The notes: generated from the letters alone by a model not told the origin. DNA of 64,000 bases from an uncultured Spirochaetota bacterium (GCA_963835575.1 CAWIGG010000002.1:1376001-1440000); one strand, 5' to 3'; positions 1 through 64,000 are shown, counted from the stretch's first letter. Made by a program: numbers and translations.

Positions 1-3000
1 ATGTTCATCAGCCCCATTCCTGTCAGATTGGAAATAAAAAGTGAAATGGATTTTACCTCATTCGCTCAGTATGTACTAAAAGAATGGTATTTATATCTCA
101 AACATCAAAAATATCCGTATGAGCTGCTTTTAAAGGAATTCCGCGACAGACACAAATTGGCTGAAAATCTGTATGATGTCACTATGTCCTATCAAAACGC
201 AAAATTTACCGTCGGCAAATATGTGGAGGAATATACGGCACGCTGGCATCCCTATCATCACCAGCCTGAATTATTGAATATACATATTAACGACCGTGAG
301 GATAACAATCAATTCATTATTAATATTGATTATCTTAAAGAACTCTTCACACCTTCTGAAATAGAAGAATTGTATCAACATATGTTAAATCTTATGAATG
401 ACGCTATTGAAAACCCCGATAAAAAAACCTGCGATCTGGAGATGCTCTCTGAATCCGAAAAAAAACAGCTTTTATTTGATTTTAATAATACTGAGGCATA
501 TTATCCAAAACGTAAAACAATACACCAGTTATTTGAGGAATGCGCCGATAAAAACCCGGATCATACCGCTGTGGTTTTTGAAAACCAGGAATTGACATAC
601 CGTGAGCTGGACAACAGGGCAAATCAACTGGCGCAATATCTATTGACTGAGAATAATATTCAGCCGGAAATGCCTGTAGGGATTTTAACAGATAATTCCT
701 TATTCCAGGTCATAGCCATCCTGGGAATATTGAAAACCGGAGGCGCTTATATTCCAATTTTTCCAGATAATCCGGAAGAACGGATAAAAATGATTGTCAA
801 TGATTCCTCCATCAGTATTCTGGTTTCCACAAAAGCATTTATCGGAATTTTAAACTCTCTGCAGGAGGATTGCCCCTCTTTTAAAGCCTATTTATGTCTG
901 GATGATGAAAATGATAATACTGATATACTGTCAATAAAGAAAAAATCAGTAAATAATGATAAGAAAATAAAAATTCGGCATGGACTTAAAGAGTTAAACC
1001 GGTTTAATTTTGACAGGCCTTCGGTAAAACTAAACCTTAATAATTTGGCATATATAATTTATACATCAGGCACAACCGGCAATCCGAAAGGCGTCATGAT
1101 TGAGCACAAAAGCATTTCCAGAACCATCCAGTGGAGAAGTCGGGAATACAAGCTGGGCCAGAAAGACGTTATCCTCCAGCTTTTTTCCTATTCGTTTGAC
1201 GGTTTTTTAACCAGCTTTTTTACTCCCATTATATCCGGTTCAAAAGTATTTCTTTTAAATAATTCCGAAGTCAAGGACCCCTTATGCATAAAAGAATATA
1301 TTGCCGCAAAAAAAATCACGCATTTTATCATAATACCAACTTTATTCTCGGCTCTTTTGGATTTATTGACCCGTGAAGAAACACAATATTTAAAAATTGT
1401 CACCCTCGCCGGTGAAAAAACAAATCCTTCCTTAATTAACAAATTTAAAGAAAAAAAATTCCATTTTGAATTAGTAAATGAATACGGCCCCACAGAAAAC
1501 TCAGTCGTTTCAACCATCTTAAGAAATATGCAAAGTGCGGACAATATAACAATAGGGAAACCCGTTGCAGATACTAATATTTATATTTTAAACCGTTATA
1601 ATCAATTACAGCCTATAGGATTGGCCGGAGAGTTGTGCCTGTCGGGAAAGCGCCTTGCCAGGGATTATTTAAACCGTCCAGAATTGTCAGCCGATAAATT
1701 TATTCCCAATCCGTACAGGAAGAATGAAAGACTGTATAAAACCGGAGACCAGGTACAATGGCGCAGCGATGGAAATATCGAGTATCTGGGAAGGATTGAT
1801 AACCAGGTGAAATTAAGGGGTTTCAGGATAGAATTGGAGGAAATAGAAAACCAATTGTTAAAGAATGAAAATGTTAATGAGACGGCTGTTATTGCTGTTG
1901 AAAATAATGCCGGAGAAACGTCTCTCATCGCCTATTATGTTTCAAAAAATAATATATCCGCTTCAGAATTAAGAGAATATCTATCCCTTAAACTACCCTA
2001 TTATATGATCCCGGCGAAATTTATTATGGTTGATAATATCCCGAGAACATCCAGCGGTAAAATTGATAATAAAGTACTGGAAATCTCTACGGAAACTCCA
2101 TTAAAAGAAACAAATTATGCCGCACCTGAAAATGAAACAGAAAAAATATTGGTAAAAATCTGGGAAGAAGCTCTGGGTATCGAGAAAATCGGGATAAATG
2201 ACGATTTTTTTGAATTGGGCGGCGATTCCATCAAAGCAATTCAAATCAGTTCCCGCCTTCAGGAATACGGCTTTAAATTAAGAATAAACGAAATGTTCCA
2301 GCATACTACAATTGCGGGGCTCCGGGATGAAATAAACAAATCCCAAGTAAATAAGATTGACGATAATATAATTACCGGAATTGTTGAACTGACTCCAATA
2401 CAGAAATGGTTTTTCCAGAATAAATTCAAAAATAATCATTTTAATCAATCAGTAATGATATTTAACAAAGATGGATTTCTTGATGCGCTCTTAAGAAAAC
2501 TATTCAGTAAAATGACCGAACATCATGATGCCTTACGAATGACCTATAATTACACAAAAGATACAGTCATTCAGCAGAATAGAGGCCTTGAAGAAGCAGA
2601 GTTTTTCACATTAAAACAATTTGATTTAAGAAAAGAACTTGATTTTTCAAAAAAGATCGCAGATGAAGCAAATATTATACAAACCAGTATAGACTTGACG
2701 CATGGACCTTTATTAATGGCCGGATTATTTAAAACGGTATCCGGCGATTATTTGCTTATAGTTATCCATCACCTGGTAGTTGATGGAGTTTCCTGGCGGA
2801 TATTATTGGAAGATTTCATGCGCGGTTATTCACAAGCTCTCAAAAATGAAGATATCCGATTCCAAAATAAAACAACTTCCTTTAAAGAATGGGCCGGCAG
2901 GTTAAAGGAATATTCGGAAGGGTATGAGATACTCAACGAATTAACTTACTGGAAGCAGATTGAAGAGGTTCAAGTAAGACCTCTTCCGGTAGATCATGCC

Positions 3001-4881
3001 GCATCGCAAAACAAATATAAGGATTCTCATTCAATAAATTTAACTTTGTCCGAAACAGAAACGAATCTACTTCTCACAAAGGTCAATAAAGCCTATCAAA
3101 CGGAAATAAACGATATATTGCTGACGGCATTAGGTTTGGCCGTAAAAGAATGGACAGGTGAAAATCTCTGCCTGTTTAATCTGGAGGGACATGGCCGTGA
3201 AGAAATATTAAAAAACCTGGATGTTACAAGAACTGTGGGCTGGTTTACTTCGATTTACCCTGTTTTGCTGAAAATGAACCTGCATGGATTATCTAAACAA
3301 ATAAAATCAGTAAAGGAAAACCTGAGGAATATTCCTAATAAAGGGATCGGTTATGGAATACTGAAGTATCTCACACCGGCAGAAAAAAAGGAAAGACTGG
3401 AATTTACAGTTATTCCTGAAATCGGCTTTCTTTTTTTAGGGGAACTCGGACAGGAAAGTTATATGAAAAATATTTATGATGTATCTCTTGTTCCCGCCAA
3501 GCAATCCATCAGTCCGGATTTTGACAGGCAGTCAAAATTGGAGATCGACAGTATGATTATTTCAAAGAAATTAGTATTTAACTTTAATTACAATAAAAAA
3601 GAATACGATCAAACGACTATTCAAAAATTAGTTGTTAGTTATAAAATGAATTTATTAAAAATAATCAAGCATTGTGTTTCAAAAGAGAGCCGGTTAAAAT
3701 CAATAGAAAGAGTTGATAGTCAATTAAAAATAGAGTATGTTTCAGACAAACTGTATTTCAAGAATGTTATGATAACAGGCTCGACCGGCTTACTGGGCGC
3801 TCATTTATTAAATGAATTAGTAAACACAACCGAAGCCGATATCTATTGTCTGGTACGGGGGGAAAATTTAAAAGATGCCGAAAACAGACTGGTTAAGACA
3901 TTAAAATTTTATTTTAATGATGAATTGGACAAATTATTTAATAATAGAATATTTGTATTAAATGGGGATATTACTCTGGATCGTCTGGGTTTATCTGAGG
4001 CTGATTATAATCAAATCGGCGGAAAAATAGATATTGTTTTTCATACTGCGGCCTTAGTCAAGCATTATGGACAATACACGGAATTTGTGAAGGTGAATGT
4101 ATCTGGAACAGAAAATATAGTCCGGTTTTCAAACAATTTCCATAAGAGAATAATTTATATTTCTACAACCAGGGTTTCGGGAACCTTATTAAAGCAGAAA
4201 ACCGATAACCTTCATTTTACAGAAAACGATTTCGACATCGGTCAGAATTATCAAGAAAGTGTTTATGTGAAAAGCAAATTTGAAGCGGAAAAAATAGTTG
4301 CGGATGCTGTACATACCGGCCTGCAGGCTGTTGTTATGAGAGTCGGAAATCTTACAGGCAGATTTTCGGACGGACTATTTCAACAGAATATAAAAGATAA
4401 TATGAATTATAATGTCATAAAATCCATATTGATACTGGGAGCTATCCCTGAAGAATTATCCGGAATTGACATGGAATTCACCCCAGTTGATTTATGCAGC
4501 AAAGCTATATTGAAAATATCAACAATAAAAGAATCTTATGGGAAAAAATACCATATATTCAACCATCATTACATCACAACCATTAATTTCCTGAATATGA
4601 TAAAAGAATTGAATTATAAAGTGAAAATATTAAAAAAAAGTGGCTTTCAAAATTATATCCGCGACCTTTCTCAAACCGGTGATAAAAAGGAAGAAGTCAA
4701 TTACCTGAAAAATGTTTTTGAATATGAAAAATTACTTGACGACCATTATAAAGTGCAAATTGAATCCGGAATCACACAGGAATTCCTGAAAAGAACCGGT
4801 TTTGAATGGCCTGAAGTTAACAGGGATTATATTTTAAAAATCATTCAATATATGCAGAAGACCGGTTTTTTAAAACCATGA
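1..4881 (+). CDS. NRPS terminal module, 5' partial: C(partial)-A-T-E-thioester reductase
   Basis: A motifs YIIYTSGTTGNPKG, NEYGPTE, LYKTGD, QVKLRGFRIELEEIE; T motif FFELGGDSI; E motifs HHLVVDGVSW, EGHGRE, RTVGWFTS; SDR-type R domain TGSTGLLG, HTAALV, YVKSK. Confidence 0.95.
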   Translation: MFISPIPVRLEIKSEMDFTSFAQYVLKEWYLYLKHQKYPYELLLKEFRDRHKLAENLYDVTMSYQNAKFTVGKYVEEYTARWHPYHHQPELLNIHINDREDNNQFIINIDYLKELFTPSEIEELYQHMLNLMNDAIENPDKKTCDLEMLSESEKKQLLFDFNNTEAYYPKRKTIHQLFEECADKNPDHTAVVFENQELTYRELDNRANQLAQYLLTENNIQPEMPVGILTDNSLFQVIAILGILKTGGAYIPIFPDNPEERIKMIVNDSSISILVSTKAFIGILNSLQEDCPSFKAYLCLDDENDNTDILSIKKKSVNNDKKIKIRHGLKELNRFNFDRPSVKLNLNNLAYIIYTSGTTGNPKGVMIEHKSISRTIQWRSREYKLGQKDVILQLFSYSFDGFLTSFFTPIISGSKVFLLNNSEVKDPLCIKEYIAAKKITHFIIIPTLFSALLDLLTREETQYLKIVTLAGEKTNPSLINKFKEKKFHFELVNEYGPTENSVVSTILRNMQSADNITIGKPVADTNIYILNRYNQLQPIGLAGELCLSGKRLARDYLNRPELSADKFIPNPYRKNERLYKTGDQVQWRSDGNIEYLGRIDNQVKLRGFRIELEEIENQLLKNENVNETAVIAVENNAGETSLIAYYVSKNNISASELREYLSLKLPYYMIPAKFIMVDNIPRTSSGKIDNKVLEISTETPLKETNYAAPENETEKILVKIWEEALGIEKIGINDDFFELGGDSIKAIQISSRLQEYGFKLRINEMFQHTTIAGLRDEINKSQVNKIDDNIITGIVELTPIQKWFFQNKFKNNHFNQSVMIFNKDGFLDALLRKLFSKMTEHHDALRMTYNYTKDTVIQQNRGLEEAEFFTLKQFDLRKELDFSKKIADEANIIQTSIDLTHGPLLMAGLFKTVSGDYLLIVIHHLVVDGVSWRILLEDFMRGYSQALKNEDIRFQNKTTSFKEWAGRLKEYSEGYEILNELTYWKQIEEVQVRPLPVDHAASQNKYKDSHSINLTLSETETNLLLTKVNKAYQTEINDILLTALGLAVKEWTGENLCLFNLEGHGREEILKNLDVTRTVGWFTSIYPVLLKMNLHGLSKQIKSVKENLRNIPNKGIGYGILKYLTPAEKKERLEFTVIPEIGFLFLGELGQESYMKNIYDVSLVPAKQSISPDFDRQSKLEIDSMIISKKLVFNFNYNKKEYDQTTIQKLVVSYKMNLLKIIKHCVSKESRLKSIERVDSQLKIEYVSDKLYFKNVMITGSTGLLGAHLLNELVNTTEADIYCLVRGENLKDAENRLVKTLKFYFNDELDKLFNNRIFVLNGDITLDRLGLSEADYNQIGGKIDIVFHTAALVKHYGQYTEFVKVNVSGTENIVRFSNNFHKRIIYISTTRVSGTLLKQKTDNLHFTENDFDIGQNYQESVYVKSKFEAEKIVADAVHTGLQAVVMRVGNLTGRFSDGLFQQNIKDNMNYNVIKSILILGAIPEELSGIDMEFTPVDLCSKAILKISTIKESYGKKYHIFNHHYITTINFLNMIKELNYKVKILKKSGFQNYIRDLSQTGDKKEEVNYLKNVFEYEKLLDDHYKVQIESGITQEFLKRTGFEWPEVNRDYILKIIQYMQKTGFLKP

Positions 4882-4885
4882 GTTT

Positions 4886-6544
4886 TTAGATATGAATTTG
4901 TTTTACAAACTCTTCTGACGGTATTTTTTTCTCAAAACCAAATCCTGCCGAAATTTCGCTCAAAAGAGAAGCCGCTTCCTGAGCCGAGCCTTTTTTTAAA
5001 AGATTGAGAGTAAGTTTATGCCTTAAACGGAAAATTGCTTTAAGTTTGGAATCTCCCAGACTGATATTGAAATAAGCATTTTCATTTGAATAAGCATAGG
5101 GAATCTCGGTGACCATTTCAAAAAGCTTATAGCAATATTCCAGGGCCTTTTTGGAATTCATTGAATAGTGAGACCAATTTTCCATAATACCCTCGATTTT
5201 CCATTTCAATCGGTATTCGGGTAATGAAAGTTCGCTGACAGGTGAAATAATTAATGGGAAAAGAATATAATTTGTCATCCTGGTTTCTAGGCTGTTCAGA
5301 AATAATGCCGTATTTTTAATTGTAGCCTCATTCTCACCCGGAAATCCGACAATCAATGATAGAAATACGGCAATATTGGCTTTATCCAGAAGCTCAATCC
5401 CCGTTTTTGCGGCTGAAAGGTCCAGTTTTTTATTCATTCTCTCAAGCTGGGATTGGTCTCCGGATTCAAGCCCTATCCATGAAGTCATTAAACCGGATTC
5501 TTTTATCAGATCAATGTTATCACTGTTAATTGATGCCGCCCGCATAAATCCCGACCACATAATGGAGCATTTCAAGTCGATAAAAGCCCCGCAAAGCTCT
5601 TTAGTTCGCTGTTGATTGTATAAACAATTGTCGTCTGTCAGATATAATATATTGGGTTTATTATTTAAATTATTCCTGTTTTTTATCAGTTCAATTTCCT
5701 TTTTTATGCTTTCAACCGACCTTAAAAACAGCTTCGGATACAGGAACCAGAAGTCGCAGAACTTGCATCTATATGGACAACCGATGGAAGTGCGGATGGG
5801 AACTTTGAGCGGAAGATTTTCAACCAGGTCCCACCGTGTAATATCCTCATTATAGTCTACAGTTTCGTTTTCATGCTTTGTAAAAAAAAATATTCCGCTT
5901 TTATCCGGAATTGCAATATTAGGTATATCTGCATACTTCGCTTTTTTTCCTTTATTAAATTCATCCAGCAGGGGAAACAAACTGGAACTGCCATGAGGAG
6001 AAACAATGAGAATATCTGCGGGAATTTCATTTTTGTCGCATGGAAAAAGGACATAATTTTTGTTTTCATCAGACCAATTATTTATTTCGTCAGAGGACTG
6101 AAATTCCCCGTATATGCAGTAGCTTTTCCATAAAAATATACCGCCGATTATTATAAACACATCCGGAAGAGTTTTTCTAACATCTTTGACTAATTCAGAA
6201 AGCGTATCTTTTCTTCTTAATCATGGTCGTTGAAATGCAGCTACAGCCGCCCCTTTTTTTTGCAGTTGTTCCAGAGATTCTTTTTCAGTGTCAGACAATA
6301 GCATAGTGTCATATCCGTGTGAATGAAGGAGCCCTTCCAGATAATAGCCGGCAGAAGGGACTGTTTCCTGAAGGGTGATAAGTCTCTGAGCAGGTATTTT
6401 ATATAAGTCATATGAGTTTTTGCATAGATTAAAAAGAAGCCGGATGCTCAGTTCATCCTGATTGATCTTCGGATTAAATTCCAGATTTATATTATTCATT
6501 TTCGGATCAGAAACAGGAGCGATAATACCTATGATATTCGGCAT
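4886..6544 (-). pseudogene. B12-binding radical SAM protein, interrupted near 6221 (ORFs 6221-6544 and 4886-6160)
   Basis: GCPYRCKFC, LTDDN, IGLESG and IVGFPGE motifs; the two ORFs are in one frame separated by a TGA at 6221-6223; the expected CISTTMI motif lies in a shifted frame. Confidence 0.75.
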
Positions 6545-6838
6545 AATGATATTTTTCCTAATCTATATTAAAAACCATATAAGGCTAAGATCACTTTTTT
6601 AAAAATAATTAATCTTTACTATTGACATTATATTAAAAATTTATTTTTTTAGCAAAAATACCATACGTTTTTTAAACAAATTTAAAATAATTATTAAAAT
6701 CTCTAAAACCCTTGTGTTTTTTCTTGAAATGATTATAATCAATAATGGCTTTAATAAAAGATCATACCATTATTAATTTTTTTATTAGTTAATAATATTT
6801 TCCGATAAATACACTCAAATTTAAATATACAGGTATTT

Positions 6839-9800
6839 ATGGAGAAAGTATTAAATTATACTCTTATCAAACAAATCGGCGAAACCAGTAAATCAACAAT
6901 TTATAAAGCAAAAAAAGATAGTGAAGACAAAACCGTTATCATCAAATCCTTGAATATCAGTTATCCTTCAGCTTCTGAAATAGCCCGGTTCAAGCAGGAA
7001 TTCGAACTGGTCAGGAAACTGGATATTGACGGAATAATTAAAGTCATTGATATACTGGAGTTAAATGATAAATACTACATCATACAGGAAGATACAAACT
7101 ACACTACTTTGAAAGCACTCATTAAAAATAATAAACTCGGCATACGGCAATTCCTTGAAATAGCCGTTCCACTTTCCGATATTCTGGGCAGCATTCATAA
7201 AAACAACATTATTCACAGGAATATAAAACCGCAAAATATCCTGATTGATGAAAAGAAAAAAAAAGTAAAGATAACAAACTTTAATATTGGAAATTTGCTG
7301 ACCCATGAAAACGAGGAGATATATAATCCCTTTGTCATTGAAGAAACGCTGCCTTATATTTCTCCGGAGCAGACCGGCAGAATGAACCGGACTGTTGATT
7401 ACAGAACGGATCTCTATTCTCTCGGCGTTACTTTTTATGAAATGTTGACCGGCAAAACTCCTTTTAAATCATCTGATCCTATGGAGATCATTCATTCGCA
7501 TATCGCGAAAGCTCCTCCAAACCCGGCAAACATCGATCCTGCCATACCTGGGGTTATTTCGGAAATGGTCATTAAATTATTATCAAAGGGCGCGGAAGAA
7601 AGATATCAGAACAGCTTCGGCCTCCATGCGGATTTGCAGGATTGTTTGCATCAGCTTGATAATAAGGGTCAAATCGAGACATTTGAACTGGCAAAAAAGG
7701 ATGTTTCCATAAAATTTAATATACCTCAGGGAATATTCGGAAGAGAGAAAGAGCTTTCAATTCTTATGGACGCATTTAAACGCATCAGCTCCGGAAAAAG
7801 CGAAATCATGCTGGTTTACGGCCAGCCGGGCATTGGGAAATCCCTCCTTATTAACGAAATTCACAAACCCATTGTGGAAAAAAGAGGCTACTTTATTTCG
7901 GGAAAATACGATCAATTCCGGAGGGATGTGCCCTACAGCACTCTTATCCAGGCATTTCAAAGCCTTGTCAGGCAAATAATCTCGGAATCCAGAGAAAAAA
8001 TCAATATATGGAAAGAAATGTTATTAAAAGAACTGGGAAATAACGGCAGGATCATAACAGATGTGATACCGGAGGTCCAGCTTATCATCGGAGAGCAGAA
8101 GGAAATCCCGGTCCTGACGCCGGAGCAATCACAGAAACGGTTTAATATCGTATTCAAAAATTTTATCCGTGTTTTCGCAACAAAAGAACATCCCCTTGTC
8201 CTGTTTTTTGACGACATTCAGTGGGCGGATTACGCGAGTTTATTGTTTATTAAATCGATTATAACAGATCCGGATATTAATTATCTATTATTGATCGGAT
8301 CATACCGGGATACTGATGTCAGTTCTTCCCACCCGTTGATGCTGATCATTGATCAAATTAAAAAGGAAGGTGCAGTTGTTAATAGTTTATCGGTTCCGCC
8401 GTTGGATATTCAATATGTGACTCAATTGATCATGAATTTTATGCGGATCAATGAGAATTTAACCCGCAAACTTTCCGAGCTCATTTATAAAAAAACAAAC
8501 GGCAATCCTTTCTTTGTCAATCAGTTTTTAAAAACCCTTTATGATGAAAATTTAATTGAACTGGATTCTCTTAAAGGGTGGATATGGGACTTGGAAAAAA
8601 TCAACAGGCTGCAGGTAACGGATAATGTTGTGGAGATGATGGCCGGAAAAATTAATAAACTTCCAAAACCAACTCAGGAGATAATAAAAATATGCTCCTG
8701 CATCGGCAACCGCTTCGAACTGGAAACCCTGTCTTCAATATTTGGGAAATCAATAGAAGAAACGCTTCATGACCTTTCTATAGCTATTGAAGAAGGTCTG
8801 GTCTATCTTTACGGCAATTTGTACCGTTTTTATCATGACAGGATTCAGGAAGGCGCTTATTCATTAATTTCTGAAAAGGAAAAAGCGGAACTGCATTACA
8901 GAATAGGAAAATTAACGCTGAAACATACTAAAAAGGAGGACCTCAAGGATAAAATCCTTTACATAGTCGATCAGCTCAACGCGGGGATTAGCTTAATCGC
9001 CTCGGAAGAAGGAAAGTTTGAGACGGCCCAATTGAATTTACAGGCCGGCGTTAAGGCCAAATCAGCGGCGGCTTATGAATCCGCACTCAATTACCTGAGA
9101 ACCGGCATTAAACTGATGGGAGAAGACGGTTGGAAAAAACAATATGATCTGATCCTATCGCTTTATCTTGAAGCAGTGGAATCAGCCTATCTGAGTACTT
9201 ACTATGAGGAAATGGAACGCCTGTCTGAAAAAGCCCTGAAGCATACCCGTTCGCGGCTGGATGAGATCAGAATTTATACAACTCAGATCAATACTCTATT
9301 AGCACAGAACAGATTGGTCGATGCCATTATGACAGGCCTGAAAGTATTGCGGCTGTTAGGCGTCAGATTTCCAATAAAGCCGAATATATTGAATATTTTA
9401 TCCGGTTTTATCAGGACAAAAATCCTTTTAGCCGGTAAAAAGATAGAAAGTTTACAGGATCTTCCTATGATGATGGATAATAATATTTTATCTATCATGC
9501 GGATTTTGTCCTCGGTATCCTCAGCCGCTTATTTTTCCTTACCGAATTTTCTTTCCTTAATTATTTTTAAATCGATCTTTTTCTCAATTAAATATGGAAA
9601 TTCTTTTATATCTCCGTTCGTTTACGCTGGTTATGGTCTGGCACTCTGCAGTCTGGGTGATATTGATCATGGTTATCAATTTGGAAAATTGGCGTTAAAC
9701 CTGACGGAAAAGATACAACAAAAGGAATATAAATCGAAAACCATCTTCACTGTCAATACTTTTATTAATCACTGGAAAGAACATATCCGGAAAACCATGG

Positions 9801-11995
9801 AACCGTTATTATCAGCCTACCAAATCGGCCTTGAAACAGGGGATGTTGAGTTCGCGGCGCATTCAATAGGAAATTATTGTTCACATGCTTTTTTTATTGG
9901 ACAAAATCTGGAATTGTTTTATCAGCAATCGATTAAGTATGGTAATATTGTGGAAAAGTTAAAACAGGAGGTTCTGCTGATATGGATGAAAATGCTTCAG
10001 CAGACTTTATTGAACTTAATGGTACATTCTCAGGACCCATGTCAATTAAAGGGCGAATGTTTTGATGAGGACAAAGTTTTACCAGTCCTCTTGAAAGCAG
10101 AAGATAGAAACATTATTTTTTCTTTATATCAAAATAAAATGATTTTGTGCTATTTTTTTCAAAATGATCAGGAGGCATTAAAATACGCCGTCGAAGCTCA
10201 AAAATATATCGATGCGATGGCAGGGCAGGTAAATCCTTTTTATTTCTATGATTCTTTAATAAGAATTAGTAATCTTGAAAAAGTTAAAAGAAATAAGCGG
10301 AAGCAGTTTTTAAAGAAAATTAAAAAGAATCAAAAAATTTTAAAAAAATGGTCTGATCATGCCCCAATGAATTTCCTGCACAAATATTACCTGGTGGAAG
10401 CGGAATTAGCGGGTTTGAAAGGGAATGACCTGAAGGCTATGGATTATTACGACAGGGCGGTCCAGGGGGCCAAACAAAATGAGTATATTAATGATGAAGC
10501 CGTCGCCAATGAACTGGCGGCCCGGTTCTATTTGAAAATAAAGAAAGAGAATATCGCCAGGCTCTATATGACAGAAGCTTACAATAACTATTACCGGTGG
10601 GGAGCTTATGCTAAATCCAAGGAACTGGAAAACAAATATCCCAATCTGATTGCCTCATTCCGGAGAGGAAAAAGAACCAGAAAAACCGATCTGGATTTAA
10701 GCATCAATGAAGCTGTACTGGAAACCCTCGACTTATCAACCATTATTAAAGCCTCAAAGGCTCTATCCAGTGAAATTGAACTGGGGCCTCTGCTCGAAAA
10801 AATCATGATGATATCCATCGAAAACGCCGGCGCTCAAAAAGGCGTCCTTATTCTCTGTAATGAAAATGATAATAAGTTTTATATCGAGGCGGAAGGTGAA
10901 ATTGATAAAAAAATTGAACCTTTTAAATCTCTCCCGGTGGAAGAAAGTAATCATTTACCTGTCTCAGTTATCAATTTTGTCGCTAAAACAATTGAAAATG
11001 TCGTTCTTGAAGATGCCTGCCGGAAAGGCCCGTTTCTGCAGGACCCTTATATTTCAAATAACCAGATTAAATCCATTCTCTGCGCGCCAATCATTGATAA
11101 AGGCAGCATAATCGGCATCATTTATCTTGAAAATAATCTGCTGAATAATGCCTTCACGCCGGAAAGGCTCGAACTCCTCCGCATTCTCTCATCTCAGGCG
11201 GCCATTTCCATTAATAATACGAGGCTGGTGGAAAGGGAAAGACAAAACGCCGCTCTGCAGAAAGAGATAGAAATGGCGCAGAAAATACAGAATTCTCTTT
11301 TACCGGCCAATATTCCGGATATAAAAAATGTTGAAATCGCTTTTAAATATGTTCCCATGACGGGTATCGGAGGCGATTTTATCAGCGTTTTCTATGATGA
11401 AAAAGGCCAGAAACTCGGGCTTTTTATCTGCGACGTTTCCGGTCATGGGGTTCCCGCCGCCCTCACGGCTTCCATGATCAGCATGGCGCTTGATTTTTTC
11501 TGGAAAAAGCAAATCGACCATCCTTCTAAAGTTTTAATGGAAATGAAAAATAACCTCAAGGAAAAAATGGGAGGTAATTTTTTTACCGCCAGCATCTGCG
11601 TTTTAAATCTGGCTGACGGAGAGCTGATCAACGCTTCCGCGGGGCATCCTCCTGTTTTTATTATCAGGAACAATAAAAATATAGAATCGGTCCAATCAAA
11701 AGGCGGCCTCATCAGCGATTTCATAGATTTAAATGTCCAGGAAACAAAAGTTAAATTGAAAAAGGGCGATATGATAATCCTTTATACCGACGGCATTACC
11801 GAAGCGGAAAATCCCGATAAAGTTCAGCTGGGAACCGATGATGAGAAATTCAAAGACTGGGTGAAAAATATCGCTGTAAAATCTTCTTCCATCTCCCAGT
11901 TCTGTCAGGACATCTTTGATAATGTTATCACATTTACGCAAAAAGAAACACTGCATGATGATTTCACCCTGCTTGCCGTAAAATATAACCGGTAA
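6839..11995 (+). CDS. Ser/Thr kinase-like / AAA ATPase / GAF / SpoIIE (PP2C) phosphatase multidomain sensor
   Basis: HRNIKPQN, YISPEQTGRMNR; Walker A GQPGIGKS and Walker B LFFDDIQWAD; GAF SILCAPI..GIIYLEN; PP2C GGDF, DVSGHG, YTDG, DDFT. Confidence 0.93.
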   Translation: MEKVLNYTLIKQIGETSKSTIYKAKKDSEDKTVIIKSLNISYPSASEIARFKQEFELVRKLDIDGIIKVIDILELNDKYYIIQEDTNYTTLKALIKNNKLGIRQFLEIAVPLSDILGSIHKNNIIHRNIKPQNILIDEKKKKVKITNFNIGNLLTHENEEIYNPFVIEETLPYISPEQTGRMNRTVDYRTDLYSLGVTFYEMLTGKTPFKSSDPMEIIHSHIAKAPPNPANIDPAIPGVISEMVIKLLSKGAEERYQNSFGLHADLQDCLHQLDNKGQIETFELAKKDVSIKFNIPQGIFGREKELSILMDAFKRISSGKSEIMLVYGQPGIGKSLLINEIHKPIVEKRGYFISGKYDQFRRDVPYSTLIQAFQSLVRQIISESREKINIWKEMLLKELGNNGRIITDVIPEVQLIIGEQKEIPVLTPEQSQKRFNIVFKNFIRVFATKEHPLVLFFDDIQWADYASLLFIKSIITDPDINYLLLIGSYRDTDVSSSHPLMLIIDQIKKEGAVVNSLSVPPLDIQYVTQLIMNFMRINENLTRKLSELIYKKTNGNPFFVNQFLKTLYDENLIELDSLKGWIWDLEKINRLQVTDNVVEMMAGKINKLPKPTQEIIKICSCIGNRFELETLSSIFGKSIEETLHDLSIAIEEGLVYLYGNLYRFYHDRIQEGAYSLISEKEKAELHYRIGKLTLKHTKKEDLKDKILYIVDQLNAGISLIASEEGKFETAQLNLQAGVKAKSAAAYESALNYLRTGIKLMGEDGWKKQYDLILSLYLEAVESAYLSTYYEEMERLSEKALKHTRSRLDEIRIYTTQINTLLAQNRLVDAIMTGLKVLRLLGVRFPIKPNILNILSGFIRTKILLAGKKIESLQDLPMMMDNNILSIMRILSSVSSAAYFSLPNFLSLIIFKSIFFSIKYGNSFISPFVYAGYGLALCSLGDIDHGYQFGKLALNLTEKIQQKEYKSKTIFTVNTFINHWKEHIRKTMEPLLSAYQIGLETGDVEFAAHSIGNYCSHAFFIGQNLELFYQQSIKYGNIVEKLKQEVLLIWMKMLQQTLLNLMVHSQDPCQLKGECFDEDKVLPVLLKAEDRNIIFSLYQNKMILCYFFQNDQEALKYAVEAQKYIDAMAGQVNPFYFYDSLIRISNLEKVKRNKRKQFLKKIKKNQKILKKWSDHAPMNFLHKYYLVEAELAGLKGNDLKAMDYYDRAVQGAKQNEYINDEAVANELAARFYLKIKKENIARLYMTEAYNNYYRWGAYAKSKELENKYPNLIASFRRGKRTRKTDLDLSINEAVLETLDLSTIIKASKALSSEIELGPLLEKIMMISIENAGAQKGVLILCNENDNKFYIEAEGEIDKKIEPFKSLPVEESNHLPVSVINFVAKTIENVVLEDACRKGPFLQDPYISNNQIKSILCAPIIDKGSIIGIIYLENNLLNNAFTPERLELLRILSSQAAISINNTRLVERERQNAALQKEIEMAQKIQNSLLPANIPDIKNVEIAFKYVPMTGIGGDFISVFYDEKGQKLGLFICDVSGHGVPAALTASMISMALDFFWKKQIDHPSKVLMEMKNNLKEKMGGNFFTASICVLNLADGELINASAGHPPVFIIRNNKNIESVQSKGGLISDFIDLNVQETKVKLKKGDMIILYTDGITEAENPDKVQLGTDDEKFKDWVKNIAVKSSSISQFCQDIFDNVITFTQKETLHDDFTLLAVKYNR

Positions 11996-12002
11996 TTATT
12001 TA

Positions 12003-12879
12003 ATTGAGTAGGAGGCGGGTTTACACCCGCCGACCTCTCACACCACCGTACGTACGGTTCCGTATACGGCGGTTCCAAAATATAATTTCTGATAAATACA
12101 AATCTTGTTCAGCATCGATACGAGTCCCATACTGTCGAATAATTTCTTAGGAAAGGCGATGTTCATATGTTTGTTGATGAAGCCTTTTAGCTGTTTTACA
12201 GTGACTCCGTCAACTCCCGCCGCCCCCTTATTGCTTACCACCCTGTGATAAGCTTCCAGCATGTTCTCGCGTTTGACCAGACGCTCTATTAAATTTGTTT
12301 CATCCGGTGTACTCCTTCTTTGACTCTCTGCACGGATACACGCGCTTTGGCTATTCTTCGGAATTCCGTCCCTATCCTTTGTCAAAGCCGGAAAGTTTCC
12401 TTCCGCTTCTGCGTAAGTTACCGTGTCAGGATTCATAGCGGTACTCCTATAGTTTGGTTCTGCCCTTCGCCTCCGGTCAAGAGGTTACTATGGCTTCTGC
12501 TGACTTCTGAAAACCCCTCTTATCACCTTTCGATGACAATAGCCAATATGTGGCAGGCTGTCAGACCTCCCCGGTAATGCGCTCGTTCCTTCACACTTAT
12601 GTCTGCCGCATCTACGTCATTGCTTTCTGTGTAAGTATCGGGCTTTAACGATAATTGCCGTCTCACCCAGCAGTGCCGCCTCTATGCGGTTTCTGTTCGT
12701 CAGACCAGTGCTTTGCCTGCAGCTTCCTTCAGATTCCGCCTCACGGCGGACACCCTTGCCGTCTGTCCCTCACCAGTTTGTCCGGCTGCCCGGAGAAGTT
12801 CACAAACTGGTGAGGGATTCCCCTTACCGGGTGCATACGGGACTTTCACCCGCAAGAACGTGCGCCCTGCCGGGCGCAC
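12003..12879 (-). mobile_element. Group IIC intron with internally deleted RT ORF
   Basis: Minus strand starts GTGCGCCCGGCAGGGCGCA at 12879; DV GAACCGCCGTATACGGAACCGTACGTACGGTGGTGTGAGAGG; DVI ending CCTACTCAAT at 12003; immediately follows a terminator hairpin. Confidence 0.92.
12038..12436 (-). pseudogene. Group II intron RT/maturase remnant, N-terminus fused in frame to the C-terminus
   Basis: RT0 segment RENMLEAYHRVVSNKGAAGVDGVTV joined to C-terminal MNIAFPKKLFDSMGLVS; no YADD; only 132 aa. Confidence 0.88.
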
Positions 12880-12880
12880 A

Positions 12881-12929
12881 ATAAGGACCGGGTTGTCAGA
12901 AATGACAGCCCGGTCCTTATTGTTTTTTT
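12881..12929. terminator. Intrinsic terminator hairpin, probably bidirectional; intron target
   Basis: ATAAGGACCGGGTTGTCA-GAAA-TGACAGCCCGGTCCTTAT followed by TGTTTTTTT on +, between convergent genes. Confidence 0.85.
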
Positions 12930-12935
12930 ATTGTG

Positions 12936-15149
12936 TTACTGGCTTAACCATCCAAAATAATATTTGTTTTCATACCCCAGAGTTTTAAACATTCCGCCAA
13001 TGACAACAGAACTGCCGTTGACTGCCACTGCATAAACCGAACTGCCCGCATTCGGGTCCCAGCTCGTGGCCGCCGCTGATGAAATATCTATGGCGGCTAT
13101 GCAGTTCCTTAACTGCGGAGTCCCGCTGCCGATATTGGTGAAATCCCCGCACACATAAAGTGTGCTTCCGCTGAGAGCCATGGACCTCACAGTGCTGCCT
13201 GCGTTGGGATTCCAAGTGGCCGGGACCGTTGATGTTGTGTACAGCGCGGCAAGCCTGTTTCTGGTTGAACCGCCGATCGTTGTAAATTGGCCGCCGATAT
13301 AGAGTATATCACCGCTTATAACGATAGAATAAACAATATCACTTGCTCCCGGGTTCCATGGCAAAATGGCCCCGGTGCTTCTGCTCAACACAGCGATTCT
13401 ATTCCTGGAAGTGCTGTTTATATATGTAAAATCGCCGCCGATGTAAACATTCGTTCCATTATACAGCGCTATTGCCCTGACAGTATTACTGACTGCCGGC
13501 GCCCATGCCGTCGGCACACCGCTGTTCAAATCGATCTGAGCAATACGGCATTTTTGAAAACCTCCCAGGCTGGTAAAAGAACCGCCCGCATAAACAAGAT
13601 TATTTGCTTCATCCACAGTTATAGTATTAACTGTATTATTCGCATTCGTCGCCCAGCCTGTATCGGGACTTCCAGTGGAAGCGTCCAGTTTTGCGATCCT
13701 GCTGATAGAAACGCCGCCTATTGTTATAAAATCACCTCCTACATAAACAGATGTTCCGCAGGAATAAATAGCATAAACATTACTATTGGCGCTGGCATTG
13801 GGATTCCAGGACAGTAAATTTCCGGAAGAATCAAAAGCGGCTAAACTATTTCTTTGATCAAAGCTTACGCTGTAAAATGTACCGCCCGCATACACCTTAC
13901 TTCCATTAAGAGCAAGGGCATAGACTGTGGAAATGGCGCTCGGATCCCAGGTATTCAAACTTCCCGTTGATGCGTCCACAGAGGCGATATAATCCCTTTC
14001 ATTTCCCCCGACGGCTGTAAAATTCCCTCCGATATACGCAGTGCCGCCGTTAATAAGTATACTTCTTATGAGGCCGTTAGCAGCCGGGTCCCATGCTGTC
14101 AACAATCCCGTTGTTGAGTCAAAAGCGGCCCCGTAACCCCTGGCCTGGTTGCTTACAGTAGTAAATGCGCCGCCTAAATAAACAATATTCCCGCTGACCG
14201 CTATGCTGCAAACATTAGAGTTGGCATTGAGTTTCCATGCGTTGAGAGTCCCGTCGGTATCAAAAGCCGCAAAATTAGTTCTCGCTATGCCGCCTATTGT
14301 ATTAAAAGTTCCTCCTACATATATTGCGCTCCCGCTGACAGCAATAGAATAAACAGAACCGCCGGCATTTGTATTCCAGGTTGTGACAAAGCTATCATTA
14401 GTATCAATCTCAGCTATATAATTCCTCGTCTGCCCGCCAACTGTTGTAAAAGTGCCGCCGGCGTAAATCGTGCTTCCGTTCAATGCGAGCGTATTCACGA
14501 TATTATTAGCATTTGGATCCCATGCTTTTACGCTGCCGGAAGCCGAATCCAGTGCGGCAAGCCTGTTTCTGGTTGTGCCGTTGATATTGGTAAAGCTTCC
14601 GCCTGCATACAGCGTATTCCCGCTCAGAACAAGAGTTTGAACTACTCCCACACCACGTGTATTCGCTATAAAAGCTGAATCAACATGTCCTGAGGAAAGG
14701 ATGTGCGCCATATTGGTCAGAAAATAATCGCTGGAGCCGTCTTTGATATAAGTAAAGTTTCCTCCAATAAACCATCCGCCGGCGCCGTCTGAAATAACAG
14801 CGCAATTTGTACCGTTCACTTTAAGATAAACAATAGTCGGCAAACCGGAAGTTGCGTCAATTTCTGAAAAGCTTCCGGTATAAGGCCCGACGCGGGTAAA
14901 AGCGCCGCCGATATACGTGTTGCCGTTTGCGGCGGTCGTTACAGCATATATATTGCTATTTGCCACATATTCCGCTCCTGAAAGTGATGAGACTATGCTG
15001 GATACACTTGAACTCCCGCCGCCGCCTGTGCTGGAAGTCCCCCCGCCGCCGCCGCCGCCCCCGCCCCCGGGCGCAGTAGAACATGAGTAAATTATGGAAA
15101 TGACCGCTATCATTCCCGCAAGCAATACTGAATTACAGATCCTATTCAT
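12936..15149 (-). CDS. Surface lipoprotein with ~50 aa beta-propeller-like repeats
   Basis: GGAGG RBS before ATG 15149; lipobox IIYSC; Gly/Ser linker; repeats YxGGxFTxxGGxxRNxxAAxD..W(D/N)PNAN. Confidence 0.8.
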   Translation of the reverse strand: MNRICNSVLLAGMIAVISIIYSCSTAPGGGGGGGGGGTSSTGGGGSSSVSSIVSSLSGAEYVANSNIYAVTTAANGNTYIGGAFTRVGPYTGSFSEIDATSGLPTIVYLKVNGTNCAVISDGAGGWFIGGNFTYIKDGSSDYFLTNMAHILSSGHVDSAFIANTRGVGVVQTLVLSGNTLYAGGSFTNINGTTRNRLAALDSASGSVKAWDPNANNIVNTLALNGSTIYAGGTFTTVGGQTRNYIAEIDTNDSFVTTWNTNAGGSVYSIAVSGSAIYVGGTFNTIGGIARTNFAAFDTDGTLNAWKLNANSNVCSIAVSGNIVYLGGAFTTVSNQARGYGAAFDSTTGLLTAWDPAANGLIRSILINGGTAYIGGNFTAVGGNERDYIASVDASTGSLNTWDPSAISTVYALALNGSKVYAGGTFYSVSFDQRNSLAAFDSSGNLLSWNPNASANSNVYAIYSCGTSVYVGGDFITIGGVSISRIAKLDASTGSPDTGWATNANNTVNTITVDEANNLVYAGGSFTSLGGFQKCRIAQIDLNSGVPTAWAPAVSNTVRAIALYNGTNVYIGGDFTYINSTSRNRIAVLSRSTGAILPWNPGASDIVYSIVISGDILYIGGQFTTIGGSTRNRLAALYTTSTVPATWNPNAGSTVRSMALSGSTLYVCGDFTNIGSGTPQLRNCIAAIDISSAAATSWDPNAGSSVYAVAVNGSSVVIGGMFKTLGYENKYYFGWLSQ

Positions 15150-15839
15150 ATATCCTCCAAATAAAATTATTTTTGACAAATACACTTTTACATATACTAC
15201 GATTTAGTGGCCTCAATTTTGATAAAATCTTAAAATATTTTTTCTTTTATAATAACAATTGAAACCTGAATTTTATTATAAATTTTATAAAAACTTTGAC
15301 TTAACAGCCTGAACTATTTATAATTAGCTCAATTTAATTTTACAGTTATTATAAATAAACAATGAATTATCTCACTTCTCAATTTTTTTTAATGCATAAA
15401 TTTTTGATTTTCTTTTCTATAAAGATAACCGGGAGGAAATATATGAAGCGGACTCGCAGTCATTGCCGATGCGATTGTTGCCTGCCTGATCGGATTCGGG
15501 ATCATTTCTAAAATTTTGCAGGAAAGCTCGAAACCGAAGGTTATTGTTTACAGCGTCGGAGCGTTAAGTTTAAAAAAAGAAAACTGCTTAATTGCAATTC
15601 TATAATATTAGAATTGAAGTATTTATTCTTTGGCGATAATATTCTTTAAATTACTTCGTCAATATTATTGAAATATAAATACGAATATGACATTATCAGC
15701 TTACCAGGGCAAAGAATACGGCTTAAAAGAGAGGTCAATAATCCAAGCCTGTTTAACAAAGCAAACACAGCGGCTGCAGGATTTTGCACAATGGCAAAAA
15801 TCCTAAAAATAATCATTTATAAAATTTCTGGAGGAACAC

Positions 15840-16241
15840 ATGCCTATTGAGCTTTCGACAATCCGCCTGGATAAATGGCTTAAAATAGCCAGGCTTTATA
15901 AAAAGAGGTCCGACGCGACAGAGGCCGTTGACGGCGGGAGCGTGAAAGTGAACGGCGAAAGGGTAAAGCCGGCAAAGCTGGTCAAAGCAGGCGATGTCCT
16001 GACTGTCAGAGTCGATACAAAATATAGAACTATCACAATAAAAAAGATTACCGATAAACCGATGAAAGCCTCACTGGCAAAAGAGCTTTATGAGGAAGAA
16101 AAGCCGCAGGGAGTCACACCCGAAATGGAGGAGATGATCCGTCTGCTTGAAAAGCAGGAAAGAAAAAACAGAAAAGACCAGAAAGGCAAACCGGATAAAA
16201 AGGACAGAAGGGCACTGAGAAAGTTCAAGTATGGAGAATAG
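15840..16241 (+). CDS. hslR: S4-domain RNA-binding protein (Hsp15-like)
   Basis: RLDKWLKIARLYKKRSDA..G.VKVNG..VKPAK; C-terminal GKPDKKDRRALRKFK. Confidence 0.85.
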   Translation: MPIELSTIRLDKWLKIARLYKKRSDATEAVDGGSVKVNGERVKPAKLVKAGDVLTVRVDTKYRTITIKKITDKPMKASLAKELYEEEKPQGVTPEMEEMIRLLEKQERKNRKDQKGKPDKKDRRALRKFKYGE

Positions 16242-16244
16242 TAA

Positions 16245-16423
16245 TCCGCTAATTCACGCGAATGAACGCGAATTGTATTTTTTATTTTGCTTAAGTAAGG
16301 CTTTTTTAGAAGACTCGGCAATACAAAAAAATATAAGTTATAGAATTATTTGTAATATATTTGAATTATTAAATAAAGCTAATTAATTAATTTCCTTGGC
16401 GTGTATTCGCGTGGATTCGCGGA
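16245..16423. repeat. Inverted pair of CCGCTAAT-CGCGAA type repeats
   Basis: TCCGCTAATTCACGCGAATGAACGCGAA (16245-16272) and GGCGTGTATTCGCGTGGATTCGCGGA (16398-16423); same family as the repeats at 57268-59617. Confidence 0.8.
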
Positions 16424-16488
16424 AGACCTAATTGCTTCTTATCTGTTTCTAATTTGAATAACAGTGACCGGCAATAAAGGATAAAGAA

Positions 16489-18042
16489 ATGCAAATACTA
16501 CAGGACAGGATAAAATTATTTTTGAGATCATCGCTTTTTATTGTTTTGATTTTTGCCCTGGTAAAACTCGTCCTTCATCTGGCGACGGCCGTCAATTACG
16601 GTTATTTTGTCGACGAGCTTTATACCATCGCCTGCGGAGAACATCTATCTTTCGGCTATGTGGACATCCCGCCGATGGCGCCGTTTTTATCGAAAATCAG
16701 CGGCCTTATGTTCGGATATTCCCTGTTCAGCATTCATATTTTTCCCGCTCTATCAGGGGCCCTGCTGATCGTTTTTACGGGATTGTTCGTGATGGAACTG
16801 GGAGGGAGCCGGTTTGCCGTGCTGCTGGCATGCCTGGCCGTTTTAACGGCCCCGGTCTGGCTTACTATGAATTCCATGCTTGCCTATGATAATTTCGACC
16901 AGCTTTTCACAATGATCTTCTTTTATCTCTTGTTAAAGCTGATCAAATCGGACAGGCCGAAAATGTTCCTCATCCTGGGAATCATCGGAGGGGTCTGTTT
17001 ATTGACAAAACTCACCCTGGCCTTTGCCGGCATAGCCCTGGCAATAGCGCTGCTTCTGACAAAAAGCAGGAAATACTATGCTTCGCCCTGGCTATGGCTC
17101 GCGCCGCTCATATCCCTTGTTATTTTTTCACCTTATCTCTTCTGGCAGTATTCCCACCAATGGCCTCTTATTGAATACCTGAACAATTATTCGCAGTACG
17201 GCACCTACCATGCCAAACCGTTGGAATATCTGGGCATGATCACGCTGATGATCAATCCCCTGACCCTCCCTCTCTGGCTTCTGGGCCTTTATTATTATTT
17301 CTTCGATGAAGAAGGTAAAAAATATTCCGAATTCGGCATTATACCGTTGTTTATGTTTATTATCCTTTTCATTATCCTGAAAGCGAAGGCCTACATGATA
17401 GTCGCGGTATTTATCCCCCTGATAGCGGGCGGATGCGCACTATTGGGAAAATGGATTCCGGACAGGAAATGGCTGTGGTTAAAAACCCTTGTCGTCTGTG
17501 TCTTTGTTTTTGTAGGCATAAAACTTCTTCCTCTTTTCATTCCGCTTTTTTCACCGGAAAAGCTGGTTCATTATTACAAGATTTTTAATAAATATACGGG
17601 CCAGGTCAAAACTGAAAACTCCGAGATTTCTGTTTTGCCGCAGACAATGGCCGACCGCTTCGGCTGGGATGAACTGGTCAGAGACATCGCGGAAGTATAC
17701 CATTCCCTTCCCGCGGAAGACCAGAAGAAATGCACGATTTTCGGAGGCAGCTATGGGGCCGCCGGAGCCGTTGACCTCATGGGCGGACAGTACGGCCTAC
17801 CGAAGGCCGTCAGCGGTCACTTGAGTTATTATATATGGGGGCCGGGCGATAATACCGGCGAGATTTTGATCACAGCCGGCGTAAAAAGCGTACAGCTCAG
17901 AAGTTTCTACGAGGAAATTACCCTGGCGAAAGAGTTTTATAATCCCTACACAATGCCCCGCAATAATGTCCCGATTTATATCTGCAGGAAGCCGAATATG
18001 AATATTCAGGAAGCCTGGAAATATATAAAAAATTATCAATGA
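16489..18042 (+). CDS. GT-C glycosyltransferase (family 39 / PMT_2-like) membrane protein
   Basis: YGYFVDELY..GYVDIPP; many TM segments; MADRFGW, YGAAGA, SGHLSYYIWG. Confidence 0.85.
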   Translation: MQILQDRIKLFLRSSLFIVLIFALVKLVLHLATAVNYGYFVDELYTIACGEHLSFGYVDIPPMAPFLSKISGLMFGYSLFSIHIFPALSGALLIVFTGLFVMELGGSRFAVLLACLAVLTAPVWLTMNSMLAYDNFDQLFTMIFFYLLLKLIKSDRPKMFLILGIIGGVCLLTKLTLAFAGIALAIALLLTKSRKYYASPWLWLAPLISLVIFSPYLFWQYSHQWPLIEYLNNYSQYGTYHAKPLEYLGMITLMINPLTLPLWLLGLYYYFFDEEGKKYSEFGIIPLFMFIILFIILKAKAYMIVAVFIPLIAGGCALLGKWIPDRKWLWLKTLVVCVFVFVGIKLLPLFIPLFSPEKLVHYYKIFNKYTGQVKTENSEISVLPQTMADRFGWDELVRDIAEVYHSLPAEDQKKCTIFGGSYGAAGAVDLMGGQYGLPKAVSGHLSYYIWGPGDNTGEILITAGVKSVQLRSFYEEITLAKEFYNPYTMPRNNVPIYICRKPNMNIQEAWKYIKNYQ

Positions 18043-18105
18043 ACTGCAGAAATCGGCGATATTTCCGCTTAAGTAATTTCCAATAATTGAAAAAGGAGAT
18101 GACTT

Positions 18106-18684
18106 TTGCGCAGTCCTATTTTATTTTTCAGTTTACTTTTTTTCGTAATTATAGTTTCATGTTCCGCAAATAAAATATCCGATGATGAAAGAAAGCAGTT
18201 ATTCACTATCGATAATATTATTAAAAACACTTCTTTCACATTCAAAAACATTCAGAAATGCGAAAATATTTCAAAAACAGAGTTCCTGTATTACATAAAT
18301 CAGATTTCTTATGACTTTGATTCATTTAAGGACAGTCATAATTCAAAATATCTCGTAATTACTTCAACACTTCAGTCCTTCCCATCCGAGTTTTCGGCTA
18401 AGAATAACATATTGACTCAAAACCTGGCATTCAAAATCGGATTCAGCCTGGCCGGTCAAAAAGTCGGATTAAAAGCCGATAATAAACTATTCACGCTCGG
18501 CGACGACAACTATCACTCATTTATTACTAGTAAGGAAAATAAAATCGGCAATTACATCATCACAAGAGCCGGTAGAAAAGTCCTGCAGATCATTATCATC
18601 GGCATTTATTTTGATGATAAAAATACGCTTGAGGATTGCGTCAGGGAAACTATAATCAACATAAAAAATGCAAATAAAAAATAA
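18106..18684 (+). CDS. Hypothetical lipoprotein
   Basis: AAGGAG RBS, hydrophobic signal with IIVSC lipobox, operon-like spacing. Confidence 0.6.
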   Translation: MRSPILFFSLLFFVIIVSCSANKISDDERKQLFTIDNIIKNTSFTFKNIQKCENISKTEFLYYINQISYDFDSFKDSHNSKYLVITSTLQSFPSEFSAKNNILTQNLAFKIGFSLAGQKVGLKADNKLFTLGDDNYHSFITSKENKIGNYIITRAGRKVLQIIIIGIYFDDKNTLEDCVRETIINIKNANKK

Positions 18685-18695
18685 AGGAGTTCTTT

Positions 18696-19178
18696 ATGGC
18701 GAAAAAAATGAGCTGGGAAGGCATCGGGCCTAAATTGGCGCTGTCTATGCTGCCCTATCTGGCTTTAGTAATCACAATTATGGTCATTTATCCGGATTTT
18801 CTGAAGATCAATTTCATACCGCAAACATATGCGAATTTGATCAGTATAATCTGGGGCGCGATAGGGATTATATTCTATATCATAACGTCCGTCACATTCT
18901 TCAGAGTGTTCTATAAGAATAAACTGATCACCACCGGCCCTTTTGCCCTTTCAAGAAACCCTATTTACGCAAGCTTCATCATTTTCTTTATTCCCGCGCT
19001 GGCTGTATATTTCCGTTCCTGGCTTCTGCTGTCAGCGGCTGTGGCCCTCTATCTCAACTTCAAGATCCTGATCAAAGAGGAAAACACCATTCTGGAGTCA
19101 ATTTTCGGGAAGGAATACCTTGATTACAAAAAGAGAGTTAATGAACTTTTACCTCTGCCTAAATTGAGGAAATCATAA
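18696..19178 (+). CDS. Isoprenylcysteine carboxylmethyltransferase / PEMT family membrane protein
   Basis: LITTGPFALSRNPIY, EE..L...FG.EY..YK.RV. Confidence 0.85.
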   Translation: MAKKMSWEGIGPKLALSMLPYLALVITIMVIYPDFLKINFIPQTYANLISIIWGAIGIIFYIITSVTFFRVFYKNKLITTGPFALSRNPIYASFIIFFIPALAVYFRSWLLLSAAVALYLNFKILIKEENTILESIFGKEYLDYKKRVNELLPLPKLRKS

Positions 19179-19213
19179 ATTATTAAAATTGATAATTATA
19201 TTATGAGAATCTC

Positions 19214-20047
19214 ATGACTTTCATCACATACTATTTCAGCGGTACTGGAAATACCCGATGGGCTGTCGAGAAATTCACAAGCCTGGCCGAAGCGGCTGGT
19301 CATAAAGCGGAAATGATATCCATTGAGGAAAATTCTAAAAACAATGTCCATTCCATTATTAAAAGAATGAATGCCGCCGACTATATAGGAATAGCCTACC
19401 CGGTCTACGGGGCCGATATGCCGGCTGTTATGAAGCGTTTCCTGGCCGGCATTGCCGAAGTCATAAAACACATTGATGAAATAAAAGGCAAGCCCGTATA
19501 TGTCATTACAACAGCCGGGTTTATCAACGGTTTCGGTCCTATTGAGGCTTCGAAAGCGCTGAAACGTCTTGGATTGGAACTTAAAGGCCATATCTTTCTC
19601 CGCATAGCGAATAATTCCTCAACTCCATTATTAAAAACAAATCCCGTTTCAGAAAATGAGATGGAACGCCGGAAATCAAATGCTGTTTCAGAGCTCCAAA
19701 AATTATTAAACAGGCTCGCTGACGGAAAAAAATATATTAGAGGCATCGGGCCGTATTTAATACCCGGAATTATTATCCGGAAAACTACGGCTAAAAGTAA
19801 GGATAATTTTTATAAAAGACAGAAGGTTGATTTATCGCTCTGCAGCCTCTGCATGATCTGTCTAAATAATTGTCCCACCGGCTGTATTGAATACAACGGG
19901 AAAGATTTTATTTTCAAGCCGGACTGTACATCATGCTTCCGCTGTTATAATTTCTGTCCAAAAGCCGCCATTCTGTATAACGGACGGTATGCAGACCCGT
20001 CAATTTATGCCCGTTATTTAGGGCCGGAAAAAGGGTATAATATTTAA
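19214..20047 (+). CDS. EFR1-family flavodoxin-ferredoxin fusion
   Basis: YFSGTGNT, YPVY; two CxxCxxCxxxCP motifs. Confidence 0.88.
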   Translation: MTFITYYFSGTGNTRWAVEKFTSLAEAAGHKAEMISIEENSKNNVHSIIKRMNAADYIGIAYPVYGADMPAVMKRFLAGIAEVIKHIDEIKGKPVYVITTAGFINGFGPIEASKALKRLGLELKGHIFLRIANNSSTPLLKTNPVSENEMERRKSNAVSELQKLLNRLADGKKYIRGIGPYLIPGIIIRKTTAKSKDNFYKRQKVDLSLCSLCMICLNNCPTGCIEYNGKDFIFKPDCTSCFRCYNFCPKAAILYNGRYADPSIYARYLGPEKGYNI

Positions 20048-20129
20048 TCACCATCTGTCTTAATAGCAGAATCCAGGAATTATAATAAAATTTTATTTGA
20101 CACAAAATAGAAAACCTACTATAATAAAT

Positions 20130-20148
20130 GATAATGATAATCATTTGC
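20130..20148. promoter_or_regulatory. Fur box upstream of fur
   Basis: GATAATGATAATCATTTGC, 17/19 match to GATAATGATAATCATTATC, 23 nt before the ATG. Confidence 0.8.
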
Positions 20149-20171
20149 ATTTATTAAGAAAAGGACCATTT

Positions 20172-20600
20172 ATGGAAGCTCAGGACGTATTTGAAAAACA
20201 TTTGAAAGAAAAAGGAATCCGGCAGAGCGGACAGCGGCAGAAAATACTGGGTGTTTTTTTAGCCGCTGAGAAACATGTCACTATGGCCGATTTATATGAA
20301 CTGGTGAGAAAGCAGAATCCCGGCATAGGATACGCTACGGTTTATCGGGCTATGAAAGTCATCTGCGGCAGCGGATTAGCGCGGGAGGTGGATTTCGGAG
20401 ACGGCATCATGCGCTTTGAGCACAACTACGGACATGAGCACCATGACCATTTGTTATGTGTGAAATGCGGAAAAGTGATTGAGGCATTGTGCCCTGAATT
20501 AGAGCAGCTCCAGGATAAGATGGCGAAGGAATATGGCTTAACGCCGGTCAGCCACTGCCTGCAGATTTTCGGTATTTGTAAAGACTGTGCTGAGAAATAA
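20172..20600 (+). CDS. fur: Fur-family transcriptional regulator
   Basis: QRQKIL, IGYATVYR, HEHHDHLLCVKCG, GICKDC; AAGGA RBS before ATG 20172. Confidence 0.92.
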   Translation: MEAQDVFEKHLKEKGIRQSGQRQKILGVFLAAEKHVTMADLYELVRKQNPGIGYATVYRAMKVICGSGLAREVDFGDGIMRFEHNYGHEHHDHLLCVKCGKVIEALCPELEQLQDKMAKEYGLTPVSHCLQIFGICKDCAEK

Positions 20601-20933
20601 TATGGATTAATAAAAATGAAATAAGTTGCGGATAAGAAATATTATCACAGGAAGGCACAAAGCGATGCCAAGAATCATTGTCCTGAAGGAGGGTGAAAGA
20701 AAGCGAAGCGCATCGAAGGAACGGGAAAGACGTTTTATTTTGGGGCTGTGTCCATTATATTTTATACATTTTTCTTGATGTTGCCTTGAAGCTTAATTGG
20801 TGAACCCGTTCGATAGACTTATGCACTGCCTATCAAACCATAGCGCCTCGCATCGAGGCTTCTTGTGAAGCAAATGAAAGTTGTGAAACTGTATGAATGG
20901 TCTGAATAGAGACAGCAATTTTAAAATATAAGT

Positions 20934-20952
20934 GATAATGATTATCATTATT
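20934..20952. promoter_or_regulatory. Fur box upstream of the 20971-26700 gene run
   Basis: GATAATGATTATCATTATT, 17/19 to consensus and palindromic, just before the AGGAGG RBS. Confidence 0.82.
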
Positions 20953-20970
20953 ATTAAAAGGAGGTTTAAA

Positions 20971-21975
20971 ATGAAATTTTTGGTAATAGGCGCTGGTGTA
21001 ATCGGGACAACTTATTCATGGTTTTTATCTCAATCAAACAATGATATGACTCACTACGTTAGAAAAGAAAAATTAAATGATTACAAAACAAATGGTATTA
21101 AAATGAATTGCTGGGACCAGAGACATTTTTTCAAGAGAATCATCAATACGGTTTATAAACCAAAGTTTGTGAATAGTTTTAAATCTTCCGATAACTACGA
21201 TTATATTATTACTTCCCTTAAAAGCGGGCAAATTGAACCGATGCTCGAAACGCTCAGGGATCATGCTGGAAATTCAACAATTCTCATTTTACAGAATTTA
21301 TCATTTATCGAGTTGGATCTGATAAAGAAATATTTAAAACCATCCCAATATCTTCTGGGTTTTCCTCCTATAGGCGGCGGGAGAAGGAATAATATAATTG
21401 AATCCGTTATATTGGGCTTGCCGACAATATTAGGCGAAGCTGATGGAACAATTACCGGCAGAACGGAGGAAGTAAAAAAAATACTGGAATCGGCGAATTT
21501 AAAAGCCGGAATATCAAAAGAAATGATCCCCTTTTTAAAAACGCATTTTCTGACTATAGCCGCTTTATTAGCGCCTTATTTTATGGCAGGATCCTATGAT
21601 GAAACAATCAAGCTGTTTTATATTAAAAAATCCATTCTGGCAATGCGGGAAGTTTTTGAAATATGCAGAAAGGAAGGAATAGAAACCAGAAAAATGAATG
21701 AAACAAAATTGTTCTACTATCCGATATGGCTTTTGGCCCCTATTTTTCATTTTACTTTCAAAAATAAAACCATTAGAAGGATTTGTGAAGGGGATCTTAT
21801 TCAGGGCGGCGATTGGGTGCTTATTATGTATTATAATATTTTTGAGGAAGGGAAAAAACTGAATATTGAATTTCCGGTTTTTGAAAGTTTCAAACCTTAT
21901 GTCGATCGGTTCTTCAACGATAAAACGCGCTTATCGCCGGAGAGGCCTGAAAATGCCGGTTATGCTTCCCGTTAG
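20971..21975 (+). CDS. Ketopantoate reductase (ApbA/PanE)-like oxidoreductase
   Basis: VIGAGVIG Rossmann motif, YDYIITSLK, ILQN, LKTH; ATG 20971 after AGGAGG. Confidence 0.8.
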   Translation: MKFLVIGAGVIGTTYSWFLSQSNNDMTHYVRKEKLNDYKTNGIKMNCWDQRHFFKRIINTVYKPKFVNSFKSSDNYDYIITSLKSGQIEPMLETLRDHAGNSTILILQNLSFIELDLIKKYLKPSQYLLGFPPIGGGRRNNIIESVILGLPTILGEADGTITGRTEEVKKILESANLKAGISKEMIPFLKTHFLTIAALLAPYFMAGSYDETIKLFYIKKSILAMREVFEICRKEGIETRKMNETKLFYYPIWLLAPIFHFTFKNKTIRRICEGDLIQGGDWVLIMYYNIFEEGKKLNIEFPVFESFKPYVDRFFNDKTRLSPERPENAGYASR

Positions 21976-22008
21976 TTTTGAATATGTTATAAAGGAGCCT
22001 AAACAGAT

Positions 22009-22716
22009 ATGAATGCTAATTATTATTTCAAACACAAAAAAAAACTGATTAAAGATTTTAAAGGATTGATAAAGAAAAATAAGATCGTCCTTGAAAGATT
22101 TTATAATGATAAAACCGTTGAAGACATTATAAATAAAACAGTTAAAAACTATTCGGGATTAATTCCGGAAATACCTTATGTCGGGGGTAAAGAAAATCAT
22201 TTAACGGAAATGCTGATCAGTTCCGTACAGGCTCTTTCCATGATTATCACATTGAAAGACCTCGGTGAAAGCAAGGGAAAAATCGGTGAAATAATTTATA
22301 GAATAGCGGAAAATCGAATCCGTTCGGTCAACCCGGTTTTACTGTTTTTCATCCGTATCATGTTTTTTTCAAAGACCCGGCTGAAAAAAATGAAAAATGC
22401 GTCTTTAAAATCGCAGGATAAGAAATACTCTGAAAATTGGGTTTACAAGACAACTATAGGCAAGGATACAGACTTTACTTTCACAAACACCTATTCGGAA
22501 TGCGGTATCTATAAATTTTACAAAAAAATGGGGTATGAAGAATATGTGCCGTATTTATGTTTAACGGATTACGCGTTATTTAAAGGTTTAAAAGTCAGAT
22601 TAGAGCGGAGCAAAACTATCGGCAATGGGGATGAAATTTGTAATTTTAAATTTATCAGGAACGGAAAACCTGTAGAAGGCTGGCCGCCGGAAAAGTTAAA
22701 AGAATTTAAGGCATAA
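22009..22716 (+). CDS. L-2-amino-thiazoline-4-carboxylate hydrolase-like family protein
   Basis: IPYVGG..N; ECGIYKF..MG, YLCLTDY, LERSKTIGNGDEICNF. Confidence 0.75.
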   Translation: MNANYYFKHKKKLIKDFKGLIKKNKIVLERFYNDKTVEDIINKTVKNYSGLIPEIPYVGGKENHLTEMLISSVQALSMIITLKDLGESKGKIGEIIYRIAENRIRSVNPVLLFFIRIMFFSKTRLKKMKNASLKSQDKKYSENWVYKTTIGKDTDFTFTNTYSECGIYKFYKKMGYEEYVPYLCLTDYALFKGLKVRLERSKTIGNGDEICNFKFIRNGKPVEGWPPEKLKEFKA

Positions 22717-22735
22717 AACAGGAGACCGGAAAAAT

Positions 22736-23569
22736 ATGGATAAAAAACAAAAAAAGGAAATTATCAATCAAGTAAATGTTGACCTGGAATGGCTGGAAAG
22801 CAGGTATAAAGTTATTGATTTACCGGATTGGGAAAAAGCTCATATTTTAGACCTTGGCCCGAAAGGAAAAGACGTCCTGATATTCGCGCCGGTAGTACCG
22901 CCGTTTGAAGTAATCCATGTGCCAAACATCAAATATTTTCAGGATAAGTTCCGCGTAGTAGTTTATAGAAGGAAAGAGTCAAATAACGGTCCGATAACCC
23001 CGGTTGAACGGGCTGAAGAAATAGTGGTTCTTATGAATCACCTTAATATTAAAGAAGCACATTTTTGCGGTCTAAACGAAGGCGCTATAGCTGTTTTCAA
23101 TCTGTCAAAGCTTGACCGGTCAAAGGTTAAATCAATTGTTTGTACCAGCATAGGAATAGATAATTTATTCTCAAAATTCCAGCTTAAATTAGGCAAATAT
23201 TTTCCAATAGACCCCGGCGGCTGGGCCATAGGTCAAATAATAAAAACATTTATATCGAGCGCCGTTGATTCTTTCCTGGTGGCTTATTTATGGTCATTAG
23301 CGGTAAATGCGAAAAATATTATGCAAAACGGTGTTATTCCGCTTTATGAAAATTATAATCCGCATATCGAGTCACTAAAAATGCCGGTATTAAATATACA
23401 ATCATCGCCGATTGTTAAATATAAATCCGCAAAAGCCTTTATTGATAGCTTAGCAAAAGGAGAATTAAGATATATACCTGGGAATTCACATTTATGTATG
23501 TATATTTATCCGGATATATTTAATTTATTTATGGATAATTTTTACAAAAGTCATCAGTTTTATAAATGA
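22736..23569 (+). CDS. Alpha/beta hydrolase-fold protein with an atypical nucleophile elbow
   Basis: FRVVVY, LNIKEAHFCGLNEGA, MPVLNI, IPGNSHL. Confidence 0.6.
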   Translation: MDKKQKKEIINQVNVDLEWLESRYKVIDLPDWEKAHILDLGPKGKDVLIFAPVVPPFEVIHVPNIKYFQDKFRVVVYRRKESNNGPITPVERAEEIVVLMNHLNIKEAHFCGLNEGAIAVFNLSKLDRSKVKSIVCTSIGIDNLFSKFQLKLGKYFPIDPGGWAIGQIIKTFISSAVDSFLVAYLWSLAVNAKNIMQNGVIPLYENYNPHIESLKMPVLNIQSSPIVKYKSAKAFIDSLAKGELRYIPGNSHLCMYIYPDIFNLFMDNFYKSHQFYK

Positions 23570-23588
23570 ATTTTAAAGGAAAACTTTT

Positions 23589-24521
23589 ATGAATAACAAC
23601 ACGAAAATATTAATCTATGGCGCGGGCGCGATCGGAAGTATATTCGCGGGAATGATGGCAAAAGCGGGTTATGATATAACGGTTTTAGACCGCGGAAAAC
23701 GTTATGACGAGCTTCGGCAAAAAGGATTGATTTTAAGCAGCTGGTTATCAAATAAAAAACTGCAGTTCAGGGTTAAAACTATTGACATTCTGAGCGCGGA
23801 CGATACTTATGATTACATTATCGCAGCGGTTCAGAACACGCAGATTGATTCAATATTGCCCATTTTATCAAAAAACAAGTCGCAAAATATAGTTTTTGTT
23901 GTCAACAATCCATCTGGCTATAAAAAATGGATTAACGCCGTAGGGTATGAAAAAATTATTATCGGTTTTCCATCCGCGGCCGGCGAAAAAAAAGACGGCA
24001 TTGTTCATTATTTTCTCGGGAAAGATCCATCAAAATTATTCCAGGCGACAACTTTTGGGGAATTGAATGGAAAAAAAACAGAAAGATTGTTAAAACTGGT
24101 TAAAATATTTAAAAATTCGGGTTTTTCTCCATGCATAAACAACAACATGGAAGCATGGCAAAAAACGCATGCCGCTGTTATCTTACCGATAGGCAAAGCC
24201 CTTTACAGGTTTGATTCAAATAATTATAAACTTTCAGAATCATACGGCGCTGTAAAGAAAATGGTATTGGCTACAAGAGAATGTTTTAAAGTTTTAAATA
24301 AAATGAATACCAGGATCACTCCCCGCAAATTAAATTTTTATTACTTCCCATTGTTCTTGATTGTCCCGGTGTATATGCTGGTAATGAATTCGAAAATAGC
24401 TGAATTTGCAATGGCAAAACCTGTTTTAACCGCTAAAGATGGAATGGCGGCGTTGGAAAAACAGTTCCGGTTGATGATAAAAGATTCGGGTTTGATGACG
24501 CCTAATTTTGATTCTTTGTAA
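23589..24521 (+). CDS. Ketopantoate reductase (ApbA/PanE)-like oxidoreductase
   Basis: IYGAGAIG, YDYIIAAVQ, FVVNN, IGFPSAAG, WQKTHAA. Confidence 0.82.
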   Translation: MNNNTKILIYGAGAIGSIFAGMMAKAGYDITVLDRGKRYDELRQKGLILSSWLSNKKLQFRVKTIDILSADDTYDYIIAAVQNTQIDSILPILSKNKSQNIVFVVNNPSGYKKWINAVGYEKIIIGFPSAAGEKKDGIVHYFLGKDPSKLFQATTFGELNGKKTERLLKLVKIFKNSGFSPCINNNMEAWQKTHAAVILPIGKALYRFDSNNYKLSESYGAVKKMVLATRECFKVLNKMNTRITPRKLNFYYFPLFLIVPVYMLVMNSKIAEFAMAKPVLTAKDGMAALEKQFRLMIKDSGLMTPNFDSL

Positions 24522-24673
24522 TAATAATGGGTAAAGGAAATTATTTATAAAAAAGATCGGCTATAAATATCTTGAATACATAAAGAAGAGTGAGAAGATT
24601 TATTTAACTTGAATAAGCATCACGCATATATAGAACCGCAGAACTTAGCCGGGTTTTAAAAGGAGGTTTTCAA

Positions 24674-25153
24674 ATGAAAAGAATGAGCAGATGGGGCATT
24701 GGTCCAATGTTTGCCGCTTTATCAATTCTGTATGGATTGGTATCAATCGTAATAAGTCTATATTATCATCCATTATTTAAGATAGGGTTCATTCAAGGCC
24801 AAACATTGCTGATTGCCGGCATAGTTCTTATAGTCATCGGCATTCCATTTTTTATTATTTCTGTAATAGCGTTAACGAAAGCGTACAATTCTGACAAACT
24901 GATTACAGGAAGCGTTTATAGATGCTGCCGTCATCCCTTATACGCGTCCTGGATAGTATTTATTGTACCGGGTGCTGCTTTAATTTTTAATAGCTGGATT
25001 TGTTTAACTACGCCCATATTTATGTACTTCCTAGCACGTATTTTAGTTAAAAAAGAGGAAATATATTTGGAAAACAGGTTTGGAGCAGAATATTTAAAAT
25101 ATAAAAACAAGGTCCCTTGTATATTGCCTTATGGTTTATTTTTAAAAAAGTAA
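24674..25153 (+). CDS. Isoprenylcysteine carboxylmethyltransferase / PEMT family membrane protein
   Basis: LITGSVYRCCRHPLY, KEE.YLE.RFG.EY; paralog of 18696-19178. Confidence 0.85.
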   Translation: MKRMSRWGIGPMFAALSILYGLVSIVISLYYHPLFKIGFIQGQTLLIAGIVLIVIGIPFFIISVIALTKAYNSDKLITGSVYRCCRHPLYASWIVFIVPGAALIFNSWICLTTPIFMYFLARILVKKEEIYLENRFGAEYLKYKNKVPCILPYGLFLKK

Positions 25154-25245
25154 AAATGATATACAAAATTGCCAAGCTATGCGATCCGGCAGCAGCAAAC
25201 AAACGCCGCTGTTCCAGGTTAAAATAAAACGAGAGGCATAATACT

Positions 25246-26049
25246 ATGAATAACAATGTTGATTTTCTGATTTGTCCAAAAACAAAAAAGCGGTTAAAAG
25301 CGGACCCGCACAATCAAACAATGGCAACCGAAGACAATAGGATCATGTATCCAATTGTAGATGGAATTATTGATCTTTGCCATGAGAATAATAAACAGGT
25401 GTCGAAATCTTACGACTCTTTATCGCCATTCTATGATAAAATTCTTACCAGTGCGAATTTACTAACTCGAATTTATAATAAGCTGGTATGGGGATTATAC
25501 GACTCTGATTATGTGCCGGAATTATTGTCTTTTTTCCCGGATATTTCCAATAAGATAATCCTTGATGTTCCGGTGGGAACCGGCGTTTTTACTGTGGATT
25601 TATATAAAAAATTTGAAAAAACGTCGCGAATAATTGTTATCGATTATTCAATGGGGATGCTGAAAAAAGCTAAAGAAAGATATACCGCGAACGGAATCAA
25701 TAACATCACCTATATTCGCAGCGATATTAACAATTTACCTTTTTCGGATAATGCTGTGGATTTATTACTGACTATGAACGGGTATCATGCGTTTCCCGAT
25801 AAGGATAAAGCATTCAGTGAAATCATAAGAGTGATTAAACCAAAAGGATTATTATTGGGATGTTTCTATATAAAAGGCGAAAGGAAATTTACTGATTTCA
25901 TCATTAATTCTATAGTTCGAAAACATGGTTCTTTTTCCCCTCCGTTCTATAGCTTTGAAGAAGTAAAAGACATATGGGGTATACGTATAGATTTTAAACA
26001 TTATGACAACAAGAAATCAATAGTTTATTTCTCTGGAATAAAGAGATAA
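25246..26049 (+). CDS. Class I SAM-dependent methyltransferase with Trm112-like N-terminus
   Basis: LICPKTK..YPIVDGIIDL; ILDVPVGTG, IDYSMGML, LPFSDNAVD, IKPKG. Confidence 0.87.
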   Translation: MNNNVDFLICPKTKKRLKADPHNQTMATEDNRIMYPIVDGIIDLCHENNKQVSKSYDSLSPFYDKILTSANLLTRIYNKLVWGLYDSDYVPELLSFFPDISNKIILDVPVGTGVFTVDLYKKFEKTSRIIVIDYSMGMLKKAKERYTANGINNITYIRSDINNLPFSDNAVDLLLTMNGYHAFPDKDKAFSEIIRVIKPKGLLLGCFYIKGERKFTDFIINSIVRKHGSFSPPFYSFEEVKDIWGIRIDFKHYDNKKSIVYFSGIKR

Positions 26050-26307
26050 AACCGGACGAACGGGTATCGGCTTGAAATAGAAAAATATCTTAGGAAGAAT
26101 TATGAATATCCTGTTATTGAATTGTATAATTTACAATGTGATTGCCTCGGCCGCGGTGTTATTTCTCGCGTTACCCCACCCCCACCGCTATATGATGCAG
26201 TATTTCCAAAATATTTTTTAAGATATTGAGAGATATTGAGCCTAAAACAGGAGGCCGTGTAAATATTAATAAAAAACAAAAAAAGAAAATTATCAATCAA
26301 GTACAGG

Positions 26308-26700
26308 GACGCCTCCGTCAATATGCTTAATAAAGCGCACGAAAAAGCGGCTGAAACGGAGAAAAACATTGTATTCAAAGAAGGGAATATTCTCAATATT
26401 GAGGAAAAGCCTCGGTCTTTTGATTATGCCTTCGTTTCATTCGCCTTGCATCTCTTCCCTGAAGATAAAATCAAAACCATATTAAAAAAGCTCTATGAAA
26501 CCGCTTCTAAAAAGGTCATCATCATCGATCATACTCTTAAATGGCATCCGTTTATGGCTTTTATGGAATGGATCGAGGGAAGTTATTATGACCGGTTCAT
26601 CCGGCTTGATTTCAGGAAAATCGCAGATGAAGCCGGCTTCAAAAACTTTGAGCTGGTTACAGATAAGAAATATTCCTTATTGATATTATCCAGGGTATAA
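26308..26700 (+). pseudogene. Class I methyltransferase, N-terminally truncated
   Basis: DASVNMLNKA, FKEGNI, SFDYAFVSFALH present; no upstream motif I (DxGxG) in frame. Confidence 0.6.
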
Positions 26701-26733
26701 ATCCTGTTTTTTATCATCAGTTCAATTTTATCT

Positions 26734-27306
26734 TTATTCTGATAATTTTATTAATTCCCGATGCCTGAAGCAACCCCTGATATGGTCATTCACGACACCG
26801 ATGGCCTGAAGATGAGCGTAGATCGTTGTCGATCCGACAAACTTGAATCCCCTTTTCTTGAGATCAATCGACACCCTGTCCGATAGTTCTGTCGTTACCG
26901 GAAGCTGATCCAGCCTTTCCCAGCCGTTACGGACTGTCTTATTTCCCGTGAAAGACCAGATATAGGCATCAAAGCTTTTAAATTCCATCTGTATTTTAAT
27001 GAACAGCCGCGCGTTATGGACCGCGGCCTCTATTTTTCTTCTGTTTCTGATAATGGAAGGATTATTGAGTAATTCCATTATTTTTTTATCAGTATAATTT
27101 ACAATTTTCTGCGGTTCGAAATTATCAAAGGCCTGCCTGAAAGCCTCCCTCTTTCTCAAAATGGTCATCCAGCTCAATCCGGCCTGCATTGTTTCCAGCA
27201 GCAGGAATTCAAAATGCTTTCTTTCATCATGAACAGGCGTACCCCATTCCTCATCATGGTATTTTAATAGCAGCGGGTCTTTGGAGCCCCATGGACATCT
27301 TATCAT
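26734..27306 (-). CDS. tag: DNA-3-methyladenine glycosylase I
   Basis: RCPW, YHDEEWG, FEFLLLETMQAGLSW, IIRNRRKI, GFKFVGST, GVVNDH. Confidence 0.95.
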   Translation of the reverse strand: MIRCPWGSKDPLLLKYHDEEWGTPVHDERKHFEFLLLETMQAGLSWMTILRKREAFRQAFDNFEPQKIVNYTDKKIMELLNNPSIIRNRRKIEAAVHNARLFIKIQMEFKSFDAYIWSFTGNKTVRNGWERLDQLPVTTELSDRVSIDLKKRGFKFVGSTTIYAHLQAIGVVNDHIRGCFRHRELIKLSE

Positions 27307-27396
27307 AACCGTTTCCTTATCTAATGATATTACTATATTAAGCCGCCGTCCTGTAAAATGTCCTCAAGACGGCTGCCGATGTCATTATTATGACAA

Positions 27397-27747
27397 TTAC
27401 GATTGGTCTTTATCTTTACCACTGAAAAGGGCCAGAATAATGAATATCCATCCGGTTGTTGAAAAAATGACCTGAATGAAAAAGATCACCAAAGTAATTA
27501 TCCGCACCAGATGGCTTTCAAGATGATACCTGCTGAATGCCAGGACTGGGAATAAAACATTCAGGAATGTGAACAGTAAATTGTTAAAAAATAAAATACA
27601 TATGCCGATTAACGCCAGAATTGAATTTTTAGACCGTTTTTTAAAAAAGTATGCTGATATAGCAATACCCATTATCCAGACAATATATAAAGGGGTCTGA
27701 GCCAGATAGGTCATCATTACTGCTTTCAATAATTCGAAATCAATCAT
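27397..27747 (-). CDS. Hypothetical membrane protein (about 3 TM)
   Basis: Three hydrophobic segments; AAGGA RBS. Confidence 0.55.
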   Translation of the reverse strand: MIDFELLKAVMMTYLAQTPLYIVWIMGIAISAYFFKKRSKNSILALIGICILFFNNLLFTFLNVLFPVLAFSRYHLESHLVRIITLVIFFIQVIFSTTGWIFIILALFSGKDKDQS

Positions 27748-28210
27748 TTAAGAATCCTTTAATGACATTGAATTCATACAGGGCTTTTTTGGAACTGCTT
27801 TATATCATAGATGATACCGGGGTTTTTGTCAAAACGAAGGAAATTCTGCAAAGGCTAAAAACCATAAATATTTTATTGAAATTGTTATAAAAGTATTCAG
27901 ATGAACGCAAAATAATCCATTCCTTTTATTGCGCTTTTTTTAATTCTGGAATAGAATTTCCTCAGTTGGGGATTCGTTTTTTCATTCAATTATATTATTG
28001 ACGGCACGCTATTACCGCTTTTACAAATACCGTTTCAGAAAGGAGTTTTACTCCCATTTAAAATAAAATTATAAACAGGGTTAATTACATCTTTATAAGA
28101 TATTTATTTACAGGGGCTTTAGTTAGAGGGGTTAAATGCTCTTGATTTTTAATTGTTTATATATCAGACTATGCTATAACTAAAGAGCTATTAGTATATT
28201 GGAGATAGTT

Positions 28211-31200
28211 ATGGGCTCAGTCAGAAAAAGAGATCCTTTACGCCCCACAATCGGACTCATGATTGACGATCTGGACGGTGATTATCAGCTGACAATCTGG
28301 GCGGGCGTTGAGGAAGCCGCAAAAGAAGCCGATGTCAATGTCATCTGCTTTTTAGGCGGCGAGGTTGAATCCACTTATGAAACCCGCCATTTGTATAATT
28401 CCATATATAATCTTATTTCCCCTGAAAGCCTTGACGGGCTTATTGTCGTCTCGACCGTACTGGCCACCTATATCGGTAATGAAAGGCTGAGGGAATACTG
28501 TAAAAGGTTTGAACCCCTCCCGATGGTAAGCCTGGGCTTCCGCCTGAAAGGCATGAATTCCATCATTGTCGATAATCAATTCGGGCTTAAAGCGATTATG
28601 AACCATCTTATCGAGGACCATGGCTACCGCAAGTTTTTATTCCTCGCCGGCACGGCGAATAACGCGGACGCCGCCGAGCGGAAAAGGATTTTCATCGACT
28701 CACTCAAGGCGCACCATATTCCGGTTAATAAGGATTTGATAAAGCAGGGCGAATTTCGCCCGGGCCCCGCTTATAAGATCATCAACGAGCTTCTTGATCA
28801 GAAATACGAATTTGAGGCCATAGTAGCGGCAAATGATGAAATGGCGCATGGGGCCATGAAAGCCCTTCTGGACAGGAACATTATACTTCCCGAGCATGCG
28901 GCCATAACCGGATTTGATGATATCAAAAGCTCGCGTTTTATGGTCCTGCCTCTGACGACGGTCCGTCAGCCGACATTTGAAATGTCGAAAAAAGCGATGG
29001 AATTGCTGTTAAAAAAAATAAGGAAAGAAAAGATCCCTGAACTGGAGATGTTTAAAACCGAGGTTGTGATCCGTCGTTCATGCGGCTGTTTTTCCAATGA
29101 GGCAATCCAGGCGGGAATTACCGAAGAAAAATCCACGGAAAATATAACTAAAAAAGATTTTACTAAAATAAAGGAAACAATTTTAAAAGAAATTCTCACT
29201 AACGGTTCACAGAATCTCCTGAAAACAAAAAGATTATGGTTTGAAACCATACTCGACTCGTTTTATAAGGAAATCAGCGGCAGCCGGCAGAACAATAATT
29301 TTCTTCCCCTGCTGGATAAAATCCTCAGACAGTCTTCACTTGCGGGCATAGATGATTCTATCTGGGAAAATTTTATATCTGTTTTGAGAAAAACTGTTGT
29401 TCCTCATTATGCCGGACAATACTCTGTCCTTATCAAAGCTGAAAATTTATTTCACCAGGCCAGAGTCATGATAAAAGATATGGCGAAGCGTGTTCAATCC
29501 AATATCAGGTTCAGCCTGGCGGAAAAAACAAGGACCCTGCAGTTCGTCATTGATACATTCATCGGCTCTTTTGATATTCAGACGCTTCTTAATAATCTGG
29601 CGGCAGAGCTTCCCAGGATCGGCGTTAAAAGCTGTTCCCTTTCCATGCACACATCCGAAAGCAAGATGTTCCAGGAAGCCCGGCTTATTATGGCTTATAA
29701 TGAAAAAGAAAGGCTTGAAATTGGTGAAGACGGGTATATTTACCCGGCCAGGCATATATTCCCCCGCAATAAAATCAAACCTAAAAAACGTTACAATATC
29801 ATCCTTGAGCCTCTTATTTTCAGAAATGAACAGCTTGGGTTTATCTCCATGGAGATGAACCCTCTGGAAGGTATTCAGAGCCTTGCTTTGAGCGAACAGA
29901 TCCGAAGCGCGTTAAAAGCCTCTAAAATGATGCAGGAAATGAAAGCAAAAGATAAAGAGCTTTCCGAACTGGACAGGCTTAAGAATGATTTCATAGCCAA
30001 TATCACTCATGATTTCCGGTCGCATATCACGATTGTCCTCAATTCGGCCGAGCTAGGAATGCGGTATGACAGCCCGGACAATTTCACCGAAATCATCCAG
30101 CGTTATAATACCATTTATAACGCGTCGCTGAAACTCAAGATGACGATTGACAGGCTTCTCGATCTGGCGAAAATGGACGCGCATGGGATTAAATTAAAAA
30201 TACAAAAGCTGGATGTTAAATCTTATTTAAAAAATATAGTCCATTTCTATCAATCGGCCTGCGTTTCTTCTCAGATAAAAATACAGTGCCGGCTTCCCGC
30301 CAATGATATTGATAATTTTTATACAGATCTCGATAAACTGGAAGAAATCATGCATAATCTGATTTCCAATGCTTTGAAATTTGTTGATCCGAATAAGGGC
30401 ATCATAACCATTTCACTCATAGATAACGGATCATCGATTGAAATAATCGTATCGGATAACGGGATCGGCATACCCAGGGACAAACTCAGCGTCATATTCG
30501 GAAGATTCGAACAGCTTGAAGACGGCAGGAACAGTAAATATAAAGGCACCGGCATCGGCCTTGCTTTTGCCAAGGAGTTGACAGGATATCTCAGGGGTTC
30601 CATCCGGGCGGAGTCGAACGGGCCCGGCAAAGGCGCCAGTTTCATTCTGGAACTGAAAAAAGACAAAAATATTTACAGCGACCTGGAAATCATAGAAGAC
30701 AATGAAATCCAAAATGCCGTTTCACTAAAACGGAACCAATTTCAAACAATCGTTGAATCCAATCTGAAAGATAACCTCCAGATAAAAGAAATCTCGACGC
30801 ATTTTACTAATCTGAACGGCGAAAATGAATTTAATCCACAAAAAGGAGTCATACTTATAGCCGACGATGATCCCGTCATCCTGGAGATTGTAAAGGAGTA
30901 CCTGAAAAAAGCCGGTTATGAAAATTTTATTACCGCGTCTAACGGAAAAGACGGCCTGGAAGCCATATACCAATATAAACCGGATTTAATCATCTGCGAT
31001 TATAATATGCCTAAAATGCATGGGGATGAAATGCAGGACATCATCATATCAAACCAGTTTTTAAAAAGAATACCGGTCCTGTTCCTGACAGCTATAAGCG
31101 ATAAATACCTGATGCTTGAACGCAAGAAAAAAGGCGCGCTCACGATCCTGAACAAACCGCTGGATGAATATGAACTGCTGGTTAATGTGGAAATCTATTT

Positions 31201-31831
31201 GAAGAAACATATGGAATATTTACAGCTCCTGAGCCAGGCGTCTTTAGATGAATTGACAGGACTGGCGAATAAACCTGCCATTTTTCAGTTTTTAACAGAC
31301 CAGCTGATGATCCGCGCCTATCACAGCCTTTCTTTGATTTTTGTGGATATTGACCGGTTCAAAATGTTTAATTCAACTTACGGCTATCCGGCGGGCGACA
31401 TATTCCTCTCTCATATAGGAAAATTAATCAAGGATTCAATCAGAAATTATGACAGGGCCGGGTTCTATGGAGGAGGGAAATTCTTGATAATACTGCCTGA
31501 AGCCGGCATCAATGAAGCCTGTTCAGTCGCTGAAAAACTTCAGTCGATGTTAAAAAGTTCCCCGGTCACGATTGGTAATAAAAAGAAAACTGTTACTGTC
31601 AGTTTTGGAATATCATCTTTAATGGACAACAGCAGGGCCATCTGCGAATCGCTGAAAATAGAAAATCTGAGGAATATATTCGAAGCGGAAGATATAAAAA
31701 GCGCCGATTGGGAATTTATCAATAAAATAAAGAAAGAAATAAGGGAATTACTCATAGATATGGCTGATAAAGCATTAATTGAGGCGAAAAAAAGCGGCAG
31801 GGACAAAATAGTTTCTTTTCACCAATTTTAA
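28211..31831 (+). CDS. LacI-type sugar-binding sensor / histidine kinase / receiver / degenerate GGDEF hybrid
   Basis: AIVAANDEMA, ITGFDD, LTTVRQP, RRSCGC; THDFRS, NLISNALKF, DNGIGI, GTGIGL; ICDYNMP; DELTGL, DIDRFK, YGGGKF. Confidence 0.9.
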   Translation: MGSVRKRDPLRPTIGLMIDDLDGDYQLTIWAGVEEAAKEADVNVICFLGGEVESTYETRHLYNSIYNLISPESLDGLIVVSTVLATYIGNERLREYCKRFEPLPMVSLGFRLKGMNSIIVDNQFGLKAIMNHLIEDHGYRKFLFLAGTANNADAAERKRIFIDSLKAHHIPVNKDLIKQGEFRPGPAYKIINELLDQKYEFEAIVAANDEMAHGAMKALLDRNIILPEHAAITGFDDIKSSRFMVLPLTTVRQPTFEMSKKAMELLLKKIRKEKIPELEMFKTEVVIRRSCGCFSNEAIQAGITEEKSTENITKKDFTKIKETILKEILTNGSQNLLKTKRLWFETILDSFYKEISGSRQNNNFLPLLDKILRQSSLAGIDDSIWENFISVLRKTVVPHYAGQYSVLIKAENLFHQARVMIKDMAKRVQSNIRFSLAEKTRTLQFVIDTFIGSFDIQTLLNNLAAELPRIGVKSCSLSMHTSESKMFQEARLIMAYNEKERLEIGEDGYIYPARHIFPRNKIKPKKRYNIILEPLIFRNEQLGFISMEMNPLEGIQSLALSEQIRSALKASKMMQEMKAKDKELSELDRLKNDFIANITHDFRSHITIVLNSAELGMRYDSPDNFTEIIQRYNTIYNASLKLKMTIDRLLDLAKMDAHGIKLKIQKLDVKSYLKNIVHFYQSACVSSQIKIQCRLPANDIDNFYTDLDKLEEIMHNLISNALKFVDPNKGIITISLIDNGSSIEIIVSDNGIGIPRDKLSVIFGRFEQLEDGRNSKYKGTGIGLAFAKELTGYLRGSIRAESNGPGKGASFILELKKDKNIYSDLEIIEDNEIQNAVSLKRNQFQTIVESNLKDNLQIKEISTHFTNLNGENEFNPQKGVILIADDDPVILEIVKEYLKKAGYENFITASNGKDGLEAIYQYKPDLIICDYNMPKMHGDEMQDIIISNQFLKRIPVLFLTAISDKYLMLERKKKGALTILNKPLDEYELLVNVEIYLKKHMEYLQLLSQASLDELTGLANKPAIFQFLTDQLMIRAYHSLSLIFVDIDRFKMFNSTYGYPAGDIFLSHIGKLIKDSIRNYDRAGFYGGGKFLIILPEAGINEACSVAEKLQSMLKSSPVTIGNKKKTVTVSFGISSLMDNSRAICESLKIENLRNIFEAEDIKSADWEFINKIKKEIRELLIDMADKALIEAKKSGRDKIVSFHQF

Positions 31832-31894
31832 ATGGAATTATCAATCCCTCTGATCACCCGACGGCGGCAGGCGGAACAAATATTTGCCGGCTGA

Positions 31895-33451
31895 TTAAAT
31901 GTAATCATAAAGATATGACCATATCTCTTTTTTCGGATCTTCAAACTGGTTCCGGATCTTTGAAAAACTGACCGGGTTTACAATGGACATGGATTCTTTT
32001 GATAAATCCAGTTTATACGGTTTTATTTTATTCAGCTTTTCATCCAGGAACACGATCACCACGGGCTTATCCAAAGAAGATTTGTTCACTCCGGCGACCA
32101 TTCCTATCTTTTCATCTTTAAGAAACACCCAGGTCCCGACCGGGTACATGGAGGCCGCCCGGATAAAAGCGTAAACCACATCCCCGTCAAATTTGTTCCT
32201 TTCATTATTCAATAGGTTCATTAAAAAAGCCCGCGGGTTCTGCTGCCTGTCATAAAACGGGTTAACAGTTGTCGATTCGACAAAATATTCGGCAAACATC
32301 AGTACCGGCGTGTATCTGGAAAAAAAGCGGGGAAGCAATCCGTTCGGCACTCCGGAACCGTCAAAACGCTCATTATGCTGATATATCGTGCTCTGAACTT
32401 CAAAATTAACATCAAGCTTCTTTGAAATATGGAAACCTTCGCTGGAATGAAGAGCGTTTATAGTCTGGTCCTGGAGGTTGAATTTATAACTTGAAGCCAG
32501 GTTCGGAATATTCTTTTTAAAGCTGATATCATGAAGAAAAGCCGCTATGCCGACGTTGATCATATCTTCCAGTGAAAAGAATTTTTTACCGAGCGCCGTA
32601 AACATCTCAAGATCGTTATCTTTCATAACAGATGTTTTTTCCTGCACCATTTTTGTCAATTCAATGGCCGTGATGAGGGCGACAATGACCACCTGCAGGG
32701 AATGATTGGACAGGAAATCATTATAATTCTCTTCCTTAAAAACCCTGGCCAGCAGTCCGCAGGACAATTTATAACCGATGTCGCTTAGTAAATCGGCCAG
32801 AATATCTTCCACAAAAGAACTGTAAACCATCTGGTTGTTAATGACCGCGTTTAAAAATATCTCCGTGTTTTTTTCATAATTTTCCATTTTTTTTATTAAA
32901 TCCGCGGCTGACAACGCTTCGACTTTTTCCAGCCCTTCCAGGTCCGCAGAAGAAATGGAATGATCATTAATGACTTTCATAGCGTCTTCTATAAATTGAA
33001 TACTGCTCTTTTTCAGCACATTATTAAACCTGGCCTTATGCTTTTCCTGATTTTCATTGATCTTTTCCTGATAATTTTCGCCTCTGATCAGCTCTTTTTT
33101 CAATTCCACCAATTCTTTCAATTTAACGGAGACATTGCTGTCCGTCATCGATGAGAGTTTTTGTTCCTTAGTCAGGTCCTTCTGCGCGATTTCCTTTTTA
33201 ATGCTGTTCTTGTGAATATCCTTGATTGACGAATTCAATTCATCATCGCTTTTGATATTCTCCGTTTCCAGTAAAAAGACATGGACCTTTGGAATATTCA
33301 GCAAGATAATTTTCTGGATATCCATTAATGACAGGACGTGACCTTTGGATAAGCCGCATAGACCGATGCTTTCGCTGAGAACATAGCCAGGCTTCAATTC
33401 ACTGACCTGTACTTCCCTGAGATTCCTCGAAGACTTATCTTTTGTTACCAT
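31895..33451 (-). CDS. HD-GYP-like domain protein
   Basis: NHSLQV, FLHDI, QHNERFDGSGVP, MYPVGTWV C-terminal module. Confidence 0.82.
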   Translation of the reverse strand: MVTKDKSSRNLREVQVSELKPGYVLSESIGLCGLSKGHVLSLMDIQKIILLNIPKVHVFLLETENIKSDDELNSSIKDIHKNSIKKEIAQKDLTKEQKLSSMTDSNVSVKLKELVELKKELIRGENYQEKINENQEKHKARFNNVLKKSSIQFIEDAMKVINDHSISSADLEGLEKVEALSAADLIKKMENYEKNTEIFLNAVINNQMVYSSFVEDILADLLSDIGYKLSCGLLARVFKEENYNDFLSNHSLQVVIVALITAIELTKMVQEKTSVMKDNDLEMFTALGKKFFSLEDMINVGIAAFLHDISFKKNIPNLASSYKFNLQDQTINALHSSEGFHISKKLDVNFEVQSTIYQHNERFDGSGVPNGLLPRFFSRYTPVLMFAEYFVESTTVNPFYDRQQNPRAFLMNLLNNERNKFDGDVVYAFIRAASMYPVGTWVFLKDEKIGMVAGVNKSSLDKPVVIVFLDEKLNKIKPYKLDLSKESMSIVNPVSFSKIRNQFEDPKKEIWSYLYDYI

Positions 33452-33776
33452 ATCCGCCTCTCCGTTTCCATATTAGCCCCATTAAAATACATCTTTCCAA
33501 TACGGAATAAAGAGGGAAACCCCATTACATACCCCAATATAAAACGCTGTAACCAATTCATCAAAAATAAAAGTTTCTGATTGTTTTTTAAATTGCTGTT
33601 GACGGAATTTTTAATAGACGCGAAATATTATTGATCAATTTTCAATATTCTACATCTAAATAATTAAAAATGCAATAGAAAACAGGAAAATATTTTTTAT
33701 AAGGAAATTTCCTTATAAATCCTTATATTTTGACTTTTAATAGGCTTTTTTTCTTTAAAAAGAAAGGGAAAAGGGT

Positions 33777-34435
33777 GGCGGCACAGCCTTCGGCTGTGAC
33801 ACGCTGCAGGATCGTCCGCCGGCAGGAAGCAACGACCGGAATTGTTTTTTTTAATTTTTGATCAAGATAAATTATAGAGCATCTTTATTTTTAAAACAGT
33901 TCGCTAATTTGCTCCAGCGGCTTGGGCTGCAGCCATTCGCGGCCGCACGCAGGTAACTCACCTGCCTCTTGTAAGCTTTTTTCAGAAGATTCTCTTATTT
34001 GCCCGTCTTGATTCTTTCAATCCGACAAGAGGCAGGTGAGTTACCTGCGTTTAAGCCGGCCTGCTCCCTTCGATGCGCTTCGCTTACTCAGGGCAGGCAT
34101 GGGCAGCCCTACGCCGCTTCCGCAATAAGCTAATAATTATTTTCAATCCTTTATTATGTTGATGTGATGATCAAAATTTAAAAAAAAACAATTCCGGCCT
34201 CAGCAGGGAGCGACCGCCGGCGGACGATAAAGTAAATGAAAATAATAATAAACAAAGGAATTTTATCTAAGAAGCGTCACTTCGATGAACTCAGTGCAAG
34301 AGAGATGAAAATTTCCTTCGCCGCTGGTTATAGTGTGAAGCAATGGTTCGGCAGGCTCACCATGGCGTCTGTCTGCACAGACACATCACTTCTTAGATAC
34401 CAAAAACCATTTTTAAACCTGTTGATTGACAAACG
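33777..34435. repeat. Long foldback element, copy A
   Basis: Nested inverted repeats 33811-33823/34216-34228, 33836-33864/34168-34197 and a perfect 26 bp pair 33947-33972/34025-34050; homologous to 39070-39610. Confidence 0.85.
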
Positions 34436-34525
34436 TAAAGTGAGTATCTGAATATATGCAGGAATACTCTTGACTTTAGTATTTTAAATATTTAGCTTCC
34501 TTTATATAAGTAAAGGAGCAGATAT

Positions 34526-35011
34526 ATGCAAAAGATCACCCCATTCCTCTGGTTCGATAATCAAGCCGAAGAGGCTGTTAATTTTTATGTGTCGATTTTT
34601 AAAAATTCAAAAATTGGAAGCGTTTCCCGTTATGGAGATGAAGGGACGGAGGTCTCCGGAAAGCCGAAGGGAACGGTCATGTCAGTCACATTCCAGCTCG
34701 ACGGGCAGGAATTCACGGCGTTGAACGGCGGCCCTCAATTCTCTTTCACGCCGGCCATATCTTTCTTTGTGAACTGCAAAACGCAGGAGGAAGTTGACGA
34801 GCTGTGGGAAAAGCTTTCCGAAGGCGGTGAGAAAGTACAATGCGGCTGGCTTAAAGACAAATACGGCATATCATGGCAGATCGTTCCGACTATTCTAGGC
34901 AAGCTTCTGAAGGACAAGGACCCTGAAAAATCGAAAAGGGTCATGACAGTCATGCTGAAAATGACTAAACTTGATATTGATGCTTTAAAGAAAGCATACA
35001 ACAACAACTAG
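34526..35011 (+). CDS. VOC / PhnB-like (3-demethylubiquinone-9 3-methyltransferase domain) protein
   Basis: [41 protein letters not shown]. Confidence 0.93.
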
Positions 35012-35101
35012 TGCCTATGGCTATGCCGCACTGCCAGATTGTACCCCGGTAGTAAGCAATGGCAGATAAAATACTTTTCTGGACACTGATAATTAATTTA
35101 T

Positions 35102-35317
35102 GGGCAGTTCCTCCCTCACCATTTTGGATTGCTTCAAGGTGGGCTTACAAAATGGTGAGGGATGGAACTGCCCCAGTTAAGAAATTCCTTGTAAATGTAA
35201 ATGGCGCTGCCGCATAGAATTCGCTGGCAAGTGATTTTTTTTGGCAGCGAACTCGAGCGGCCGCATGATCTAAAACAAGGTCGGCAGTTCTAAAAATGTG
35301 AGTTTTTAGAACTGCCC
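35102..35317. mobile_element. MITE/REPIN-like element, copy 1
   Basis: Ends GGGCAGTTC...GAACTGCCC, a hairpin at each end, interior colinear with 57895-58098. Confidence 0.8.
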
Positions 35318-35558
35318 TTTAAAATAATCACACATACGCTCAGAGGGTTTATTTTGCAACCGCTCACGGGTACATACGCAAGGAGAAGTTTGCGGCTCAA
35401 CTGCGCCGGGCCTCACACATGTGACAGTCCCCGGCGGACAAAAATATTTCAATAAACTTTCTTAATTTTATTGATAATAGGATTTGGGATAAAATACCTA
35501 TTGCCAGCTCTTCAATAATAATATAAGATATTATGAAAATTTAAATGGGGATTTTATT

Positions 35559-36407
35559 ATGAGTACGGAAATCTATTATTTTTCAGGGACGGGAAATTCG
35601 CTGGTTGTCGCGCGGGGAATAGCGGAGCAAACAAAAGGGAAACTGATCCCAATCGCTTCCATGGTTGATAAAAAAGCAGTCATGCCAAAAGCCGATAGTT
35701 TCGGTATCGTGTTTCCGGTCTATTATGTGGATATTCCCGTTATCATCAGAAAATTTGCAGAAAAACTGGATAATATCAAAGATAAGTACCTGTTCGCGGT
35801 ATGCACCTATGGGGGCGGAGCAGGGAATTCATTTAACAGCTTAAGCAGGATCATCCGATCGCGCAGAGGCGAACTTTCCGCTATGTTCGGCGTTCATATG
35901 CCGCAAAACGGATTTTTCAAACCCTGGGAAAAGCATCAGGTAATTTTTCAAAAAAGCAAAAAGAAGCTTAAAACAATCAGCAGGATGATTAATCTTAAGA
36001 AAAAAGGAATGCCTTTATCCGGTGCGCTGGCGCAGATCATTCTTTATCCCATTCAAATATTAAGCGAATCCGCTTTTAGAAGCTGGATCGTAAAAGCATC
36101 CGGCATATCAGATCGGCCGAATGAAGAACTGATCGGGCGGCTAGACAAGGATTACAGTACAAATGATAACTGCAGCGGCTGTGGGATATGCGTTCAGGTT
36201 TGCCCTGTCAATAACATAAAAATGGCAGACAAAAAGCCAGTGTGGCTGAACCATTGCGAGACCTGCCTGGCTTGCTATCACTGGTGTCCTATGAAAGCCA
36301 TTCAGGGTGGAATTTCTCCTTATAAAAATCAATTTTTTTATCATCATCCAGATATTAAAATTTCAGATATCATTAAACAGAAACAAGCTGTAAGTAATAT
36401 CATATGA
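35559..36407 (+). CDS. EFR1-family flavodoxin-ferredoxin fusion
   Basis: YYFSGTGNS, FPVY, HMPQN, CSGCGICVQVCP, CETCLACYHWCP. Confidence 0.9.
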   Translation: MSTEIYYFSGTGNSLVVARGIAEQTKGKLIPIASMVDKKAVMPKADSFGIVFPVYYVDIPVIIRKFAEKLDNIKDKYLFAVCTYGGGAGNSFNSLSRIIRSRRGELSAMFGVHMPQNGFFKPWEKHQVIFQKSKKKLKTISRMINLKKKGMPLSGALAQIILYPIQILSESAFRSWIVKASGISDRPNEELIGRLDKDYSTNDNCSGCGICVQVCPVNNIKMADKKPVWLNHCETCLACYHWCPMKAIQGGISPYKNQFFYHHPDIKISDIIKQKQAVSNII

Positions 36408-36424
36408 AAGAATGACTGGGTAAA

Positions 36425-36460
36425 CGTCCTTTCTTTCTTTTAAAAAAGAAAGAAAGGACG
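36425..36460. terminator. Hairpin between convergent genes
   Basis: CGTCCTTTCTTTCTTTT-AA-AAAAGAAAGAAAGGACG. Confidence 0.55.
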
Positions 36461-36489
36461 CATTAAACAAACTCTTCAACGTGAATTCA

Positions 36490-37116
36490 TTAATTATTAA
36501 AGCTCATATTAAGCTCCGCCGCTCCGATGATCTTGTCATTTATGGCAGCCATCATTTCATCGAGAGTGAACCCGTCTTTAAGCCCCGAGGGTGCCGATAG
36601 GGCGTAAACCTGAAGCCTGTAGACATGGATGATAGGTCTTTTCGCGTCCTTGGGAAAATCTTTCGGCGGCTGCGGGCCCGTATAACCTATCTCACCGCGG
36701 CCGTTTTTTCCCTGTATGAAGCCTCTTGGATGGGCCGAGGCGTTGTCCTTCAATCCGCCGAGTGAGGGATTGATATCGGCGGCGATCCAGTGAATGAACG
36801 AGTCTCCCTTCATTCCATTGGCGGCCATCACCTTCTTGGCGTCCGGGTCGTCAAAGACCAGGGCGAGCGCTTTTGTTCCCGCGGGAAGGTTTTTCCATGT
36901 GAACGGGAACAACCTGGGATTCGCTTTTCCCTTATCCTTAGCGGCATAAATCGCGGCGATCCTGCCGTCCGATTTCAAACCGGAATCGAAGCCTATCTGC
37001 GGTTTTCCCTTCACTGCCGGCGACATAAGCTTGAACGGACCTTTCGAAGCCGACATCAAAAAAAGAGCTATAACCGCCAGAAAAGCAACAACAGAAAGAT
37101 TCCTCATCATTTTCAT
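36490..37116 (-). CDS. YbhB/YbcL (PEBP) family secreted protein
   Basis: Signal peptide; ALVFDDPDA, FIHW, GYTGPQPP, HVYRLQVYAL. Confidence 0.9.
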   Translation of the reverse strand: MKMMRNLSVVAFLAVIALFLMSASKGPFKLMSPAVKGKPQIGFDSGLKSDGRIAAIYAAKDKGKANPRLFPFTWKNLPAGTKALALVFDDPDAKKVMAANGMKGDSFIHWIAADINPSLGGLKDNASAHPRGFIQGKNGRGEIGYTGPQPPKDFPKDAKRPIIHVYRLQVYALSAPSGLKDGFTLDEMMAAINDKIIGAAELNMSFNN

Positions 37117-37193
37117 ATTTCCTCCTTTTATTTTCGCAGAATGTCATTTCTGCTATTTTTATTAATATAATAAAATTAGAGGTGAAATGTCAA

Positions 37194-37799
37194 CCGGCGG
37201 CATCCTGCGGGGGTTTTGTTCACTTTTCTTTTGGAAAGTCCCAATGCCTCGACAAGCTCGGCAACCGAATACCCTTTTATCTAAACAAAAAACCAGAAAG
37301 CGATGTCCCGAGCACTTCGGCGTAGCTCAGTGTAAACTCCGCCGAGGGGAAAAGGACTTTCGAGGCCATTTTCATACGAAGAGGTCGGATTGTATGGATA
37401 TGTGTTATCCGGCTTTTAGAAAATCGTTTCTTTATTACAATAGCCTCCTTATATCGCTGTCCATAGCTTTATGCGTCGGTTGCGGCATCCCCTTCGACTC
37501 CCGTTCGACTTCGCTCACGGTCGCTCAGGGCAGGCTCTGCCGCAAGCATGGGCTTCAGCTCTTTTATTATTATAGCGGATAACACGTCATTCAATCGATT
37601 AGTTTGATTTGCAGATTATGGTTTAGAGGAAAATGGCCTCGGGTACTGATATTGAATCGAATTTCTTTTTGATTATTACCCAATACTTCCTTTTAAAATA
37701 TTCCTTTATAAAGAATCAATTCCAGACATCAGCTATCATTTCGAAGGTTTGAAAACAACTCCGCCGCAGATTAACACTCGTTATTTGACAAACGGCAGG
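37194..37799. repeat. Long foldback element B containing nested REP-like hairpins
   Basis: Pairs CGAGGCCATTTTC (37361)/GAAAATGGCCTCG (37629), GTGTTATCCG/CGGATAACAC and TTGCGGCA/TGCCGCAA; right end shares AACAC(T)CGTTATTTGACAAACGGCAGG with copy C. Confidence 0.7.
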
Positions 37800-37837
37800 C
37801 GCGTATGTAATGCCCGACCGAATAGACAGGATGGCCT

Positions 37838-38968
37838 CTAAAACAGCCCTTTACGCACAACAATTGCCTTTTGCGGACAGATTTCCTGACAGCAGTAGCA
37901 CCGGATGCACTTATTGTAGTTATATACTGGCGGCTGCTTTTTATCTCCGTTCTTGAAATCAAGCGCTTTGCCTTCCACAGGGCAGGCATCGACGCATATG
38001 CCGCATTTGATGCAATTTTCTTTTATTATGAAAGGTCTGGGAAAAATGAAATTGCCGATAAACTTCGGAACCAGGTTTCTTTGATATGTTTTTTCCACAG
38101 GCTTCCGGACAACATTGAAATTTTTATTGATGAATAAATCAATAGGATCACCTAAAAGTTCTATTTCTTCTTCCTTATATGTTCCCAGGCCCGCCTGACT
38201 GCCGTAAACGTTCGTCGGCACATACTCCGGATTCATGTCTATCATTCCGGCAAATGTGGCATCCATCGCGATGGGATCGGCGGATACCATGATACAGTTC
38301 ATTTTGACGGCATCTCCGGCGCGGGGTCCGTTCCCATCCATTGCCACGATTCCATCCATAATAAAAAGGCGCATTTTTAAATTTTTATTCAGGTCCACAA
38401 GCATTTTGGCGAAGTTCAGCGGATGAGGGACCTTGACATGAAAGGCGGCCTTGTTCATACCGTAAACACAGCCGAACTGGTTTTTAATTGCGCCGGTAAT
38501 CCGGGTCAGCGCGTGGGTTTTCATCTTCGGGAGGCTGATAATGCCGTCTGTTTCGAGACATGCGTTTGCAATATCGAATTTTACCGCTGCCATACCCTGC
38601 GGATAATCTATGCTTCTGCCCTTTTCAAAATCGCCTAATTTAATGGAATAGCGCCCGGCTATTTCCGTCAAGCCGGCTTTTGTCAGGGCCGCGGAAGGTT
38701 TTTCAAACCCCGGCGAATCCCCGTACGTTACATTGACGCCGTATTCCATCAGCAATCTGACGATGCCGTTAAACACTGAAGGGTGCGTGGTGACGAGATC
38801 TTCGGGTTTTGCGGCGGCGAGAATATTCGACTTTAAAAGGATGTTTTCCCCTTTTTTAACGAACGATCCGATCCCGCCGATCAGGTCCACTCCCCTCTTT
38901 ATAGCCTCATAGACCTTCTGCTCGTCATAGCTTTCACAGCGTACAATTGCGACTTTTGATTTATTCAT
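37838..38968 (-). CDS. DUF362 domain + 4Fe-4S ferredoxin protein
   Basis: VAIVRCESYD, LLKSNIL, TTHPSV, LPKMKTH, AIKNQFG, MDGNGP; two CxxCxxCxxxCP motifs; start inferred from AGGAG RBS. Confidence 0.9.
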   Translation of the reverse strand: MNKSKVAIVRCESYDEQKVYEAIKRGVDLIGGIGSFVKKGENILLKSNILAAAKPEDLVTTHPSVFNGIVRLLMEYGVNVTYGDSPGFEKPSAALTKAGLTEIAGRYSIKLGDFEKGRSIDYPQGMAAVKFDIANACLETDGIISLPKMKTHALTRITGAIKNQFGCVYGMNKAAFHVKVPHPLNFAKMLVDLNKNLKMRLFIMDGIVAMDGNGPRAGDAVKMNCIMVSADPIAMDATFAGMIDMNPEYVPTNVYGSQAGLGTYKEEEIELLGDPIDLFINKNFNVVRKPVEKTYQRNLVPKFIGNFIFPRPFIIKENCIKCGICVDACPVEGKALDFKNGDKKQPPVYNYNKCIRCYCCQEICPQKAIVVRKGLF

Positions 38969-39069
38969 AATCTGTTTTCTCCTTATATAATTTAACATTA
39001 AATTATATTATAATAGATGAAAATCGGCAATTTTAATTTAGATGTCTGCGACTGATGAGAAAGAAAAAG

Positions 39070-39610
39070 GGCGGTACAGCCTTCGGCTGTGCCACGCTGC
39101 AAGATTGTCCCCCGGCGGAGAGCTGCGGCAGAGAGTAAACTTTTCTGAATGCTGATATATAATCTACATCCTTGTTAATTTTAACAAAGGCACGCTTCGC
39201 TCCGAGGGCTTGTTTTGCAATCCGCTCCCGGACACGCACTCGGAACTCACACGCCCATTGTAAGCATTTTTTTAAAGAATCCTTAATTAATCTGTTTTGA
39301 TTCCGGAATTTCCGACAATGGGCGTGCTCGGACAATCCGAGTTCTCAAGCTGTCCGGGAGCGGAGCAAAACTACGCCCTCTCCGCGATGCTCTGTACTTC
39401 AATTCCTTTATTAACTGAGTGACGCATCCAGAAAATTTTACTCTCTGCCCCCAGCAGGGAGAAACCGCCGGCGGACGGTATAGAGAAAAAAATAATAATA
39501 AAAATGTATACAAAAGCCCGGACACTGAGCGGAGCCGAAGTGGCCGGACATAAAAACAGCTTACAACGGCGCCTGTCTTGACATAACACCGTTATTTGAC
39601 AAACGGCAGG
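39070..39610. repeat. Long foldback element, copy C (homolog of A)
   Basis: Inverted pairs 39127-39139/39437-39449, 39221-39234/39351-39364 and 39250-39261/39315-39326; ends and loops shared with copy A. Confidence 0.85.
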
Positions 39611-39625
39611 TTAATGTGCTACACT
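39596..39625 (+). promoter_or_regulatory. Putative sigma70 promoter
   Basis: TTGACA, 18 nt spacer ending TGC, then TACACT (extended -10). Confidence 0.45.
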
Positions 39626-39729
39626 GAATCGATTGGTGTTAAAGAGATGGGGATTAGGTTCTCAGGATTTCGCGAAGAAAGCCGGGCTGTTTTAAGCCGG
39701 CTTATTTCTCTATGGAAGCATAACGTTGG

Positions 39730-39756
39730 GGCATGCGGAAAGGCATGCCTTTTTTT
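39730..39756 (+). terminator. Intrinsic terminator directly upstream of the DUF3800-like gene RBS
   Basis: GGCATGC-GGAAAG-GCATGCC-TTTTTTT. Confidence 0.65.
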
Positions 39757-39776
39757 GTTTAAAAAAGGAGAAAACA

Positions 39777-40625
39777 ATGCGAATTGTCGTGGGTATAGAT
39801 GAAACTGGTACCGAAAGACAAATTTGTGATGGATGGTGTTACTTTGGGATACCTAATGATTGTTTAAAATCATTTGATAAAGAATCTAATGTAATAAAAT
39901 CGAAACATAATATTTCTAAATTTCATGCTAAAGAATATCAAAACTCAGAAAGGACTGCATATGAAGAATTTCTTTTACTTATTGAAAAATACATCGAATC
40001 TTGTCCTATTTCAATTTGTTCAACATACCTGTATCGTAAAGACTGGAATATAAAACTTCATGAGTTCTCAGAAAGAATATTATCAGGTGCAACAAAAACA
40101 GTTGGTATAGAAAATCTAGATGCCACAAAGATCGCGAAATTATTTCTCCCACCATTATATTCGCTTTCAAAGATTGGAAGAAATTTAAATCATTCATCTG
40201 AATTTGAAGTTTATTTTGATAGTGACCAACTTAAATCTCAAATTAATAATCATGTTTTTTCATTAACTACAGAAATAGGTCTGAGTCTTCGAAAAACAAT
40301 AGCTATAGTTGCAAATGAATATCGAAAATTAAATTATCCAAATTCACCAAAGATACTAGATACAAATATTCAAGTTTTAGATGATGAAAAAAGCAATATT
40401 ATTCAAGCAGCGGATGTAATAGGAAACTTCTCTAATGCATATATATTCACAACCCTGGGTGGTGTTTCAAATAAAAGAAAAGAAAAATCTACAATCTTCA
40501 CTAAGGCATTTGGTAAACATTTAACTGAAGTTGATTTTAGTGGTCAAATTAAATTACATGGATTAAATGATTTAGAGCTTATTGGGGATGCTGCTGCACT
40601 CCCATTTATACTTGGGAGATGTTAA
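39777..40625 (+). CDS. DUF3800-like (RNase H-fold) protein
   Basis: VGIDETG, KFHAKE, VYFDSD, IIQAADVIGN; AAGGAG RBS; very AT-rich. Confidence 0.7.
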   Translation: MRIVVGIDETGTERQICDGWCYFGIPNDCLKSFDKESNVIKSKHNISKFHAKEYQNSERTAYEEFLLLIEKYIESCPISICSTYLYRKDWNIKLHEFSERILSGATKTVGIENLDATKIAKLFLPPLYSLSKIGRNLNHSSEFEVYFDSDQLKSQINNHVFSLTTEIGLSLRKTIAIVANEYRKLNYPNSPKILDTNIQVLDDEKSNIIQAADVIGNFSNAYIFTTLGGVSNKRKEKSTIFTKAFGKHLTEVDFSGQIKLHGLNDLELIGDAAALPFILGRC

Positions 40626-40900
40626 ACTTCACTTTGTAAAGTTATGTCGTATAATTAATGATAAAAATGAGGAATATATAATGGAAATAACAAATCGATT
40701 TGAAGATATGTTTGTAAAGGTAATAATCGAAGAAATAATTAAAACAATAAATAATAAAATTATATCAGAAATTATTACTAGGCTATTTAAGATTACCACT
40801 TTAATACTCGTCTATATGAATTACGTTTATAAAAATAGAATGGTTTAATGCATTTTTTAAAAAAGAGTAAATTTAATTTATAAATTAACAGGTAGTAATT

Positions 40901-41926
40901 ATGATTGAAGAAGATTTTATTAAAGAATGTTTACGAACTAACTCGAGCGGTAATTTATATCATAGAGAAGGTCAGGAAATTGAATTTAAAGAACAATTCA
41001 ATCTTGCTGGACTTGCTGACTATTTTAGAGACTTTGCGGCTTTTGCAAATAACAAAGGGGGGTACTTAATTTTTGGGGTAACAGATTCACCAAGAAAATT
41101 AAATGGTTTATCTGACACTTCCATAAAACAATTTGAAAAAATAGATCCCGAAAAGATTACAGGATTTTTATTAGAAATATTTTCTGGACAGATTTCTTGG
41201 GAACAGACTATTTTAAAACACAATAATAGATATTTTGGAATATTTAAGGTTTACCCTGCAATTGTAAAACCTATTATTTCAAGAAAAGATGAAGGGAAAG
41301 ATCAAGTTATAAAAAATGGAGAAATTTATTTTAGATATGGTGGTCGAACACAGAAAATCCAGTATTCTGAGTTAGAAAATATAATTAATAAAAGAATTGA
41401 ATATATCAATAAGCAATGGCTTGACCTTATGTCTAAAATTGGAAAAGCAGGACCAAATAATGCAGCAATTCTTGATACAGAAAAATCTGTAATTGAAAAA
41501 GATGATACTAAAATTCTAGTTATTGATGAAGAATTAGCAAAGAAACTGAAATTTATTACTGAGGGTAAATTTTCAGAAAAAAAAGGTGCTCCTGCTTTCA
41601 AACTAACTGGTAATGTTATTCCAATTGATAAAGTTGAAGTTATAAAACATGTGAAACAGTCTTTGATCAAAGACTATCCTTTAACAGCGTTGGAACTATT
41701 AGAAGAAATAAGAAAACAATTACCAAAATGTCAACAAGGTATCATTTATAGAGTTATACGAGAAAATGATCTGAAAAATAACCTGGACTATTCAGCCTAT
41801 AATTTCAGAAGTAAAAAACATGAAGATAATTTTAAAGAAACAGGTAAATTACCATCAGGAACGCCTAGCATTTATAAACAAATAGCAGTAGATTATATTG
41901 TACAATTGATAAAGAATGAAAAATAA
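40901..41926 (+). CDS. Schlafen/AlbA_2 domain protein with an unknown C-terminal domain
   Basis: REGQEIEFKE, AAFANNKGGYLIFGVTD, IYFRYGG. Confidence 0.85.
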   Translation: MIEEDFIKECLRTNSSGNLYHREGQEIEFKEQFNLAGLADYFRDFAAFANNKGGYLIFGVTDSPRKLNGLSDTSIKQFEKIDPEKITGFLLEIFSGQISWEQTILKHNNRYFGIFKVYPAIVKPIISRKDEGKDQVIKNGEIYFRYGGRTQKIQYSELENIINKRIEYINKQWLDLMSKIGKAGPNNAAILDTEKSVIEKDDTKILVIDEELAKKLKFITEGKFSEKKGAPAFKLTGNVIPIDKVEVIKHVKQSLIKDYPLTALELLEEIRKQLPKCQQGIIYRVIRENDLKNNLDYSAYNFRSKKHEDNFKETGKLPSGTPSIYKQIAVDYIVQLIKNEK

Positions 41927-42013
41927 AATAACTCAATATAAAATTCTTGTTATCCGCGAATAGTATAATAGAAGAGAGTTAAATTATTTTTAGAATCATT
42001 AATTTTATTTTTA

Positions 42014-42546
42014 ATCCTGTTCATCCTGACATATCCTATAAATCCTGCCGAATTGGGGTCAATACAACAATTTCAATCAAATATAAATAGATCCTTATAG
42101 AAATATTCCCGTCATTAGACAAATAAGTAAACCCTCATTATTATTATGAATAATAAAAGGAGCTCATCATGGAAGAAGGTATGTCCATCCAGGTCCAATT
42201 CACTCCCGAAGAAACCCCATTTTACAATAATATACAAAAGCATTGCACGGATAAAGGGATCAGCGCCTCAAATTACATCAAGGAACTGCTGAAAAGAGAC
42301 CTGGGATGGGGCCGGTTCATGAAACGGAGAAAACCGCGCACGGAGGAGTAATAAAACACCTTATAAATATCGACCCCAATTCCACAGGATTATCAGGATC
42401 ACTCAAGATTTTCAGGATTATTATTTGGAATCTTCAACTGTTTTTTTTTATCCTGTGAATCCTATATTATCCTGAAAATCCTGACCGAATTGGGTTCAGT
42501 ACAACAATTTTAATCAAATAAAAATTGATCATTCATAAAAAATATT
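42014..42546. repeat. ATCCTG-periodic repeats in direct and inverted arrangement
   Basis: Direct copies 42014-42107 and 42450-42546; inverted arm 42372-42420 (GACCCCAATT..CAGGATTATCAGGAT). Confidence 0.78.
42169..42351 (+). CDS. Small protein, possible ribbon-helix-helix regulator or antitoxin
   Basis: AAGGAG RBS; strand-helix-helix pattern SIQVQFT..IQKHC..GISASNYIKELLKRDL. Confidence 0.5.
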   Translation: MEEGMSIQVQFTPEETPFYNNIQKHCTDKGISASNYIKELLKRDLGWGRFMKRRKPRTEE

Positions 42547-42647
42547 TTGTCCCCCGGGCGTAGCCCACCCCCCAACCCCGTTACCTTTCTGTGAAATCTG
42601 TGGTTAACTCCCGAACCCCTTCCCGTCTTCCTGTGAAAAAAATTTTA

Positions 42648-44381
42648 TTAAATCTTCCTTATAAATTCAAAATTGGTGATCCTTACTTCCGGATACCCCT
42701 CGCTGTCTTTCACAATATCCCCTTTCGGATCATAGACAATGATCAGATCATTTATTTGAAGGAAGGAGCCGTCATAGCCTATATTTTTCAATTTCCCGAC
42801 GACCATTCCGGTGAGGTTTTTAACCTCCGCTTCGCTGAATACTCCGTTGCGGATCGCCTTCATCAGATCGACCGGCCTGCACAACCGGCCCTTCTGCTGT
42901 GCGACCCATTCGTCCGGGCCGTTGTAATAGCCGCGGATGGTGATATAATTGTGCTCCATGCTTAAAGCCGGCTGGCCGTCCGGGCAGAACAGGCCGCTGT
43001 GGGACTCAAAGCGGCCCATGTCTTCCGACTTCTCCTGCTTGACGCCTCCCGTCATATAGACCGCGCGCATATAGACCGCCGGGACGCCGTTATTATTTAA
43101 ATAAAGCGCGATCGCGGACTCCTCGAAGGGGCTGTTGAACCCTGGCTCGATCATCAAGGAGGATCCTTCTTTATCAGGGACCGGATGCGGGATCTCCCCG
43201 ACACGCGAGGCTTTCCAGACGATATGGATATTGTCCTTGGTAACGGTATAAAAAATATCATTGTTCTGCGATAATTTCCAGTGGTGCGTTTTCCTCCACC
43301 GTTCGGGCAGGAAATAGTCGAACAGGTTCGGGTTCCTTCCCACCACCCACAGGAGGCCTCCCGTGCTTTCCACATGCCCGTAAATATAGGGCACATCGAA
43401 TATTTCCATGCCGCTTAAATAAGACGGGAGTGCGACTTCCTTGAACCTGTCCCTCTGGTCGTCAAGATAGGTATGCCGGCGCATGCTCTTCACGTATTCG
43501 TCATGCCCAGGAGTACGGATCAGAAGTTCGTAATCCACCACGGAATAATCCCTCTTTTCTATTAAATCCATGAGAAATACCCTCTGTTTTTCCCGGGACG
43601 CCGGATTACTTTTGCAGTCTATTAAGTTGAGCCTCTGCATATTCTCTTCACCTATGATGATATGGGACGGCTTCATATCGGCTTCCACATATCCCTTTTT
43701 ATCCAGATCGGCGATGACTTTCTGAGTGATGGGGGCCAGGTTCATCTCCAGCTCGGCGCCCTGGATCCCGATTTCCTTGAAAGCCTCCACTATGTTTTTC
43801 CCTTTTATCCAGCCGTAAATCAATTTATACTGCTTCAATATGTCGATGTCGATACCGGGATGTTTGTTGATGACGCTGTTGACCTTGTAAACGGACCTCC
43901 CGCTCTGCCAGAGCTGCATTTTTTCGGGCGGGACATAAATGGCCAGCGGGTACTGCGTTCTGATCATGATATCGCCGGGGCCGTATTCGCCTTCCCTCAT
44001 TTCCATCACCATGGCGAATTCTTCCCAGGGACTGTTGAATTCCGCGTTGATGAATTCCAGCAGCGTATGCGTATCGAGAGGCACATCCTCGCCGAAACGC
44101 GAATTCCTGACAACCAGGTCCAGGCTTTTCCCGTCAACTTCCTTTGTCTTTAATTTATAGATCGAACTCGTGCCTTGCAGTTTTTCCCGGTGGGCCTCGA
44201 ACCATTCTTTTTCATACCAGTTTTCGATTTCAAGCAGGTCCGAATACTGCAGGCCGTATTGGGTCAGATAGATGTCCCCGCCGTCGCTTGTCTTATGGTG
44301 GGCGTAGACAATGCCCAGGATATGGATCAGCTCCTCCGGCATAGATATCAGCGCCGATTGAAAATCTTTTTCAAACTGCAT
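42648..44381 (-). CDS. Hypothetical protein with two tandem kinase-like domains
   Basis: Internal duplication (VRNSRFGE/WKASRVGE, FNSPWEE/FNSPFEE, YGWIKG/RGYYNG, DYELL/NFEFI); DMKPSH in the first half. Confidence 0.6.
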   Translation of the reverse strand: MQFEKDFQSALISMPEELIHILGIVYAHHKTSDGGDIYLTQYGLQYSDLLEIENWYEKEWFEAHREKLQGTSSIYKLKTKEVDGKSLDLVVRNSRFGEDVPLDTHTLLEFINAEFNSPWEEFAMVMEMREGEYGPGDIMIRTQYPLAIYVPPEKMQLWQSGRSVYKVNSVINKHPGIDIDILKQYKLIYGWIKGKNIVEAFKEIGIQGAELEMNLAPITQKVIADLDKKGYVEADMKPSHIIIGEENMQRLNLIDCKSNPASREKQRVFLMDLIEKRDYSVVDYELLIRTPGHDEYVKSMRRHTYLDDQRDRFKEVALPSYLSGMEIFDVPYIYGHVESTGGLLWVVGRNPNLFDYFLPERWRKTHHWKLSQNNDIFYTVTKDNIHIVWKASRVGEIPHPVPDKEGSSLMIEPGFNSPFEESAIALYLNNNGVPAVYMRAVYMTGGVKQEKSEDMGRFESHSGLFCPDGQPALSMEHNYITIRGYYNGPDEWVAQQKGRLCRPVDLMKAIRNGVFSEAEVKNLTGMVVGKLKNIGYDGSFLQINDLIIVYDPKGDIVKDSEGYPEVRITNFEFIRKI

Positions 44382-44626
44382 TAAAACATCCTATTATTAT
44401 CTTAAATTTACCATGGTCCAATAAGTTTGACATGATGTGGGAAAAAAATCAATGCGGATGGAAAATCGATATATTCATAAGCAGGATCCGAGTTCAGTAA
44501 AATCAAATGCCTTCTCACCCCGCGGTATTATGAATTACAGCACTCGGATTGAAGCCTTAATATTGTGTTTTTTTACCCCGAGGATTATAATTTCCATTAT
44601 AATCATATCCTGTTTCAGGGGGGGGG

Positions 44627-46033
44627 ATGGTTCCCTGGATTTATCCCTTTATTATATTTATCCTTTCATCGGCTTTATTGTCAGGCCTTGCGTTTTACGG
44701 ATGGCGGAGCGGACTTCTCATTGCCAGGAAAGCCTTTTCCCTGCTGATGCTGTCTTTCGCGATTTACTTTTTCGGCGGGGCAATGGAACTCATCTTCCCC
44801 GGTCTGCCGGGCAAACTTTTCTGGAATAATTTCGCATATATCGGTATAGTTTCCGTCGGCCCATGCTGGCTGGCCCTGGCATTGCTTTATAGCGGAAAAC
44901 AGCGTTTTCTAAATAAAGGAACGATTTTACTGCTTTTCCTGATACCTTTGACGACATTGATATTAAAATATACCGACGGCTTTTTTCATCTTGTTTACAA
45001 AACGGTTGACATCGACATGCAAAGCCCTTTCCCCATTGTCGTTTTCACAAGGGGTTATTGGTACTGGGTCCAGATAATATTCACGAACGCATGCGCTTTG
45101 ATCGGGAGTATCCTTGTCATCATAGTATTTTTCCAATCCGCAGCAATATACAGGAAGCAGGCAGGGATCATGCTGATTGCGACTTTGGTCCCATGGGCCG
45201 CCTTTATCATTTACCTATCATTTCACTTTTTACATGGGGTGGATTTTATCCCCATCCTGCTGGCAATTGACGGGCCGCTTTATGCTTTAGGACTGATCAG
45301 GTACCGCTTGTTCGATTCTGCACCGCTGACATGGAAAAATGTTCTGGATACCATCACAAATCATATGATAATCCTGAATAACGACGGCCGCATTGTCGAT
45401 TTTAATCCCGGTTCGCAGAAACTCTTCAAGGAATTAAATAAAAAAAGTATTGGGACACCCTTCGGAAATATTGCTTCCGGTTTTCCAGAAATTCAGAAAT
45501 TGATAGAATCTCCGGACCGTTTTCAGACGGATATCAGAATAGATTCTCCGGACGGCACACGATTACTACGGTCACAGGTATTTTATATCCGGGACCACAC
45601 GGATCAGATAACCGGGAAAACCATCGTGATAAATGACACCATTGTAAAGTATAAAAAAAACTATTACGACCGGGAATCGCTGACACGGGATTTTAATGAA
45701 ATAGAAAAAATCATGGAAAAGGAAAAGCTCTACCTCAACCCGGAATTGACCCTTCCGGGACTTGCCGATCAGCTAAAAATCCCCCGCAACCGCCTTTCTT
45801 ATATATTGAATGAATACAGGAAACAGAAATTCTATGATTTTCTCAACACATACCGTATCGGGGAAGCAAAACGGCTGATGACGACAGATCTGTATGCCGG
45901 CAATATTCTTCGAATCGCATTCGAATCCGGCTTCAATTCCAAAACAACTTTTTATACGGCTTTCAAGAAAATCACCGGGACGACCCCGTTGGAATTCCTT
46001 TCCAGCCTGAAAAATAAGCCCGGGCGGGATTAG
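44627..46033 (+). CDS. HisKA_7TM + PAS + AraC HTH membrane regulator
   Basis: 7TM with FWNNFAYIG and YRKQAGIML; GRIVDFNP; LYLNPELTL..LA, FYDFLNTYRI, IAFESGFNSKTTFYTAFKK.TG.TP. Confidence 0.87.
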   Translation: MVPWIYPFIIFILSSALLSGLAFYGWRSGLLIARKAFSLLMLSFAIYFFGGAMELIFPGLPGKLFWNNFAYIGIVSVGPCWLALALLYSGKQRFLNKGTILLLFLIPLTTLILKYTDGFFHLVYKTVDIDMQSPFPIVVFTRGYWYWVQIIFTNACALIGSILVIIVFFQSAAIYRKQAGIMLIATLVPWAAFIIYLSFHFLHGVDFIPILLAIDGPLYALGLIRYRLFDSAPLTWKNVLDTITNHMIILNNDGRIVDFNPGSQKLFKELNKKSIGTPFGNIASGFPEIQKLIESPDRFQTDIRIDSPDGTRLLRSQVFYIRDHTDQITGKTIVINDTIVKYKKNYYDRESLTRDFNEIEKIMEKEKLYLNPELTLPGLADQLKIPRNRLSYILNEYRKQKFYDFLNTYRIGEAKRLMTTDLYAGNILRIAFESGFNSKTTFYTAFKKITGTTPLEFLSSLKNKPGRD

Positions 46034-46081
46034 TTGACAACTTGTCATTGACACAAACTCGTGCGTTTTTCTTGACTCAAT

Positions 46082-49000
46082 ATGCATGTTAAGATAGAGT
46101 ATTTTTACATATTTATGATTTTTCCGAAATTTACCGGTTTTGTAAGCCGGAATATTATCACCTTCATTGTCTGTCTAATTCCGATTTTTGTCACAGCCAT
46201 TATCACTTTTTCCTACCACTTTCCTGAAAAGTACAGAAAACACACGATCGATCTGACTGGTTCCTGGAAGATTCATGAGGGGACAAACGACGCATGGACC
46301 GGCCCGGATGTCCGGGACGCGGGCTGGAAGGATTTCAATTTTCCCGGCAGCTACTACGATCAGGGCTTCAGGGACATCCATGCGACGATCAGAAAAAGTT
46401 TTACTCTGAACGAAAATCTTAAGGACAAGGATCTCTTCTTTACGATCGGGATCACATCGGGATTGATGGGCGCTATAGCCATGAACGGCCATATGATCGG
46501 CGAGACGGGATATATCGTCAACAATAAAAAGACGCATGAAAACAATGGATTTTACGGATTTTTCATCAACAGGGAGTTTCTCTTTCAGGACAAAACGAAC
46601 GTGCTGGCCCTGCAGCTCGAAAATGAGACGCCGGGCTACGACGACCTGGTGGACCCGAGAACGCTTCTCGGAAATGCCGAATACCTGAAGCCGTATTATG
46701 AAAACTGCAGGTTCGTCTACAGTTTCTTCCAGTACGGCATCAGTTTAGCAGGCTTGGTTATCCTGATTATCCTAATGCTTCTTACCATAACCGAATGGAC
46801 ATCCCCCGACAGATACAAATATCTTTCGGCCATGGTCCTGGTCTTTTCTGCTTTTTTATTCAATCTGGTCTTTTCCACCTCTTTCCTGAGGTATTTCGCG
46901 GATTTCCGGCTTCTCAGCAGGCTGCTGCTTTCTTCGATTTCTTTCATTGCCGTTGCATCTTTGTATTTCTTACAGTGGTATTTTCTAAAAAAAACCAACC
47001 TGATCACTAAAATAAGCCACGTTATCTGCATTTCCGTTATAATCTCCTACTTTTTAATCGGCGATTTCGAAGTCATCAACGACATTTACAAATATTTTAT
47101 CGGTTATTTTTTCCTGCTGATCATTTATATGTGCGCCATTTCGGTCAGGGGAACGGTATTATCAAAAAGCAGGAGAGAAGGGATCATCATAACGGCTTGT
47201 TTCATAATAGCGAGTTTATCGGGCATTTCGGATTTTCTGACCGACCTCCATCTGATCGATATGCCCTATATATTCAATGTCAACATCTCCATTGTCATCT
47301 TGATCGCTTCCACAGTCATCATAGCGCAGTTTGCCAATATCAGCCTTACCAACAGGACCCTGGCGGCGGAGCTGCAAAAGCTCAACTATTCCCTCGAGAA
47401 CAAGGTCGCGCAGAGGACGGCGGAACTGAGCGAGGCCTATGAAAAGCTCAAATCCCTCGACCATGCAAAAAACGAGTTTTTTTCCAACATCTCCCATGAA
47501 TTCCGGACGCCTTTGACCCTTCTCCTGGGACCGGTGGATTCCATTCTCGCAGGAGAATACGGTCAAGCCCTGCGCCGGGATCATGAAATCTTTTCCGTCA
47601 TGCGGACCAACATCATAAGACTCCTGAAGTTGATCAACAATCTCCTGGATTTTTCCAGAATCGATGCGGGAAAAATGCAGCCCCGGAAAGTCGGAACGGA
47701 TGTTTCGTCGCTTCTCGAATTTTTTGCGTCGTCGGTGGAATCCTCTGCAAAAAGCAGGGGGATATCTTTTGTTTACGACGACAGGACGGAAGGCATAAAC
47801 GCCGTACTGGACCCTGACCTTTTTGAAAAAGCGGTTTTCAATCTGATTTCCAACTCATTCAAATTCACTCCCCCCGGCGGCACGGTCATCCTCCAGCTGG
47901 ATGCCCGGATTCCGGAGGACGGAAAAGAAGGAACATTTTCCGTTTCGGTCAAGGATACGGGCATCGGGATACCTGAGGACAAACTGGATTATATTTTCGA
48001 GCGCTTCGCTCAGGTTGACAGTTCCGTATCGAGGAAATTCGAGGGGGCAGGGATAGGCCTTGCGCTGGCAAAGGAAATAGCGGAAATGCATAAAGGAAGG
48101 ATCAGCGTGAAGAGCGCGGAAGGAAAAGGGGCCTGTTTTATCATGACATTCCCTTATAAAGATTCCATTGAGACAAAAGACAATGAACCGGAGGATTTTG
48201 CTGTCAGGGAATGGAACCTTGCGGACATAGCCATGATGTCCGATGCCCCTCCCCTTCCGGCCGCAGATTTAAATCCGGGCTCCCCACCGGACAGCAAACC
48301 AGAAATTCTCGTAGTCGAGGACAATTCCGGAATGCGGCAGTTTTTGTCCGGAATTCTATCCCCGGATTACGGCGTCCATACGGCGGAAAACGGAAAACTC
48401 GGTCTCGAGCTGGCCCTCCGGGTAAAACCAGACCTGGTCCTGGCCGATGTGATGATGCCGGTCATGGACGGGTATGAGATGACGGCAAGGATCAAATCGG
48501 AGCCTTCACTGAAGGGGATCCCGGTAATCCTCCTGACCGCCAAGGCCGATGAAAAGATGAAGCTGGAAGGATTCGAGAAAGGAGCCGACGATTATGTGAT
48601 AAAGCCGTTCTCATCGCCCGAGCTCCATGCGAGAATCCGTGCCTGCCTGGAGATGAAGCGTCTGAGGGATGAAGCCTTTCAAAGGCAAGCCATGCTCGAA
48701 AAGACGCTGAAAGACAGGGACGCCGCCCAAAAACGGTTTCAGGAGACAGCCGAGCTGTTGCCAGGCGCCATTATCGAAACGGATACCGGTGGAAGGATCA
48801 CGTTTATCAACAGGGCGGGACGAGAGATGCTCGGCTATAGCGGCGCCGGGGATTTGCCTTATGCCGCTTTTCCCGATTTCATATCCGTGATAGATCGGGA
48901 AAGATGGAAAACGGAAACCGCCGGAAAAGATACGGACCTCAAGCCGTACCGGCTCCGCCGGAAGGATTCCTCGGAAACTGTTGTTTTATTAAAATTCTGT

Positions 49001-49342
49001 TCCTTTAAAGAGCGGAAAGGTTTCGCAGGGATGCGGATCATCGCGATCAACGTCAGGCCTTTTTTTGAATCGCTGAGAAAGCCTGATGAAATATTTTTTG
49101 AACCTTACGGCCTGACAAAGAGGGAAAAGCAAAGCATCGAACTGGTCATATCCGGGCTTTCCAACCGCGATATCGAGGAAAAACTCTGCATATCGAAAGA
49201 CTCCCTCAGGGTTTACCTGAAAAACGCCTATGATAAGATGGGAATATCCGGTGAAGGGCGCGGCGGGCTCGAAAAGCTTTTACGGGAACATAACCGGAAA
49301 AGGTACGGTTTCGGCGATTTTCTGGAAGAATTTATAAACTGA
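46082..49342 (+). CDS. Hybrid sensor: sugar-binding-like domain + 7TM + histidine kinase + receiver + PAS + LuxR HTH
   Basis: IDLTGSWK; ISHEFRTPL, NLISNSFKF, DTGIGI, GAGIGL; LADVMMP; ITFINRAG; GLTKRE..GLSNRDI..L.IS; start uncertain. Confidence 0.88.
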   Translation: MHVKIEYFYIFMIFPKFTGFVSRNIITFIVCLIPIFVTAIITFSYHFPEKYRKHTIDLTGSWKIHEGTNDAWTGPDVRDAGWKDFNFPGSYYDQGFRDIHATIRKSFTLNENLKDKDLFFTIGITSGLMGAIAMNGHMIGETGYIVNNKKTHENNGFYGFFINREFLFQDKTNVLALQLENETPGYDDLVDPRTLLGNAEYLKPYYENCRFVYSFFQYGISLAGLVILIILMLLTITEWTSPDRYKYLSAMVLVFSAFLFNLVFSTSFLRYFADFRLLSRLLLSSISFIAVASLYFLQWYFLKKTNLITKISHVICISVIISYFLIGDFEVINDIYKYFIGYFFLLIIYMCAISVRGTVLSKSRREGIIITACFIIASLSGISDFLTDLHLIDMPYIFNVNISIVILIASTVIIAQFANISLTNRTLAAELQKLNYSLENKVAQRTAELSEAYEKLKSLDHAKNEFFSNISHEFRTPLTLLLGPVDSILAGEYGQALRRDHEIFSVMRTNIIRLLKLINNLLDFSRIDAGKMQPRKVGTDVSSLLEFFASSVESSAKSRGISFVYDDRTEGINAVLDPDLFEKAVFNLISNSFKFTPPGGTVILQLDARIPEDGKEGTFSVSVKDTGIGIPEDKLDYIFERFAQVDSSVSRKFEGAGIGLALAKEIAEMHKGRISVKSAEGKGACFIMTFPYKDSIETKDNEPEDFAVREWNLADIAMMSDAPPLPAADLNPGSPPDSKPEILVVEDNSGMRQFLSGILSPDYGVHTAENGKLGLELALRVKPDLVLADVMMPVMDGYEMTARIKSEPSLKGIPVILLTAKADEKMKLEGFEKGADDYVIKPFSSPELHARIRACLEMKRLRDEAFQRQAMLEKTLKDRDAAQKRFQETAELLPGAIIETDTGGRITFINRAGREMLGYSGAGDLPYAAFPDFISVIDRERWKTETAGKDTDLKPYRLRRKDSSETVVLLKFCSFKERKGFAGMRIIAINVRPFFESLRKPDEIFFEPYGLTKREKQSIELVISGLSNRDIEEKLCISKDSLRVYLKNAYDKMGISGEGRGGLEKLLREHNRKRYGFGDFLEEFIN

Positions 49343-49398
49343 CTGATTATAACACTTCATTTCAAGACTCATCTTTAACCTTATTTCCATATCAACCG

Positions 49399-49439
49399 TT
49401 TCACCCCTCAGGGGTGAAAAAAAACACCGCCAAGGGGTA
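49399..49439. promoter_or_regulatory. Palindromic operator, candidate LuxR/NarL-type site
   Basis: TTTCACCCC-TCA-GGGGTGAAA plus a degenerate second copy CACCGCCAAGGGGTA. Confidence 0.55.
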
Positions 49440-49689
49440 ATGACAAACCGCATACGGCAACTTTATAATCATTCATCCTTAACCGGATAGGGATATGCCT
49501 CCGGGAGAGACGGCGGCGCGGGCCTTTTCGTCCCGGCGACTGTCCCTTTGCATTTTCCATTAAACGGAATGAAGAGGGTTTATGTTCCGTCTTTTCTGAC
49601 TTTCTTGCCCGGACGGATGGCTTCGGACGGCACTATTTCATTAAGGAAAATGAATGCTACTTTTTTTGTACGAATGAGGAGAGGGATAT

Positions 49690-50140
49690 ATGAATAAAAT
49701 CTTTATCGGGCTTCTGACGATTGTTTATATATGCATAATGACTGGATGTTCCCAGGCGCCGGGGAATTCCAATGGAAATTCATCCGGTAATATTTCCACC
49801 AGTTGCAATGTCAGTTCAGGTTCTTCGTCAAGTTCTTCAGTTAATTTTAATTGTAACTTTATAAAGGTTGCCGGAGGATGGGTGCATAGCCTGGCATTGA
49901 AGAATAACGGTACGTTATAGGCGACAGGATATAACGGATGTGGTGAACTGGGCACAGGGAATACTAATAATACCAATAACTGGGTACAGGTTTTAACCGG
50001 CGTCAGTTCCATTGCTGCAGGTATGGGGCATAGTTTGGCGCTGAAGAGCGACGGCTCATTATGGGTACAGGATATAACCTTTATGAGCAGCTCGGTACGG
50101 GGAATAATAACAGCACCAACTTCTGGATAAAACCATAATT
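49690..50140 (+). pseudogene. RCC1-repeat lipoprotein, degraded
   Basis: Lipobox MTGC; VAGGWVHSLALKNNGTL then TAG where Trp is expected; continues ATGYNGCGELGTG..IAAGMGHSLALKSDGSLW, then frameshifts. Confidence 0.85.
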
Positions 50141-50246
50141 TATCCCCTCCTGAAGTTTTAGTGATCAATTACGGAGGATACGGCTGAAACGTAAAATCAA
50201 TAATTTTAACACCTTGAAGATAGATGTTATACCACCTGCCGGGATT

Positions 50247-50318
50247 GCCGGCCGGAAATATTTTAGTCCGGGCGGGTAGCGCCGGACGACAAATAAAATA
50301 TTTATGTTAAAATAATCG
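50247..50318 (+). repeat. Conserved upstream leader, copy 1
   Basis: GCCGGCCGGAAATATTTTAGTCCGGGCGGGTAGCGCCGGACGACA..TTAAAATAATCG, near-identical to 51794-51866. Confidence 0.8.
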
Positions 50319-50349
50319 CGGAAAGTCACTAAATTTATGGAGGTGTAAA

Positions 50350-51555
50350 ATGATTGAAAATATGAAAGGTCTATTTTTCAGATTTATAGTTTTTGTCGTT
50401 TTATTTTATGTTTCATCCTGTTCGACTAGTCTTGGTTCGTCTAGTTCCCCAACAAATAGCTATAATACCTACACTGTAACATATTATGCTAATGGATCCA
50501 CAGGTGGAAGTGTCCCGACTGACAGCAACAAATACAACAAGGGAGCGACAGTCACAGTCTGCAGCAATATCTGCAACATGGTAATTTCAGGTTATGCCTT
50601 TGCCGGATGGACCACCAGCACCAACGGTCCAGGGTCAAGCTATGCCGCCGGAGCGACTTTTTTGATGCCTTCATCGAATATTTCTCTCTTTGCTGTCTGG
50701 ATTACCAATAGCCTTACATTTATCAGTTCCGGAACGAGCATCACAATAACCGGTACTAACTCATCTCAGAGTGGATCGCTGATTATACCGTGCGGTGTCA
50801 CAAGCATAGGCGCATTTGCATTTTATGATTGTTCCGGACTTAGCGGCGATCTTACTCTACCACCCAGTATTACAAGCATAGGTGATGGGGCATTTTATTA
50901 TTGCAACGGCTTTACAGGAACTCTTGTTATTCCGCAAAGCGTCATCAGCATCGGTCAGGTTTCATTTTTTTGTTGCAGCTTTACCGGTATGCTAAACATT
51001 CCCGCCAGTATCACAAACCTTGGCTCAGGGGTGTTTGAGTATTGCCTTTTTACTAACTATACGGTTGATCCAGGCAATTCTTTCTATTCATCTTCTGGAG
51101 GAGTATTGTTCAATTATGATGAAACCGAGTTGATCCTCTATCCCGCTGGACAGACAAGCGTTGGCAATTATACAATACCGGGAAGTGTCACCAGCATTGG
51201 GGACAGTGCATTTTGGGGTTGTACTTCCCTGACCAACATAAACCTGTCCTCTAATCTCGCGAGCATTGGATGGGCTGCATTTCGATTCGTACCATTTTCC
51301 AGCATAACCATCCCCGGCAGTGTCACAAGCATAAATGAATCTTTTGGGGACTGTACCAAACTTTCTAATGTTTATCTTCTTTCATCTACAACAAACCTTG
51401 TATTAAGCTCTGGTATGTTTGGATCCAGCCCCGTTACGTTAACAATCCATGTTCCCTCTGGCAGTGTATCATCATACATAACTTGGGCATCGAATAATTT
51501 GGCAGCATGGCCTACAGGGTGGATCCCTTCAGCTTCAACAATAGTTACGCCATAA
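50350..51555 (+). CDS. Lipoprotein with InlB B-type repeat and BspA-like LRR_5 repeats
   Basis: Lipobox VSSC; YTVTYYANG..G.VP..GYAFAGW; IPxSVTSIGxxAFxxC repeats. Confidence 0.87.
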   Translation: MIENMKGLFFRFIVFVVLFYVSSCSTSLGSSSSPTNSYNTYTVTYYANGSTGGSVPTDSNKYNKGATVTVCSNICNMVISGYAFAGWTTSTNGPGSSYAAGATFLMPSSNISLFAVWITNSLTFISSGTSITITGTNSSQSGSLIIPCGVTSIGAFAFYDCSGLSGDLTLPPSITSIGDGAFYYCNGFTGTLVIPQSVISIGQVSFFCCSFTGMLNIPASITNLGSGVFEYCLFTNYTVDPGNSFYSSSGGVLFNYDETELILYPAGQTSVGNYTIPGSVTSIGDSAFWGCTSLTNINLSSNLASIGWAAFRFVPFSSITIPGSVTSINESFGDCTKLSNVYLLSSTTNLVLSSGMFGSSPVTLTIHVPSGSVSSYITWASNNLAAWPTGWIPSASTIVTP

Positions 51556-51793
51556 ACTTATAAACCTTGGGTTGATTATGTGCTTATCCCGGACTCTATT
51601 TTGTGTATAACGGCACGGTCTATACCGCTGGTAACGATGACAGCGGGATAGCCTGCTACTGGACGGGAACAAACGAGACCATTTTAACGGCGAGCGGGAT
51701 ATGCAAACTCAATCTTTGTATTGACTTATAGAAAGACGCTTAGCCGCCCCTACTTCCTGGGGCGGCTTACCGGCCGCCGGGTCTGAACATCAG

Positions 51794-51866
51794 GCCGGCC
51801 GGAAATATTTTAGTCCGTGCGGGTAGCGCCGGACGACAGCTTAAATTTATTATATTAAAATAATCG
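51794..51866 (+). repeat. Conserved upstream leader, copy 2
   Basis: One mismatch to copy 1 across the core. Confidence 0.8.
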
Positions 51867-51891
51867 TAGAGATTATTATTGGAGGTATAAT

Positions 51892-54117
51892 ATGAAGAAA
51901 ATTTTAATGGGGCTTTTAACGATTACTTTTTTATGCGTCCTGACAGGATGTTCCCAGACGCCGGATGGAGGTTCCAGCGGCGGAAATAGTTCATCCTCGA
52001 CCCCGACCCCGACTCCGCCGGACACAACCCCGCCGGTATTGACGGTCGGTTCGCTGACGAACGGCCAGGGTGTCGGCGGGACCTATACTTTATCCGGCAC
52101 GGTTTCAGATTCCGGAAGCGGGGTATCGAATGTTTATGTTTCCCTGGACGGCGGTTTATTCGGAACGGTTTCCATTTCATCAGGTACCTGGACTACAAAC
52201 TTGACAGTGTCAGCCTACGGGAAACATACAAATTATATTTACGCGATAGACAATGCAGCTAATGTTTCCTTGACCAATTTTGTCTGGGTCGAAAGGACTT
52301 CCGTTCCATCGATTATCGTAAACGGTTTGATCGATTATTTCCAGACCAATGTGACATCGCTTAATTTTTCCGGAACTGCGTCAATTGATCCGCCTTATAA
52401 TATTACCGGAGTGGAGATTTCGGTAAACGGCGGCGCTTATTCGGGCATATCGGGCACAACATCATGGTCGGCAAGTTCCATCAGTTTGAATCCCGACGCG
52501 ACAAACACAGTGCGCTTCCGTGTTACAGGGAATAATCTTAATACGGCGGAAAGCCCGATTTACCATATTGTTGTGAATATTCCCGCGCCGTCGGTTTCAA
52601 TTACCAGCCCTTCTTCAGATAATTTCCTGACTAACCAGACAACTATCAATCTGAGCGGGACAGCTTTTATTGCATCGCCTTATTCTATTACAAAAGTTGA
52701 GCTGTCCATTAACGGCGGCGCTTACGCGGATGTGGGAAATACCGCATGGAATAAAACAGGCGCCGGCCTTACCGCTAACATGACCAATAATCTGAAAGTC
52801 CGTGCCACGGCTAATAGCGGTAAATCCATAGAATCCGCGATCCGTACGGTAATTGTGGATACTATAGCTCCGGCTTTCACTTTTCCGCCGGCTTTATCCG
52901 AAGGATCCAACCTGGATTATCTGCAGGATGCAGCAATGCCTCCAGACGGATCTTTAAGCGACAATCTCAGCGGCTGTAAGTTTGTTTATTACTCGATTAA
53001 CGGTCATTCTTATAATATTTTCACAAACTCAATCACTTGGAACGCCTGGGATCCTGCGATGTGGTTTAATTCCAGCAATACTTATGTGACAAACGGCACA
53101 AACTCAATTACAGCGTATTGTATAGATTACGCCGGCAACGCCTGTTCGTCCCAGACCAGTCATTTCTTTTTCAAATCGCTGAGTTTTCTGGCGGATTTGA
53201 GTTCGCTATATGCCGCCATGGGATTGGCTGTGGATTCCGCAGGAAATAGCTACATACCAGAGAGTGAAACCAGTAACAAAGTTTATAAAATCTCTTCAAG
53301 TGGTACTATGACTGAATTCGCTAATTTATACGAATATCCCGAGGGTATCGCTATCGACGCCAGCGGCAACCTGTTTGTCGCTGAAGATTGCTTGATTGAA
53401 AAAGTAACACCGGCCGGGGTTGTCAGTACTTTTGCCGGCAGCATACAGGGAACAAATGACGGGACAGGTACCGGCGCTCGATTCGATGAGATTGCAGGCA
53501 TTACTGTTGATAGTTCCGGCAATGTATATGTAATGGATGATTGGATTGTGTACACCAACCGCTGCGTAATCCGGAAAATCAGTTCGTCGGGCGTCGTAAC
53601 GACCATCGCAGGCGGAGCCACCGGATACGCGGATGGAAACGGCATGGCCGCCAGTTTCAATATTCCCTACTCTTCTATTATAGAGCTTGGAGTTGATAAC
53701 TCGGGTTATATCTATGTTCCGGATAGCGGCAATAACCGCATCCGAAAAGTTTCAACAACTTCCCCATATACTGTCACAACATTGGCCGGTTCCGGTTCAG
53801 CCGGTTCTGCCGACGGAAACGGCACTTCCGCGTCTTTTAAAGCTCCGGAAGCCATTACAGTTGACAGCCAGGGCAACCTTTATGTCGCAGACCTTGGAAA
53901 CAATGAAATACGAAAAATTACATCCGGCGGTATGGTATCAACTTTTGCGAACCAGAATGGGTGCGGTTATATCTCTTCTACGGGTTATTATGGTAATGTT
54001 AATTATTACACTTCTTTAATGTGTCCACGCTATCTAGGACTGGATAATTCCGGTAATCTTTTCTACTTAGGAAGTGATTCGGGTTATTCATATTTAATGA
54101 AACTTACGACCCGGTAG
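51892..54117 (+). CDS. Lipoprotein with Ig-like domains and NHL repeats
   Basis: Lipobox LTGC; DTTPP, SGTVSDSGSGV; PEGIAIDASGNLFVA, DSGNNRIRK, VTTLAGSG. Confidence 0.88.
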   Translation: MKKILMGLLTITFLCVLTGCSQTPDGGSSGGNSSSSTPTPTPPDTTPPVLTVGSLTNGQGVGGTYTLSGTVSDSGSGVSNVYVSLDGGLFGTVSISSGTWTTNLTVSAYGKHTNYIYAIDNAANVSLTNFVWVERTSVPSIIVNGLIDYFQTNVTSLNFSGTASIDPPYNITGVEISVNGGAYSGISGTTSWSASSISLNPDATNTVRFRVTGNNLNTAESPIYHIVVNIPAPSVSITSPSSDNFLTNQTTINLSGTAFIASPYSITKVELSINGGAYADVGNTAWNKTGAGLTANMTNNLKVRATANSGKSIESAIRTVIVDTIAPAFTFPPALSEGSNLDYLQDAAMPPDGSLSDNLSGCKFVYYSINGHSYNIFTNSITWNAWDPAMWFNSSNTYVTNGTNSITAYCIDYAGNACSSQTSHFFFKSLSFLADLSSLYAAMGLAVDSAGNSYIPESETSNKVYKISSSGTMTEFANLYEYPEGIAIDASGNLFVAEDCLIEKVTPAGVVSTFAGSIQGTNDGTGTGARFDEIAGITVDSSGNVYVMDDWIVYTNRCVIRKISSSGVVTTIAGGATGYADGNGMAASFNIPYSSIIELGVDNSGYIYVPDSGNNRIRKVSTTSPYTVTTLAGSGSAGSADGNGTSASFKAPEAITVDSQGNLYVADLGNNEIRKITSGGMVSTFANQNGCGYISSTGYYGNVNYYTSLMCPRYLGLDNSGNLFYLGSDSGYSYLMKLTTR

Positions 54118-54394
54118 GTCAAAAAGCAAAGGATTTTGAATAAAATATTTTTGCAGTGCATAATTAATTGTGTCCGAAATGACACCAGCGGATATTAACA
54201 ATAAGAGGATATTTTAAATGCAAAACCCAAAGGTTTTTATGCTATAGCAGGGAGTAAACAAACGGCGCTGGTTTAATATAATAAAGCCGGCGCCGTTGTA
54301 TTCTGTTACTGGAAGAACGGGGTTTTGAACCTGCTGTAATGAACTGTTGAACGAAAAACATTATAAAAAACGAAAATGACTATAAGGAGGATAT

Positions 54395-55471
54395 ATGAAA
54401 AATAATCTTATCGGGCTTCTGACGATTGTTACTTTATGCATCCTGACAGCATGTTCACAGACGCCGGGGGATTCGGGGGGAGGTTCAGGTGGAGGTAACA
54501 CATCAAGTTCACCGAGCACGGCTAGTTCCAGTTTAAGTTCGACTTCTTTATCCAGTTCTATCATCAGTTCATCCAGCAGTTCAAGCAGTAGTCTGGCAAC
54601 TGTATACGCCGGCGGGGATTATTACACGGGCAGCATCTATCTCGCATGTTACTGGAAGAACGGGGGTTTGACCACTCTCACAAATGTGACTTCATATGTC
54701 TATTCCCTTGCGGTAAACGGAACGGACGTATACGCCGGCGGGGAATATAACATCAGCGGCACCGATTATGCCTGTTATTGGAAGAACGGGGGTTTGACCA
54801 CTCTCTTAAGTGTAGAATCCTTTATTAAATCCATCACAGTGAGCGGGACGGATGTATATGTCGGCGGGTGCTACGGCAGCAGCCTTGTTGCCTGTTACTG
54901 GAAGAACGGGAGTTTGACCCCTCTCACCAATATAAGTTCCATCGTTTATTCTCTCGCGGTAAACGGAACGGACGTATACGCCGGCGGTAATTATAGTGTT
55001 AACGGCGGCTATAACGCCTGTTACTGGAAGAACGGGAGTATAACCATTCTTACCAATATTAATTCCTCAGTCTATACCCTCGCGGTAAACGGGACAGACG
55101 TATATAACGGCGGGTGTTATTACAACGGCGGAACACCTGTAGCCTGTTACTGGAAGAACACAGTTTTAACCACTCTCACCAATGTGTATTCCTATATCTA
55201 TTCCCTCGCGGTGAGCGGGACAGACATATATGCAGGCGGTTATTATTACAACGGCAGCGCCTATGTCGCCTGTTACTGGAAGAACGGGGTTTTGACCACT
55301 CTCACCAATGTGGGTTCTGAAGTTGATTCCCTGGCGGTGAGCGGAACAGACTTATATGCAGGCGGGGATTATTACACGGGCAGCATCTATCTCGCATGTT
55401 ACTGGAAAAACGGGGTTTTGACCACTCTCACCAATGTAAGTTCCCGAGTCCATTCTATTACGGTGCAGTAA
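54395..55471 (+). CDS. Lipoprotein with seven ~43 aa ACYWKNG repeats
   Basis: Lipobox LTAC; Ser-rich linker; repeat SLAVxGTDVYAGG..ACYWKNG.LT.LT. Confidence 0.85.
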   Translation: MKNNLIGLLTIVTLCILTACSQTPGDSGGGSGGGNTSSSPSTASSSLSSTSLSSSIISSSSSSSSSLATVYAGGDYYTGSIYLACYWKNGGLTTLTNVTSYVYSLAVNGTDVYAGGEYNISGTDYACYWKNGGLTTLLSVESFIKSITVSGTDVYVGGCYGSSLVACYWKNGSLTPLTNISSIVYSLAVNGTDVYAGGNYSVNGGYNACYWKNGSITILTNINSSVYTLAVNGTDVYNGGCYYNGGTPVACYWKNTVLTTLTNVYSYIYSLAVSGTDIYAGGYYYNGSAYVACYWKNGVLTTLTNVGSEVDSLAVSGTDLYAGGDYYTGSIYLACYWKNGVLTTLTNVSSRVHSITVQ

Positions 55472-55549
55472 ACGCCGATTAAGATGGAAAATGCGGTATT
55501 TGTCTTGAAAGGAACAGCCGCATCCGGAAAATAAAACTATAGATATCAT

Positions 55550-55581
55550 AAGTGACCGCCCTGCGGGGTGGTCACTTTTTT
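55550..55581 (+). terminator. Intrinsic terminator
   Basis: AAGTGACCGCCC-TGC-GGGGTGGTCACTTTTTT. Confidence 0.75.
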
Positions 55582-55644
55582 ATAATTTTCAGCAATAACA
55601 TCAGATACAATTCTATAATTTGGATGGCGGTGCCTGTTAAAAGT

Positions 55645-56505
55645 TCAACAATACAACATCTCAAAAATTTCCCCGGCAAGATAGGAGCTCCGGACAAAAG
55701 GGGCCGATGCGACTGATTTGAATCCCAGCCCGAGACCGTTATTTTTATATTTTTCAAACTGGTCCGGATGAACATACTCGAAAACCGGGCGATGGTTTTT
55801 TGAAGGGGCAAGATACTGCCCGACCGTCAGCATTTCGCAGCCCGCCTGCCGCAGGTCCTTCATGACCTGAACGACCTCATCTTCCGTTTCTCCAAGCCCG
55901 GCCATGATGCCGGATTTTGTATGAATATTGCCGTACAGACTTTTGACATTTTTCAGGAGCTCCAGCGATCTTTGATAGTCCGCGGCGGGCCTCACCTCCG
56001 GGTAAAGCCTGGGTACAGTTTCCACATTATGGTTGATGATTTGAGGAAGAGCATCGGCGATAATCCTTAATGAATCCAGGCTTCCCATAAAATCGGGTAT
56101 GAGGACCTCAATGACAACCTTCTTATGCAGATCTTTTATTATTCTGATAACACGGGCAAAATGATGTGCCCCGCCGTCGGGCAGGTTGTCCCGAGTGACG
56201 GAAGTGATGACTACATGATGCAGACCGAGCTCATTGACCGCGGCGGCTATATTTTCCGGTTCCTTATCATCAACGCCGGAAGGCCTGCCTTTTACAACAT
56301 TGCAGAATGTGCAGTTCCTCGTGCAGACATTGCCGAGGACCATAAAAGTCGCCGTTCTTCTATTGAAACATTCCATCCGGTTGGGACAGAGCGCTTCTTC
56401 GCAGACGGTGTGCAGAGAGAAACGCTTCAGTATTTCCTCAACATCTCTTTTGTCTTTCGAATTGATCACTTTTATTTTCAGCCAGTCCGGTTTAGGCATA
56501 TTCAC
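55645..56505 (-). CDS. lipA: Lipoyl synthase
   Basis: [49 protein letters not shown]. Confidence 0.97.
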
Positions 56506-57191
56506 CTCATTCCAATCGATTCTTCCAGGGCGGCACTGGAAATAAATTCCGGGTCCATATTAAAAATATCACAAAAGAGCTCAATCACCCTGTTGACGGC
56601 CTTATTGAAATCCTGCTTGTGGCCCGTTAATTTCTCAAGCGATGTAACACCCCTGTCGGTAATCCCGCAGGGATTGATCCAGCGGTAATGGTCCATGTTC
56701 GTGTTGATATTGAACGAAAAGCCATGCATCGTGACGGCGCGGCTGACAGCGATCCCTATGGCCGTGATCTTATCATTGCCGGCCCAGACGCCCGTATAAA
56801 CGCCGTCATCGCGGCGGCCTTCTATATTATAGGAATCATGGAGAAGCCGGATAAAAACCTCCTGTATCTTCCAGACAAAATCCCTGATGCCCAATCCGAG
56901 GTTTTTTAAATCGAAGATCAGATAACCGACAAGCTGTCCCGGCCCGTGGTAAGTCACGTCGCCGCCCCTTGCCGTTTCATAAACTTTGATGTTTTCCTTT
57001 TTGAGGATTTTATCCGGGACGATGATATTCGAAACTTTGCCGCGCTTCCCGAGTGTGATGACGGCCGGATGCTCCAGAAGCAGAAGCGTATCGCTGATTT
57101 TATTTTCCTGTCTTAGTTCCTTCAGCTTTTCCTGGAGCGAAAGGGCTTCCTGATAATCGATGCGCCCGAGCTGTGCTATTGTACATTTCAT
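56502..57191 (-). CDS. lipB: Octanoyltransferase
   Basis: [47 protein letters not shown]. Confidence 0.97.
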
Positions 57192-57524
57192 AATAAAATA
57201 TAATAAACCGCCTGCGGAAAAAGTACAAATTAGATATTATTAAAAATTATTGATGGAGACGGAGGCTGCCCGCTAATAACGCGAATGGACGCGAATAGGG
57301 ACGAATGATATTGGTGAGTATTCGTAGGAGAATCCCGCTAATGACGATAAAAAAAACGAATAAATCAATTTCGATTAGCGTGTATTCGCGTGATTCGCGG
57401 GAAAAACTTTTTTCCACATGATTCGCGGGTTGAAATCCCTCTTCCCGGCGGATTTCTTTCGTTTGACAAAAGATTTGATATAAATTAATCTATTAATGAA
57501 TAAAAATTAGATTGGGGGAGTTTT

Positions 57525-57746
57525 ATGCTGGTTTTACACGGAATATATAACAACGGAAAGATTGAATTGCTGGATAAAAACCTTCCTCATATAAAAGCAA
57601 AAGCCGAGATTAAAATTACTGATAATTCGAATCAGACAGGAATAAAGAAAAAGGATGTCTGGAAAGGTTTGTCCGCATTGATTAAAGAAAAATCAGTAAG
57701 AATTGGAAAAATCAAATGGACCAGAGAATCCCTTTATGAAAGGTAA
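57525..57746 (+). CDS. Putative antitoxin (AF2212/DUF104-like)
   Basis: HGIYNNGKIEL N-terminus and KWTRESLYER C-terminus, typical of PIN-associated antitoxins. Confidence 0.6.
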   Translation: MLVLHGIYNNGKIELLDKNLPHIKAKAEIKITDNSNQTGIKKKDVWKGLSALIKEKSVRIGKIKWTRESLYER

Positions 57747-57786
57747 GGTATTTCTTATTACAAATCTCACAATCCACAGGGAAAAG
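57736..57786 (+). pseudogene. PIN/VapC toxin 5' remnant
   Basis: ATG overlaps the antitoxin end; MKGKVFLITNL resembles the PIN start xxKVFLDTNI; runs into a repeat. Confidence 0.45.
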
Positions 57787-57871
57787 CCCGCTAATGACGC
57801 GATAGACGCGAATAAACACAAAAGCGGCAGTCACGTGATTATTGAGGAAAAATATACCTGTCGGAGTAACA

Positions 57872-58271
57872 ATGACTTACAAGGACATTATTAAGGGCAG
57901 TTCCAAAAACTCAAAATCAATCAGATATTTCCAACATAGGTTTTGGAACTGCCCCGGTTATAGAATCTCTTGTAAATTTAATTGGCGCTACCGTATAGAG
58001 TTCGCTGGTTGATGATCTTTTCAGACAGCGAACTCGGGCGGTAGCATGAACTCATATAATAGCGGCAGTTCTAAATATTTGAGTTTTTAGAACTGCCCTT
58101 AAGATTATTACGGATGACGGCTGGTACCTGGACAGACAGAAGGGAAGTCACCGGCAGTACAAACATCCTTCAAAAAAAGGACTGGTGACGATTTCGCATC
58201 ATGGTGTTGCAAAAACCGTTGCGCCGAAAATGCTTAAAAGTATATTAACACATGCGCAAATAGAGTTATAG
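57872..58271 (+). pseudogene. hicA: HicA toxin interrupted by a MITE
   Basis: Removing 57895-58098 and one TTAA gives MTYKDIIKIITDDGWYLDRQKGSHRQYKHPSKKGLVTISHHGVAKTVAPKMLKSILTHAQIEL*. Confidence 0.92.
57895..58098. mobile_element. MITE/REPIN-like element, copy 2, with TTAA target duplication
   Basis: TTAA-GGGCAGTTCCAAAAACTCA...TGAGTTTTTAGAACTGCCC-TTAA. Confidence 0.9.
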
Positions 58272-58281
58272 CGGGGTTTAT

Positions 58282-58497
58282 ATGCATAAATATACCATCA
58301 TTATCGAAAAGACGGCTGACGGTTACTGCGCTTCCGTCCCGGCTTTGCCCGGATGCACGGCAATGGCAGACACGAAAAAGGAAGTGGAACAAATGATTTA
58401 TGAAGCCATTATTTTTCATCTGGAAGGTATGGTAAAATCAGGCCTGGCGATACCGGAAGAATCGGATACGGAAGTGGAAACGATGGTTTTTTCTTAA
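58282..58497 (+). CDS. hicB: HicB-family antitoxin
   Basis: YTIIIEK..GY.A.VPALPGC.A..DT..E....EAI.FHLE.M...G..IPE. Confidence 0.9.
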   Translation: MHKYTIIIEKTADGYCASVPALPGCTAMADTKKEVEQMIYEAIIFHLEGMVKSGLAIPEESDTEVETMVFS

Positions 58498-58698
58498 AAA
58501 GCCCGCTAATGACGCAAAAAGATACGAATAAATATTGACGTTCATTCATGGGGAATAAAAGCCCGCTAATCACGCGAATTGACGCGAATGGGTACGGATG
58601 AAATTGATTCATTCGAGCGGGAAAAAAGTACCGGCAATGCTTGAGTCATTTAATAAACTACTTTAAAATAAACTGAAATGTGAAAAGAGGATAAGTTT

Positions 58699-59016
58699 AT
58701 GTATCCGAATGAAGCGGCGCTTAATAAATTAATATCACGGATTGTAGAGGAAGTCCACCCCGTTCAGATTATTCTTTTCGGATCAGGCGCCCGGGGTGAA
58801 ATGCGGCAGGATAGCGACCTGGACATTATGGTAGTTATGCCCGATGGTGTCCACCGCCGTTCTACTGCCCAGAAATTGTACCGGACTCTTTCAGGTTTTA
58901 CCATTCCTTTTGAGTTTCTGGTTGTAACATCAAGCGACCTCGAAAAATATAAAGATAATACCGGGTTAATTTATCACACCGTTTTATTAGAAGGAAAACA
59001 GCTTTATGCCGCCTGA
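58699..59016 (+). CDS. Minimal nucleotidyltransferase (MNT)
   Basis: IILFGSGARG..DSDLDIMVV. Confidence 0.9.
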   Translation: MYPNEAALNKLISRIVEEVHPVQIILFGSGARGEMRQDSDLDIMVVMPDGVHRRSTAQKLYRTLSGFTIPFEFLVVTSSDLEKYKDNTGLIYHTVLLEGKQLYAA

Positions 59017-59404
59017 AGAATATCTGCCGGGTTCGCCCCGGGACTGGCTCCGTCATGCCCTCAGCGATTTATCTGTCGCCTCTGAAACAAAAACGAAAGA
59101 AGTTTTATTAGAGACGCTTTGCTTTCATGCCCAACAGGCCGCGGAAAAAAGCATTAAAGCCGTTTTAATTAAACATGCCATCCCGTTGATAAAAACTCAT
59201 AACTTGAAAATATTACTGGAACAGCTTTCTTCTATTCTTTCCGTTCCTGCGGAAATCATGAATTCAGTCGGCCTTACCGATTATGCAATTACTTCACGTT
59301 ATCCCGGTGATTGGGAGCCTGTGACAGAAGCAGAATATGAAGAAGCGATTAACCAGGCAAAATCTATTTATAAGTGGGCGGAAAGCATAGTCAAAGGTAA
59401 ATAA
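59006..59404 (+). CDS. HEPN domain protein
   Basis: WLRHA.SDL, CFHAQQAAEKSIKAVL, KTHNL, SRYPG; overlaps the MNT gene. Confidence 0.9.
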   Translation: MPPEEYLPGSPRDWLRHALSDLSVASETKTKEVLLETLCFHAQQAAEKSIKAVLIKHAIPLIKTHNLKILLEQLSSILSVPAEIMNSVGLTDYAITSRYPGDWEPVTEAEYEEAINQAKSIYKWAESIVKGK

Positions 59405-59664
59405 AGGGGGAATAGAGCCCGCTAATAACACGAATAAACCAATCCCAATTAGCGTTCATTCGCGTGATTCGCAGGAAAAAACTTATATCCGCATGATTCA
59501 CAGAAATTATAAATTTTCTATTGCATTTTATTTGTAACAGCAATATGATATTAGTCTAAGTAATGTGAAACAGTGATTAGGGAAAGTTGCCCGCTAATGA
59601 CGCGAATTGGCACGAATGGGGGCGTTAGAATTAATAAAGAGAGAAAGTAACGTCCTACAATGAT

Positions 59665-60564
59665 GTGGAAAAAGCGGCCCGGCAGAACGGCTTCTGGGAG
59701 CTGAAAAAGCTCGATGTGACCGCCGCTTCCGCCCTCGGCCTCCAGCTTAAATCCGGCCGCATCGTGACCGGCGACTACAAAGTAAACAAGAAAAAGGAAA
59801 GCATTGTCATCAATGTTTATTTATACGATACAGTCACATCCGAATTGATCATGAAGCGTAAGTATGAAGGCTCCAGCGGAAGGGACATCTTCGATACTAT
59901 AGACAACCTGATCCGCAGTACCAGTTCAACGCTTGTCGGAAGGAACATCACCATGGGAAGTTTGAAAGTGGCCGTTCTCGGCGAGGGCGCGTACCGGCTT
60001 TACATCAACGCGAACCTCCAGAAGGAAATTAAAAAGAGCGACGGTTTTCTGGATAAAGTGGCGGCCGGCGAGAATGCGGAAGTCTCCATCCGTTCCATCG
60101 ACAACGATAAAAAGGAGCAGGAAGTCTACCGCGAGTTCATTAAAGTGGACGAGAATAAAACTTATACGATATCTTTTAATCCGGATGATCTTAAAAATAG
60201 ATCTAGAAGATATGTTTGCTTTCCGGTCAAGCTCCTTGAAGGCGGGCTGGGAGGCAATGTCGGCGTAACCTGGTTCTTTACAGACAGCCTGGGCGTCACG
60301 GCCATGGGCGGCGCTGTGTATGCAGCCAATACTATCATTCCAACCGCTCTGGCGGAAGTGACCTTTGCCTTCTGGAAAACGCCCCAGTTCAGTTTATACG
60401 CGAGCGCCGGCGGTTTCTGCTATTTCAGCAAAAGCGTCATCATTTCGCCGTCTGTTATGCTGGGTTTTGAAATGTGGAACGTTTTTATAGAAGCGGGACT
60501 ACGCTATTCCTTTTACGAAGAAGGCGGCTTCAAGCCGATGGCATCATTGGGCTGCAGGTTTTAA
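59665..60564 (+). CDS. Hypothetical outer-surface protein, apparently 5'-truncated (TolB_N/CsgG-like half plus beta-strand C-terminus)
   Basis: No signal peptide or clear RBS; IVTGDY..INVYLYD..IFDTIDNL resembles the middle of the neighbouring protein; ends ASLGCRF. Confidence 0.55.
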   Translation: MEKAARQNGFWELKKLDVTAASALGLQLKSGRIVTGDYKVNKKKESIVINVYLYDTVTSELIMKRKYEGSSGRDIFDTIDNLIRSTSSTLVGRNITMGSLKVAVLGEGAYRLYINANLQKEIKKSDGFLDKVAAGENAEVSIRSIDNDKKEQEVYREFIKVDENKTYTISFNPDDLKNRSRRYVCFPVKLLEGGLGGNVGVTWFFTDSLGVTAMGGAVYAANTIIPTALAEVTFAFWKTPQFSLYASAGGFCYFSKSVIISPSVMLGFEMWNVFIEAGLRYSFYEEGGFKPMASLGCRF

Positions 60565-60814
60565 GAAAAGGGGTGTATGGGAAATTTGACTGATCCGTTA
60601 AATGAAACTGTAAACTGGTATTTGCGGAAATAACGGGTTTTGTTATTTCCGTCTGTTTTTCGGATGGCGCATGGCTTCATTTTTATGATGATTAATTATA
60701 AAGATGACCCTTTTCAATTTGAATTCGATCCAGGAAAATCATACAGGGATATCCGGCCTATCGATGTCATGGTCGAAAAACCCGATCATGTTTTATTTAT
60801 CAGGAGGTTTTTAT

Positions 60815-62116
60815 ATGAAACCAGTTAATTTTCTTTTTGTATTATTCTTCCTATTTAGTCTCATTCTGGCATCCTGCGCCGAACAGTCGGCATTGACAAA
60901 AGAAAACCAGTTAAAAGGATTGGAAACAAATGTCAACGCCATGTTCCTGGAAAAGCAGGAAACCGAGGCGGACGTTACAGTTAAACATAAGATACTGATA
61001 GCTCCTTTTGAATACAAAGCGAAGGGAGGGGCATATCCGAACCCTGAAATCTACAAGACAATATTTTTCACTTCATTCTACAATTTATTTTCAGTCCTCC
61101 CATCGATCGATCTTCCCGATAAAAGCGTACTTTTAAATATGAACCCTTCTGAGGATACCATTCCGGTTCTGGCAAAACAATACCAGTGCGATTTCATCGT
61201 ATTCGGGGATTACAGCCTTAAAGGCCCCAAATTGAAACCGGACGCGGTTGTAAACCTGAAGATATGGAATAAATTCTCAGGCTCGATTATGACAAACAGC
61301 CTGACGACTCCTACAGAAGCCGAACTGTTTGACGCCATTGATACGCTACTGTCCAGAATGGTCAGGACTATGCTGAATGAAGAAATGAAGATAGCGTATC
61401 TGAATTTCAACAATATCGACACCGGAAAGGAGAAACTCGGGATATTCATCAATCACAGGCTTGTAGCCGAACCCGTTTCAAATAATTTCCAGCTTAATAT
61501 GAAAATAATATCCGGAAAAGACTACAAGGTCAGCATCAGAAGGTTTCTCGACGGCAAACTCCTTACAGGCGCCGTCGCGAACTTAAAACCCGGAGAATCG
61601 ATGAATTTCAGCGCCACAAATTACCGGATAAATCTTATTAAGAACGCGGGTTTTAATGAGGATACTTTCAAAAAGGGGACCTGGACCCACTCCGATGGTC
61701 TCAATTTGTCGATTGAAAATGGAGTGTGCCATATTAAATTTAAATACAGCGGTGCTGGAAATACCTGGGACCATCAATTGATCGCTTTTCCGGTAAAAAT
61801 CGAAGCCGGGAAGCGTTACCGTGTTTCTTTTGACGCGAGGGCTTCCGAGGGGGAGAATATCTACGCAAAGATGGACAAATCAAACAGAAATGGCACTTCT
61901 GATGATGCCCTATCCTATTGGGGCAGTCCTTTAGGAACAGGCTCAGGCGGCGAAGGCGCTCCAAAAAAAATATCAGTAGATAAAGTTATGAAAAATTATA
62001 TATTCGTATTCAGGATGGTTCAGCATACGGATACCAAAGCTCAATTAGAGTTCGACCTCGGTAATTCCTACGGGGACATCTGGCTCTCCGATGTTATGGT
62101 CGAAGAGCTCGATTAG
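60815..62116 (+). CDS. Lipoprotein with a TolB_N/CsgG-like domain and a CBM4/9-like C-terminal domain
   Basis: AGGAGG RBS; lipobox LASC; ILIAPFE, FIVFGDY; NLIKNAGF, WDHQL, GKRYRVSFDARA, LEFDLG..IWLSDV. Confidence 0.75.
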   Translation: MKPVNFLFVLFFLFSLILASCAEQSALTKENQLKGLETNVNAMFLEKQETEADVTVKHKILIAPFEYKAKGGAYPNPEIYKTIFFTSFYNLFSVLPSIDLPDKSVLLNMNPSEDTIPVLAKQYQCDFIVFGDYSLKGPKLKPDAVVNLKIWNKFSGSIMTNSLTTPTEAELFDAIDTLLSRMVRTMLNEEMKIAYLNFNNIDTGKEKLGIFINHRLVAEPVSNNFQLNMKIISGKDYKVSIRRFLDGKLLTGAVANLKPGESMNFSATNYRINLIKNAGFNEDTFKKGTWTHSDGLNLSIENGVCHIKFKYSGAGNTWDHQLIAFPVKIEAGKRYRVSFDARASEGENIYAKMDKSNRNGTSDDALSYWGSPLGTGSGGEGAPKKISVDKVMKNYIFVFRMVQHTDTKAQLEFDLGNSYGDIWLSDVMVEELD

Positions 62117-62362
62117 GCTTGATAAACTTATTTTGCATACATGGGTAAATTATTTTCTGTTCAGTCAATTTTTCGGAAGTTGCAAGTTATTTTATTGAGT
62201 CAGATTAGCTTTCAGAAAAAATGGGCTTTTTTTATTGCTTTTTTACCCTCTTCTGATTATATTTTTCTCAGTAAAATAATTCTTTCATTCGGCAAACTAT
62301 TCAAGCTGTTTTTGCCGCATGATTATTAAATCTATATTTAAAATAAACACGGGAGGTAAAAT

Positions 62363-63658
62363 ATGAAACGATTAACAGCCGTGATCCTGACAGCGCTTTT
62401 GGCGTTTGCTGTAAATGCTACGGCAAGTAACCAGAAGAATTCCCAGAATAATAATAATAATAAAGGTAAAACAACTGCGGCTTCCAAAACCGGCAGCCAG
62501 AAGAACAGTCAGGGGAAACAAAAGGGCTCTGTTCAACAGCAGGTGATAATTAATATGAACCGTCCGTCAAGCGGCGGACATAACCGGAATTATCCATCGC
62601 AAAAACCCGCACAGAAGCAGATAAACAATAACCCCGCTTACGGTAAATTGCAATTGACGCCTGTTAACCAGGGCAGACGGCTGATCAAGAATAACACCCA
62701 ACTGCAGCCCGTCAGCAGGCCCATTCAATCAAAGAACGGTCAAAATGAAGTCAAAACTGCGAACCCGCATCCGGGTGTCAATACCGCCAGCGTAACCCAC
62801 CATCACCCGTATGAGCCGAATTATGTACGCAAAAAATTGCAGAAACTCGGCGTTGTATCAGCGCCGGGTTATATTATAAACAGGGATGAGGTTATCCATA
62901 CCGACAGGGCGCATTCCATAATTGCCTATCCAAAGGAAGGATTTGATAAGCGCCCCCTGAACGCTGCGGCTTTTTCACCGCGGCATTTCAATGATAAAGC
63001 GGTCCGGGGCCATATGTCGCTGATAACCGCTATCGATTGGCAGAACAGGATCCGCGGTTTCAATCAGACTGAAACCCGCGCCAACTTTTATTACTGGCAT
63101 AAAGATAAAGATTTCAACTATTGCCATTACATCGACAATTCGGGTTATCACTGGTACGGCTGGTATGCGGGCAGCACATATTTCTGGACCCGCTATTTCA
63201 ACAACCGCTGGTGGTGGTATGACGCGGATTATGACCGCTGGTGTTTCTGGAATGACGGTTTCTGGTGGTGGCAGGACCCCTATCACATGGGAGACCTGTA
63301 CTGTTATAACGACGCCGATTATATACCGTGCAACTCGGCGGATGACAATGTTACAGTGACCGTGCCGGATAATAACAATACCCAGACTTTCACAAGCCCG
63401 GACAATTCACGTATTGTAAAAGTGGTTATGGATACACAGGACGCTTTCCTGTATGATCCGGCAAATCCGCCGGCATTCAACCCGGTTTACCTGGCCTCAG
63501 GGGTTCAGGATGTCATGTTTTCTGATCCGAACAATGGAAGGCCGCTCGAGATAATCTTAAAGCTTAATGATAAGTCTTTTGATATGTTTGACGGCAATGG
63601 AAACCCCTATAACCCCGGAGCTTCTGAAGGCGACCAGTCCAGCACAAATATACAGTAA
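62363..63658 (+). CDS. Secreted hypothetical protein with Q/N-rich N-terminus and Trp/Tyr-rich core
   Basis: GGAGG RBS; signal peptide; HWYGWY..FWTRYFNNRWWWYD..RWCFWNDGFWWWQDP. Confidence 0.7.
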   Translation: MKRLTAVILTALLAFAVNATASNQKNSQNNNNNKGKTTAASKTGSQKNSQGKQKGSVQQQVIINMNRPSSGGHNRNYPSQKPAQKQINNNPAYGKLQLTPVNQGRRLIKNNTQLQPVSRPIQSKNGQNEVKTANPHPGVNTASVTHHHPYEPNYVRKKLQKLGVVSAPGYIINRDEVIHTDRAHSIIAYPKEGFDKRPLNAAAFSPRHFNDKAVRGHMSLITAIDWQNRIRGFNQTETRANFYYWHKDKDFNYCHYIDNSGYHWYGWYAGSTYFWTRYFNNRWWWYDADYDRWCFWNDGFWWWQDPYHMGDLYCYNDADYIPCNSADDNVTVTVPDNNNTQTFTSPDNSRIVKVVMDTQDAFLYDPANPPAFNPVYLASGVQDVMFSDPNNGRPLEIILKLNDKSFDMFDGNGNPYNPGASEGDQSSTNIQ

Positions 63659-63868
63659 GTACGCCTGCCGGTGTTGAAAGCGGCATGGCACACTAGCGCT
63701 CCTTCAACCGCATAAGAATGCCTTTATGGAAAAGCAGTCAGACGCGCGCAGCCTGTTCTCTTACTTTATAGGATATAAATATCCTTATTATTCCTGAAGC
63801 GTTGTCTCTTATATCTTATTTCGACTTTGAAGCTGAGTTGATAGGCTGCGGCCGTCCTTTTATTTTTT

Positions 63869-64000
63869 TTAAAAATCTATAAGCTCTTTCGGCTTCAGAT
63901 TCGATTCCATTGTCCAGAAATGCGCCTGGCCATGGGCTATCCTGAATATAATCAATCCCGGGCTGTCGGCTGTTAAACCGAAACTTTTTAAAAACGGCCT
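63869..64000 (-). CDS. 3' end of a probable pyridoxamine 5'-phosphate oxidase-family protein (partial)
   Basis: Hand translation from the window edge: RPFLKSFGLTADSPGLIIFRIAHGQAHFWTMESNLKPKELIDF*. Confidence 0.55.
   Translation of the reverse strand, partial: RPFLKSFGLTADSPGLIIFRIAHGQAHFWTMESNLKPKELIDF

What the first reader, a model, noticed from the sequence alone, without database searches (positions are those of the whole stretch)
33777..39610. Large foldback element family with conserved loops and swapped, still-paired stems
Seen: copies A (33777-34251) and C (39070-39501) share the left end GGCGGYACAGCCTTCGGCTGTGMCACGCTGCARGATYGTCCSCCGGC, the apical loop TTGTAAGC..TTTTT..AAGA..TTGATTC..TCCGACAA, bulge motifs (GCTCC..GGCTTG, CTACGCC, TCCTTTATTA) and the right end CAGCAGGGAG..ACCGCCGGCGGACG..AAATAATAATAAA. 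The stems are largely unrelated in sequence yet still complementary: A has CCGGAATTGTTTTTTTTAATTTTTGATCA/TGATCAAAATTTAAAAAAAAACAATTCCGG, C has GGCAGAGAGTAAA/TTTACTCTCTGCC. No credible ORF is present. Inference: a >400 nt rod-like RNA or ssDNA structure under selection, either an undescribed large ncRNA or a non-autonomous element whose arms are rewritten together. This is the strongest novel-system candidate in the window.
Basis: partly seen in the sequence, partly recalled or inferred. Interest (0 to 1): 0.85.

Follow-up and report, generated by a model that had tools for sequence, protein, structure and literature searches.

The report
Structured mobile foldback repeat family
The two flagged stretches are copies of an apparently undescribed gene-less repeat whose folded 190-base core is conserved by base-pairing across related bacteria and which most likely spreads as folded single-stranded DNA, using an enzyme that has not been identified.

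Summary
Real. A and C are 2 of 9 full copies (two subfamilies) in this genome. Only a ~190-nt core is family-wide. A covariance model finds it in 8 of 11 same-family genomes. In 46 held-out copies aligned by sequence alone, 86% of stem cells pair, against 34-42% in slid controls. The folded strand is the minus strand. Its hairpins end in c(GNA)g triloops (10 of 17; 0 on the other strand), a DNA-type loop. Copies cluster by genome, sit beside unrelated genes and are missing at syntenic sites, so the element moves. The ends are modular. 27 of 63 cores end in an A/T-rich cap whose third tract mirrors the hairpin (mirror beats direct repeat 45:0), like BoxC/PIT triplex repeats; A and C carry a different shell. 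I found no Rfam match, no target duplication, no linked enzyme and no RNA data. 'Arms rewritten together' is mostly wrong: changes arise one side at a time, with one clear arm-copying event in A. Best reading: a non-autonomous ssDNA-folded repeat, mobiliser unknown. The scan noted similar foldback and triplex repeats in other genomes; I did not test whether they are the same family.

The parts
33777..34252 (-). Copy A, whole element (A-type subfamily; decayed: tip loop erased, 32-nt insert)
33780..33800 (-). A: terminal shell hairpin with c(GAA)g triloop on the minus strand
33836..33864 (.). A: outer arm, pairs with 34168-34197 (not shared outside this genome)
33907..34127 (-). A: conserved core, 162.6 bits to model R1 (A is a seed of the model)
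33947..34050 (.). A: perfect 26-bp inverted repeat (33947-33972 / 34025-34050); right arm lacks the conserved TGTYYGA loop, read as copied from the left arm
34067..34098 (.). A: short REP-like hairpin inserted in the right arm (approximate limits)
34216..34252 (-). A: closing GTCC/GGAC shell stem and A-rich (minus: T-rich) tail
35013..35440 (-). Copy B: same shell and first arm, core absent, interior filled by other hairpin repeats; begins 2 nt after the stop codon of the gene at 34526-35011 (right limit approximate)
37362..37640 (-). 'Family X' rod: a different interior, 28 motif sites in this genome, many carrying the same A/T triplex-type cap (this copy's cap is replaced)
39070..39502 (-). 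Copy C, whole element (C-type subfamily)
39073..39093 (-). C: terminal shell hairpin with c(GAA)g triloop on the minus strand
39127..39152 (.). C: outer arm, pairs with 39424-39449
39195..39389 (-). C: conserved core, 185 bits to R1 (seed). Internal loops GNA/GNA, GTA/AA, GA/GA, TGTYYGA/GAG; AT-rich tip loop of about 55 nt
39467..39502 (-). C: closing shell stem and tail

Best explanation
A non-autonomous, gene-less mobile repeat that is read as folded single-stranded DNA (the window's minus strand). SHOWN: a ~190-nt rod whose stems change sequence but keep pairing while its small internal loops keep their sequence; dispersal to unrelated intergenic sites; gain and loss between congeneric genomes; lineage-specific amplification; interchangeable ends (A/T triplex-type cap in some genomes, GTCC..GGAC shell with a GNA hairpin here). 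INFERRED: when the strand is exposed it folds; a protein supplied in trans binds the conserved loops; the end hairpin or cap fixes the boundary; the copy is joined to a new site by strand transfer without target duplication, as for REP/REPIN or IS200-type HUH chemistry. Selection acts on the copies that can still move, so copies that lose the loops (like A) are probably dead ends. The enzyme is not identified.
For: Covariation: 93.9% of cells paired and 46 of 47 pairs with both-side changes in 62 distinct rows, slid controls 29-39% (alignment fitted to the model). Held-out, sequence-only alignment of 46 copies: 85.7% against 34-42%, 44 of 46 pairs. 37 double changes against 10 expected in 16 disjoint pairs. 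Mobility: nearest non-identical neighbour in the same genome for 50 of 61 copies, with 97-98% identical copies at different loci. No core in this genome's matching spacer for the 7 filled relative loci compared, one spacer being about 70 bp. None upstream of purH in 4 of 4 congeners. 107 flanking proteins are diverse, and all four gene orientations occur. DNA-type loops: c(GNA)g triloops in 10 of 17 shell hairpins on the minus strand, 0 of 17 on the plus strand, 1 of 300 random windows, and in 5 of 13 distinct short tips of relatives. GNA mini-hairpins are much more stable in DNA than the RNA hairpin tested (PMC13037366, passages).
Against: No mobilising gene found. Y1_Tnp and DUF559 are each absent from 4 of 4 congeners that carry the core. 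This genome's Y1 gene and the family's DUF559 genes are flanked by other repeats. No enzyme gene lay inside capped elements in the regions fetched. No replication-strand bias: 6 of 9 cores, 5 of 13 shells and 19 of 28 family X copies lie on the G-rich strand, though skew is weak. G.T over A.C excess is 85:43 in the fitted alignment but only 91:69 in the held-out one, and it cannot tell DNA from RNA. Tandem G.A loops and a pyrimidine-motif triplex are equally RNA-compatible. No excised or circular form was seen.
Confidence: 0.55

Rival explanations
1. A structured RNA that is copied back into the genome (retroposed in trans, for example by a group II intron reverse transcriptase), with the triplex cap protecting its 3' end.
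For: One-strand polarity; tandem G.A loops; the cap lies at the 3' end of the structured strand and would form U.A-U / C.G-C triples; the minus strand folds better in 45 of 58 cores as RNA; group II intron RT genes exist in this genome; a weak -35/-10 match points into A's minus strand (at chance level).
Against: Terminal loops are GNA triloops, with 0 of 17 cUUCGg, GNRA or GNA loops on the other strand. No Rfam match. In a sister family the units form inverted doublets with caps facing outward on opposite strands, a REPIN-like DNA layout. No conserved promoter or terminator match inside C.
Confidence: 0.25
2. A host-selected cis element (mRNA stabiliser, terminator or portable promoter) spread by ordinary recombination.
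For: 4 of the 16 copies and shells listed begin within about 12 nt of a stop codon; many relatives abut a convergent gene's end; the tip loop is AT-rich, of near-fixed length, and in one relative reads TTGTAT-17-TATAAT.
Against: No orientation rule and no shared gene class; sites are not kept between congeners; copy number runs from 1 to 17 per genome.
Confidence: 0.1
3. No selection: pairing is maintained by template-switch correction of quasi-palindromes, and copies spread by duplication.
For: A shows one such correction; 12 of 31 Watson-Crick double changes are transversion-type; some copies are simple segmental duplicates (4 identical cores in an Rhs array).
Against: Arm copying erases asymmetric loops, yet GTAG is kept in 46 of 63, CAAG in 50 of 63 and the right-hand GA in 63 of 63 cores. 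Copying cannot make a mirror repeat. The closest pairs differ by one-sided changes only.
Confidence: 0.1

Closest known systems
REP / BIME / REPIN repeats mobilised by TnpA-REP (RAYT) (PMC6006769 and PMC3733652, passages read)
   Same: Intergenic, multicopy, lineage-specific, hairpin-forming, mosaic, often next to stop codons; inverted doublets in a sister family; a conserved GTAG 5' of a stem in 46 of 63 cores.
   Different: [quoted passage not shown]
BoxC / PIT / TM_ECO intrastrand triplex repeats (PMC4666352: abstract, introduction, sections 15-16 and passages read; supplement could not be searched)
   Same: The cap has the same three-tract layout (hairpin plus mirror tract), is intergenic, and occurs in inverted pairs.
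   Different: TM_ECO is a 34-37-nt G/C-rich motif standing alone. This cap is A/T-rich, has a 4-5-bp extra basal stem and is attached to long structured rods. A and C lack it. The parts read describe no conserved A/T family of this form.
Long-hairpin bacterial repeats and MITEs: bcr1, Correia/NEMIS, ERIC (PMC3184786, passages read)
   Same: 100-200-nt repeats folding into long stems; bcr1 also shows compensatory changes and a non-conserved genomic distribution.
   Different: No target-site duplication seen (bcr1 has 5 bp); no terminal inverted repeat shared across the family; ends are ragged and interchangeable.
Large bacterial ncRNAs such as HEARO, GOLLD, ROOL and 6S (names recalled; tested only through Rfam)
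   Same: Size and strong covariation.
   Different: No Rfam hit; simple rod rather than a multibranch fold; no linked gene.

Membership tests
REP/REPIN (RAYT-dependent) | Short (21-65 nt) hairpin with a GTAG/GTGG or CGTC tetranucleotide at its foot | tested here: not met
   Core ~190 nt; GTAG in 46 of 63 but inside the rod (definition)
REP/REPIN (RAYT-dependent) | Cognate tnpA-REP gene flanked by the same repeat | tested here: not met
   PF01797 in 5 of 12 family genomes, 0 of 4 congeners (MAGs, 94-96% complete); this genome's gene is flanked by a different repeat; no cap pattern in the 11 Y1 loci
REP/REPIN (RAYT-dependent) | Inverted doublets | tested here: inconclusive
   Present for related short-tip units in family f5; the copies in this genome are single
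BoxC/PIT/TM intrastrand triplex repeats | Hairpin plus third tract in mirror register | tested here: met
   For the cap in relatives: mirror beats direct 45:0 with 6 ties among 51 of 180 hairpins; own versus permuted 9.10 versus 7.72, 0 of 2000. Not present in A, C or the other 7 copies here
BoxC/PIT/TM intrastrand triplex repeats | TM_ECO G/C-rich consensus | tested here: not met
   Cap is T/A-rich
BoxC/PIT/TM intrastrand triplex repeats | Triplex forms in vitro | not testable with these tools
   Needs CD, NMR or probing; the 1-4-nt linker across a 4-5-bp basal stem may strain it
MITE (DDE-transposase derived) | Target-site duplication and family-wide terminal inverted repeats | tested here: not met
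   None seen by eye in the flanks of 9 copies here or of 7 groups of close copies in relatives; no close-strain empty site was available, so a short duplication could be missed
Any Rfam 15 family | Match at gathering score or E<=1 | tested here: not met
   Window; 9 loci with cores; 6 capped prophage loci
Structured ncRNA | Discrete transcript | not testable with these tools
   No RNA holder listed

The most novel reading that the evidence does not exclude
These rods and their A/T triplex caps are one widespread, undescribed class of modular ssDNA elements (core, cap and shell recombining like cassettes) that move without any linked transposase, using a still-unknown host or trans-acting strand-transfer enzyme, and whose cap end can fuse to neighbouring DNA, as at the orphan Rhs tip cassettes of two congeners.
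Probability: 0.3. Interest if true: 0.8.

Novelty: new variant of a known kind. Interest (0 to 1): 0.56.

Why it matters
How small bacterial foldback repeats spread is known only for REPs with a RAYT gene. Here is a family with a well-supported structure model, defined invariant loops, recent copies and no such gene in several carriers, so a pull-down or phylogenetic profile has a precise bait. The cap also gives three-way sequence covariation for a natural intrastrand triplex; the paper I read showed folding of its own triplex motif in vitro but not in vivo.

Tried and rejected
Pattern scan of genome contigs: 19 hits, all chance. Core patterns in viral contigs: nothing real. Metagenome scan: 1 true core of 5 hits. 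Plasmid and phage blastn: no relevant match. blastn of relatives missed almost all copies; only the covariance model found them. Model searches score few candidates per genome and missed a 72.6-bit copy in G005 twice (against 118), so the blanks outside the family (0 of 29, 0 of 145) are weak. Sequencing runs: no RNA holder listed, and the one DNA run laid was uninformative. Promoter and terminator scans inside the elements were at chance level. Lagging-strand bias not found. Y1_Tnp and DUF559 rejected as linked partners; GxxExxY, IS91, IS110 and tyrosine recombinases were not profiled. The 'far side' control (62 of 180) is uninformative because each hairpin is seen from both strands. A second, broader covariance model was not built, so reach beyond the family rests on model R1 and on patterns. 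Literature searches finding no description of this family; passages of PMC2267715 and PMC8632094 showed nothing matching; their supplements were not read, and most subscription papers are outside the library.

Full report
Observation. blastn and nhmmer on the window's genome (G000) give 9 full copies of 415-477 nt plus partial ones. They form two subfamilies: A-type (4 copies) and C-type (5). A MAFFT alignment of the nine shows 39 of 90 predicted pairs with a change on both sides. No frame is shared. Rfam has no match here. Earlier notes call the organism a spirochaete; I did not check that.

Anatomy in this genome. Each copy has three layers. An outer shell consists of a small hairpin, a GTCC..GGAC stem and an A-rich tail. 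Inside it lie outer arms, and inside those a core. The shell also occurs empty and around other interiors, including copy B at 35013-35440, so A and C are composites.

The core is the family. A weak blastn hit in a same-family genome led to further copies. A covariance model from 14 cores (9 from G000, 5 from G009) matched 7 of 11 same-family genomes, including 4 of 4 congeners, with 58 matches outside G000, 5 of them seeds. An eighth genome has a 72.6-bit copy that the genome searches missed. One metagenome contig scores 166 bits. Genomes outside the family gave none (0 of 29; 0 of 145), but those searches score few candidates. I aligned the 65 matches in the loci I had fetched and dropped 2 (a weak fragment and an antisense duplicate), leaving 63.

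Covariation. On the model-fitted alignment 93.9% of cells pair and 46 of 47 pairs change on both sides; slid controls give 29-39%. On 46 held-out copies aligned by sequence alone the figures are 85.7% and 44 of 46, with controls at 34-42%. In 16 disjoint close pairs there are 37 double changes where 10 are expected, but also 64 single ones, and the three closest pairs have only singles. Compensation is therefore mostly stepwise. Internal loops are more conserved than stems (0.77 against 0.64), while the AT-rich tip loop keeps mainly its length. Copy A is the exception: a perfect 26-bp repeat has replaced the conserved TGTYYGA loop, which I read as template-switch copying (inference).

Which strand, and DNA or RNA. 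On the minus strand the conserved loops read GNA/GNA, GTA/AA, GA/GA and TGTYYGA/GAG. That strand folds better in 45 of 58 cores as RNA and 50 of 58 as DNA. The shell hairpins close with c(GNA)g triloops (N = A, C, T) in 10 of 17 cases that I picked; the other strand has no GNA, GNRA or cUUCGg loop, and random windows give 1 of 300. Short-tipped relatives use the same loops in 5 of 13 distinct tips. Only GNA triloops form the very stable DNA mini-hairpin, and the RNA hairpin tested melts far lower (PMC13037366, passages). This favours ssDNA but is indirect. There is no expression evidence either way.

Mobility. The nearest neighbour lies in the same genome for 50 of 61 copies, and the tree groups mostly by genome. 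G000's copies group with a metagenome copy and one from another genus rather than with congeners, which could be transfer or old paralogy (not tested). For 7 filled loci in relatives, the syntenic spacer in G000 has no core. The region upstream of purH, filled in G000, has none in 4 of 4 congeners. Flanking genes are diverse (107 of 117 scanned) and in all orientations. I saw no target duplication.

The cap. In 27 of 63 cores (all from G004, G007, G008, G009 and the metagenome contig) the structured strand ends in pyrimidine tract, linker, pyrimidine tract, loop, purine tract. It is absent from the 36 cores of G000-G003 in the alignment, though two shorter G002 cores have it. The first tract tracks the purine tract in parallel register as its pattern changes: mirror beats direct repeat 45:0 with 6 ties, and own pairing beats permuted pairing in 2000 of 2000 shuffles. 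Caveats: the rows are related, many loci were found through a capped query, and 6 prophage loci were selected by a pattern containing the tract. The cap pattern occurs in 35 of 301 phylum genomes with one reversed-control match, and in 6 prophage stretches, one of which also carries the TGTYYGA/GAGTT motif. It caps at least four different interiors, including 'family X' here. In family f5, short-tip rods form ~430-500-nt inverted doublets with caps facing outward.

Partner enzyme. None found. Y1_Tnp and DUF559 are absent from all four congeners, and where present they have their own repeats. Genes found inside capped elements were a group II intron, IS1182, another IS, or a host-type gene between two elements. 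There is no replication-strand bias.

Mechanism and verdict. Shown: structure, polarity, modular ends, spread. Inferred: ssDNA folding, recognition of the internal loops by a trans-acting protein, duplication-free strand transfer (0.55). RNA-mediated spread remains possible (0.25). It works like a REPIN or long-hairpin repeat but fails the tested membership features of REP, MITE and every Rfam family. I found no description in the searches named under Tried and rejected. Earlier notes describe comparable foldback families in other genomes, possibly the same superfamily; sequence look-ups returned no look-alike. New variant of a known kind; interest 0.56.

Noticed in passing
window 12003-12879 (-): Group II intron starting GTGCG right after a terminator-like hairpin, with its reverse transcriptase ORF reduced to a short internally deleted remnant.
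   Followed up: partly
window 37362-37640; 28 motif sites in G000: 'Family X' capped rods act as landing pads: a group II intron at the same position in 2 copies, IS1182 at one site in 4, and another IS in 1.
   Followed up: partly
L116, L117, L098 (G004); L201 (G002): The cap's 3' end is fused directly to 5'-truncated Rhs tip fragments at several different breakpoints; one junction falls at the Arg codon of the core 'RFYDP' motif relative to the intact parent. May be element-bounded cassette displacement or adjacent deletion.
   Followed up: partly
L092 (G001), L126 (G002), L093 (G004); G000:C4:59823-59894: Three congeners each have a core just after the lipid A acyltransferase stop codon, with different ends; G000 has none. 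Hotspot or old insertion, unresolved.
   Followed up: partly
L226, L241-L248 (family f5): 430-500-nt inverted doublets of short-tip rods with outward-facing triplex caps; up to 55 caps per genome.
   Followed up: partly
   Followed up: partly
window 37777-37803 and 39587-39612: A 27-nt motif (CGTTATTTGACAAACGGCAGG core) occurs twice near the elements; not part of the core.
   Followed up: no
window 39726-40625 (+): 299-aa ORF after C with no Pfam hit; its DE..G and QAAD motifs recall DUF3800 (recalled, untested). It is followed by an AT-rich 341-aa ORF, possibly a defence island.
   Followed up: no
window 42012-42533: Another long inverted and direct repeat cluster (53-nt arms, 49-nt direct repeat).
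   Followed up: no
G000:C6:164601-164930 and G000:C2:1501128-1501410: Two shells share a third, different structured interior.
   Followed up: no
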